The notes: generated from the letters alone by a model not told the origin. A stretch of DNA of 43,608 nt from an uncultured Methanosarcinales archaeon (GCA_964562045.1 CAZLRR010000001.1:762-44369), one strand, 5' to 3'; numbered from the stretch's first letter, positions 1 through 43,608 are shown. Numbers and translations are program-made.

Positions 1-887
1 TCTAAATCACCCATCCCCAGAAGTTGTGATACAAATTTTTTGGAGTTAAATCTTTCCAAATCTTCAACTCTCTCACCAACACCAATAAATCGAACTGGAG
101 CTTCCACCGTAGAACAAGCAGAAAGTGCTCCACCACCTTTTCCAGTTCCATCCATTTTTGTGATTACAACCCCAGAAATTTGAAGTTTTTCTTTGAACAT
201 TTCTGCTTGTTTTTGAGCAGTTTGACCAACATCTGCACCTAAGACTAGAAATGTGTCAGTAGGTTTTACATATTCGTTTATGTCTGAAATTTCTGTTACA
301 AGTTCATCGTTTAAAAAGTCTCTTCCTGCACTATCAATTATTACAACGTCATATTTTTTAAGTTCTTTCTCAAACTTTTTATATACTTTTACAGGATTTT
401 TCTGATTTGGATCTCCAAAAACCTCGATTTCAATTTTTTCTCCAAGTTGTTTTAGTTGTTCAAAAGCAGCAGGCCTCCAAGTATCTGTTGAGATTAGAGC
501 AACTTTTTTACCTCTGTTTTTGAAATAAACTCCTAGTTTTCCTGAAGTTGTTGTTTTTCCTTGACCATATAGACCTACAAGCATTATTCTGTTTTGACTT
601 AGTTTTAATTCAAATTCTTTCTCATCACCCAAAAATTTTGCAAGTTCTTCGTAAATAATAGTTAAAAGATGTTCTTTTTTATTTAAATTAGGATTATTCT
701 CATTTATTGCTCTATTTTGGATAGATTTTGTCAAATCTAAAACAAGCCTTACATTAACATCTGCAGAGAGTAGAGCTTTTTGTATCTCTTTTACAACTTC
801 TGCAACTAATTGTTTGTCTACAGTTAAAGAATTCTTGATTCGCGAAAGTGTATTTTTCAATGAATCTCCAAGTTTTTCAAGTACCAT
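1..887 (-). CDS. srp54: Signal recognition particle protein SRP54, 5' part (runs off window start)
   Basis: Manual translation of minus strand from ATG at 887: MVLEKLGDSLKNTLSRI...ALLSADVNV; P-loop GLYGQGKTTT; DSAGR; TKMDGTGKGGGALSA; LLGMGDL. Confidence 0.93.
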   Translation of the reverse strand, partial: MVLEKLGDSLKNTLSRIKNSLTVDKQLVAEVVKEIQKALLSADVNVRLVLDLTKSIQNRAINENNPNLNKKEHLLTIIYEELAKFLGDEKEFELKLSQNRIMLVGLYGQGKTTTSGKLGVYFKNRGKKVALISTDTWRPAAFEQLKQLGEKIEIEVFGDPNQKNPVKVYKKFEKELKKYDVVIIDSAGRDFLNDELVTEISDINEYVKPTDTFLVLGADVGQTAQKQAEMFKEKLQISGVVITKMDGTGKGGGALSACSTVEAPVRFIGVGERVEDLERFNSKKFVSQLLGMGDL

Positions 888-938
888 AATTATGTAAAAG
901 AAAAATAACTTTATAAAATTAGCTATTTTTATATACTT

Positions 939-1286
939 ATGTCAGAACTAAAACAAGTAATTTTAATTCGCAATGATTTGAAGATGTCTAAGGGAAAAAC
1001 TGCCGCACAAGCCGCTCACGCAGCAGTAGATGCAGTTTTTGATGCAAATAAAAAGCTCGTTTCAAGATGGAGAGCCTCAGGAATGAAAAAAATCGCATTG
1101 AAAGTTGAAAGTTTGGAAGAACTCGAAAAATACATTAATTTGGCAAGAGATGTAGGGCTTGCATGTTCTTTAATTAGAGATGCGGGTCATACAGAGTTAA
1201 AACCTGGAACTGTGACTTGCGGTGCAATTGGTCCTGCTCCCGAAGTCCAAATTGATAAAATTACTGGAGAACTGAAAGTTTTTTAA
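939..1286 (+). CDS. pth2: Peptidyl-tRNA hydrolase, archaeal/eukaryotic Pth2 type
   Basis: KQVILIRNDLKMSKGKTAAQAAHAA and IRDAGHTEL.PGT.T..AIGP motifs. Confidence 0.96.
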   Translation: MSELKQVILIRNDLKMSKGKTAAQAAHAAVDAVFDANKKLVSRWRASGMKKIALKVESLEELEKYINLARDVGLACSLIRDAGHTELKPGTVTCGAIGPAPEVQIDKITGELKVF

Positions 1287-1311
1287 ATCAAATCTCCTTT
1301 TCATTATTTAT

Positions 1312-1383
1312 GGCGGGGTGGCCAAGTGGCTAAGGCAACAGGCTGCAACCCTGTGATCGTGGGTTCAAATCCCACCCTCGCCT
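1312..1383 (+). tRNA. tRNA-Cys(GCA), no intron, CCA not encoded
   Basis: Acceptor GGCGGGG/CCTCGCC; anticodon arm ACAGG-CTGCAAC-CCTGT; T arm GTGGG-TTCAAAT-CCCAC. Confidence 0.96.
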
Positions 1384-1481
1384 TTTTATTTATAAATTCT
1401 CAAACAAGTTGGATTTGAACTTTAGTTCCTTTGGTGCCAAGAATCTTTTGATTGTTGAGCACAAATCCCACCCTCGCCTTT
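1366..1481 (+). repeat. tRNA-Cys 3'-end direct repeat enclosing a small palindromic cassette (core B)
   Basis: CAAATCCCACCCTCGCCTTT at 1366-1385 and 1462-1481; internal 1428-1461 matches reverse complement of 26984-27016. Confidence 0.9.
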
Positions 1482-1536
1482 GTTTTCTCTTATAAAAAAT
1501 ACTAAAATTTATATATAGACCAATATAAAAAGTTTT

Positions 1537-1935
1537 ATGAATAGTTCTCAGGCAGAAAATAACATACCGCTCTTAACTTTTAACTCACTATATAATCTGC
1601 TTCGAGAAGAAAAAAAATCAAAAAAATTATTCAAAATCGATGAACAATTTTATGAAGCTTTAAATAAATATTTCGAAGAAAAAAAGAAAGAAACTGAAAA
1701 CTTAAAAAGTGAAGGTTCTGAAAAATTCAGAAAAGAAAAATTAGTATACAAAAACTCGCAAAAAATCGCTCAAGAACTTCTTAATCTTAGATGCATGAAA
1801 ATTGCAGATATTGCAATAAAAGATGAATTATTCGGAGATGATATTTTATCTAAAGAAGAAATTCTTGAAGAAGAAATGAAGTTTTTTGAAGAGACAAAAA
1901 AAGCAATTAAAAAAATCAAACCAAAGTATATTTAA
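1537..1935 (+). CDS. GINS15-like protein, helical A domain only
   Basis: TFNSLYNLLREEKKSKKL.KIDEQFYEAL..YF...R.MKI..IA...L.EEMKFF pattern resembles the archaeal GINS A domain; no beta-rich B domain. Confidence 0.6.
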   Translation: MNSSQAENNIPLLTFNSLYNLLREEKKSKKLFKIDEQFYEALNKYFEEKKKETENLKSEGSEKFRKEKLVYKNSQKIAQELLNLRCMKIADIAIKDELFGDDILSKEEILEEEMKFFEETKKAIKKIKPKYI

Positions 1936-1940
1936 TTAAA

Positions 1941-2975
1941 ATGGAAATCAAATATAGTCAAAAAGTTGAGAGAAATTTCATCCTCATTATTGCACTAATA
2001 TTTTTAATCTTAACTTTTTTTGTAGTCAAAGATATTTTTGCACTTATAGTCTATAGTCTCATACTCTCTTATTTCTTACACCCTACATACAAGTACTTTT
2101 TGACTAAAATCAATAATAAGAAAATAAGTTCAATTTTAACTCTTTCAAGTTTTACTCTAATAATCTTTATCCCCACTATCCTTTTGTTTTATTTTTTGAT
2201 TTTAAATCTTGTTAAACTAATAGTAGAATATAAAGTTTATATTGAAAATCCCGAAATTTTAAATGATCTTATACTAGAATTTTCCCGAAAAATTACCGAT
2301 TCACCAGTCTTGGCTTCTTTAAATCTAACTGAACTTCTAAAATCCCTAGTTGTCTACATTGTAGATTTTAGTACAAACTTTTTCTCTTCCATTCCAAAAG
2401 TTGTGATTTATTTTTTTATCGTTTTATTTATTACTTATTACCTTTTAATTTATAACAAAGAAATTTTAAAAGTTTTAAATGAATATGTTCCTATGACTTT
2501 AAAAAAACAAGAAAACCTTTTAAGGAGTATAGAAAAAAATCTTAAAACTTTGTTTAGGGGATATTTCCTTACAGGAATTATACAAACAGCAGTTGCTGTT
2601 CTAGGTTACATAATTTTTGGAGCACCAAATATCTTAATCATAACATTTTTAACATTAATTACAAGTCTAATCCCATACCTTGGAACTCCGCTAGTCTGGG
2701 TTCCAGTAGGTTTTTATATGATACTAACGGGACATACAGGAGCAGGAATAGGGTTAATTATTTATGGTGTTTTGATTATTAGTATGGTCGATAACTTTCT
2801 AAGACCAATTCTTATGAGTAATAAAGAAACTATTTCTCCCCCATTAGTTTTTATTGGATTTGTGGGTGGACTTGTAGCATTTGGACTTATAGGTATCATT
2901 CTTGGACCAATCATTATTTCAATTACTTCAATACTCCTAAAATACGTAAAAGAACTTTATGAGATAAAAGATTAA
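1941..2975 (+). CDS. AI-2E family (PerM/YtvI-like) transporter
   Basis: Multi-TM protein; SLIPYLGTPLVWVP, DNFLRPILM, GGLVAFGLIGIILGP motifs. Confidence 0.92.
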   Translation: MEIKYSQKVERNFILIIALIFLILTFFVVKDIFALIVYSLILSYFLHPTYKYFLTKINNKKISSILTLSSFTLIIFIPTILLFYFLILNLVKLIVEYKVYIENPEILNDLILEFSRKITDSPVLASLNLTELLKSLVVYIVDFSTNFFSSIPKVVIYFFIVLFITYYLLIYNKEILKVLNEYVPMTLKKQENLLRSIEKNLKTLFRGYFLTGIIQTAVAVLGYIIFGAPNILIITFLTLITSLIPYLGTPLVWVPVGFYMILTGHTGAGIGLIIYGVLIISMVDNFLRPILMSNKETISPPLVFIGFVGGLVAFGLIGIILGPIIISITSILLKYVKELYEIKD

Positions 2976-3042
2976 ATCAAAATCTGCTAAAATTTCAATT
3001 ATTGGCAACAACTTTATAAATATGTGAAGTATATATTGGTAT

Positions 3043-3969
3043 ATGGACCTGCGAAAAATAATCAAATTTGGAAATAGTTCTCACGTCATAACACTTCCAA
3101 ACGAGTGGATAAAAGAACATAATTTAGAAAAAGGAGGGGAATTGAGTCTAAAAACAAAACCTGACGCAATTATTATTTCAACTCAGAATAGATTAAAACC
3201 CCAAAAAGTTGCTCTGGAGGTAGAAAATTATCCTGGAGTTTGGCTTGAGCAAAAAATTATTTCTTATTATCTAAAAAATTATAATGAAATTATTCTAAAA
3301 GATTCAAAGATTTTAAAAAAAATAAAAACTATTAAAACAATCAAAGAAAAATTAAGTGCTGTAGAGATTGTTGATATGAAAGAAGATGAGATTATTTTGC
3401 GAGATTTAACTAATTTTAAAGAACTTGACCTCTATAGTTTTGTTGAAAAAATTGCAGATATGATTAAAACTTCTTTTGATAATGTGATTAATTTTGATAA
3501 AAGTAGTTGGGAAATAATCTCGGCTCTCGACTTGAATATTAACAGGTTATGTTTTTTAAGTTATAAAGCAATTAACCATAATCTTAATTCATGGGAGCAT
3601 TCAAATCAAGTAAAAAATAGTGTTCATTATTGGAGTTATATTAATTCATTAGAAAACATTGGAGATTTAATTGAAGACATCGCAAAAGTAATGCATAAAG
3701 AAGAAATAGGCGAGAGTAGAGAAGATTTAAAAAAAGCACTAATAAAAATGAAAAAGTTGTTTGTCTTGACCAATAATCTGATGGATAAGAGTATTAGCCT
3801 TAAAAATAATATTCCACTTTTTCAAAAAGGAAAAGAAGAAATAGAAAGTTTAATAACAAATATTTATCACAACAAATCAAAATCAGATTTAGTTTTAACT
3901 AATATTATTGATTATTTCCTAAGAACAATTAGGGCTTTGGTTTTAAACATTATTGACCTTCGTGACTAA
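3043..3969 (+). CDS. AbrB/PhoU-domain phosphate uptake regulator
   Basis: N-terminal RKIIKFGNSSHVITLPNEWI AbrB motif, then PhoU-like helices (SLENIGD). Confidence 0.85.
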   Translation: MDLRKIIKFGNSSHVITLPNEWIKEHNLEKGGELSLKTKPDAIIISTQNRLKPQKVALEVENYPGVWLEQKIISYYLKNYNEIILKDSKILKKIKTIKTIKEKLSAVEIVDMKEDEIILRDLTNFKELDLYSFVEKIADMIKTSFDNVINFDKSSWEIISALDLNINRLCFLSYKAINHNLNSWEHSNQVKNSVHYWSYINSLENIGDLIEDIAKVMHKEEIGESREDLKKALIKMKKLFVLTNNLMDKSISLKNNIPLFQKGKEEIESLITNIYHNKSKSDLVLTNIIDYFLRTIRALVLNIIDLRD

Positions 3970-4013
3970 ATTTTAATACTAAAGTTTTTAAATAAATTTC
4001 AATACCGATTTTT

Positions 4014-5639
4014 ATGAGTTTTAACACCCCAAGAATAATTTCATATTTAGTTAGTATTTTGTTAATTTTTTTGGGTGCTCTACCTTTTTTTTCTAAAATT
4101 ATTGATTTTATTAATCAGAAATCTTTGCAAATTTTTCCAGAAAATTCTCTATTTTTAATACTGATAATTTTTATTGGAATAATTATACTTAGTATTGCAA
4201 ATAATTGGAATGAAAAGTTCAAAGGCCTTGGGAGATTATTCCTTGAAATTTCAATTTTTTTCCTCTTTATTTCAATTTTTTATTTTAATCTTGGATTATA
4301 TAATGAAAATCTCGGAGATGAAATTCAAAGTTCAATTGACTATGTAGCAGTAAATAGTATGGACAAAATTATTGCAAATGAGTATGAAGATTTATTTGGC
4401 GAAGAAATAAATATTTTAGTTGCGGATAATTTCTACGAAAAAACATACTATAATACAAATTTAACCGAATCTGAGGCGAATGAATTAATTGAAGAACTAG
4501 AGATTAAAGTTGGTGAAAAGTCTAAAATTGAGCTCGTAAAATTTTTCATTTCAGAAGTTAATAAGAAATTAAAATCTTCTCCAATGGAAGGGTTTGAAAT
4601 AGGAATTCCAATTTCAGTCTTGCGTGAACAAGCTAAAAATTATAATCCTGAACTTATGCTTAGTGCTGATTTTGACGCAGAATTATTTTCGACTTATCTT
4701 TCAATGGAGAAAAGTGCAAAAATAAAAATAATTTATGCCGAAAATGAGACAACCATAACTAAGAAAATTTCAGAATTAGAAGATACGGAAATAGAATTAA
4801 TTTGGGAAAATCTAGGATTAGATTTTAGTGTTTCAAAAAATACAAAAGAGATTATTACGAAAATCTTCCTTGCAGAGATTGAAAAACAAAACCTCCAACC
4901 AAATTCTGAGTATTCAATCCCTATCGCAAGTTTTGCAAGTTTAATTACAGGTCAGCAAAAACAAATGTTAGAATATGATTTATTCGCAGAAAATATCGAT
5001 ACAAGACTTGAGAATTTACAAAATCTAAAATCGGATTGTAATCAAAATAATAATACGAATAATACGGACCAATTTTGTGAATTTGTGAAGCAGACAGATT
5101 TTGATGTTATGATGGAAAATGCCCAAAGTCAGTTCGGCTCTAATTCTGAAGTTTTTGGTGAAATTACAAAAGAGAGTGTTGAGGATTTTGTTGTTGAAAA
5201 AAGTAGAGAAAAACTAAAATATTTAATACTGGCAATAGTCTTTTTTACTTTGGGAGTTTCTTGTTTATATTACCATTATTTCAGAATTGAAAAATCAAGC
5301 CAAAATCTTGCAGAAATATTAAAAGAAGTTTCTCGAGCAATATTAATACAATCGATATGGTTAACTGGGATTATAGCATTTATTCTCTATTCTTTAAAAC
5401 CTGAAAATCTTAGTAGTTTTATTCCAAGTGAGATGAACAAAATATTAACTGGGAAAATCCTCTCCGAGATGCCAATAATTGAAACTTTTAAAAATCTTTT
5501 AGTAGACACATTTTACATTGGATTAATTTTATTGTTTACTTCTCTTGTTTCTTACTTAGTTTTAAGGTTTAAAATTTTAATAAAAAAAGATAAAAGTTCG
5601 CCTTCAGAACCACAAAATGAACAAGTTTCTTCAAAGTAA
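4014..5639 (+). CDS. Hypothetical membrane protein (TM helices at both ends, large acidic soluble domain)
   Basis: 541-aa ORF; hydrophobic segments at N- and C-termini. Confidence 0.75.
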   Translation: MSFNTPRIISYLVSILLIFLGALPFFSKIIDFINQKSLQIFPENSLFLILIIFIGIIILSIANNWNEKFKGLGRLFLEISIFFLFISIFYFNLGLYNENLGDEIQSSIDYVAVNSMDKIIANEYEDLFGEEINILVADNFYEKTYYNTNLTESEANELIEELEIKVGEKSKIELVKFFISEVNKKLKSSPMEGFEIGIPISVLREQAKNYNPELMLSADFDAELFSTYLSMEKSAKIKIIYAENETTITKKISELEDTEIELIWENLGLDFSVSKNTKEIITKIFLAEIEKQNLQPNSEYSIPIASFASLITGQQKQMLEYDLFAENIDTRLENLQNLKSDCNQNNNTNNTDQFCEFVKQTDFDVMMENAQSQFGSNSEVFGEITKESVEDFVVEKSREKLKYLILAIVFFTLGVSCLYYHYFRIEKSSQNLAEILKEVSRAILIQSIWLTGIIAFILYSLKPENLSSFIPSEMNKILTGKILSEMPIIETFKNLLVDTFYIGLILLFTSLVSYLVLRFKILIKKDKSSPSEPQNEQVSSK

Positions 5640-5691
5640 TTACTTTCCAATTATTATAAAGACATATAATAAGTAAAATTGGACATATCAT

Positions 5692-6132
5692 ATGTTATCA
5701 GAAGTTCTTAAAACTCCAGTAGATAATCTCGTTGAGATAGTTAAATCTAGCAGAGAAACAACTATTGACACACTTAAATCAAAACTTAACCTTCCAATTG
5801 AAATTATTGAAAAATGGCTGGTTGTGCTTGAAGAGTATAAAATTTTAAAAGTACACTACAAAGGATTTGAAGGATTTGTTGAGTTTGTAGAAAAAAACGA
5901 GAACAAAAAACAAGAAATTGATGTAGATAACCTAAAAGAGACTTTCATGAATCTTGCAAAGGAGAAAAATTTTACTTATGATAAAATGAGAGAAGCGTGG
6001 CCCATTTTTCTTAGTAAATATGAAGTAGAGATTAAAGAACTTTTCGAAGTGAAAGCAAAAAGACTTGGTTTTGACCAAAATAAAACACAACTAGCATGGC
6101 AAAGATACAGAAGAGAATTGGAGGTATTATAA
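5692..6132 (+). CDS. Hypothetical protein with wHTH-like N-terminus, first gene of pilus operon
   Basis: TPVDNLVEIV...LNLPIEIIEKWLVVLEEYKIL.V HTH-like pattern; 1-bp gap to the next gene. Confidence 0.65.
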   Translation: MLSEVLKTPVDNLVEIVKSSRETTIDTLKSKLNLPIEIIEKWLVVLEEYKILKVHYKGFEGFVEFVEKNENKKQEIDVDNLKETFMNLAKEKNFTYDKMREAWPIFLSKYEVEIKELFEVKAKRLGFDQNKTQLAWQRYRRELEVL

Positions 6133-6133
6133 A

Positions 6134-7627
6134 ATGGCACTTGATATAGATTCATTTCTTGAGACATATTCAGGAGAAGAGAAAAATCCAAAAGAAAAAG
6201 AAGAGAGTAACAAAAAAATTTCTCTTGATTTTCAAAAAGATGTTGAAGACAAGTTAAGCAAAACTGTTGCTGATTATGAAAATAACAATGATTTTAAATT
6301 TCTAAAATCAGTTTATGAAGAAGTTAAGAAGTTTGATGAGGATTTAACTAACAAGTTTATGGGACTTGAAAAAAAAGGTAGCGAGGCGTTAGAACAGATT
6401 AGTAAAAAATACTCTACCGAATATATCCAAAACTTGAAGATTCAAAAACAGCAAACTATAGAGATAGTATCTAAGCACATTGAAAACATAAAAGCAAATC
6501 TTGAAGCAGAAAATCTTTTTGATGCTTTGAAAAGGTTAAAGGGAATACTAACACAAGTTTCTCAAATGCCCCAAGAATTAATTGAAGAAAAAATTAATTT
6601 CCAAAAAACCTGTCTTCAAATTGAAACCGAAATTCTTGATAAGATTGAAAATTATAAATCCCAATTTATCCCTCAGAAAAAAAGACAGCTCTCGGAATTA
6701 AATAAAGATTTGATTTTAAATGCAAATAAATTAAATTCAGAAGAACTAACAAAGAAAATAAATGCCATTCATGAAGAACTTGAAGCAATCCCCGAATATC
6801 TAGAGACTGAATTTATCAAGGAAAAAATAACTTTGAATAAAAATTTAGTTTTAGCAGAGAATTATTTGGAAAAGCTTCATAATGCTGAGTTTTTGCAAAA
6901 AGAGAATCTAATTAATTCTGAAATTGAAAATTTTCACAAGTCATATTTAAATAAAAACCTTCAGAAAACCCTCATGACCTATGACAATATTGTTTTAATT
7001 TTCACAACAATTCCTGAAATACAAATAGAAAAAAGAGTTGAGATTTATAATAAGTTAAACGATTTATATTCCAAGGTAAATAATCTAGTACTGAAAAATA
7101 ATGTTGCTCTATTTATGGGAACTTATCATTATAGTCAGGCTCTACAGGAAATAAACTCATATATTGACCATATTAAAAGAACACAAACCTATGACAATGA
7201 AAATCTACACCTGATACAAGAGAAAATTAAATCTTTGCCTGAAAGATTTGAACAAGAGAAATCACGGCTAAGAGGAGAATTAAATTATTTGCTTAAGCAT
7301 CTAAATCCGCAACATGCTCAAACTGAAAAAGATTCAATTAAGCCTGCAGCTTCACAAGGTTTTAATCAGGAAAACCCAAAAACTTCAAATGCAGAAAAAA
7401 GAGAAAACACAACAAAAAATATTAGTCTGAACACAAAAAAGTCTGATGTTAAAGCTGAAATTGAAAAATATTTTGAAATAATTAAAGAAGAAAAAGATCC
7501 TCAAAAACTTAAAATAGCATATAAGAAAATTGTTTTTTATATCGATTTGCTTGAGGTATCCAAAGAAGAAAAAGAGAATTTGGCTTCAAAAGTAAAAAAC
7601 CTAATCACACACAAAAATTTAAGTTAA
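6134..7627 (+). CDS. Hypothetical helical/coiled-coil protein in pilus operon
   Basis: 497-aa E/K/L-rich ORF tightly coupled to the secretion ATPase. Confidence 0.75.
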   Translation: MALDIDSFLETYSGEEKNPKEKEESNKKISLDFQKDVEDKLSKTVADYENNNDFKFLKSVYEEVKKFDEDLTNKFMGLEKKGSEALEQISKKYSTEYIQNLKIQKQQTIEIVSKHIENIKANLEAENLFDALKRLKGILTQVSQMPQELIEEKINFQKTCLQIETEILDKIENYKSQFIPQKKRQLSELNKDLILNANKLNSEELTKKINAIHEELEAIPEYLETEFIKEKITLNKNLVLAENYLEKLHNAEFLQKENLINSEIENFHKSYLNKNLQKTLMTYDNIVLIFTTIPEIQIEKRVEIYNKLNDLYSKVNNLVLKNNVALFMGTYHYSQALQEINSYIDHIKRTQTYDNENLHLIQEKIKSLPERFEQEKSRLRGELNYLLKHLNPQHAQTEKDSIKPAASQGFNQENPKTSNAEKRENTTKNISLNTKKSDVKAEIEKYFEIIKEEKDPQKLKIAYKKIVFYIDLLEVSKEEKENLASKVKNLITHKNLS

Positions 7628-7628
7628 A

Positions 7629-9113
7629 ATGAAAATCCTAGATCAATATGAAATTGTATTTGAAAATACGAAAATTCCAATAGTGATTTATACAACAGAG
7701 AAAGATTTTGTTCCAATTTATGAAGTAGGAATTCTTGAAACAGGAGAATATACAAAATTCATCATTGAGAAAATTAAAGAAGATTTGCTTAGAGAAGGTA
7801 TTTTTGAGAAAACAGACAAGGAAGATTTTAGTTACGAAAACTTGAAAAAAGCTTATGTTAAAAAAGTAGAAGAATTGATTAAGTATTATCTGCCCATGCT
7901 TAAAGCAGATATCAGAGATAAACTTATTACATACATTGTACAAAAAAGTCTGGATTTAGGTTTTGTTGATATTCTTATTAGTGATGCAGGAATTGAAGAA
8001 GTTACAATTAATGGAAGTGAAGCACAGATTATGATTTATCATAGAAAATATGGTTGGTTAAAGACAAATCTGAAATTTTTGAGTGATAGTGAAATCAAAA
8101 ATATTGCATCAAGGGTTGCTCTTGAGAATAAAAAGTTTTTTTCTAACCTTAATCCTCTTCTGGACGCACATTTAAGAGGAGGACACAGACTTAATGCGAC
8201 AATGGGACCAATTTCTACAAAAGGAAGTACTATTACCATTCGTAGATTTTCAGATAAACCTTGGACTGTTTCAGATTTGGTTAACTCAAAAACATGTTCG
8301 CCTATTGCTCTTGCAATCATCTGGGTTGCTCTTGAAAATGAGATGTCAGTGATTGTTGCAGGTGGAACTGGTTCAGGAAAAACTTCATTTTTGAATGCGA
8401 TAAGTAGTTTTATTCCCGCAAGCCAAAGGATTATTTCAGTTGAAGATACTAGAGAGATTAGGCTACCGGAATATACTCACTGGGTGCCAATGGAAGCAAG
8501 ACAAGCAAACCAGGAAGGAAAGGGAGGAATTTCAATGCTGGATTTGATTGTTAATTCGCTTCGTATGAGACCAGATAGAATCATTATTGGAGAGATTCGT
8601 AGAAAGCAAGAGGCAGAAGTTTTATTTGAAGCAATGAGAACAGGACATAGTGTGTATGGTACTTTTCACGCAAATACTGCAGGAGAGACAATTTTAAGAC
8701 TTTCGAGTCCGCCTATTGAAATCCCTAAAATTACTTTGTCTGCACTGGGTTTAGTTGTTGTTCAGCATAGAGATAGAAAAAGCGGAAAAAGAGCAACACT
8801 GCAGATTGCAGAAATTAATGAGGCTGGAGATGAGAGAGTAATACTTCAATATAATTATAAACTTGATAAATTTTTAATGAAGAACAAACCAATAAATCTA
8901 ATGAAAAAACTTGATGAATTTTATGGGATTTCTGAGAGTGAATTTTATACTACGATTAAGGAAAGAGCAGTTATTTTACAATATATGGCTAAGATGAAAA
9001 TTAACGATATTGATTCGGTAGGTAAAATAATTAACCAATATTATTTGGATAAGAAAAGTTTGTTTAAGACCATTAAAAGCAAATTGGATTTAAGAAAAAA
9101 AATTAGCAAATGA
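7629..9113 (+). CDS. Type II/IV secretion ATPase (CpaF/TadA/VirB11 family)
   Basis: Walker A GGTGSGKT; SVEDTRE; LRMRPDRIIIGEIR; His box TGH...TFHA. Confidence 0.95.
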   Translation: MKILDQYEIVFENTKIPIVIYTTEKDFVPIYEVGILETGEYTKFIIEKIKEDLLREGIFEKTDKEDFSYENLKKAYVKKVEELIKYYLPMLKADIRDKLITYIVQKSLDLGFVDILISDAGIEEVTINGSEAQIMIYHRKYGWLKTNLKFLSDSEIKNIASRVALENKKFFSNLNPLLDAHLRGGHRLNATMGPISTKGSTITIRRFSDKPWTVSDLVNSKTCSPIALAIIWVALENEMSVIVAGGTGSGKTSFLNAISSFIPASQRIISVEDTREIRLPEYTHWVPMEARQANQEGKGGISMLDLIVNSLRMRPDRIIIGEIRRKQEAEVLFEAMRTGHSVYGTFHANTAGETILRLSSPPIEIPKITLSALGLVVVQHRDRKSGKRATLQIAEINEAGDERVILQYNYKLDKFLMKNKPINLMKKLDEFYGISESEFYTTIKERAVILQYMAKMKINDIDSVGKIINQYYLDKKSLFKTIKSKLDLRKKISK

Positions 9114-9928
9114 GTTATGCAAATTTCATAAGAGGAATTGTAAAAAAACACCCTGACCTGAAGAATAAATTAAAAAAAGCTGCAAATAAACAAACCACAT
9201 TTCAATACACAAATCAGGCAGTTATGATGACAATTATGTCTACATTATTTTTTGCAACAGTTGTTTTTCTAGTTTTTAAAAGTGAAATACTTAAACTTCT
9301 GATTGCAGAAGTTATTGTTATTGTTGCTACCCCACTATATTTTAGATTTTGGTTTGGTTATGTTGATGTACTTGTGAAAAAGGCGGGACGAGAACTTGAT
9401 GGAGATTTGCTTTTTGTTTCGGAATATTTTTTAGTTAGTATGGAGTCAGGACTTCCATTGGGAAATGCGATTCAGAGAATAAGCAGACTGAATAGACCGG
9501 GAGGATATTTTTTCAAACGGGTATATATGGACTTTAAAACTGGAAAAGATTTAGAAGAATCAATTGGTGATGCTGCAGAGTATGCGCCTTCAGAGAGTAC
9601 TAAGATATTGCTTAAAAGATTGAAGGATAGTCTGAATATCGGGATTGATTTAAAGTCTGTTTTAGAAAATTTTATTGAGGAATCTTCTGAGAAAAAGATT
9701 CTGGAGATTAGAAGTTTTGGGAAGAAATTAAACCCGATTGTTATGATGTATTTGCTTATGGGTATTGTCGTGCCTTCTCTAGGAATTACCTTTTTTATTT
9801 TAGGAGCAGCAATTTTGGAAATTACTCCAGAACTTTTGAAGTGGATTCTGGTTTTTTTGTTCTTGATAATGTTCGCATTCCAGTATTTAGCATATTCAAT
9901 GTTTAAGTTTTCAAAATCAACAATATAA
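9110..9928 (+). CDS. Type II secretion system F family (TadB/TadC-like) platform protein
   Basis: TM segments; MESGLPLGNAI motif; 4-bp overlap with ATPase. Confidence 0.88.
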   Translation: MSYANFIRGIVKKHPDLKNKLKKAANKQTTFQYTNQAVMMTIMSTLFFATVVFLVFKSEILKLLIAEVIVIVATPLYFRFWFGYVDVLVKKAGRELDGDLLFVSEYFLVSMESGLPLGNAIQRISRLNRPGGYFFKRVYMDFKTGKDLEESIGDAAEYAPSESTKILLKRLKDSLNIGIDLKSVLENFIEESSEKKILEIRSFGKKLNPIVMMYLLMGIVVPSLGITFFILGAAILEITPELLKWILVFLFLIMFAFQYLAYSMFKFSKSTI

Positions 9929-9935
9929 ATTTAAA

Positions 9936-10991
9936 ATGGCAAATTTAAAAAATATTAATAAGGAAGGTCTGGGGAAGGTGGTGATGCCAGACAAAATTTA
10001 TAAATTGAAGTATAAAGAGGAACTTGAAAAACTTTATGAGAAATTATATTTTAATAATTTGAATTATTATGCTATTGCAAACATTTTTGCACTTTCAGTA
10101 ATCGTTACATTTACTTTATTTTTGTTAATATATCCTATTTTATACCAAAGTTTTAATGATGTATTTGCTCAAACTGGAGTTATGAAATTTATTGTTTTTT
10201 TTGTAACTTATTTTGTTTTAAATCTAGTAGTTTATTATTTGTTTTTGTTTATGTTTTTTTTCGTGCATGATAGTAAGTTTAAAAAAGCAGAGAATGCTAT
10301 TGAGAAAGATTTGCCTGAATTTTTGGATAATCTAATTTCGAATTTAAAAGGAGGAATTTCTTTAGAAAAAGCTCTTCTTAAATCTGTGAGGCCGGAGCAA
10401 AAAGCCCTTGCACATGAAGTTACTTTAATTAATGAGAAGATTTTAATGGGAATGGCAGTTACAGAGGCTTTGGATGAGTTTAGAAAAAGATATGATTCTC
10501 CGATTATTAATCGTACTTTGTTTTTAATTGATGAAGGAATTAAGGGGGGAGGAGATTTAGCTAAACCTTTGGAGAGAATTTCAGAGAATCTTAAGAGAAT
10601 TTATATTCTCGAGGAGGAGATGAGAGGTAATGCGGGAGGGTTTGCAATTATTATTCGTGCAATTTCGCTACTTGTTGCACCTCTTTTATTTGCTTTGGCA
10701 ATTACTTTACTGACATTTATTGGAAACTTATTTGGGATACTTGCTGAGAGTGGAAATGAGATGTTAACTTTTGGAACAATACCTCCCGAATTTACAACAT
10801 ATTTGATGTATTTTTCTTATTCGATGATTGGTTTAATTACTGTTTTTTCAAGTTTAATTACTTCTCAGTTGAAGAATGAAAAAACTTATACTGCAGTTAA
10901 GTATTTGCCTTTTTATGTTGCAATTGCATTGATACTGTTTAATGTTTTTTCAAAGGTTCTTTTGGGATTTTTTGGAGGAATTATAGGATAA
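9936..10991 (+). CDS. Type II secretion system F family (TadC-like) platform protein
   Basis: IEKDLPEFLDNLISNLKGGISLEKAL and GGGDLAKPLERIS motifs. Confidence 0.9.
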   Translation: MANLKNINKEGLGKVVMPDKIYKLKYKEELEKLYEKLYFNNLNYYAIANIFALSVIVTFTLFLLIYPILYQSFNDVFAQTGVMKFIVFFVTYFVLNLVVYYLFLFMFFFVHDSKFKKAENAIEKDLPEFLDNLISNLKGGISLEKALLKSVRPEQKALAHEVTLINEKILMGMAVTEALDEFRKRYDSPIINRTLFLIDEGIKGGGDLAKPLERISENLKRIYILEEEMRGNAGGFAIIIRAISLLVAPLLFALAITLLTFIGNLFGILAESGNEMLTFGTIPPEFTTYLMYFSYSMIGLITVFSSLITSQLKNEKTYTAVKYLPFYVAIALILFNVFSKVLLGFFGGIIG

Positions 10992-12433
10992 GAAACATAA
11001 GATTTATAAATAATAACTAACATTATAATAATATGAATTATTGTTTTTATGGTAGAGAAGAAGAATTGAAAATATTAGAACAAACATTTTCGAGAAAGAA
11101 ATCAGAATTATTTATAATCTACGGTAGAAGAAGAGTTGGAAAAACTACTTTGTGTTTAAATTTCATAAAAAATAAAACAGGAGCATATTTTTTAGCCTCA
11201 CAACAAAAAGAAGAACATAATATTGAGAATTTCAAAAAAACACTTATTGAAAGTTTAAATGATGAGACAATAAATAGTCTAAAAAATAATTTTGAAGACA
11301 TATTTAGGTACTTAGCTTCCTTAAATAAAGAAATGATTATTGTTATAGATGAATTTCCATATTTGATTAAAGAAAATAATTCAATAGTTTCAGTATTTCA
11401 AAGGATTTGGGATTTATATTTGGAAAAGAGCAAGGTTTCAATAATTTTAAGTGGTTCGTCAATTTCGATGATAAAGGATGAAATATTAAGTGCAAAAAGT
11501 CCTTTGTATGGGAGAAGAACTGGACAATTAAGTTTAAAAAAATTGAAATTTAAAAATTTACATAAATTTTATCCAAAATATAATTTTGAAAATTTGTTAA
11601 AAGTTTATTCGGTTTTAGATTCTATTCCTTTTTACTTAAATCAGTTTAGTGATAAATTAACTTTTGAAAAAAATTTAATAGAAAATTATTTTTCAATAAG
11701 TAGTATTTTATTTGGAGAAGGAGATTTTTTATTAAAAGAAGAATTTGATTCTATTAGCACATATAAGACAATTTTAACTGAAATTGCTAGAGGAAACACA
11801 AAATTTTCAGCAATTAGTAGTTCTGTTGGTATTGAACAAACAAAATTAACACAATATTTAAAGAATTTACTTAACGTTAATTTGATTAGTAAAAGGATTC
11901 CTTTTGGTGAAAAAGAACAAAAATCAAAAAAATCAAGGTATGAATTAAAAGATAATTTTCTTAAGTTTTGGTTCAAATTTACAACTGAGTATAGTTATTT
12001 AGTTGAAGAAAATAGGCCCGATTTAGTTGTGAAGAGATTGGATAATACATTTAGTGAGTATTTGGGAAAAATATTTGAAGATGTTGCAAGAGAGTATTTA
12101 AAAGAGAATTATAATGTTGTTAAATGTAGTTCTTGGTGGACTAGACAGGATTTAGAAATTGATATTGTTGGAGAAGATGTAGAAAATAATGTTTTTTATG
12201 TCTGTGAAGCAAAATGGAGAAATAGAAAACAAACTTTAAAAGATTTAGAAGAATTAAAAGAAAAATCAAAATATTTGGAATTGGGCGAAAATGTTAAATT
12301 TGTTATTTTTTCTAAGTCGGGATTTAAGGACAATTTGTTAGAATTTGCTAAAAATAATGAAAATCTGATATTGATTGATAAAACTAGTTTAGAAAATTGG
12401 ATTAGAGATTAAAGGAATTATAGGATAAGGAAC
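10976..12433. repeat. 21-bp direct repeat (1 mismatch) flanking the AAA ATPase gene and duplicating the upstream gene's 3' end
   Basis: AGGAATTATAGGATAAG(A/G)AAC at 10976-10996 and 12413-12433. Confidence 0.8.
11033..12412 (+). CDS. Archaeal AAA ATPase (ATPase_2 + DUF234, C-terminal PD-(D/E)XK-like domain)
   Basis: FYGREEEL; YGRRRVGKT; IDEFPYL; LSGSSISM; SPLYGRRT; DNFLKFWFKF; EIDIV...CEAKW. Confidence 0.92.
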   Translation: MNYCFYGREEELKILEQTFSRKKSELFIIYGRRRVGKTTLCLNFIKNKTGAYFLASQQKEEHNIENFKKTLIESLNDETINSLKNNFEDIFRYLASLNKEMIIVIDEFPYLIKENNSIVSVFQRIWDLYLEKSKVSIILSGSSISMIKDEILSAKSPLYGRRTGQLSLKKLKFKNLHKFYPKYNFENLLKVYSVLDSIPFYLNQFSDKLTFEKNLIENYFSISSILFGEGDFLLKEEFDSISTYKTILTEIARGNTKFSAISSSVGIEQTKLTQYLKNLLNVNLISKRIPFGEKEQKSKKSRYELKDNFLKFWFKFTTEYSYLVEENRPDLVVKRLDNTFSEYLGKIFEDVAREYLKENYNVVKCSSWWTRQDLEIDIVGEDVENNVFYVCEAKWRNRKQTLKDLEELKEKSKYLELGENVKFVIFSKSGFKDNLLEFAKNNENLILIDKTSLENWIRD

Positions 12434-12493
12434 CCTTTTTGTAACTAAAAGAAGATAACTAAATTATATAAGAAAAATAGATTTGAATTAAAT

Positions 12494-13015
12494 ATGAATA
12501 AGACGAGTTTATTAAGAAATAAAAGAGGTCAAGCTGCAATCGAGTTTTTAATGACTTATGGTTGGATGCTTTTGGTAGTACTGATTGTAGGTGCTTTAAT
12601 ATTCAGTTTCGTTGACTTTGGTGCACTTTTGCCTAATAAGTTGGATTTAAGTGGAAATTTAAGAGGTATGGCTGCAGAATCACAAGCAACAAGTACGGAC
12701 GATACAGTTAAAGTAGTATTTAGTTATGTTGGGGCTAATAGGGGTACAATTGAAGGAAACGCAGGAACTATAGAGTTGAGTACAGGTGAAACCTGTTCGA
12801 TGACTACCGTTGAAAATAAAGACACTTCATCTGGAGCAGTTCCAGCCGATGTGAATTTTTTAAATGGACAACTAGGAATTGCAACATTTGATTGCACAGC
12901 AGAAGGCCTAATTGAAGGAGATGTTGTTGAAGGCAAGGTTACTATTCCTGTTGAAAATCCAAAAACGGATTTAACAATTGATAGTACAGGACCAATTAGA
13001 TTAACTATTCAATAA
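12494..13015 (+). CDS. Class III signal peptide pilin (likely major pilin)
   Basis: KRG/QAAIEFLMTYGWMLLVVLIV prepilin N-terminus. Confidence 0.9.
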   Translation: MNKTSLLRNKRGQAAIEFLMTYGWMLLVVLIVGALIFSFVDFGALLPNKLDLSGNLRGMAAESQATSTDDTVKVVFSYVGANRGTIEGNAGTIELSTGETCSMTTVENKDTSSGAVPADVNFLNGQLGIATFDCTAEGLIEGDVVEGKVTIPVENPKTDLTIDSTGPIRLTIQ

Positions 13016-13081
13016 ATCTATATTTTTTTCTAATTTTTGATAATTACAAAGTTTTAAAAACATAATATATTCTAAAAAATT

Positions 13082-13588
13082 ATGGGGGAAAAAGTAAAAG
13101 CACAGGCATCTTTTGAATATCTTATTATTTTTGGAATAGCTTTGACTTTAATTCTTATTCTTGGCGGAGTATTTTTTACTTATTCTGGTGAGGCAAAGGA
13201 ACAATTAGATAAAAAACAAATTGAAAAAATAGGAAGAGAAATAATTTCAAATGTTGAAAAAATGTATTTTTTACCTGAAGGAAACAAAGTTACAATAGAT
13301 ACTAATTTTCCTCAAGGAATAGAAAACCTAACTATCGTTCATTTTAATAATAGTGGAATTGTATTTGATATACTAAATGTTTCTTACTATAATGAAGATA
13401 TATTTTCCTCTGAATTATTTGAAACTAAGGAAACATATATACGATTTAATTGTTCATATTCATGTCAACATAATTATACAACTAATGTTTCTTGGTTTAA
13501 TGATACATCATTATTTACACAAGGAGCTAAAAGAATCCAAATAGTCTCCCAAGGAGACTATGTTTCAATTGATTTTGTAAGAGATTAA
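13082..13588 (+). CDS. Class III signal peptide pilin-like protein
   Basis: KA/QASFEYLIIFGIAL prepilin N-terminus. Confidence 0.88.
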   Translation: MGEKVKAQASFEYLIIFGIALTLILILGGVFFTYSGEAKEQLDKKQIEKIGREIISNVEKMYFLPEGNKVTIDTNFPQGIENLTIVHFNNSGIVFDILNVSYYNEDIFSSELFETKETYIRFNCSYSCQHNYTTNVSWFNDTSLFTQGAKRIQIVSQGDYVSIDFVRD

Positions 13589-14242
13589 TTATCTTTGTTT
13601 TTTAACTCCAACTTTTTGGCAGTATTTCTCAACAGGACATTTCGAACAGAAAGGAGATACAGGTTTACATATGTGCTGACCAAAAGCAACCAAAAGGGAA
13701 TTATATCTTATCCAATATTGCAAAGGGAGAATTTCTCTAAGTTTAAACTCTGTTTCTTCTGGAGTTTTAGTTTGAATGTAACCTAAACGATTTGAAATTC
13801 TATGTACGTGAACATCAACACACATTGCAGGTTTCTGAAAACCTTCAGTTATTACCAAATTTGCAGTTTTTCTTCCCACTCCTTCAAAAGTTAAAAGAAT
13901 GTCTAAATCGGCTGGAACTTGTCCTTTAAATTCATTAACTAATCTCTCACAAACGTTTTTAATTACAATTGCTTTTCTACGATAAAAACCTACAGGATAA
14001 ATTCTTTTCTGGATTTCTTCTACATTCAAATTTTGAATATCTGTTGGTTTTTTTAAAACTTCAAACAATCGTTTTGATGCTAAAACTGTAGTCTCATCTT
14101 TTGTTCTAAGTGAGAGAATTGTTGAGATTAAAACTTTAAAAGGATCTTTGTCTTGAAGAGCAATTAATGTAACTACTGGAACTTGCCAATTTTTCGATTC
14201 TTTTTCAAGTATTTCAATTATCTCTTTTATCGGGAAGGTCAT
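13589..14242 (-). CDS. nth: Endonuclease III
   Basis: FKVLISTILS; HhH GVGRKTANLV; VDVHVHRISNRLG; 4Fe-4S C-x6-C-x2-C-x5-C. Confidence 0.96.
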   Translation of the reverse strand: MTFPIKEIIEILEKESKNWQVPVVTLIALQDKDPFKVLISTILSLRTKDETTVLASKRLFEVLKKPTDIQNLNVEEIQKRIYPVGFYRRKAIVIKNVCERLVNEFKGQVPADLDILLTFEGVGRKTANLVITEGFQKPAMCVDVHVHRISNRLGYIQTKTPEETEFKLREILPLQYWIRYNSLLVAFGQHICKPVSPFCSKCPVEKYCQKVGVKKQR

Positions 14243-14243
14243 T

Positions 14244-15230
14244 TTAAAACCCCAAAATTAAATTTGCAATTTCAATTGAATTTAAATTTCTTAAAACTTT
14301 TTTTTCTTTTTTTAATTCAACTACTTCTTCTTCATAAATTGAGTTTAAAGATTTTGAAATCTCTAAATCCATATCAAAATACTTCTTATCAACTAAATTT
14401 TCTCCGAAATTTTTTAGATACCTTGATAAGGATTTTAACTCTTTTTCAAATGGAAGTTTTAGTTTCTGTTTCAACATTAAGTATTTCAATCTATATCTTA
14501 AATCACAAGAGGTTTGAAATAGTTTATTTTCTTTTTCCATAAATTTCTTGATGAAATCTGAATTGAAATCATATTCTAGCAAGAGGTCCAAAATCTCAAA
14601 TTGAGATATAATATTAAAGTTTCCTAATTCATCAAAATCATAAACTAAATCATATTTTTTATTCCAAAAATATCTCTCAAAACCAAGAGTTAATCTCTCA
14701 TTTATCATAAATAAAGAGTCAGCTTCTTTGATAAAACCATGAAAATTTAAAAAGTCAGTATAATCACAAACCGAAATTAGAATAGCATTTTCTTTTGCTT
14801 TGAAAACTTTTTTGCCTTCAAACAAATCAAACATTAATAGATAGTCATTACAAAAATGATTTTTTATGTAAATTAAGGCTTTTTGAATTGATTTTAAGAA
14901 CAATTTTACTTCTTTCTTATCATTTGTCTGTTTCAAATAAAAAAGAAGAGATTTTAAGTAAAAAACTGGATTGTAAATTCCATCATCCGAAAATCCTTCT
15001 ATAAAAAAAGTTTCATCTTTGATTTTTGGAAGTATAAAATTATCTTCTTTTTGTTGGAATTGCCTTATGTAGTTAAGAATAATTTTAGCCTCACCTAATT
15101 TTTTAAGCTTTGAGAGTGAAATTACCGAATCAAACAACTCCTCATATGTTTTTATATTGCCTATAGAGCCATCTTTAGTTATACGTCCTAAAATAAACTT
15201 TAGAGATGATTCTTGCAATTTTTTGTCCAT
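14244..15230 (-). CDS. Hypothetical protein, possibly a degenerate (alpha/alpha)6 glycosidase-like fold
   Basis: 328-aa ORF; helical pattern loosely like GH15/six-hairpin glycosidases. Confidence 0.55.
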   Translation of the reverse strand: MDKKLQESSLKFILGRITKDGSIGNIKTYEELFDSVISLSKLKKLGEAKIILNYIRQFQQKEDNFILPKIKDETFFIEGFSDDGIYNPVFYLKSLLFYLKQTNDKKEVKLFLKSIQKALIYIKNHFCNDYLLMFDLFEGKKVFKAKENAILISVCDYTDFLNFHGFIKEADSLFMINERLTLGFERYFWNKKYDLVYDFDELGNFNIISQFEILDLLLEYDFNSDFIKKFMEKENKLFQTSCDLRYRLKYLMLKQKLKLPFEKELKSLSRYLKNFGENLVDKKYFDMDLEISKSLNSIYEEEVVELKKEKKVLRNLNSIEIANLILGF

Positions 15231-15299
15231 AATTATTTATAAATAAACTCATTTATAAGCTTTGCGAAGATTTTTAAACTTGGAAATCATACAACTATA

Positions 15300-15656
15300 A
15301 TGGTAAAAGGCGAATATGAAGAAATATATGGTGAGAAAAAAGAAGGCTTTTTTGAAAAAGTGAAAGATTTTTTTGCTGACTCTGCAAAAGAATTTCTAAA
15401 AACAAAATTTGAAGAAACAAAAGAAGATGCAAAAAGAACATTTGAGAGAAAAGTTATGAGAAAAGTTAGAAGAGAAATTAAAAAAGCAGTAACTAACGTT
15501 TTTTTAGTTTTATTTCTAGCTCTAGGAGTTGGATTTTTAATTTACGGAGGATTATCTCTTTTAATTGTCTCTCTTGCGCTTCCAGAATATGTTACTCCAA
15601 TGTTATTTGGATTATTTTTAGTTTTGGTAGGTTTTGTTGTTAAGATTATTGGTTAG
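15300..15656 (+). CDS. Hypothetical membrane protein (charged N-terminus, two C-terminal TM helices)
   Basis: 118-aa ORF with hydrophobic C-terminal hairpin. Confidence 0.75.
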   Translation: MVKGEYEEIYGEKKEGFFEKVKDFFADSAKEFLKTKFEETKEDAKRTFERKVMRKVRREIKKAVTNVFLVLFLALGVGFLIYGGLSLLIVSLALPEYVTPMLFGLFLVLVGFVVKIIG

Positions 15657-15672
15657 ATAAAACTTAATATCT

Positions 15673-18546
15673 TTATTCTACTACTATTTGAGGTTTTGCT
15701 GGTAAACCTTTTGATTCTTTTTCCTCAGAGATTATTTTAGCTTTAACTCCAAATTCTTCTTTAATTACTTTATTAACATTCTCAATTAAGTTTTTCTCTT
15801 CTTCTTTTGGAAGATATTTGCTAATTCCATCGCCCAAACATTTTGGCAAGAATTTTTGAATGAATTTTTGCTCCGAAGCAAAATTTTTCATCAATTCTTG
15901 CATAATTGTCTTAAAATCTCTTGTTTGGTCAAGCAAATCTGCCATTTTATCAAATAACTCAAATTTAGAATCTGTTGCCTGAATTATTTTAATTGATTTA
16001 AGTTTTGAGATATTTCTTGTTTCTTTTTGACGTGAAATTTCTTCAATTAAATTTGAAATAATTGCTTCAACATCTTCAATTTCTTTATTTATATATTCAT
16101 CTTTTCCAAGCATTGAAAAACTTGCAAGAGATACGCAATTTTCTTTTTCTTTTCCTTCTCCCTCATAGAGTTCTTCACAAGTATGTGGAGTTACAGGAGC
16201 TAAAAGTTTAACGTAGTCTTCAAAAATAAATCTTAAAACTTCAAGAGTTCTCCCTTCATTTGTTAATCTCATGTGATAATTCATTTCAGAAATAAAATCA
16301 TAAATTAGTGAAATATGAGCTTCTCTAATTTTCATCTCATCCATTAAAGAAAAATATTCTTTGGCTCTTGAATAAAATCTAGAAATAAGCCATTTGTCTC
16401 TTTCTTCAAATTCGCTATAAAATTTTTTCTCGCAAGATTTTGCTTTGAATAAAAGTTCTTTAAGTCTATTGAATTTCTTTTCTAATTGTGATACCTCTTC
16501 ATCTTTAAAATCTAGTTCAACATCAAAACTTGAAGTTAGAACCAAGTAAAGTCTGAATAAGTCAACTCCCCATTCTTTTTTTACTCTGATTAATGGAGTT
16601 CCATTTCCTTTTGATTTTGAAATTTTGCTTCCTTCACGAATCATAAGTCCTCCAACAGTAATATTTGTAGGCCAGTTTTCTTTAGGGAAAATAAGTCCAT
16701 AGTGATAAATTAAAAAAGATAAGTGGTTTGACATATGTGTTCCGGCCGTATATCTACAATTAATATTTTTGAAGTATTCAACTTGCGACCTCATTTCTTC
16801 AATTAATTTCAAATCTATTTCTGATTCTTCTGCAATCATTGTTGAATTTCCTTTTCCAAGAAGCACATAGTCAAAAAATTCAATACTTAATTTTTCAGCA
16901 GAAATCTTATTTTTTGTTAAAGTGTTGGAAATTAAATAAAACATTTGATAAATCGTAGAATCTGAAAGAGACTCAATTACCCATTCCTTATCAAATGGAA
17001 GCGGAGTTCCAATTCCTCTTCTTCTAGCACAAGGCCTCATTGCAACCCAATCAATATAACCTTTTTGAGTGGCTTCAAGTTTTTTTGGAAGATACACCAT
17101 ATTTTCCATAACTTCGTGCGCTTTCTTTTTAGTTTCTTCTTTTGTATAATCTAAAAACCATTGACCTTCTAAATTTGCAACAATTACTTTATCTCCACCC
17201 CTAGTTATTGCTTTTCTAGATGTTTCATAAAATGTTCCCCCCAAACCTTTTTCTTTCAATTTTTGTGATACCAACTCTTTTGCTTTTTTAATATACACTC
17301 CTTCAAATTCTCCAACATCTCCAGTAAGCATTCCACCAAAATGTTCTTCTTTGTATAACTCTTGTTTTGCTTGCTCAATTTTTTCTTTATCCTCAGCAGA
17401 TTTAACTCCGTATTTTTTTAGTTTTAATTCTGCAGGACATTCTCCGCCAGTGTTAATTATATTTCCTTTTTTATCTTTTGTTATAACTGTGTTAATTACT
17501 TTGATTTCTTTTGGAAGCCTCCCATCTTTTTGTGCCTGTTTTAAAGATAAAAAATCATCTGGAGAACCCGCAGGAGATGAATAAACAATTCCTGTTCCGT
17601 GGTCTGAATCAATAAAACTAGCCTCTGCAATTGGAATTACTCTATCAATTAATGGAGCAATAACATTTTTTCCAATGAATTCTTTAACATCAATTTTTCC
17701 AAGATTTTTTGTATTTGGAAATTGATGTTCTACTTTTATTGCTGCATCTTCTGAGACAATCCAAGTCTTTCCTGCTACTTGAATTTTTACGTGTTTGATT
17801 TTTGAATTAAGCCATAAATTTGTTGTTCCAAATAACGCATCTGGTCTTAGAGTTGCACAAGGGAAATAAATCTCTTGTCCTTCTAATCTAAACAATAAAT
17901 AGTCCATTTCGGATAGAGTTACTTTCTCCGTATCACCATCTTTAATGTCATCTTCTCCTACTGCATTTTTGTCTGCGACAGAATATAAAATGGGGTAAGT
18001 TCCTTGCACCAAAATTCCTTGTTTATGAAGTTTTTCAAATTGCCATTCAATAAATTTTTTGTAAATCTCATCCCCGGTTGTGAATTGCCTAGTCCAATCA
18101 ATTGATAATCCAACTTCATTAAATGTTTCTTCAATTGTTGATGAGAAAAATTCTGCAATTTCAAATGGATCTTTGAATTTTTTAATTAGTTTTTCTTGCT
18201 CTTTTTTATCAGTGATGTATTCAGAAATTGCATCTTTTGTCATCTTTATTTGCTTTTTATCTCCTCTCGATATTCCGTCAGCAACTGCTAAAACTGGAGT
18301 TCCGGAAATATGAAACGCCATAGGATAAAGAACATTTTCTCCTTTAAGTCTATGATATCTTGCAACAACGTCTGCCATTGAAAACATTCTACCATGTCCA
18401 ATATGAAGTATGGAATTAGCATAAGGATAAGCTGCAGTAATAAAATATGGTTTCTTTTTCTCGTCTACTTTAGGCTCGAAAATTTTGTTCTCTTGCCAAA
18501 ATTTCTGCCATTTATCTTCAATTTTCTTCTGGTTTGGAACTTCCAT
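15673..18546 (-). CDS. leuS: Leucine--tRNA ligase, archaeal type
   Basis: AYPYANSILHIGH; ATLRP editing-domain start; GTGIVYS; WVIESLSDSTIY; KISKSKGN. Confidence 0.96.
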   Translation of the reverse strand: MEVPNQKKIEDKWQKFWQENKIFEPKVDEKKKPYFITAAYPYANSILHIGHGRMFSMADVVARYHRLKGENVLYPMAFHISGTPVLAVADGISRGDKKQIKMTKDAISEYITDKKEQEKLIKKFKDPFEIAEFFSSTIEETFNEVGLSIDWTRQFTTGDEIYKKFIEWQFEKLHKQGILVQGTYPILYSVADKNAVGEDDIKDGDTEKVTLSEMDYLLFRLEGQEIYFPCATLRPDALFGTTNLWLNSKIKHVKIQVAGKTWIVSEDAAIKVEHQFPNTKNLGKIDVKEFIGKNVIAPLIDRVIPIAEASFIDSDHGTGIVYSSPAGSPDDFLSLKQAQKDGRLPKEIKVINTVITKDKKGNIINTGGECPAELKLKKYGVKSAEDKEKIEQAKQELYKEEHFGGMLTGDVGEFEGVYIKKAKELVSQKLKEKGLGGTFYETSRKAITRGGDKVIVANLEGQWFLDYTKEETKKKAHEVMENMVYLPKKLEATQKGYIDWVAMRPCARRRGIGTPLPFDKEWVIESLSDSTIYQMFYLISNTLTKNKISAEKLSIEFFDYVLLGKGNSTMIAEESEIDLKLIEEMRSQVEYFKNINCRYTAGTHMSNHLSFLIYHYGLIFPKENWPTNITVGGLMIREGSKISKSKGNGTPLIRVKKEWGVDLFRLYLVLTSSFDVELDFKDEEVSQLEKKFNRLKELLFKAKSCEKKFYSEFEERDKWLISRFYSRAKEYFSLMDEMKIREAHISLIYDFISEMNYHMRLTNEGRTLEVLRFIFEDYVKLLAPVTPHTCEELYEGEGKEKENCVSLASFSMLGKDEYINKEIEDVEAIISNLIEEISRQKETRNISKLKSIKIIQATDSKFELFDKMADLLDQTRDFKTIMQELMKNFASEQKFIQKFLPKCLGDGISKYLPKEEEKNLIENVNKVIKEEFGVKAKIISEEKESKGLPAKPQIVVE

Positions 18547-18670
18547 TATAGATTTTTAAATTCTTTTTGTTTTATATATGTTATGTTTGTCTTTTATTAC
18601 AATATAAATTAATGTTGCTTTTTTAGTGAAGATAAATACTTAAAAAACATAAATCTGAAAAGATATTAGA

Positions 18671-21289
18671 ATGTATGATATTATTTTGGGTAGAACTCAG
18701 TCTGATCAGAAAAAATATGGAAAGAAAGGAACAGTTATGATAGGAAAACAGTATGTTCAGATGGGGCAGAATTTCTCGCTTTCAAACCCGATTTATATGG
18801 ATGTCTCTAGAGCACATGCAATGCTAATTTGTGGAAAAAGAGGTGGTGGTAAATGCCTTAGCGAAAATTCTGAAATTATTTTAAATGACGGAAGTATAAA
18901 AAAAATTACAGAACTTGAAAAGAATAATAAAAAGATTTTATCTTTAAACCCCAATTACAAAATTGAAGAAAAAGAAAAAACACAATTCTATAAAAGAAAG
19001 GTTAAAGAATTATTAAAACTAAAACTTGATTCTGGAAAAGAATTAGAATTAACTCCAGAACATCCCCTATTAACAATAAATAGTTGGAAAGAAACTAAAG
19101 AACTAAATGTTGGAGATAGGATTGCAACTCCAAGAAAAATTCCCGTTAATGGTAAAACTCCAATTGGAACAGCAAAAGCAAAAATACTAGGATATTTACT
19201 TGCAGAAGGACACCTAGGAAACAATTTTGTATTATTTTCTAACCAAGACAAAGCCATAGTTAGTGACTTTCTAGAATCTATCCAAAATTTTGATAAATCA
19301 CTAATAGTAAAAGAACATGGAAAGTTCAACTATAGAATAATTCAGAACAATAAAAGATATAATGTTTTAACCAGAAATAAAAAAGGCCAAATACTTGATT
19401 CAAAAACATTAAATTGTAAATCTACCTTAAGAAATTGGTTAGAAGAATTAAAAATATATAATACTAGGTCATACACCAAATTTATTCCTGAATGTATTTT
19501 TACTGCACCAAATTCCGAGATAAAAGAATTCTTGAAAACAATGTTTAGTTGTGATGGGTCAATATATCATAAAAAATCAAACAATTACCAAATAGCAATA
19601 ACTTTAGTTTCTAAAGAAATGATAAAACAAATTTCTCACTTGCTACTTAGATTTGGAATAATATCAAAATACAAAGAAAGAAAAATAAAATATAATGGCA
19701 ATTATAATCTTGCATATGAATTAAAAATAGATGGAGTTTTTGTTGAAAAATATGTTGAAAAAATTGGATTTGTGGGAGAAAAAGAAAAAAAAGCAGAAAT
19801 TGTATTTGAATTACAAAAAAAATTAAATAGAAATCCAAACAAAGATACAATTCCAAAAGAAATTTGGCAGAGATATCAACCCATAAAAACTTGGACAGAA
19901 ATTGGAAAAGAAATGAAATATAAACACCCCAAAGCCCTAAGAGAATCAACAAGATATTCTCCCTCCAGAGAAAAATTAAACAAAATAGCAATGATTGATA
20001 ATTGTCAAGAAATACAAAACCTTGCAAATTCAGACCTTTATTGGGATTCTATTGTTTCAATTGATAAAATGGTTGGAAATTTTGATGTTTATGACCTAAC
20101 CTGTCCCGACTATAATAACTTTGTTGCAAATGACATTGTTGTACATAATTCATACACTATGGGTTCTATTGCTGAGGGTTTGGCCGACATGGACCCAGAA
20201 ATTGCTAAAAATCTTGCGTTTATGATGCTTGATACGATGGGAGTTTATTGGTCAATGAAGTACCCAAATAATAAAGAAGAGGCACTCCTTAAAAAATGGG
20301 GATTAGAAGGTAAAGGTTTAGGAGTTCAGATTTATGTTCCAGGAGGTTTTTTTGAAAAATATAAAGAGGATGGAGTTCCAGTAGATTTTCCGTTTTTTAT
20401 TCAGCCAAGAGAATTACAAATAGAAGATTGGATGAATGCTTTTAAATTACACACTGATGATGCTGTAGGGGTTGCAGTTCAGAGGGTTGTTAATAGTTTG
20501 CTTGTTAGAGAAAAAAATTTTGATCTTGATGATGTTATTAAAGAAACTGAGGAAGATTCAAGACTTGACGAGAAAACTAAACTAGCCGTCATTAGTCGTT
20601 TTGAAAATGCTAAAACTTGGGGGATCTTTTCTAAGAATGGAACTCCGATTAAAGATATTTTTACGGGAGGAAAAGTAACCGTTATGGATTTATCCCCCTA
20701 CGTTGCAATGCCTGGAGGTTGGGAGGTTAAAGCTTTAGCACTTGGAATTATTGCAAAAAAGATTTTTGTTGAGAGAATGCTTGTTAGAAAGCGTGAAGAG
20801 CTTTTTGATATTGTAAATAAAACCGAAGTTGTGAGAAAAGAAGAGGTCGAGAATGATTTGCCTATGCCTTGGCTTGTAGTTGATGAAGCGCATGAATTTC
20901 TGCCTACAGGAGATGAAGAAGCTCCATCAAAAAAAGCGCTTATGACAATTTTAAGGGAAGGACGACAGCCCGGAGTTTCATTAATTTTGGCTACACAACA
21001 ACCTGCAAAAATCCACACAGATGCAATTACTCAATCAGATATTGTTTTATCTCATAGATTAACTGCAGAGTTTGATCTTCAAGCATTAGATAAAGTTTTC
21101 ATGTCATATAATTCAAAAGGTTCAAAAGCGCTTTTTAACGCAATGCCAAGAACAAAAGGTTGTGCAATTATTATGGACGATAAGAATGAGAGACTTCACA
21201 CTATGCAAGTAAAACCAAGATTCACATGGCACGGAGGAGAGGATCCAAATGCAATAAGAGAAATAAAAGATGAATTTGATTTTGATTGA
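18671..21289 (+). CDS. HerA/DUF87-family ATPase containing an intein
   Basis: Walker A ICGKRGGGK|S split by intein; Walker B VVDEAHEF; REGRQPGVSLILATQQP. Confidence 0.9.
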   Translation: MYDIILGRTQSDQKKYGKKGTVMIGKQYVQMGQNFSLSNPIYMDVSRAHAMLICGKRGGGKCLSENSEIILNDGSIKKITELEKNNKKILSLNPNYKIEEKEKTQFYKRKVKELLKLKLDSGKELELTPEHPLLTINSWKETKELNVGDRIATPRKIPVNGKTPIGTAKAKILGYLLAEGHLGNNFVLFSNQDKAIVSDFLESIQNFDKSLIVKEHGKFNYRIIQNNKRYNVLTRNKKGQILDSKTLNCKSTLRNWLEELKIYNTRSYTKFIPECIFTAPNSEIKEFLKTMFSCDGSIYHKKSNNYQIAITLVSKEMIKQISHLLLRFGIISKYKERKIKYNGNYNLAYELKIDGVFVEKYVEKIGFVGEKEKKAEIVFELQKKLNRNPNKDTIPKEIWQRYQPIKTWTEIGKEMKYKHPKALRESTRYSPSREKLNKIAMIDNCQEIQNLANSDLYWDSIVSIDKMVGNFDVYDLTCPDYNNFVANDIVVHNSYTMGSIAEGLADMDPEIAKNLAFMMLDTMGVYWSMKYPNNKEEALLKKWGLEGKGLGVQIYVPGGFFEKYKEDGVPVDFPFFIQPRELQIEDWMNAFKLHTDDAVGVAVQRVVNSLLVREKNFDLDDVIKETEEDSRLDEKTKLAVISRFENAKTWGIFSKNGTPIKDIFTGGKVTVMDLSPYVAMPGGWEVKALALGIIAKKIFVERMLVRKREELFDIVNKTEVVRKEEVENDLPMPWLVVDEAHEFLPTGDEEAPSKKALMTILREGRQPGVSLILATQQPAKIHTDAITQSDIVLSHRLTAEFDLQALDKVFMSYNSKGSKALFNAMPRTKGCAIIMDDKNERLHTMQVKPRFTWHGGEDPNAIREIKDEFDFD
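18854..20149 (+). mobile_element. Intein (432 aa) with LAGLIDADG homing endonuclease
   Basis: Starts CLSENSEI; block B LTPEHPLL; ILGYLLAEG and FLKTMFSCDGS; ends VYDLT...NFVANDIVVHN followed by Ser. Confidence 0.95.
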
Positions 21290-21439
21290 TTTTTTTGGTA
21301 AAAGGTTTTTTACGAATCTCCTACTGAACGAGTTCTCAACTAAGATGGAACGAGTGAATCTCAAACCAATAGATTCGTTGAAAAAAGCTTTGATTCAAAT
21401 GCAATAAGAGAAATAAAAGATGAATTTGATTTTGATTGA
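21242..21439. repeat. 48-bp direct repeat of herA 3' end enclosing a ~100-bp palindromic insert
   Basis: GAT(C/T)CAAATGCAATAAGAGAAATAAAAGATGAATTTGATTTTGATTGA at 21242-21289 and 21392-21439; imperfect inverted repeat 21301-21319/21371-21391. Confidence 0.92.
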
Positions 21440-21442
21440 AAA

Positions 21443-21637
21443 ATGAACGGACAAGAAAGAAAAAATATAAAACCTGAAATTGAAGTAGAAATTGTTCTAA
21501 AAAAAGATCAAAGAACTGGAAAACTTACTAAAGGAATTGTTAGAGAAATATTGACTAACTCAGATTTTCATCCTCACGGAATTAAAGTGAAATTAAAAGA
21601 TGGCCAAGTTGGAAGAGTTCAAAATATCATAAAATGA
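21443..21637 (+). CDS. YwbE family (DUF2196) protein
   Basis: IVLKKDQRTGKLT.G.V..ILTNS.FHPHGIKVKL.DGQVGRVQ signature. Confidence 0.93.
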   Translation: MNGQERKNIKPEIEVEIVLKKDQRTGKLTKGIVREILTNSDFHPHGIKVKLKDGQVGRVQNIIK

Positions 21638-21891
21638 AAAAAATATTACATTTAAATTTATTCAAAAAATATTTCAAGCAAATTGCTAATGGTGAGAAGA
21701 AAATAGAATATCGTGAAATAAAACCTTATTGGACTAAAAGGTTAGTTGGCACAATTTACGATGAAGTTCATTTTAGAAATGGTTATCAAAAAAATGCTCC
21801 TTTTATGAGAGTAAGATTTGAAAAACTAACAGTGAGCAAAGAATATGAAATTCATTTAGGCAAAATTTTAGAAATTAAAAATTATCCATAA
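21634..21891 (+). CDS. ASCH domain protein
   Basis: YFKQIANGEKKIEYREIKPYW..RL; F.NGY motif. Confidence 0.85.
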   Translation: MKKILHLNLFKKYFKQIANGEKKIEYREIKPYWTKRLVGTIYDEVHFRNGYQKNAPFMRVRFEKLTVSKEYEIHLGKILEIKNYP

Positions 21892-21921
21892 TCTTTTAAA
21901 TTATAAACTAATTATTTTTTT

Positions 21922-23145
21922 ATGAGAAAAACTTCCCTTAAAGATTATATGCAAGAATTTTTAACAAAAGAAGAGTTTGATTTAGCACCGAGAAGTTTTG
22001 AGGTTGTTGGAGATATTGCAATAATTGAAGTTCCAGAAGAGTTAATTTCTAAAGAAAAACAAATTGGAGAGTCAGTTTTAAAAGTTAATTCTTCTATTAA
22101 AACAGTTCTTAAAAAATCTGGAATTCACGGAGGAGAGTTCAGAACCCAGAACCTTGAGTTTGTTGCAGGAGAAAATAAAAAAGAAACAGAATATGTTGAA
22201 AATGGAATTAAATTAAAGTTAAATCCTGAAATAGTTTATTTTAGCGCCAAATTGTCAACCGAGAGAGAAACCCTTATGGGAAAATTAGCCCCGGAGAATC
22301 GAATTCTGACGATGTTTTCTGGTTGTGGGCCATATTCTCTTGTAGCATTAAAAAAACAACCAAATTTAGCAAGAGTAGATTCAATTGAATTAAATCCTGA
22401 AGGACATAAATATGCTCTTGAAAATTTGAGTCTAAATAAGAATTTACTTAAAAAATCTGAATTTTATAAAAACCTAATTGAATTTTTACGTGAGAATAAA
22501 TTGCCAGTCAAAGAAAAGGAATTAATTTCTAATCTTAATAAATTGAGAATCCATTTTATTTGCGCAGACGTGAAATCAGAAGTTAAAAAGTTCAAATTAG
22601 AGAACCGAAATGATTATGTTGAATCTAGTGATAATTTTATGTTTGAATTAGAACCTGCTAAAGCATTTGAAAAATTGAAAAACCTGCCCGAAAATTCTAG
22701 GCTTTATATTGAAAAAGAATCAATTTCTAATCCAATCCCATACGCTTATTTTCTAGTTATGTTTGCAGAGAAATTTGAATATGTTCTATATGATAAAAAT
22801 GAAAATACTTACAGGTTTTTTGATGACTTTAATAAAGGATATCTATTAAATTTTTTTGAAGGAATTTCTATCGAGAATTTAACAAGATATGATGAGATTT
22901 ATATGCCTCTTCCAAAAGATGCATGGCAGTTTTTAGATTCTGCATTTGAAGTAGTTGCCAAGAATGGAATTATTCATATGTATGATTTTTTAGATGAAGA
23001 AGAAATTGAGACTGGAAGCAAAAAAAAAGTTTTAGATGTTGCTAAAAAGTTAAATAGAAAAGTTGAAATTATTGAAACTCGAAAGGTTGGACAATATTCC
23101 CCTAGAAAGTATAGAGTTTGTTGTGATTTCAAAGTTTTAGATTAA
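21922..23145 (+). CDS. Trm5/Taw2 (Met-10+) family tRNA methyltransferase with large insertions
   Basis: SFEVVGDIAII; GEFRT; VYFSAKLSTER; MFSGCGPY; ELNP; YMPLPK; VGQYSPRKYRVCCDF. Confidence 0.88.
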   Translation: MRKTSLKDYMQEFLTKEEFDLAPRSFEVVGDIAIIEVPEELISKEKQIGESVLKVNSSIKTVLKKSGIHGGEFRTQNLEFVAGENKKETEYVENGIKLKLNPEIVYFSAKLSTERETLMGKLAPENRILTMFSGCGPYSLVALKKQPNLARVDSIELNPEGHKYALENLSLNKNLLKKSEFYKNLIEFLRENKLPVKEKELISNLNKLRIHFICADVKSEVKKFKLENRNDYVESSDNFMFELEPAKAFEKLKNLPENSRLYIEKESISNPIPYAYFLVMFAEKFEYVLYDKNENTYRFFDDFNKGYLLNFFEGISIENLTRYDEIYMPLPKDAWQFLDSAFEVVAKNGIIHMYDFLDEEEIETGSKKKVLDVAKKLNRKVEIIETRKVGQYSPRKYRVCCDFKVLD

Positions 23146-23663
23146 GACTGAACCTCAGGAACTTCAGCATCATAATCTACATAAAAAGTTTTCGGATAGA
23201 AAAAATCTCCCGACTCAAAATAATCTTTTTTTTCATCTTTTTCAAGTCCTTCTAAAGTTTCGAGCGAACCTTTTTCTCTAGCGTAAGTTATTGTTTCCAT
23301 ATCAACTTCAAAAACATAAGGTTCTTTTTCTCCATTAAGTTTTCTATATGTGTTGGTTATCTGATTCTCTTCATCGAAAACCACATAAACTCTATCGGAG
23401 GAATTTCTTATTGCAGTTACATAAATATATCCTTCGGATGTTTCAACATAATAATAACCATTACAATATTGTTTTAACTGAGAATTCTCACAAGTCGAAT
23501 AATCAGATTTTAATTTTACCGAATTGAATTCGCCCCCATCACTAAAAAGCCAATTAAGAGGATTTATATTTCCAAAGATTACAACAACTAAAGTTATAAC
23601 TAAAAGAATTGCAACAATAGTTTTTGTTGAAGGAAGTTCCATTCCTTTTTTATTTAATTTCAT
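23142..23663 (-). CDS. Pilin-like secreted protein (class III-like signal peptide)
   Basis: MKLNKKG/MELP followed by a hydrophobic helix. Confidence 0.7.
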   Translation of the reverse strand: MKLNKKGMELPSTKTIVAILLVITLVVVIFGNINPLNWLFSDGGEFNSVKLKSDYSTCENSQLKQYCNGYYYVETSEGYIYVTAIRNSSDRVYVVFDEENQITNTYRKLNGEKEPYVFEVDMETITYAREKGSLETLEGLEKDEKKDYFESGDFFYPKTFYVDYDAEVPEVQS

Positions 23664-25138
23664 CCTCTAATAATTGGGAAAGGTACAAAGTACCTTCTGT
23701 GTTTTCCGCCTACTTTTACTTCAACTTCCAAATCTGGAAGTCTGATATCTCCAAGAACTCCTTTTTTATTTACGAGAGCAAAACCTAAAATTCTCGAATC
23801 TTCTTTTTCAAATTTTTTGAAATCCCAAATTAGTTTATATTGGTTTTTTCCTTTCAATACTGATTTTGGTTCTACAAGTAAAAAACTATCATCTTCTACA
23901 CTTAAATAAGCGGGCATTCTGAAAACAATTTTCAAATCATCAATTAGATTTTCTTTAATGTTTTCAAAACCTATTCTTACTTTAAAGGATTTAACTCCCT
24001 CATGTTCTACTCTTCTAACTTCATATAATGAATTATCAACAGCCAAAGGATTGGAAGTTTTTCTTTTGTAGATATAAACTGAAATTAACAAAATGATTAG
24101 TAATAACAAGTAAAGTCCAACATAATTAAAACTATATTCAATTGTTTTTACTTCTCCTTTTTCAAGTGTTGTATTAATTAAAATGTCCCCATTAGTTTTT
24201 GAATAAACATCATCTGTAAAAAAGAACAGCGACTTGAAAAAGTTGCTATCAATTGTTTTCTGATATTGAGCTTCGACATTACCTATATTTTCTAATTTAA
24301 TTGTTGTCTTTTCACTAAAAATGCCAGAATCAACAGATTCAATTTCTACAATCTCTTCATATTTTTCAATTTGAAGTTTTGCTGTTTCATACCATTCTCT
24401 GCTTGATTTATCTTCAACATTTTCTTTTCTAATTAAAACTTTCAAATCATAAGTTCCAGGATCTATTGAAACAGGAATTTGTTGTCGATAAATTTTATAT
24501 GAATTTTCTGGAGAAAAAGTATCATGAAAAACTTCCATTGTCTCCTCCGACATAATTACTTTAATCATTACATCTTCTCTTTCATTGATATCTTCTGCAT
24601 TAATTGTATATTGTAATGGAGTTTGTGGTGAAGCTTTTAAATTTGCAAATTTTGGAATGAAAACAACTTGTTGCTCGTCCCTTGGAATAATGTCCACCGA
24701 AAAAATTAAAGTTACATCTTCTTCTTCACCTTTCAAGATTACAGGAAAATTGAAAAAACCTTTGTAATCAGTTTTTTGAGAATATTTAATTAAATCAGGA
24801 CTAATTACTTCGGCACCATAGTCAAATTGGCTATTTGCTTCAAGTTTTAGTGTAAGATCTTTTATTTCTTTTCCACTTAAAACAAAATTATCTGCATTAA
24901 TGTCTACATCCCATCCAGAAACACTCGGAAGAACAATTTCAAACTCTTGTCTTTCATTTAAAAGATTTGTTAGATGAATGTCAAAACTTGCTTCAATGTT
25001 ATCATTATAAACCTGAGCTTGCTGCTTTTCAAGTTCAACACTAAAATCTCCATTTTCATTATAAACTGAAGCCATAATTCCTGGAACGAGAAAAACCATA
25101 AACAATGCAATTATAATCTTTTTAAAATTCATCTTCAT
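23660..25138 (-). CDS. Hypothetical membrane-anchored surface protein
   Basis: Signal peptide, beta-rich domains, one TM helix near the C-terminus; start chosen at ATG after GGAAGGTG RBS-like motif. Confidence 0.75.
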   Translation of the reverse strand: MKMNFKKIIIALFMVFLVPGIMASVYNENGDFSVELEKQQAQVYNDNIEASFDIHLTNLLNERQEFEIVLPSVSGWDVDINADNFVLSGKEIKDLTLKLEANSQFDYGAEVISPDLIKYSQKTDYKGFFNFPVILKGEEEDVTLIFSVDIIPRDEQQVVFIPKFANLKASPQTPLQYTINAEDINEREDVMIKVIMSEETMEVFHDTFSPENSYKIYRQQIPVSIDPGTYDLKVLIRKENVEDKSSREWYETAKLQIEKYEEIVEIESVDSGIFSEKTTIKLENIGNVEAQYQKTIDSNFFKSLFFFTDDVYSKTNGDILINTTLEKGEVKTIEYSFNYVGLYLLLLIILLISVYIYKRKTSNPLAVDNSLYEVRRVEHEGVKSFKVRIGFENIKENLIDDLKIVFRMPAYLSVEDDSFLLVEPKSVLKGKNQYKLIWDFKKFEKEDSRILGFALVNKKGVLGDIRLPDLEVEVKVGGKHRRYFVPFPIIRG

Positions 25139-26072
25139 CACCTTCCTTGTTTTTTGCTTTGATTTTTTTAATTTCATCTTCAAGATTAAGTTTTGTAATG
25201 ATTTCTTTGTAACGATTTCTAATTGTAACTTCTGTAACTCCAGAAACTTCTGAAATGTCTCTTTGTGTTCTTCTCTCTCCTTCTAAAAGACCAGCAATAT
25301 AGAGGGCTGCGGCTGCAATTCCAATTGGACCCCTTCCAGAAGTTAATTCTAAAGATAGAGCTTGTGATAATATTTCAATTCCCCTTGATTGTGTTTGAGG
25401 ACCATAACCTAAAACTGAAGCAAATCTGGAAATATAATCTACAGGATTTGAAGGTAGAATTTTAATTCTTAATTCTCTTGTAACATATCTATAACTTCTA
25501 CCAATTTCTTTTTTGTCAATTCCTGAGGCTTCAGCAATTTCATCTAATGTTCTTGGAATGTTTTGCCTTCGACATGCAGCATATACAACACCTGCAACTA
25601 CACTTTCAATACTTCTTCCCCGAACTAAATTTTTTTGAACTGCTTCAGTGTAGATTTTTCCTGCTTCTTCTTCAATTGAAGGGGGCAAAACCAAATATGA
25701 AGAAAGCCTTCTCAGCTCTCCCAAAGCAATTTTCAGGTTTTTCTCCATTACGGTTGAGAGCCTTTTCTGCCATCGTTTCAATCTTTGAAGTTTATATCTT
25801 TGTTTTTTATCTAATGAAAAGGCATCAGATTCTACTCCAATTGCAGTCCCCATACCCATATCATATTTTGTATATGATGTTGGAGCACCACTTCTTTTCA
25901 TTTCTGAATCATCAGATTCTTCAAAATCTCTCCACTCTTTACCAAGAGAGATATTTTTACCATCGATTACAAGACCGCAGTCTCTACAGATGATTTCACC
26001 TCTATCCTTATTATTATAGAGATTTTTGCTTCCACATTCTGGACATTTTTTAATGCTATCGCCACCAATCAT
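25122..26072 (-). CDS. tfb: Transcription initiation factor IIB
   Basis: Zn ribbon CPECGS...CRDCG; EWRDF; GRSIESV..G.VY.ACR; VTEVTIRNRYKE. Confidence 0.97.
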   Translation of the reverse strand: MIGGDSIKKCPECGSKNLYNNKDRGEIICRDCGLVIDGKNISLGKEWRDFEESDDSEMKRSGAPTSYTKYDMGMGTAIGVESDAFSLDKKQRYKLQRLKRWQKRLSTVMEKNLKIALGELRRLSSYLVLPPSIEEEAGKIYTEAVQKNLVRGRSIESVVAGVVYAACRRQNIPRTLDEIAEASGIDKKEIGRSYRYVTRELRIKILPSNPVDYISRFASVLGYGPQTQSRGIEILSQALSLELTSGRGPIGIAAAALYIAGLLEGERRTQRDISEVSGVTEVTIRNRYKEIITKLNLEDEIKKIKAKNKEGDEDEF

Positions 26073-26185
26073 TTTTATGAAGTCTTTTTCCCACAAAAGA
26101 AACCTTTTTAAATTTTACTATAAACTAAGTAAAATCTATTTATAAAATTTTATCACTTTTCTAAAGTGAAAATTTTTTTTGGATT

Positions 26186-26386
26186 TTATTCTCTAGCAAT
26201 TAGAAGGTCTGCAGAAGTAATTGTTTTTCTGCCCGAGTGTGCTGCAATTTTTGATGCTTTAACTGATAAATCATACAAATAAGCTTCAAGAATCTTTTTA
26301 AGTTCTTCTTTTGCACCATCTGAGACACGTTCAGCCCCTTTTTCTTTCATTAAATTTTCAAGTGCAAGTAAAGGAATTCCGGCCAT
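26186..26386 (-). CDS. Archaeal histone
   Basis: GAERVSDGA...AAHSGRKTITSADL histone fold; ATG at 26386 just after the upstream stop. Confidence 0.92.
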   Translation of the reverse strand: MAGIPLLALENLMKEKGAERVSDGAKEELKKILEAYLYDLSVKASKIAAHSGRKTITSADLLIARE

Positions 26387-26387
26387 T

Positions 26388-26618
26388 TTAGTATCCACCT
26401 CTCAAGTGTCCACTTGCAAGTATTATGTCTTTTGATTTTATGGTTTTTCTTTTGCTATTTTCTGCTAAAAGAACTGCTTTATGTACAATCTTTTCAGTTA
26501 AATCTTCAAGTATTTGTGCAGATGCTTCTTTAGCACTTTTTGAAACTCTTTTTCCGCTCGCCTGTGCAATTATGTCTCCTAATGGCGCAAACGGGAGTAT
26601 ATTTTCTCTTTTTGCCAT
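26388..26618 (-). CDS. Archaeal histone (divergent)
   Basis: LPFAP...KRVSKSA...LAENSKRKTIKSKDI histone fold. Confidence 0.9.
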   Translation of the reverse strand: MAKRENILPFAPLGDIIAQASGKRVSKSAKEASAQILEDLTEKIVHKAVLLAENSKRKTIKSKDIILASGHLRGGY

Positions 26619-26739
26619 AATATTTCTTATTTTGTTTTGTTTTAAAATAATTTGGTGCTACTTTTAAGGTAGTTGCGTTATTTAAAGAAATATGGCAAAA
26701 AAAACTACTATAGGCCACATAATACCAACCTCTACCATA

Positions 26740-26892
26740 AATAAAACTAAAATCGCTGACTCATGCTATCTTCACCGCAAAGCAGTGGAGTATTACGCAC
26801 GAGTCTGACTCGCGATTTTTGGTCATTCCTTAGAATATTCATTTCATCCCCGCCGCAAAGCAGCGAGGTATTCGAAGGAATAAAACTAAAAT
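26740..26892. repeat. Double-hairpin REP/PATE-like element (IS200/IS605-end-like) between 14-bp direct repeats
   Basis: AATAAAACTAAAAT at 26740-26753 and 26879-26892; hairpins TTCACCGCAAAGCAGTGGAG and CCCCGCCGCAAAGCAGCGAGG. Confidence 0.7.
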
Positions 26893-26969
26893 TAAGAAAT
26901 TATAATTAGTATTTTCCATAAAAATATACAAATTTTAGTTTTTATAAAGTTTGGGGTTAAAAATAAATT

Positions 26970-27263
26970 TGAGGCCGCAAAGATGCGCAACAATCATAGA
27001 TTCTTGGCACCAAAGGTTTGAAAAATCCTTGCTACTTCAAAAAAATCAAATGAATTTCAAAGAAATGAGGCCGCAAGGATTTGAAAGTTTGTGAGCGTGC
27101 GAAACAAACCGCCAGAAATCTTTGATTTCTCTTGCTCTTTTGAGCTTTGCGAAAAAGTGTTCCGAACGAGAAAATCGAAGATTTTAGAGTGACCGAACCT
27201 GAAAGGGTGAAAATCCTGAAGGACGAATTTTTGTTAGAAAAAATGAGGCCGCAAGGATTTGAA
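26970..27263 (-). repeat. tRNA-Trp-linked array: tRNA 3' end plus two downstream copies, separated by palindromic cassettes (cores A and B)
   Basis: AAATGAGGCCGCAAGGATTTGAA at 27241-27263 and 27063-27085; degenerate TGAGGCCGCAAAGAT at 26970-26984. Confidence 0.92.
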
Positions 27264-27316
27264 CCCTGATCTGCTGGTCTGGAGCCAGCCATTCTGCCAG
27301 ATTATACTACAGCCCC
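27244..27316 (-). tRNA. tRNA-Trp(CCA), intronless
   Basis: Reverse complement GGGGCTG...CGGCCTC-A; anticodon arm GCTGG-CTCCAGA-CCAGC; T arm CAGGG-TTCAAAT-CCTTG. Confidence 0.95.
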
Positions 27317-27366
27317 AATAAAGGATAATAAAAAAAGTGCGCAAGTATTTTTAAATATTGCTGAAA

Positions 27367-27984
27367 TTAGTCCATATCATCAACATCTAAGTCATCAACT
27401 TCATCAATCTCTTTTTTTTCAACAATTTTTCTATTCGCTTCAAATCTCCTCTTACGATTAGAATCATATTTCTTTTTAGCAGCTAAAATTTCCCTGATAT
27501 AAATTCTACCCATTGATTCTTCATCAATATCAAGTTTGTCAATATATTCTTCAACTTTTTCATAATTATCACTTTCAATTTCCAAAAGAGGATCAAGTCC
27601 AGGGTATTCATCAATATCAAAAGTTACATCATTAAGCCTATATTCTGTTCGATATTTTGACAATTCAAAAATTTTTATATATCCAAGTTCATTTAAAATT
27701 CTCTTCATTGTATAAAGATTAGATATTTTAACTCCGATTTCATCTCTTCCAGTAATATTTTCAATAGATTTCTTTTTACCCTTAACATTCAGAAACACAT
27801 ATTTTCCTTTCTGACGAATCCTAAGTGCTTTTCCAAGTCTAGATAAATCTCTGTCGGGAGTATCAAACCTATAATCCACAACACGCCCAGTAAAAATTTT
27901 TTTGGCGCCCAACTTTTCAATTTTTTCAATAGTACTTTTTTTATCAATATTTTTTATCTTTACTTCAACTTCTTTCATTTTCAT
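27367..27984 (-). CDS. CYTH domain protein (class IV adenylate cyclase-like)
   Basis: EVEVK motif; ALRIR; KYRTEY; DIDEYPGL..LLEIE. Confidence 0.9.
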   Translation of the reverse strand: MKMKEVEVKIKNIDKKSTIEKIEKLGAKKIFTGRVVDYRFDTPDRDLSRLGKALRIRQKGKYVFLNVKGKKKSIENITGRDEIGVKISNLYTMKRILNELGYIKIFELSKYRTEYRLNDVTFDIDEYPGLDPLLEIESDNYEKVEEYIDKLDIDEESMGRIYIREILAAKKKYDSNRKRRFEANRKIVEKKEIDEVDDLDVDDMD

Positions 27985-28876
27985 CTCGAGTAATTATACT
28001 CTTTTCTCCATCTTTAAAGACAACAGTATGCTCAAACTGACTAATTATACTGCCATCCTCACTTACCAACATATCATATTCGTAAATGATCTTATTTAAC
28101 TTAAGGGTTCTCAAAGCATATAAAACTTTCCTTTTATCAAACTCTTTCAAAAGCCACCTTTTTGAAAAAGGCAAGTGGGGAAAATGTTCTTTGATATAAT
28201 CAAGCACTTTTTTTGCTACAATATCTCGAACTTGTTTATTATTTACAAGATGCAAAATATTTGAGGGACCACCACTTTTAACTCTTGTAGTTCCGGTTGA
28301 AAAAAACGGCTCGATTGCAATTTCTGCGGTCTGCGGAATTTGAGTAGAATCAGTATTATCAAAATTTGGGATGCTTAAACCTGCATGTAAATCATTTTTT
28401 GATATCTGATGCCCCGAAAGATTGTGTATTGTATTAAATCCTGCATCTTTTGCAATCTTGTCTGCAATAGCGCCAATTTTAGAAACTTCAATCCCCGACT
28501 GGATTGCTTCCAATTCCTCATTTAGAGCTTTTTCATTTGATTCTAGAAGAGTTTTATATTTGTTTGTACCAATTTCTATTGTAAAAGCATTATCAGTGAT
28601 ATTTCCGTCCTTTGAAACACCAAAATCAACTTTTACTACATCTCCTTTTTTGAGAATAATTTCTTCGTCAAATATAGTAAAATGCGCAGCCTGATTATTT
28701 ATACAAACTGTTGCGGGAAAAGCAGGCAAATATCCAGCATCAAAAATTTTATTTTCCATAAATTCAACAATTTCCAACGCACTAATGCCTTCTTTTATTA
28801 TTGATTTTACTTCGTCTCTCAAATCTGAAGTAAAAGTTCCCAGTTTCTTTAAAATTTCAAGCTCAAGCTCGCACAT
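27965..28876 (-). CDS. map: Methionine aminopeptidase type II
   Basis: PAFP...N..AAHFT; KVDFGV..DG.I.DNAFT; NLSGH; AIEPF; SQFEHTV. Confidence 0.96.
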   Translation of the reverse strand: MCELELEILKKLGTFTSDLRDEVKSIIKEGISALEIVEFMENKIFDAGYLPAFPATVCINNQAAHFTIFDEEIILKKGDVVKVDFGVSKDGNITDNAFTIEIGTNKYKTLLESNEKALNEELEAIQSGIEVSKIGAIADKIAKDAGFNTIHNLSGHQISKNDLHAGLSIPNFDNTDSTQIPQTAEIAIEPFFSTGTTRVKSGGPSNILHLVNNKQVRDIVAKKVLDYIKEHFPHLPFSKRWLLKEFDKRKVLYALRTLKLNKIIYEYDMLVSEDGSIISQFEHTVVFKDGEKSIITRDENERS

Positions 28877-28910
28877 AAAAATAGAAATACTTTATAATTT
28901 ATAAATAAAA

Positions 28911-29882
28911 CTAATCTTTCTTGAATTTAGAAAGTTTTTCTCCAAGATAGATTTTATTTACTTTTCCTACACGAATCCTACTTAAGAATCGCTTTCCATG
29001 AAGTTTTGTTATGATTTTACTCAAATTTGATTTACTTAATTGAGGAAGAAAATTCAAAATATCATACTGAGAAATTCCCTCATTTTCCAAAACAACCATT
29101 ACAACTTCTTGTTCGTTTTCAGTTAAGAATTTTTCAATAACCTCTTCAAAAGTTTGATCTTCTAAAATTGTTTCAGGGTCTGTGTTTTTTTCTTCTTTTT
29201 CTTGAGCCAATGTATTTAACGCCGATTCTTTTTTATTCGGAGTCCGTGCTAAAGGCTTTTTTCTGAAAAACAAATAAAAAATTACTCCTACAAGTATTAA
29301 AACTGCACCAATAAGTACAGGGAGGATAACATAAAAATTTGAATCTGTAGTGTCTCTAGAACTAAATTGGATTAGAAAAAATGAATCTTCTTTAGGGTTA
29401 GCTATTTTCCATGAAATTTCTCCATTTTCAGAGATTACGTAATTTCTAGGAAAAATTTCTTCGATTTCACCAAAATCATCTATAAGTAAAACTGAAAATT
29501 CCAGAGTTTCAATAGGAATATTATAATTTTGATAAATTGAAAACGCAGATTTCCCTACAATTTCCCGAGATAAATCAAATGATTGGTATGTAATATCAAA
29601 TGAACGATTCGCAGTTTCTTCAGGTTTTATGATAAAAAAATCTCCCGCAGAGGAATATTCTATTTCTTTATTACTAGATTTTTCTTTGGCAGACACAATA
29701 AATGAACCTTTTGGCTTTTCAAAAGAAAAAGTTTTATAATTTTCATCTTCTGAAAAAGAGATTGTCATGTTAAATGTTGCAACATTTTCTAAAACTTGAG
29801 TGTCAATATTAATAGTTACTGCAAATGAAGTACTTAATAATAAAATTAATGAAAAAACAAATACGCCAAATTTATTAAACAT
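28911..29882 (-). CDS. Membrane protein with extracellular domain and C-terminal winged HTH
   Basis: Signal peptide from MFNKFGV; TM helix; LTENEQ...GISQ...LSKSNLSKII..L...RVGKVNKI wHTH. The longer ORF start overlaps uppS and was not used. Confidence 0.8.
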   Translation of the reverse strand: MFNKFGVFVFSLILLLSTSFAVTINIDTQVLENVATFNMTISFSEDENYKTFSFEKPKGSFIVSAKEKSSNKEIEYSSAGDFFIIKPEETANRSFDITYQSFDLSREIVGKSAFSIYQNYNIPIETLEFSVLLIDDFGEIEEIFPRNYVISENGEISWKIANPKEDSFFLIQFSSRDTTDSNFYVILPVLIGAVLILVGVIFYLFFRKKPLARTPNKKESALNTLAQEKEEKNTDPETILEDQTFEEVIEKFLTENEQEVVMVVLENEGISQYDILNFLPQLSKSNLSKIITKLHGKRFLSRIRVGKVNKIYLGEKLSKFKKD

Positions 29883-29933
29883 AAAATTATATAATTGGAG
29901 AAATTTATAAAGTTTTGGTAAATCTATAGAGTT

Positions 29934-30638
29934 ATGGAACATATTGGATATATTATGGATGGTAATCGAAGATATGCGCAGAAACAAAAAATAACACTTA
30001 AAGAAGCTTACTATAAAGCAGTTAAAACCTTTTTTGAGATACTTGAAATTCATTTGAAAGAAAAAATTCCGCATGCCACATTTTATGCCCTTTCTACTCA
30101 GAATTATAAAAATAGAGACAAAAACCAGCTTTTAGAGACAATAAGTTTTATCGAAGAATTTTTTAATAATGAAGATGTTGAAGAAGCTTTAATTGAAAAT
30201 AAAATAAAGGTTATTTTACATGGAAACTTTGAGAAACTCTCAAAAACAAAAGGGACCTCAACCAAAATTCCCAAGAAAGAGTTACTAAATAAAATTAAGA
30301 AGTTTGAAAGTATTGAAAATCCTAGTTTAACTGTGCATGTGGCAATAAATTATGGGGGAAGAGAAGAAATCATTGAGGCAGTAAAATTATTGTTAAAAGA
30401 AAACCCAAAAAATATAACCGAGAAAGATTTTGAAAGGCATTTACAGTTTTATGGAGTTCCTGAGCCAGAGATGATAATTCGTACAGGAAAATGTCAAAGA
30501 CTTTCTAATTTCTTAACTTGGCAGTCTATTTATAGTGAATTGTATTTTTGTCCGAAATTATGGCCAGAATTTGGAAAAGCTGACCTTATTGAAGCTTTAA
30601 TGTGGTTTAAAGAGCAAAAAAGAAATTTTGGCAAATAA
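29934..30638 (+). CDS. uppS: Polyprenyl (undecaprenyl) diphosphate synthase
   Basis: HIGYIMDGNRRYA; YALSTQN; AINYGGREEI; IIRTG..RLSNFL.WQ..YSE; RNFGK. Confidence 0.95.
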   Translation: MEHIGYIMDGNRRYAQKQKITLKEAYYKAVKTFFEILEIHLKEKIPHATFYALSTQNYKNRDKNQLLETISFIEEFFNNEDVEEALIENKIKVILHGNFEKLSKTKGTSTKIPKKELLNKIKKFESIENPSLTVHVAINYGGREEIIEAVKLLLKENPKNITEKDFERHLQFYGVPEPEMIIRTGKCQRLSNFLTWQSIYSELYFCPKLWPEFGKADLIEALMWFKEQKRNFGK

Positions 30639-30653
30639 AATTAGTTTAATAGT

Positions 30654-30974
30654 TTAAAAATATTGATTTAATAATTCTTCAACCCTTGATGTATCCTTTC
30701 CACTACCAACTAGCGCTTGTTTTATTGAATCTCTAGAGTATTTGAATTTATATTGTTGAATGTAGTTAATAATGTCAGTGTCTTGGGGGTTTGATTGTTG
30801 TGGGGTTGCTCCGGAGGCGGAATTCGAGGACATTGAATCTCCACCCATTCCACCAAGTAGGTCCATTTCTCTTTTCTTCTTTAACATTTTTTTCTGAATT
30901 AAAAAACCTCCCACTAAAATTACTGCTGCTGCCCCCAGTATGATTAGTAATTTTTGTAATTCGGAAACTGCCAT
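30654..30974 (-). CDS. Small membrane-anchored hypothetical protein
   Basis: N-terminal TM helix, G/S/Q-rich linker, C-terminal helical motif. Confidence 0.7.
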   Translation of the reverse strand: MAVSELQKLLIILGAAAVILVGGFLIQKKMLKKKREMDLLGGMGGDSMSSNSASGATPQQSNPQDTDIINYIQQYKFKYSRDSIKQALVGSGKDTSRVEELLNQYF

Positions 30975-30975
30975 T

Positions 30976-32019
30976 TTATTTCCTCGCAATTAACTTTATT
31001 ACTTCAATCATCCTATTTGAAAAACCCCATTCATTGTCATACCAAATAACGAGTTTTACTAAATTATCATCAACAACTGCAGTAGAGAGTCCATCAACAA
31101 TTCCTGAGTGAGGGTTTCCAACAATATCTGAGGAAACAAGTTCTTCTTCGCTATATTCAATAATACCATTTAAATGATTTTGAGATATTTCTTTTAAAAA
31201 TGTATTAATTTCTTCTTTAGTTACTTTTTTATTTAGTTCAAGATTTAAATCCGTTACACTTCCAGTAGGGGTTGGTACTCTATAGGCAATACCGTGAAGT
31301 TTTCCTTCAAGTTCTGGAATTAATTTGATTACGGATTTTGCTGCCCCAGTCGTAGTGGGCGTAATGTTAAATGGTGCAGCTCTTCCTCTTCTAGGGTCTT
31401 TATGAAATGCATCTAAAATTCTTTGATCACCAGTTACAGAATGAACTGTTGAAAACATTCCTTTTTTAATACCGTATTTTTTATGAAGTTCGTTAACTAT
31501 TGCGGTCATTGAATTTGTTGTACAAGAACCATTTGAAACTACTTGCTCTCCATTATAATCCTCATCATTAACTCCACGAACTAGATAGAAACAATCTCCT
31601 TTTCCTGGCGCAGAAATTAAAACCTTCTTAGCTCCATTTTTAAGATGAATCTCTGTCTGTTCTCGATTTGTAAAAATTCCAGTACATTCTGCAACAACAT
31701 CAATTTTGTTGTCTCCCCAAGGCAGTTTGTTAATATCTTTTTCTTGGATAACTTTAACTTTTTTATCGCCAATAACTAAAAAATCACCTTCTACCTTTAT
31801 GTCTTGAGGAAATTTTCCTTGACTTGAATCGTATTTGAGAAAATACCTACAGGCATCCGGTCCGCCCAAATCATTTATCATTACAAATTCAATATTTGGG
31901 TCGTTAAAACCTGCCCTGAAAATCATTCTTCCAATCCTTCCGAAACCATTAATTGCAACACGTACTTTTTTGTTTGAAGAGATTTCGCCTTTAATTTCAT
32001 TTAACATGTGTTCTTCCAT
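30976..32019 (-). CDS. gap: Glyceraldehyde-3-phosphate dehydrogenase, class I (bacterial type)
   Basis: VAINGFGRIGR; ECTG.F; SNGSCTTN; PTTTGAAK; WYDNEWGFSNR. Confidence 0.96.
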   Translation of the reverse strand: MEEHMLNEIKGEISSNKKVRVAINGFGRIGRMIFRAGFNDPNIEFVMINDLGGPDACRYFLKYDSSQGKFPQDIKVEGDFLVIGDKKVKVIQEKDINKLPWGDNKIDVVAECTGIFTNREQTEIHLKNGAKKVLISAPGKGDCFYLVRGVNDEDYNGEQVVSNGSCTTNSMTAIVNELHKKYGIKKGMFSTVHSVTGDQRILDAFHKDPRRGRAAPFNITPTTTGAAKSVIKLIPELEGKLHGIAYRVPTPTGSVTDLNLELNKKVTKEEINTFLKEISQNHLNGIIEYSEEELVSSDIVGNPHSGIVDGLSTAVVDDNLVKLVIWYDNEWGFSNRMIEVIKLIARK

Positions 32020-32080
32020 AATTTTTCTATAACACTTTAGAGTTTAAAGATTTAGTATCTTTTATTAGTGATTATTTGTA

Positions 32081-33487
32081 TTATTTGTTTAAGGAATTAA
32101 TATATAATTTTAATTTTTTGAGTTCAGTGTCAACAATTTCTTTTGTTTTTCCTTCACTAACTATTCTAATTATTGGCTCAGTATTTGATTTGCGAATAAC
32201 GCACCAGAAATTACCAAAGTCGAGAGAGATTCCATCAAGTTTTGAGGAGATTTTAGATTCATATTTTTTTTCAATATCTTTTAATATGAAGTTTGGATTT
32301 TGAACTTCTAAAGTTAAATCTTTTCCTTTTGCAAAATATTTGTATTTTGAAAAAATTTGTGAAAATTGTATGTTTTCATCTTTAATTAAATTTTGTGCAA
32401 CTATTTTTAACATATAGATTAATCCAATGTCGGGATTGTCAAGATAATTAAATTCCTTAAAGAAAAGATGTCCTGATTTTTCTGCACCAAATCCACATTT
32501 AATTTTTTCCATAAATGAGTGATAGTGACTTCTTCCAACTTTTATTCTTGTGATTTTGACTTTGTTTTGTTTGGCAATTAAATCAACTGCTTTTGAAACG
32601 GTTAAATCAATTGCAAAGTGGTTTAACTTTTTTGAGAAGAAATCTATATAAGAACATATAGTGTAATCGTTAAGAATTTGGATATTGTTTTTATCATAGA
32701 AAAGGATTCTGTCGCCATCACCATCAAATACTGCGGTGAAAAAGTTTTTGGTTAGGTGTCTTTTTTGAAGGAATTTTGTAGCAGAGGTGGGGTCTGGAGT
32801 ATGGTTTGGAAAGTTTCCGTCTGGATTTGAATTTAAATCTGTGAAATTTAAGCCAATATTTTTTAAAACTTCTTTGTTTGCAAGAGAAGAGACTCCACTT
32901 GAGAAATCTATTGCAAAACTGATTTTTTTTAGAGTTTTTATTTCTTTTCGAGAGAGAATTTTTTTGTATTTTTTCTTTAAGTATTTTTGATAATCTTTTA
33001 TGGGAGATTGAAGTTTGATTTTTTTTATATCTAAAACTTCTTGTAGAGAGATTTTATCAAGTTCGGGTTTGAAAATTTTGTATTCCATCTCTTTTTCATC
33101 TAAGTCAAGTTCTGAGAAATGTTGAAGTTTTTTAAGTCCTGTGTCAAAATCATAAGATTTTCCATCTTTCATGAATTTAAATCCATTGTATTCTTTTGGA
33201 TTGTGGGATGCTGTAATCATTATTCCATCTTTTGGTCCTGAAAAAAGAGAGAAATAAAAGTTTGGCGTGGATAGTTTTCCGAGATAGATTATTTTTGTAT
33301 GCGCATCAAGAGCTCCTTTTATGAAATATTTAGTTAAAACCGGCTGAGAAAGCCTGGAATCGTGTCCAATTTTGATTTTTTTTAGTCCGTTAATTTTTAC
33401 AAAATAGTATCCGAGTTTGTATGCCTGTAAGTCTGTTAATTCTTTTCCATAAATTCCTCTGATATCGTATGCATGAAATATACCCAT
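32081..33487 (-). CDS. Phosphomannomutase/phosphoglucomutase
   Basis: FHAYDIRG; ITASHNP; FDGDGDR; GAEKSGH; RKSNTEP. Confidence 0.94.
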   Translation of the reverse strand: MGIFHAYDIRGIYGKELTDLQAYKLGYYFVKINGLKKIKIGHDSRLSQPVLTKYFIKGALDAHTKIIYLGKLSTPNFYFSLFSGPKDGIMITASHNPKEYNGFKFMKDGKSYDFDTGLKKLQHFSELDLDEKEMEYKIFKPELDKISLQEVLDIKKIKLQSPIKDYQKYLKKKYKKILSRKEIKTLKKISFAIDFSSGVSSLANKEVLKNIGLNFTDLNSNPDGNFPNHTPDPTSATKFLQKRHLTKNFFTAVFDGDGDRILFYDKNNIQILNDYTICSYIDFFSKKLNHFAIDLTVSKAVDLIAKQNKVKITRIKVGRSHYHSFMEKIKCGFGAEKSGHLFFKEFNYLDNPDIGLIYMLKIVAQNLIKDENIQFSQIFSKYKYFAKGKDLTLEVQNPNFILKDIEKKYESKISSKLDGISLDFGNFWCVIRKSNTEPIIRIVSEGKTKEIVDTELKKLKLYINSLNK

Positions 33488-33544
33488 AATTAGTTTTTGG
33501 ATATGTTGTTTTTAAAATTTAATAATTACTTAAGTGAAAAAATC

Positions 33545-33730
33545 GGCTCTGTCCGGAAATTGACAAGACCTATTTTTTAGTCTAAATTTAGGAAGAAACT
33601 CTTTGAATTCAAAGTGTCCCGAACGAATAAAATGAGTGACCGCATTTTTAACTGAAAGCTAAAAATTTGGGAGGTTTGGGGAAAATCAATTTTCTAAAAA
33701 ATAGGTTTGTTTTATATTCCGGATAGGGCC
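33545..33730. mobile_element. MITE, IS1595-family-like, with 8-bp target site duplication
   Basis: TIRs GGCTCTGTCCGGAA / TTCCGGATAGGGCC (12/14) plus inner IR; AAAAAATC at 33537-33544 and 33731-33738. Confidence 0.82.
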
Positions 33731-33740
33731 AAAAAATCAG

Positions 33741-33754
33741 AAACTTTATAAAAA
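33741..33754 (+). promoter_or_regulatory. Probable BRE/TATA promoter of tRNA-His
   Basis: AAACTTTATAAAAA about 30-40 bp upstream of the tRNA. Confidence 0.45.
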
Positions 33755-33784
33755 AAATTGTATTATTTATAGTTATTCTAGCAT

Positions 33785-33859
33785 GACCGAGTTAGTGTAA
33801 TCTGGTTAGCACAGAGGATTGTGGTTCCTCTAGTTCGGGTTCAAATCCCGGGCTCGGTC
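33785..33859 (+). tRNA. tRNA-His(GTG) with encoded G-1
   Basis: G-ACCGAGT...GCTCGGT-C; anticodon arm GAGGA-TTGTGGT-TCCTC; T arm TCGGG-TTCAAAT-CCCGG. Confidence 0.95.
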
Positions 33860-34168
33860 CTTATAATTTTATACCTTGCCGAGATTTTCACCCTGCTAAA
33901 GCAGGTTCGGTCACTCCAAAATCTTCGATTTTCTCGTTCGGAACACTTCTACACTTCGTTGCGAAGAGTTTCAAATCCCGGGCTCGGTCCTTATAATTTT
34001 ATACCTTGCCGAGATTTTCACCCTGCTAAAGCAGGTTCGGTCACTCCAAAATCTTCGATTTTCTCGTTCGGAACACTTCTACACTTCGCTATGAAGAGCA
34101 AGAGAAATCACAGATTTCTGGCGGTTTGTTTCGCAAGCTCACAAACTTTCAAATCCTGAGCCCGGGCT
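33840..34168 (+). repeat. tRNA-His-linked tandem array (130-bp period) of tRNA 3' end + palindromic core A
   Basis: 33840-33958 repeated at 33970-34088; third degenerate end TTCAAATCCTGAGCCCGGGC at 34148; 34013-34157 matches reverse complement of 27076-27215. Confidence 0.93.
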
Positions 34169-34224
34169 TTTTATTCTCAAAAGATAAGAAAAAGTATTAT
34201 AAACTTAAATTAAATAATTATTTT

Positions 34225-34782
34225 ATGAAAGAGAGAGTTAGAATAACTAAGAATAGTAATTTTTATAAGGATTTTCGTGAAACAAATCCTGCTCTTGTTT
34301 TAGGACTGATTATTATTTCACTAGGATTTTATGTTATAGATTGGATTTTTTTAAGAAATAAAGAGTTTGAAGAAATAGATAAGCATGCGCCAGACTCTAA
34401 AAGAGGAGCAATTTTACTTATGATTATTCCTTTTATGTGGTTTTTTATAATGATTGTTTTAAAGCATATTATTTTCTCCCCTAAGAGTCCTTTTTTAGGA
34501 ATAGTGGAAATAAGTGGATGGCTTTTGATTATTTTTTTGATATTGAAATATTTGTATGATTTCTGTATTTCGTTTGGATTTATTACTAAAACTAATGGAG
34601 CAATTTGGTTTTTGTTTTTTTTACCTATTGTTCCTGCAGGAATTGGAGCACTTCTAGGATATCCTATATTTTTAATTTTGCTTTTTTTACCCGCAATTGT
34701 TATACCTGCAATGCAGGCAGAGTTGAATACTACCTTTAATAAAATAACTATTAAGAAAAAGTATGATATTTTTTATAATTAA
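34225..34782 (+). CDS. Hypothetical multi-pass membrane protein
   Basis: Several TM helices; ATG at 34225 preferred over the TTG inside the repeat. Confidence 0.75.
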   Translation: MKERVRITKNSNFYKDFRETNPALVLGLIIISLGFYVIDWIFLRNKEFEEIDKHAPDSKRGAILLMIIPFMWFFIMIVLKHIIFSPKSPFLGIVEISGWLLIIFLILKYLYDFCISFGFITKTNGAIWFLFFLPIVPAGIGALLGYPIFLILLFLPAIVIPAMQAELNTTFNKITIKKKYDIFYN

Positions 34783-34794
34783 ATTCTCGATAAT

Positions 34795-35580
34795 TTATTC
34801 GTAATTTTTTTGGGGTATAATTATTGTAATTCCGTAAATAGATTCTTTTTCAGAAAATGGATTTGTTCCACTTTTTATAGGTTTTAAAACAACTGCAGAA
34901 TTTGAAGGATTTTCAGTTTCACCAACATAATAGTCTACAAGAGTTGGAGTAACATCAATTCCCCAGTAATTTTCAGTTGCACCAACCCAGGAATCTTGTT
35001 TGTATGGTTTATAGATATAAAAATAAACCCCGAGTGAGTTTTCGTTATCTACTACGTAATTTTTTGATTTTAAAGTTTCAAATAAAAAGTATTCATTCAT
35101 ATTATTGGTTTCAGTATCTTCTTTTAAACTATCATATTTGGTATTATTTAATTCTTTAAGTAGCTCTTGTGAAAAGTCTTTTTCGTTTTTTCCTTGAATT
35201 TCTCCACAATAAATGACAAGTCCTTTCTCTTTAGAGTGTTCGCCCATAAAATCTTCTTTGGAAAATTTGTTCCAGCATTGAGAGATTAGTTGAGCTGCAT
35301 TATTTACGGATTTTTCACTAACTTTTATTGTTTTTGAAGGGCAATTTTCTTCTATTGCAAATTGAAGTTTTGAGTTTGGTTCATCTAAATCTTCACCAAA
35401 GAATGCAGGCAATCCATCAACTCTTGACATGAATTGTTTACATTCAATTAGAGAAGAGTCATAGTTGCTGCTTTCAAACATATTTTGCAGGAATGAAAAA
35501 ATTATAAGAAAACCTACAAGTCCAATTATTATTCCAAGTACTGCTTGGTAATGCAATCCTGCTTTTTTATTGCTGTTCAT
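34795..35580 (-). CDS. Pilin-like secreted protein (class III-like signal peptide)
   Basis: MNSNKKA/GLHYQAVLGIIIGLVG; Cys-containing extracellular domain. Confidence 0.7.
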   Translation of the reverse strand: MNSNKKAGLHYQAVLGIIIGLVGFLIIFSFLQNMFESSNYDSSLIECKQFMSRVDGLPAFFGEDLDEPNSKLQFAIEENCPSKTIKVSEKSVNNAAQLISQCWNKFSKEDFMGEHSKEKGLVIYCGEIQGKNEKDFSQELLKELNNTKYDSLKEDTETNNMNEYFLFETLKSKNYVVDNENSLGVYFYIYKPYKQDSWVGATENYWGIDVTPTLVDYYVGETENPSNSAVVLKPIKSGTNPFSEKESIYGITIIIPQKNYE

Positions 35581-36931
35581 CTTTGTCTGCTCTAAATAGT
35601 TTGTATGCGATTTCTGCGGCATCAAATTTTATTAAGTCATCGTATGTTTGACCAATTCCAAGGAAAAATATTGGTTTTTCTATAGAGTATGCAGTTGTTA
35701 CAACTGAACCTGGCCGTTCGTCAGTGTCAATTTTTGTAAGTATTACTCCGTCAATTCCAAGACCTTTGTCGAAAAGTTCGATTTGTTCAAGTAAGTCATT
35801 TCCTGCAATTGAATCTCCTATAAATACTACCATGTCAGTTTTTGCAACACGTTTTATTTTTTGTAATTCAAGCATTAAATTTGGGTTGTTTGGCATTCTT
35901 CCGGCTGTGTCTACAAGCACAACGTCAAGGTTTTTTGCTTTGGCGTGTTCAATTGCATCAAATGCAACTGCCGCAGGATCTGAACCTCCCGAGTGTTTTA
36001 TTAGTTTGAAACCTACTTTTTTTGCATGTTCGTCAAGTTGTTCAACTGCTGCTGCTCTGAATGTGTCTGAGGCCGAGACTACGACTTGAAGGTTGTTTTT
36101 TTGCAGGAAGTGTACAAGTTTTGCAATTGAAGTGGTTTTTCCAGTCCCGTTAACTCCAAGAATTAGAATTTTTGCTGGTTTTTCGATTTCTTTTAGTTTT
36201 TCTAAAAAATCTGATTCTCTTGATTTTAAAACAATTTCAACTTCTTGAGTCATTACTTCTCTTACTTTTTCAGATAATGAAAATCTGCTAAAGCTATTTC
36301 CTATTATTGTTTCTCGCAATTTTTCTTCTATTTTTTGTACAATTTCAAAAGCAATATTTATTTCAAGTAAGAAAACTTCAATCTCTACCCAGAGTCTTTC
36401 GAATTCTTCTTCACTAATTGTTTTTTTTGTGAAAGCCGAGGTTGCTTTTGAGAAGAAACCTTCTTTTTTTACTTCTTTTGCTGGTTCTTCTTCAAGGGGG
36501 GGCGGAGGTAAGTCTTGATCATCAAATTCTGGTGGTGGGGGCAAATCTTCTGATGAAGTTTCAATTACTTTTTCTTTTTTTTCTTGTATTTCTTTTAATT
36601 CTTGTTTTTCTATTTCTTCTTCTTTTTTTATTTTATTTTCAAGCTCGGTTTTATGTTCTTGAGTTTGAGTTATTTTTTTTCCTTCTTTTATTTCTTCTTT
36701 TTCTTGATTGTCAACTCCTTCTAGCATATCTTCTTCTACTTTTTCTATTTCGGCTAGTTCCTTTTTCTCTTTCTTTGAAACTTTTTTTGCTTCTCTTTTC
36801 AAATCTTCCACAGGTTCTGGAATATCAAGATCTTCTTGGGGCTCCGGAATTATATCTTGCGGTTCTTCTTCTATTAACTCTTCAGTTTTTGAAAATACTC
36901 CTTTTAATTTGTCTTTAATTTTTCCAAACAT
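35567..36931 (-). CDS. ftsY: SRP receptor FtsY with long acidic N-terminal domain
   Basis: GVNGTGKTTSIAK; DTFRAAAVEQL; DPAAVAFDAI; DTAGR; TKID; GIGQ.YDDL. Confidence 0.96.
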   Translation of the reverse strand: MFGKIKDKLKGVFSKTEELIEEEPQDIIPEPQEDLDIPEPVEDLKREAKKVSKKEKKELAEIEKVEEDMLEGVDNQEKEEIKEGKKITQTQEHKTELENKIKKEEEIEKQELKEIQEKKEKVIETSSEDLPPPPEFDDQDLPPPPLEEEPAKEVKKEGFFSKATSAFTKKTISEEEFERLWVEIEVFLLEINIAFEIVQKIEEKLRETIIGNSFSRFSLSEKVREVMTQEVEIVLKSRESDFLEKLKEIEKPAKILILGVNGTGKTTSIAKLVHFLQKNNLQVVVSASDTFRAAAVEQLDEHAKKVGFKLIKHSGGSDPAAVAFDAIEHAKAKNLDVVLVDTAGRMPNNPNLMLELQKIKRVAKTDMVVFIGDSIAGNDLLEQIELFDKGLGIDGVILTKIDTDERPGSVVTTAYSIEKPIFFLGIGQTYDDLIKFDAAEIAYKLFRADKDEQQ

Positions 36932-36984
36932 TATAATTATTTTAAATTGTCAATGTTTATAAAACTTTATGTCCAGTATATGCT

Positions 36985-37371
36985 ATGAAAAGTGTTAGTG
37001 TTAAAACAAACCAGGAGAAGGAATTTATTGAAATTACTAAGGAAGTTCAAAAACAGATTCCAGAAAATTTTGAGGGGGCGGTTTTAGTTTCTACATCGCA
37101 TACTACTGCCGCGATTACTATTAATGAGAATGCTGATCCTGATGTTCAATCTGATATGATTAAGAAGTTCAAGGAAATTTCTTCTGATTCTCGATATAAA
37201 CATTTCGAGGGAAATAGTGATTCGCATGTTTTGAGTTCTTTGGTTGGAAGTTCTGAAATAGTTCCAATTAATGAAGGAGAATTAGTTTTAGGAAGATGGC
37301 AAGGAATTTATTTTTGCGAGTTTGATGGACCACGAGAGAGAAAAGTTAATTTGACTTTCTTGAGAACTTAA
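36985..37371 (+). CDS. yjbQ: YjbQ/UPF0047 family protein
   Basis: HTTAAITINENADPDV; H.EGNSDSH; LGRWQGIYFCEFDGPR. Confidence 0.93.
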   Translation: MKSVSVKTNQEKEFIEITKEVQKQIPENFEGAVLVSTSHTTAAITINENADPDVQSDMIKKFKEISSDSRYKHFEGNSDSHVLSSLVGSSEIVPINEGELVLGRWQGIYFCEFDGPRERKVNLTFLRT

Positions 37372-37382
37372 CTTTTTATATT

Positions 37383-38039
37383 TTATTTATACCTTCTTAA
37401 TTCTTCTCCGTGCAGAACGTAATGTTGAAGCTCTACTGGCCTCCAACTATCTTCTATTAAGTCTGCTCTGAGCCATTTTGAGAGTTCTTTTGCATTTCCA
37501 ATTGTTGCAGAGAGTCCAACGATTCTAATTTTTGGAAATTTGGTTTTGAAGATGCTTAGAAGAATTTCAAGAGTTGGGCCCCTTGATTCGTCATTTAAAA
37601 GGTGAATTTCATCAACTATTAATAGTCCGATTCCGTCTAGGATTTTTTTATCATGACGAATTAAAGAGTCTAGTTTTTCGGAGGTTACAATTAAAATGTC
37701 GAATTCGTAATTATAGGTTTCTGATTGCAGATCTCCCACAGAAATTCTAATGTTAAAATCTTCCCCATAATATTGTTTGAAATCTTTGAATTTTTCTGCA
37801 GCTAAGGCTTTTAGTGGGACAATATATAGAACTTTCTTTTTTTTGTTTAAGAGAACATCAAGCATTGCAAGCTCGGCCACAAAAGTTTTTCCGGAGGCGG
37901 TTGGAGAACATACAATTTGATTATGGTTATTTTCGAAAAGTCCTTTTTCTATTGATTTTTCCTGAGAAGGTCTTAATTCTTCGATGTTTTGTTTTTTGAG
38001 ATATTTTCTAATATTTTCAGGAATTTTTTCAACTGACAT
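37383..38039 (-). CDS. Ski2/Hel308-like DEAD/DEAH helicase, N-terminal RecA1 domain only
   Basis: LRPSQ; SPTASGKT; PLKALA; DEIH; RGPTLE; GLSAT; ends soon after WRPVEL. Confidence 0.85.
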   Translation of the reverse strand: MSVEKIPENIRKYLKKQNIEELRPSQEKSIEKGLFENNHNQIVCSPTASGKTFVAELAMLDVLLNKKKKVLYIVPLKALAAEKFKDFKQYYGEDFNIRISVGDLQSETYNYEFDILIVTSEKLDSLIRHDKKILDGIGLLIVDEIHLLNDESRGPTLEILLSIFKTKFPKIRIVGLSATIGNAKELSKWLRADLIEDSWRPVELQHYVLHGEELRRYK

Positions 38040-38081
38040 CTAATTAGGGTAGGTTAGGAATGTTTATTAAGTTAATGGTAA

Positions 38082-40001
38082 TCACATCAACTTCTTTAAA
38101 ATTTGACTAATTGCTTTCCCGTCAACTTTTCCCCCAAAAGCTTTCATTGCGTGTCCCATTAAAGCTCCAAATGGAGCGCCTTTATTTTTTTCTACGATTT
38201 CTTTTAGTTTTGTTTCTATTTCTTTTGAATCTATTTCGTCTCCAAGAAGACCTTTTTCTTCAATGTAATTTTTTAGGTTTGAAATTTCACAAAGTTTGTC
38301 TTTGTATAAGGAAACGAAAATGTCACGAATTGTTTTTTGAGTTAGGTTGTTTTCTGTCGATATCTTTAATAAGTCTTCAAGCAAAGTTTCTTTGAAATCA
38401 ATTGGTTCTAAATTGTCTCTTTTTTTGATGTCTTTTGGAAGTTCGAAAATTATTGAATAGAGTGCAGAAGCTGATTTTGTGGAAACGTTCAAAAGTTTTT
38501 TTATGCTTGTTTCATCGTATTTTGAGAGGATTTCTAAAATTTTTGCTTCTTCTAAATTTAGTTCTTTTTTTAGTCTTTCTATTTTGTTGTCATAGAGTTC
38601 GGGAAGCTTGAGTTTTTCAATTTCTTTTTTGTTAATTTCTATTTCTGGAATGTCAGTTTCTGGATACATTCTAGCGCTTCCGGGCATAGGTCTTAAGTGT
38701 TTTGTTAGAGTGCCTTTTGGATCTACTTGTCTAACTTCGCTTGGAACTCCGAGGATAAAATCTGGGAGTATTTCAACTATTGTTTTAAGGGCTGATTCTG
38801 CAATTTCTTTTTTTTGTGCGATTAAAATAAATGAGTCTTCTTTTTTGTTTTTTAGATGTTTGTGGATTTTGTCAACTTCTTCTTGCGTTATTCCATATTT
38901 TGGGAGTTCATCGCTATGGAATAAACCTTTAATTTGGTGAAATTGTTGTTTTACTCTATCACTTATCTCTGTTGCAAATCTGTAATTTTCTTGAATTTCG
39001 TGCCCAAGAATTCCTTTGAATCCGAATAATTTTAGCGCTAAGATTTTTGAGCCTTTTTCTTCTAGATTTGATTTTAATACTTTGGATTCTGTATTTTTTA
39101 GAAGAGTTGTTAAGTCGTAAATTTCATAGTCTGAAAAGTTGTCTGCGTTAACTTTTCTTTGTTTTAGTAAGTCTTTTATTGAGAGTAAAATTTTTTGTCT
39201 TCTGATTTCACCTTTAATTACTTCTGGAATTAGTTTTAGATTTTGTGCACCTTTTATCTCTATTCTTGTTCCGCCAGAAATTGATACGTTTAAATCTTGA
39301 CGAATTGTTCCAATTCCTCTTTTTGTTTCGTTAAATGATCTTAAGATGTTTCCGATTTGAAGTGCTGCTGCTTGTGCTTCTTCTGGATTGTGAAGGTTTG
39401 GTCCAGTAGTTATTTCAATCAATGGAATTCCTTGTCTATCTAGTGCGAAAACAGTTTTATTCCCGTGTTTTTCAACGATTTTTGAAGCATCTTCTTCTAG
39501 GTTTACTCCATCTATTGAAATCGTTCCAGCTTTTGTTTCTAAATGCCCTCCAAATCCAAGCATTGCTGTTCTTTGGTATCCTGAAACTACTGAACCATTA
39601 ATGATTAGTTTTCGCATGAATTGGATTTTGTCAAAGAGTTTTAAGTTTAGCATTTTTGAAACTTTTAATACTGTTTGTAATGCTTTGGGGTTTGGTCCTT
39701 TTGGGGGCTCTTCGTCTAAATCAACTAAACATGCACATTTGTCGTTGTAAATGTATTCGAAGGTTTTTCCTTTTTTGAATTCTGAAAGTGCTGCTTTGTC
39801 AATCTCTCCTGTTTCAGAGAGTGAGAATCTAAGTTTTCTCTCAATTTTTTTATCCATATCTTTGTTTGGTAAAATGTTTGATGGACATGTGCAGAAAAGT
39901 TTTCCCGTGTCTAGTTGTTGATGAATTTCAAGTCCACAGATTAACCCAAGTTTTTCATAGTCAAGATTTTTCAAAGAATCAAGTGTAATTAATTTACTCA
40001 T
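38082..40001 (-). CDS. gatE: Glu-tRNA(Gln) amidotransferase subunit E
   Basis: GLEIHQQL.T.KLFC; DEEPP; LDRQGIPLIEI.T; GIGTIRQDLNVSI; FHSDELP.YGIT; RPMPGSARMYPETDIP. Confidence 0.96.
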   Translation of the reverse strand: MSKLITLDSLKNLDYEKLGLICGLEIHQQLDTGKLFCTCPSNILPNKDMDKKIERKLRFSLSETGEIDKAALSEFKKGKTFEYIYNDKCACLVDLDEEPPKGPNPKALQTVLKVSKMLNLKLFDKIQFMRKLIINGSVVSGYQRTAMLGFGGHLETKAGTISIDGVNLEEDASKIVEKHGNKTVFALDRQGIPLIEITTGPNLHNPEEAQAAALQIGNILRSFNETKRGIGTIRQDLNVSISGGTRIEIKGAQNLKLIPEVIKGEIRRQKILLSIKDLLKQRKVNADNFSDYEIYDLTTLLKNTESKVLKSNLEEKGSKILALKLFGFKGILGHEIQENYRFATEISDRVKQQFHQIKGLFHSDELPKYGITQEEVDKIHKHLKNKKEDSFILIAQKKEIAESALKTIVEILPDFILGVPSEVRQVDPKGTLTKHLRPMPGSARMYPETDIPEIEINKKEIEKLKLPELYDNKIERLKKELNLEEAKILEILSKYDETSIKKLLNVSTKSASALYSIIFELPKDIKKRDNLEPIDFKETLLEDLLKISTENNLTQKTIRDIFVSLYKDKLCEISNLKNYIEEKGLLGDEIDSKEIETKLKEIVEKNKGAPFGALMGHAMKAFGGKVDGKAISQILKKLM

Positions 40002-40102
40002 AAACTTAGATAAAAGTAAATACTATATAAATTTTATTAATAAAAAACAAGAAGAAAAAATAAGGAGTCAGTAGAAATAGCAAAAACCAAAAATATAAAA
40101 TT

Positions 40103-40175
40103 CTAGCAATTTTTTGCTAGTTCGAGGCGTTTGGTTCTGTAGTGTATATTCATACATAAAGAACCAAACAACGAA
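40103..40175. other. Intergenic double hairpin
   Basis: CTAGCAA/TTGCTAG (40103-40120); GTTTGGTTCT/AGAACCAAAC (40129-40169) with outer TTCG/CGAA. Confidence 0.5.
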
Positions 40176-40199
40176 GAAATAGTGAAAAAGGGCAGAATT

Positions 40200-40391
40200 T
40201 TATTTGAAAGCTGCTACTGTGTCAATCATATCTACGTGAGACATAACTGCTCCTCTACAACAAAATCTTTCAAGTTTTAGCTCGTCAAGAGCTTCTTTAA
40301 TTGATTTGCCTGATTTTAGAAGTTCTTGGTATTTTTCCCATTTACTTCCGATTGGTTTACCACATGAAAAACATCTTACTGGAATTATCAT
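40200..40391 (-). CDS. rpo10: RNA polymerase subunit N (Rpo10)
   Basis: [12 protein letters not shown]...LDEL.L.RFCCR signature. Confidence 0.97.
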
Positions 40392-40422
40392 ACTATATAA
40401 GAACTAAAAAGTATTTATAAAT

Positions 40423-43400
40423 TTAATCAAAGACATAATTTATTAGCATTGAGGAATAAACTCTCGGATGTCCTTTTCTAATTAATGCGTTTAAAGTTGC
40501 AGACTTGGTCATTCCTTTATCTTTTAATGATTGAATTAGTCCTAAAAGTTGGTTTTCATAAGCGGCAGAATGATTTACATAATCCTGAAGTGTGTAATTT
40601 TCTGGAGCGAGAATTTCAAGTTTTACTCTTAAGTCTGAAATCTGATCTCTTACGTCTGAGAGTTCAGATTCCATTTGATTTTTCATTCTTGTTAGTGTTT
40701 CGAGCTGTTTGTTTGATTCAGTTAGTGCAAAGTTTGATCTTGTTAGAGAGTTATCTACTTGAGAGGTTTTTTCTCCAAGAACTTTATTTACATCTTTTAT
40801 TAGAGATTCTATTTCATCAACAATAACTCCTTTGAATGTTTGGAAGTCAGCATCTATTCCTAAAAATCTTTTGTTTAGTTGTTTTTCAAGTTCGACAAGT
40901 CTTTCTTCAACTTTTTCTTTTAAATCTTCTTCTTTAGCGTAAATGTTTGACATGAATTCGTCTTCTTTTGCTTCCATTAGTTGAAGTTTTGTGTCGATTT
41001 GCTGCACGTTTGAGTTGATTTTTTCTTCAAAATTGTCAAGTATTTTTATTTCTTGGGAGATTTTATCTTGGACAACTTTTAAGTTTTTTTCTATAAACTT
41101 TTGTTCTAGTTTGTTTAGTCTCTCTTGCAGGCATTTGTGCAGGGAAGAAACTTTTTCAGCAAATACGTCTCTGAATGTGTTTTCGTGACGTTCAAAAGCA
41201 TTTTTTTCTTCTTGGAGTGTGTCTTGAAGTGAGGATTTTAATTCTATTGCATGGTCTTCAAGTTCTGCTTTTCGGATTTTGGTTAAGTCTTCAATTGTTG
41301 TGATGAAGTCTGTCTTTTTTTCTTCGAAGTTTTCTTCTTCGTGTTTGATTTTGTCGAGTTCGTCTTGAAGTGTGAGAATGTGTTTTTTTGACATGTCTTC
41401 AAGTTCTATTCTATAATTGTTTAACTCGTTTACTACTTTTTCTCTGTCTGCTTCTATTGAGAGAAGTTTTTCTAAAAATTCTTCTTCTTTCTTTTTTAGT
41501 TCTATGTCAAATGTTGTTATGTGGTTTTGGAATTTTGTTTCGAATTCGGATTTTATGTCGAGGAAACGATTTTCTATTCCTTCAAAGAAATGGAATCTTT
41601 CTTCTTTGTTTTCGGTTTTTAGTCGTATCATTTCGTCGTTGAAACTGATTAAGTCTTTTGAGATTTGTCCTTTTGCTTCGGATCTGAATTCTTCGAATCT
41701 GTTTGTGAATTCCTCGAAGTTTTTTCTTGTGATTTGTGCAACGGAGATTTTAGTGTTTTCTTCTAGTATGTTAAACGAGTCGATTACTTCGTTTGTTTTT
41801 AAAACTATGAAGTCTCTCTCTTTTTGTTTTTGAATTTCGAGATTTTCAAGAGCAGACTCAATTTTTCCTGAGAGTCCTTTGATTTTTTTGTCTAAAGTTT
41901 CTTGTTTTTCTTTGAAATCTTCTATTGTTTCAGATTTGTTTTCTTGAAGTTCTTTTGTGAATTGTTCTTGAAGTGATTTTGCTTTTTTTTCAATTTTTTG
42001 CATTTCGTCTTTGAAGTTTGAAATTGCGTTTTTGTATTCGGTTGATATTTTTTCTTTGAAGTTTTTGGCTTCTTGTTTTGTTTTTTTTGAGTAACCAGTT
42101 TCGAGGTTTGTTAATTTTTTTGATAGAACTTCGTATTGGTCAATTAGGTAGTTGTGCTCAGCTTCTTTTTCTTTTCCGATGTTTTTTATTGCTAGTTCAA
42201 TTTCTTGTTTGTTTTCTTCTATTTTTTGGTCAAAGCTTGAGAGTTTTGTTGCTATGTTTTTTGTTAGTCTTAATTCGATTTCGTCTTTTTCTTTTTTGAG
42301 GTTTGCAAGTACTTCATCAACTTTGTCAAGTTTGTCTATAAATTCGTTTTTTGAAGATTTTTGAATGTCTTTTATTTCAGATTTTAGGGTTTGGATTTCG
42401 GATAAAACTTTTTCTTTGTGTTTTTCGAAGTCTTTTACATCTTTTTGTACTAAGTTTGAGTTTTGAGAAATTTGGTCTGCCAAGAACTTTTCGATTTCTT
42501 CAAATCGTGTTTCGAATTTTTTTGAGAAGTTTTGTTCTAAATCTTGAGAGTCTTTGTTTTGGATTTCTTCGAGTTGTCTTTCGTATGTTGCAAAGTTTTC
42601 AAAGAGGTTTTTTATGTCTTGATTTAGTTTTGTTTTTCCGTTTTCAAATTCTAGTTTTAGGTTTTCGAATTCGGATTTTATTGGATTTATGAATTTTCCT
42701 AGTTCAGTTTCTAGTTGTTTGATTTCTTCTTCTTTTTTTGTGTATAAGTCGTTTTCGTATCTTTCAATTAAAGATTTTGTGGCTTCAAATTCTTTTTGGA
42801 GTTTTAGAATTTTTGAGTCAAATGCAGCTATTTCTTCTGCTTGGGTGTTTGTGTCTTTTGTTTCTTTTTCATTTAGATTTTGAATTGTTTTTTCGAGTTT
42901 TTCAAGTCTTAAGATTAGAGTTTTGGAGTTTGTTGTTTCTTTTGAGCTTTGAACGTCTATTTTTTTTGAGATGTTTTCTATTGCATTGTTTACTTTTTGC
43001 TGAATCATTTCTTCGAAATCTCTTAGGCTGTGTTCTTTTATTCCTCTGAGTTCGGATTTGATGTTGGAGTTAGATTTTAGTGAGTCAATAATTCTAAGTT
43101 CTAGTTCTGAGAGATGTTTTTGGAGTTCTTTTTTTGTTTTGGTGTTTTTTGAGGTGATTTCGGATTTGATTTTTGCAACTTCTATTTCTAAAATTTCGTT
43201 GAATTCTTTGAATACATCAACTTTTAGAGGTTTTATATCTAATTTTTGTAGCATTGGAACTATTTCTTTTAGAATTTCGGATTTTATTGTTAGTGCGAGT
43301 TTTTTTGGAGAGTTTAGTTCTTTTTCGTGAGAGTCTATTCTTTTTGATAGTTGATCTAGGTTTTGCGAGAGAATATCTTTTACTTTCGAGGCTTTTTCTA

Positions 43401-43506
43401 CTTGAGAATTTAGGTTTTTTACGTGTTCAAACGTTTTGTGTAGGATTTCTTTTTCGGAATCTGTTAAGTTTATGTCTTCTTGTTTTTCCGATTTTGCGTT
43501 ACTCAT
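40423..43506 (-). CDS. Very long coiled-coil hypothetical protein
   Basis: 1027 aa, almost entirely E/K/L heptad-like; no Walker motifs or TM segments seen. Confidence 0.8.
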   Translation of the reverse strand: MSNAKSEKQEDINLTDSEKEILHKTFEHVKNLNSQVEKASKVKDILSQNLDQLSKRIDSHEKELNSPKKLALTIKSEILKEIVPMLQKLDIKPLKVDVFKEFNEILEIEVAKIKSEITSKNTKTKKELQKHLSELELRIIDSLKSNSNIKSELRGIKEHSLRDFEEMIQQKVNNAIENISKKIDVQSSKETTNSKTLILRLEKLEKTIQNLNEKETKDTNTQAEEIAAFDSKILKLQKEFEATKSLIERYENDLYTKKEEEIKQLETELGKFINPIKSEFENLKLEFENGKTKLNQDIKNLFENFATYERQLEEIQNKDSQDLEQNFSKKFETRFEEIEKFLADQISQNSNLVQKDVKDFEKHKEKVLSEIQTLKSEIKDIQKSSKNEFIDKLDKVDEVLANLKKEKDEIELRLTKNIATKLSSFDQKIEENKQEIELAIKNIGKEKEAEHNYLIDQYEVLSKKLTNLETGYSKKTKQEAKNFKEKISTEYKNAISNFKDEMQKIEKKAKSLQEQFTKELQENKSETIEDFKEKQETLDKKIKGLSGKIESALENLEIQKQKERDFIVLKTNEVIDSFNILEENTKISVAQITRKNFEEFTNRFEEFRSEAKGQISKDLISFNDEMIRLKTENKEERFHFFEGIENRFLDIKSEFETKFQNHITTFDIELKKKEEEFLEKLLSIEADREKVVNELNNYRIELEDMSKKHILTLQDELDKIKHEEENFEEKKTDFITTIEDLTKIRKAELEDHAIELKSSLQDTLQEEKNAFERHENTFRDVFAEKVSSLHKCLQERLNKLEQKFIEKNLKVVQDKISQEIKILDNFEEKINSNVQQIDTKLQLMEAKEDEFMSNIYAKEEDLKEKVEERLVELEKQLNKRFLGIDADFQTFKGVIVDEIESLIKDVNKVLGEKTSQVDNSLTRSNFALTESNKQLETLTRMKNQMESELSDVRDQISDLRVKLEILAPENYTLQDYVNHSAAYENQLLGLIQSLKDKGMTKSATLNALIRKGHPRVYSSMLINYVFD

Positions 43507-43608
43507 AAGTGTTCTAAAAGAAATGTTTATATAGTTATTATTTATTATACATAAGGAGTTAAAAGTGTTTTTTCCTCGAAAGTATTAGTATTTTTTGTTC
43601 GAATTTTT

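Follow-up and report, generated by a model that had tools for sequence, protein, structure and literature searches.

What are the short, hairpin-rich segments that lie behind tRNA genes in this archaeal DNA, and how does each come to end in a copy of the tRNA that precedes it? The window, i.e., the whole 43,608-nucleotide stretch that we analyzed, contains exactly three tRNA genes (Cys, Trp, and His; ARAGORN and Rfam). Direct reading of the sequence bore out the layout given in the original prediction: behind all three tRNAs, and in the orientation of the tRNA, come a T-rich spacer, a core rich in hairpins, and a repeat of that tRNA's 3′ end. The features of the three loci are listed here.

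1312..1383, plus strand: intact target gene for tRNA-Cys(GCA) (ARAGORN; Rfam RF00005, 65.4 bits)
1384..1410, plus strand: T-rich spacer of the Cys cassette, with TTTT at its start and TTTATAAA inside (sequence)
1411..1428, plus strand: Cys antisense T-loop GGATTTGAAC, then TTTA, then GTTC (sequence, RNAfold, antiT comparison)
1434..1462, plus strand: core B hairpin 2 of Cys, GTGCCAAGAATC-TTTT-GATTGTTGAGCAC (RNAfold, RNAalifold)
1463..1479, plus strand: direct-repeat copy of the tRNA-Cys 3′ end, AAATCCCACCCTCGCCT, with a T-run after it (BLAST identity 18/18)
27243..27317, minus strand: intact target gene for tRNA-Trp(CCA) (ARAGORN, Rfam)
27086..27242, minus strand: Trp cassette 1, with spacer, degenerate antisense T-arm AGGATTTTCACCC, and core A (modules A1 and A2) (sequence, BLAST, folds)
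27065..27085, minus strand: direct-repeat copy 1 of the tRNA-Trp 3′ end, TTCAAATCCTTGCGGCCTCAT (BLAST 21/21)
26982..27064, minus strand: Trp cassette 2, with spacer, GGATTTTTCAAACC, and core B hairpin 2 (sequence)
26970..26981, minus strand: direct-repeat copy 2 of the tRNA-Trp 3′ end, TTTGCGGCCTCA, acceptor strand only (offset 262, one mismatch)
33786..33860, plus strand: intact target gene for tRNA-His(GTG) (ARAGORN, Rfam)
33861..33969, plus strand: His cassette 1, with spacer and short core A (module A1 only) (sequence)
33970..33990, plus strand: direct-repeat copy of the tRNA-His 3′ end, full tail TTCAAATCCCGGGCTCGGTCC (BLAST 21/21)
33991..34147, plus strand: His cassette 2, with spacer and long core A (A1 and A2) (sequence)
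34148..34168, plus strand: outermost partial His copy, only the T-loop TTCAAATCC (34148-34156), then TGAGCCCGGGC and a T-run (sequence)

In the Cys cassette, positions 1411..1428 folded as a small hairpin, and stem P1 can form between GGATTT and the AAATCC of the tail copy (RNAfold); the tail copy starts at (C)AAATCC (1462/1463-1479), and not at TTCAAATCC as had been predicted. Behind tRNA-Trp, both predicted cores are present, but the coordinates needed revision, and there are two separate cassettes (27086-27242 and 26982-27064), each with a tail copy. At tRNA-His, the predicted core A and full tail copy are likewise there, but as two core A units of which the second ends without a His tail: TGAGCCCGGGC behind the outermost T-loop contains the palindrome GCCCGGGC and neither tail nor acceptor strand. 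Because the His direct repeat runs 98 nt on into the next unit, the His units are tandem. The core A copies of Trp and His were 87-90% identical across 126-145 nt (BLAST), and the core B copies of Cys and Trp had an exact 19-mer and the same hairpin in common; the sharing of each core between these loci had been proposed originally. Trp cassette 1 had BLAST relatives in the His copies and in the C70, C15, and C19 copies.

We determined cassette boundaries in a census of 36 cassette-bearing tRNAs out of four data sets. In agreement with the predicted docking site, the direct repeat started inside the T-loop, at T54 to A58, in 26 of the 36, and it extended to the tRNA end or beyond; in non-tandem cassettes, it ended 0-13 nt beyond the tRNA, mostly within the T-run. 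Repeat length was variable (11-30 nt), and the left boundary was family dependent, from T54 up to the T-stem. The insert between the tRNA end and the repeat measured 56-157 nt, with no intermediate sizes (n = 36). This unit, invariably oriented the same way relative to the tRNA, consists of a T-rich spacer, which nearly always opens with a T-run, an inverted copy of the T-arm, which the original prediction lacked, and one to three hairpins. In a set of 36 tRNAs at 30 loci of the order, an inverted T-arm was found within 90 nt in 29, a tail copy in 20, and both in 17. The inverted copy matched the T-arm of its own tRNA at 10.9 of 13 positions, against 10.28 ± 0.09 in permuted pairings (0 of 2,000 permutations reached the observed value); part of this signal rests on few loci, since the portion of the inverted T-arm that is specific to the T-stem frequently matches at only two to three G's, and at least one pair of convergent tRNAs (L316) contributes to it. 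In the genome G003, tRNA-Cys has the variant T-loop TTCAATT, and both the inverted T-arm, GGGAATTGAAC, and the tail, AATTCCC, mirror it. The minimal form (L304) has little beyond spacer, inverted T-arm, and tail.

The predicted regeneration of each tRNA's own 3′ end holds in that the tails match the host tRNA, but several outer copies are imperfect. The copies at Glu, Ser-gga, and Ser-gct are mutated, and the Met, Ile, and outer (third) His copies retain only the stretch that can base-pair with the inverted T-arm. The tail copies thus behave as decaying duplications, not as maintained parts. Archaeal tRNA introns (BHB) and split tRNAs were rejected as an explanation of the layout, as all 33 tRNAs match RF00005 end to end; the junctions, judged by inspection only, lie in a continuous helix or a three-way junction and do not form a bulge-helix-bulge.

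For hairpin 2, RNAalifold gave a consensus of 11 pairs, 4 of them with compensatory changes on both sides (nine cassettes, four genera), and a one-base bulge was conserved over four genera in three families. From these compensatory changes across genera, the structure of hairpin 2 is under constraint. Core B was conserved in three families. In RNAfold predictions, the cassettes were closed by a stem between the inverted T-arm and the T-loop, with the acceptor strand left single stranded. Folding showed no strand preference: the sense strand gave the more stable fold in 17 of 36 cassettes and the antisense strand in the other 19 (Wilcoxon p = 0.99). Core A folded at −47.1 kcal/mol (z −2.1) antisense to the tRNA and at −32.8 kcal/mol (z −0.2) sense.

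We further investigated the distribution of the cassettes in the host genome (Woesearchaeota; 1.06 Mb, 73 contigs, 92% complete). Twelve-nucleotide tail copies, exact or with one mismatch, lay at most 1.2 kb downstream of 8 of the 30 ARAGORN tRNAs, a frequency that is far beyond chance, and about 15 of 33 tRNAs have a cassette once contig-end joins and diverged cases are counted. The predicted restriction to tRNAs, rather than genome-wide scatter, was confirmed: all core A and core B BLAST matches (E < 0.01) adjoin tRNAs or sit at contig ends that continue tRNA loci. Generic ATC-nnn-GAT hairpins were not enriched genome-wide (133 observed versus 133-148 in shuffles). Near-identical cores (60-140 nt, 87-97% identity) stand behind different tRNAs of one genome, and, as had been claimed, the same core carries different tails, each fitting whichever tRNA stands upstream. 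Some cassettes elsewhere in the genome lie at the 5′ end of a tRNA, not behind it, an arrangement that had not been predicted. Two larger elements also adjoin tRNA genes. At tRNA-Gln(CTG), there is a classic 2.2-kb element that has a truncated integrase ORF and a repeat of 43 nt starting in the anticodon loop, and whose attR is without cassette features; at tRNA-Phe, there is a 2.6-kb island with a core B cassette at its far end.

Cassettes are gained and lost between species of one genus, and their type and copy number at a given tRNA change as well. tRNA-Cys cassettes occurred in 10 of 17 genomes of the genus, in varying types (B(i), B(ii), A, A+B, tandem) and each with the tail of that species' own tRNA, and tRNA-Trp cassettes in 4 of 12 genomes; in G006 and G019, the tRNA-Trp is identical but has no cassette. 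Empty and filled sites cannot be aligned between species because the intergenic flanks are too diverged. The same cassette architecture was found in the single-contig genome G012 (2 of 34 tRNAs), and 4 of 30 tRNAs carry cassettes in G004. The pattern of a T-loop followed by an antisense T-loop was detected in 55 of 401 genomes of the order and, in a second sample, in 39 of 218 same-order genomes versus 2 of 83 sister-order genomes, with zero matches everywhere for the reversed-pattern control; this order-wide spread goes beyond the original prediction. The cassettes are lineage-wide and apparently undescribed, and they may be a kind of gene-less selfish DNA.

That the cassettes carry no gene and fall outside standard RNA classes was upheld: with Rfam 15 at the gathering score, the cassettes gave no match and tRNA alone was found in the window, and at a relaxed E ≤ 10, cassette matches were scattered chance ones, far below cut-offs. 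The claim that no cognate enzyme is in sight was extended from the window to the genome and held for most candidates. PF01797 (HUH Y1/RAYT) gave no match at E ≤ 0.1, the best PF07282 (TnpB) match reached 22.4 bits (cut-off, 26.3), PF00078 (reverse transcriptase) was not found in the 92% complete genome, and no IS110 or serine recombinase scored above cut-off. But tyrosine recombinases do exist in the genome, where three (271-357 aa) were found; it carries a XerA-like gene, a second Xer-like gene, and a plasmid-type integrase. Co-occurrence of cassettes with Xer-like recombinases was not apparent, G061, for example, having three pattern matches and no Xer-like match at 1e-20. The cassette loci contain 127 ORFs of ≥110 aa; identified neighbors were housekeeping genes, and none of the 78 flanking ORFs scanned had an integrase, transposase, or other mobile-element domain. 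No autonomous relative was found, no distant tail copy or attR lay within 13-20 kb at three tRNAs with an inverted T-arm only, and viral contigs searched with two core motifs contained no cassette.

As an answer to the opening question, we propose that the cassettes are non-autonomous selfish units of Woesearchaeota-type archaea whose insertion target is the T-loop/3′ part of tRNA genes, a reading that we regard as about evenly balanced between right and wrong; we infer that they spread as units. The tRNA stays intact after insertion because the segment from the T-loop to just past the tRNA end flanks the cassette on both sides as a direct repeat. Since its inverted T-arm is able to base-pair with the T-loop and T-stem strand of the repeat, the cassette amounts to a hairpin with inverted repeats at its ends.

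The compensatory changes that keep hairpin 2 paired, its bulge included, over four genera in three families, the architecture conserved across an order in fixed orientation to the tRNA, and the predicted closing stem with its single-stranded acceptor strand are also consistent with structured RNA or DNA modules on tRNA genes that are useful to the host, the tail copy being part of the functional molecule; conserved core B across three families would fit host function as well. One such module could be a small RNA derived from the tRNA trailer, its T-arm-like stem and unpaired 3′ acceptor strand interacting with tRNA-processing enzymes or the tRNA 5′ strand. We consider such modules unlikely, since a given tRNA differs among species in whether it has a cassette, of which type, and in how many copies, tail copies are mutated or truncated, neither strand is preferred in folding across the 36 cassettes, core A folds better antisense, and Rfam has no match. 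The T-run is an archaeal terminator signal, and with nearly all spacers opening in this way, co-transcription with the tRNA is doubtful, which also counts against a host module. Scars of integrated plasmids or viruses are distinctly unlikely. Here, one family with attPs for different tRNAs would have integrated through a tyrosine integrase at the T-loop and lost its interior, the remnant being the two att-proximal arms between attL and attR. Blocks of identity from the T-loop to the 3′ end, as seen here, are the signature that Williams is said to have described in 2002 for one class of tRNA-targeting integrases. In archaea, integration is known to leave partial copies of tRNAs (PMC9897764), and the same genome has the Gln element and the Phe island ending in a core B cassette. 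However, the inserts fall tightly within their size range, the scanned neighboring ORFs contain no mobile-element domain and identified neighbors are housekeeping genes, no distant attR or viral cassette was found in the searches above, and the Gln element differs in both its repeat and its attR.

Replication or repair at the T-arm, which is quasi-palindromic, might leave non-mobile by-products through local fold-back or template switching plus slippage; these would account for the look of the inverted and direct T-arm copies, for the minimal form, for the variable repeat ends, and for the missing enzyme, with similarity between loci ascribed to convergence or gene conversion. This reading is very unlikely, because by-products would not share non-tRNA sequence: near-identical cores stand behind different tRNAs, core B occurs in three families, and the present data already point to shared descent of cores at different tRNAs. 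Assembly artifacts in a fragmented metagenome-assembled genome are extremely improbable as the source of the arrays. The genome is in 73 contigs, two arrays elsewhere in it contain N gaps, some contigs end inside cassettes, and tandem copy numbers are given as assembled, the public runs being short-read contigs that break inside repeats and yielded no reliable excision joint. Yet the junctions of tRNA-His with its first unit and of Trp core B with core A were recovered with zero to two differences in short-read contigs from three runs, two of which may be the assembly's own source, and the architecture recurs in single-contig G012 and in 55 genomes of the order.

Taken as selfish units, the cassettes resemble several known systems in part. 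They share with integrative elements that target the T-loop/3′ end of tRNA genes through tyrosine integrases (archaeal SSV/pNOB8/pTN3-type elements and bacterial islands) the direct repeat starting in the T-loop, the intact tRNA, tandem accretion at one tRNA, and a fixed orientation. They differ in being 56-157 bp and not kilobases long, in having no integrase or other gene inside or nearby, in combining one core with many tRNA tails, and in their inverted T-arm copy and variable left boundary. Their small size, lack of genes, palindromic sequence, multiple copies, and inverted-repeat borders recall MITEs and the bacterial REP/BIME or PATE repeats, as does a probable dependence on a factor in trans. 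They have the terminal inverted repeats of MITEs, in that the left inverted T-arm pairs with the T-loop and T-stem 3′ strand on the right, but here one terminal repeat is the target's own T-loop, the duplication is 11-30 nt and variable rather than short and fixed, and no transposase partner was found among Y1, TnpB, IS110, and serine recombinases. REP/BIME are dispersed and accompanied by RAYT, whereas the cassettes lie only behind or in front of tRNA genes and PF01797 had no match at E ≤ 0.1; IS200/IS605 omega/reRNA and PATE are likewise a poor fit, with PF07282 below its cut-off and PF01797 giving no match.

Integron attC sites and the CTX-phage attP (XerCD) are similar in that structure is conserved above sequence, the hairpin is imperfect and carries a conserved bulge, the folded strand rebuilds a target-like duplex, and tandem arrays form at one docking site. 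The cassettes might, purely by analogy, be used as a folded strand in the same way. In contrast to these systems, they have no strand bias of folding and no cassette ORFs, and the three tyrosine recombinases of the genome are not evidently integron integrases. tRNA-related SINEs insert by target-primed reverse transcription. The cassettes recall them in the T-loop (B-box-like) sequence on their opposite strand, the A-rich tail beside the duplication, and the variable-length duplications, but no PF00078 reverse transcriptase was found in the genome, the cassette is not visibly a tRNA-derived transcript, and only a single position of tRNA genes receives insertions.

For selfish units of this kind, a single-strand fold of the cassette would rebuild the duplex of the tRNA gene's T-arm, and units, once present, could amplify or contract in tandem through slippage or unequal exchange between the direct repeats. 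Insertion itself may proceed by either of two routes that we hold about equally likely. A recombinase supplied in trans, for which the genome offers the two Xer-like genes and the plasmid-type integrase, could act on the T-arm or on its folded mimic; alternatively, copy-choice template switching between tRNA loci could use the shared T-loop and T-run as microhomologies, which would need no dedicated enzyme and would give rise to target-matched tails automatically. For steric reasons, a recombinase is unlikely to use a double-stranded circle of ~100 bp. A single-stranded target mimic, in which a Xer-type recombinase of the host or of a plasmid, or else the replication machinery, pastes a gene-less hairpin of ~100 nt into any tRNA gene, is a tentative and rather doubtful proposal. 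If true, it would make the cassette the smallest known site-specific mobile element and an archaeal analogue of integron attC/CTX attP chemistry, with the universally conserved T-loop as its docking site.

The window has three tRNA genes, for Cys, Trp and His, and we examined the flanks of each. Behind all three the original prediction had placed, in the tRNA's orientation, a spacer rich in T, then a core rich in hairpins and finally a duplicate of the tRNA's own 3′ end. This layout was seen on reading all three flanks. We refer to each hairpin-forming insert ending in a second copy of the tRNA's tail as a cassette, and list the features below.

1312-1383, plus strand: tRNA-Cys, target gene
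1384-1462, plus strand: single Cys cassette, with tail copy AAATCCCACCCTCGCCT at 1463-1479
27243-27317, minus strand: tRNA-Trp, target gene
27086-27242, minus strand: Trp cassette with core A, tail copy TTCAAATCCTTGCGGCCTCAT at 27065-27085
26982-27064, minus strand: Trp cassette with core B, shorter tail copy TTTGCGGCCTCA at 26970-26981
33786-33860, plus strand: tRNA-His, target gene
33861-33969, plus strand: His unit 1, short core A, full tail copy at 33970-33990
33991-34147, plus strand: His unit 2, long core A, terminating in TTCAAATCC only

The proposed sharing of cores between tRNA genes was borne out, with core A 87-90% identical between Trp and His, and core B of Cys and Trp having a 19-mer and a hairpin in common. 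Regeneration of the tRNA's own 3′ end held for Cys, the first Trp copy and the first His copy, but only in part for the second Trp copy, which is shorter, and not for the outer end of the His array, where only the T-loop is present. There, TTCAAATCC is followed by TGAGCCCGGGC and a T-run (34148-34168, plus strand), which are not His tail; TGAGCCCGGGC includes a stretch around the palindrome CCCGGG that is reverse-complementary to part of the His tail. Elsewhere in the window, an intein lies within an 872-aa ORF (18671-21289, plus strand; Pfam Intein_splicing, 4.6e-27) and carries a LAGLIDADG homing-endonuclease domain (LAGLIDADG_3, 4.1e-18); the protein that hosts it is a P-loop ATPase and has a weak Zot-like match.

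The direct repeat was analyzed in 36 cassette-bearing tRNAs, comprising 9 from this genome, 4 and 2 from the congeneric genomes G004 and G012, and 21 from elsewhere in the order. Of the 36 repeats, 26 started inside the T-loop (at A58 in 12, C56 in 7, T54 in 6 and A57 in 1); the remaining 10 began either earlier, by 3-4 nt, or later, by 5-9 nt. In non-tandem cases the repeat ended 0-13 nt past the tRNA, mostly in a T-run, and insert lengths ranged from 56 to 157 nt. Between the tail copies, a unit consists of three parts: a spacer, with a T-run at its start in nearly all cases; the T-arm in inverted copy (antiT); and one to three hairpins. The typical antiT reads as the T-stem 5′ bases followed by ATTTGAAC, the reverse complement of GTTCAAAT followed by the T-stem 3′ bases. 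RNAfold predicts that the unit is closed by a stem between the antiT and the T-loop and T-stem 3′ strand of the tail copy, with the acceptor 3′ strand left single-stranded. Outer tail copies are often mutated or cut to the antiT-pairing part (Glu, Ser-GGA, Ser-GCT, Met, Ile and the third His copy), and the acceptor part therefore looks neutral, with the antiT-pairing part kept.

Pairing within the cores was also compared. The last hairpin of core B, GTGC-CAAGAATC-loop-GATTGTTG-A-GCAC, was found in nine cassettes from four genera; 4 of its 11 consensus pairs were changed on both sides, and its one-base bulge was conserved. Folding did not favor the tRNA-sense strand, the sense strand being stabler in 17 and the opposite strand in 19 of the 36 cassettes (p=0.99); core A folded better on the strand opposite to the tRNA. 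The antiTs matched their own T-arms at a mean of 10.9 of 13 positions, compared to 10.28 ± 0.09 when the 50 tRNA/antiT pairs were permuted; the observed value was reached in none of 2000 permutations. This set of pairs contains relatives, which are not independent, and one or more convergent tRNA pairs. In the related genome G003, the T-loop variant TTCAATT of tRNA-Cys is echoed in its cassettes as GGGAATTGAAC and AATTCCC, and in the window's genome the Arg (GGAGATTTGAACTCC) and Leu antiTs each fit their own unusual T-stem better than any other. As judged by these matches, the inverted T-arm tracks the local tRNA, most clearly at tRNA-Cys of G003.

We extended the search to the whole genome holding the window (G000; 1,061,510 bp in 73 contigs, 30.5% GC, 92% complete). 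A scan of 18 of 50 ORFs of at least 100 aa showed that it encodes TFIIB, GatE and TYW2-type proteins, which identifies the organism as an archaeon; its TFIIB is 87-94% identical to proteins recorded as Candidatus Woesearchaeota or Nanoarchaeota. A 12-nt tail copy (at most one mismatch) was present within 1.2 kb downstream of 8 of the 30 tRNAs found by ARAGORN, namely Cys, Trp, His, Leu-TAG, Arg-TCT, Glu-CTC, Met on contig C19 and Gln-TTG, several of them with two copies. Reading of the flanks added Ser-GCT, Ile-TAT and Ile-GAT, the last with a diverged core A, and also a core B cassette in a partial copy of tRNA-Phe. At three more Ser tRNAs the contigs end inside a cassette and appear to continue at other contig ends (C1 end to C2 start, three or more tandem units; C25 end to C28 end; C39 end to C70 start), joins that are putative rather than assembled. 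With these joins and diverged cases included, ∼15 of the 33 tRNAs found by Rfam's model carry a cassette. All core A and core B BLAST matches with E<0.01 lay at cassette-bearing tRNA places or linked contig ends, and the hairpin motif ATC-nnn-GAT was not enriched genome-wide (133 occurrences vs 133-148 in shuffles); the cores are thus concentrated at tRNA genes rather than scattered. Cassettes break short-read contigs in four sequencing runs. A 106-nt "skip" joint inside the Trp array, seen in run contigs, was distrusted because only 30 letters supported one side.

Some of these loci have features of their own. The downstream Gln-TTG cassette (C22:643-758, minus strand) is a partial tRNA-Gln copy that extends from the D-loop to TTCGAA and whose T-loop contains an insert of 53 nt. 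This insert starts with TTTCGAAGTGYTAACGA, a sequence also present in the Leu-TAG cassette (C1:44525-44665), which lies just past the window end. A 2.6-kb island downstream of tRNA-Phe (C6:37610-40210) encodes two proteins, one ATPase-like (403 aa) and one of 212 aa, which by eye resemble AAA-ATPase/RloB-type defence pairs. At its far end, ∼2.5 kb from tRNA-Phe, is a partial tRNA-Phe copy with a core B cassette in place of the T-loop. Four tRNAs of this genome have a mirror-image layout upstream, where the first 14-27 nt of the tRNA are duplicated ahead of a hairpin-rich insert that leads into the intact gene:

C6:37440-37533: 5′ cassette of tRNA-Phe
C8:18976-19070: 5′ cassette of tRNA-Gln-CTG
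C10:25888-26085: 5′ cassette of tRNA-Met, two identical 99-nt units
C22:832-975: 5′ cassette of tRNA-Gln-TTG

The hairpin GGTGCATCTWCGATAGCAC stands directly before the tRNA in both the Phe and Gln-CTG 5′ cassettes.

Among genomes of the order, the pattern GTTCRAATCC-N30-60-GGATTYGAAC was found in 55 of 401 (a count that includes G350, flagged unpublished), and the same pattern read backwards in none. In a further set of 301 high-quality genomes, the forward pattern occurred in 39 of the 218 that belong to the order vs 2 of the 83 that represent other orders of the class; one or both of the latter matches are convergent tRNA pairs. Thirty fetched loci contained 36 tRNAs, of which 29 had an antiT within 90 nt, 20 an 11-nt tail copy and 17 both. 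In viral contigs, the T-loop/antiT pattern was found at 32 loci, most of which are coding regions or convergent tRNAs; the full architecture was seen only at L304 and L315. These two contigs (GC 0.46 and 0.59) show a T-loop and tail, spacer, inverted T-arm, short core and tail copy; since they share the layout at another composition, the architecture may not be wholly confined to Woesearchaeales. In viral contigs, two core motifs gave nothing beyond chance or coding matches, and a core B 16-mer was found at no fewer than 117 loci in metagenome contigs, none with the hairpin among the matches listed.

Turnover is rapid within the genus. Cassettes occur at 2 of 34 tRNAs in G012, a single-contig genome, and at 4 of 30 in G004. 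At tRNA-Cys, 10 of 17 genus genomes have one, of varied type (core B with or without the antiT hairpin, core A, A+B, tandem pairs), and across these types the tail copies match the respective species' own tRNA. At tRNA-Trp, 4 of 12 genomes have one; G006 and G019 have a tRNA-Trp identical to that of the window's genome and no cassette. Empty and filled sites could not be aligned between species, the intergenic flanks being too diverged.

We also searched for a cognate enzyme, none of which had been visible in the window. The genome encodes three tyrosine recombinases:

contig C5: XerA-like gene, G012 orthologue 66% identical
contig C69 (2481 bp): second Xer-like gene, 37% identical to the XerA-like gene of C5, no G012 orthologue
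contig C51 (4.2 kb, plasmid- or virus-like): 357-aa integrase

G012, which lacks the C69 paralogue, is cassette-poor. Homologues of this paralogue were, however, found in 115 of 151 order genomes (G150 and G130, flagged unpublished, included), and their copy number does not track matches to the cassette pattern. Genes of this second Xer-like family (C69, L096-L106) often lie 100-500 nt from contig ends and are preceded by the inverted repeat AACAYCTATTA...TAATAGRTGTT, exactly where contigs of two genomes break; the family and repeat may be a separate recombination platform. No TnpB, Y1 HUH, reverse transcriptase (RVT_1), serine recombinase (resolvase) or IS110 domain scored above cut-off in the 92% complete genome. 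In the order loci, 0 of 78 scanned ORFs near cassette-bearing tRNAs (from 127 of at least 110 aa) had an integrase or transposase domain, the identifiable ones being housekeeping genes.

We consider it about an even bet that the cassettes are selfish non-autonomous DNA. An RNA or other host function is an unlikely reading. Rfam matched only tRNA at both loci, at gathering score and at E≤10. A guide RNA (scaffold plus tRNA-matching guide) was rejected because the tail copies the tRNA in sense orientation and no effector was found, a C/D-box or K-turn RNA because no boxes were seen by eye, and a BHB intron because the junction geometry does not fit. Selfish DNA is favored over a host RNA gene by the restriction to one tRNA-gene position with a gene-restoring duplication, the small discrete size, the cores common to different tRNAs, the conservation of pairing and not of sequence, and the fast gain, loss and replacement between species with tandem amplification.

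Slightly less probable than a host function is that the cassettes are deletion scars of larger elements. Such elements do occur: a classic 2.2-kb integrated element at tRNA-Gln(CTG) (C8:16642-18975) carries a 43-nt perfect repeat, spanning the tRNA from its anticodon loop to its 3′ end, and a truncated 217-aa integrase-like ORF that starts inside the tRNA, resembling SSV-type "suicidal" integrases. Behind antiT-only tRNAs, no distant tail copy was found within 13-20 kb (three loci). Random scars, however, would differ in size and adjoin mobile-element genes, and the cassettes fit selfish DNA better. That they are by-products of local repair seems improbable, and that the arrays are an artefact, very improbable indeed.

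Three routes of entry are compatible with the data. A recombinase acting in trans might work on the dyad-symmetric T-arm, whose duplex the cassette would mimic when folded as a single strand, in the manner of integron attC and CTX-phage attP sites. Copy-choice template switching from one tRNA locus to another, with the T-run and T-loop serving as microhomologies, would give an enzyme-free account of the variable repeat ends and automatically matched tails. A SINE-like route on the opposite strand would involve a T-loop box and an A-rich end adjoining the variable duplication; that no reverse transcriptase was found in the genome speaks against it.

tRNA genes are classic landing pads for mobile DNA, and T-loop integration sites were reportedly classified by Williams in 2002. 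To our knowledge, their known occupants are kilobase-sized and carry their own integrase, whereas the cassettes are ∼100-bp hairpins without a gene. A Thermococcaceae study describes partial tRNA copies left by integration of 9-23-kb elements (PMC9897764), and a Caldiarchaeum study a model tying element integration to tRNA disruption (PMC3293823). A review of archaeal tyrosine recombinases covers tandem integration, and a term search of it gave nothing on miniature or remnant elements (PMC8371274). Full-text searches outside subscription journals turned up no account of ∼100-bp gene-less cassettes mimicking the T-arm.

Taken together, the anatomy and evolutionary dynamics of the cassettes are established, and they are a real, apparently undescribed, clade-wide variant of tRNA-targeted insertion elements. 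Gene-less hairpins of ∼100 bp occupy up to half of the tRNA genes in a 1-Mb genome, and they extend through an entire order of ultra-small archaea. In practice, they cause assemblies to break at tRNA loci and give rise to partial tRNA copies, which annotation pipelines may miscall. If mobile, the cassettes would be a minimal tRNA-targeted element and a tractable system for DNA-level T-loop recognition; if immobile, they would reveal a recurrent instability of tRNA genes, bearing on the origin of archaeal tRNA fragments, T-loop introns and split tRNAs.
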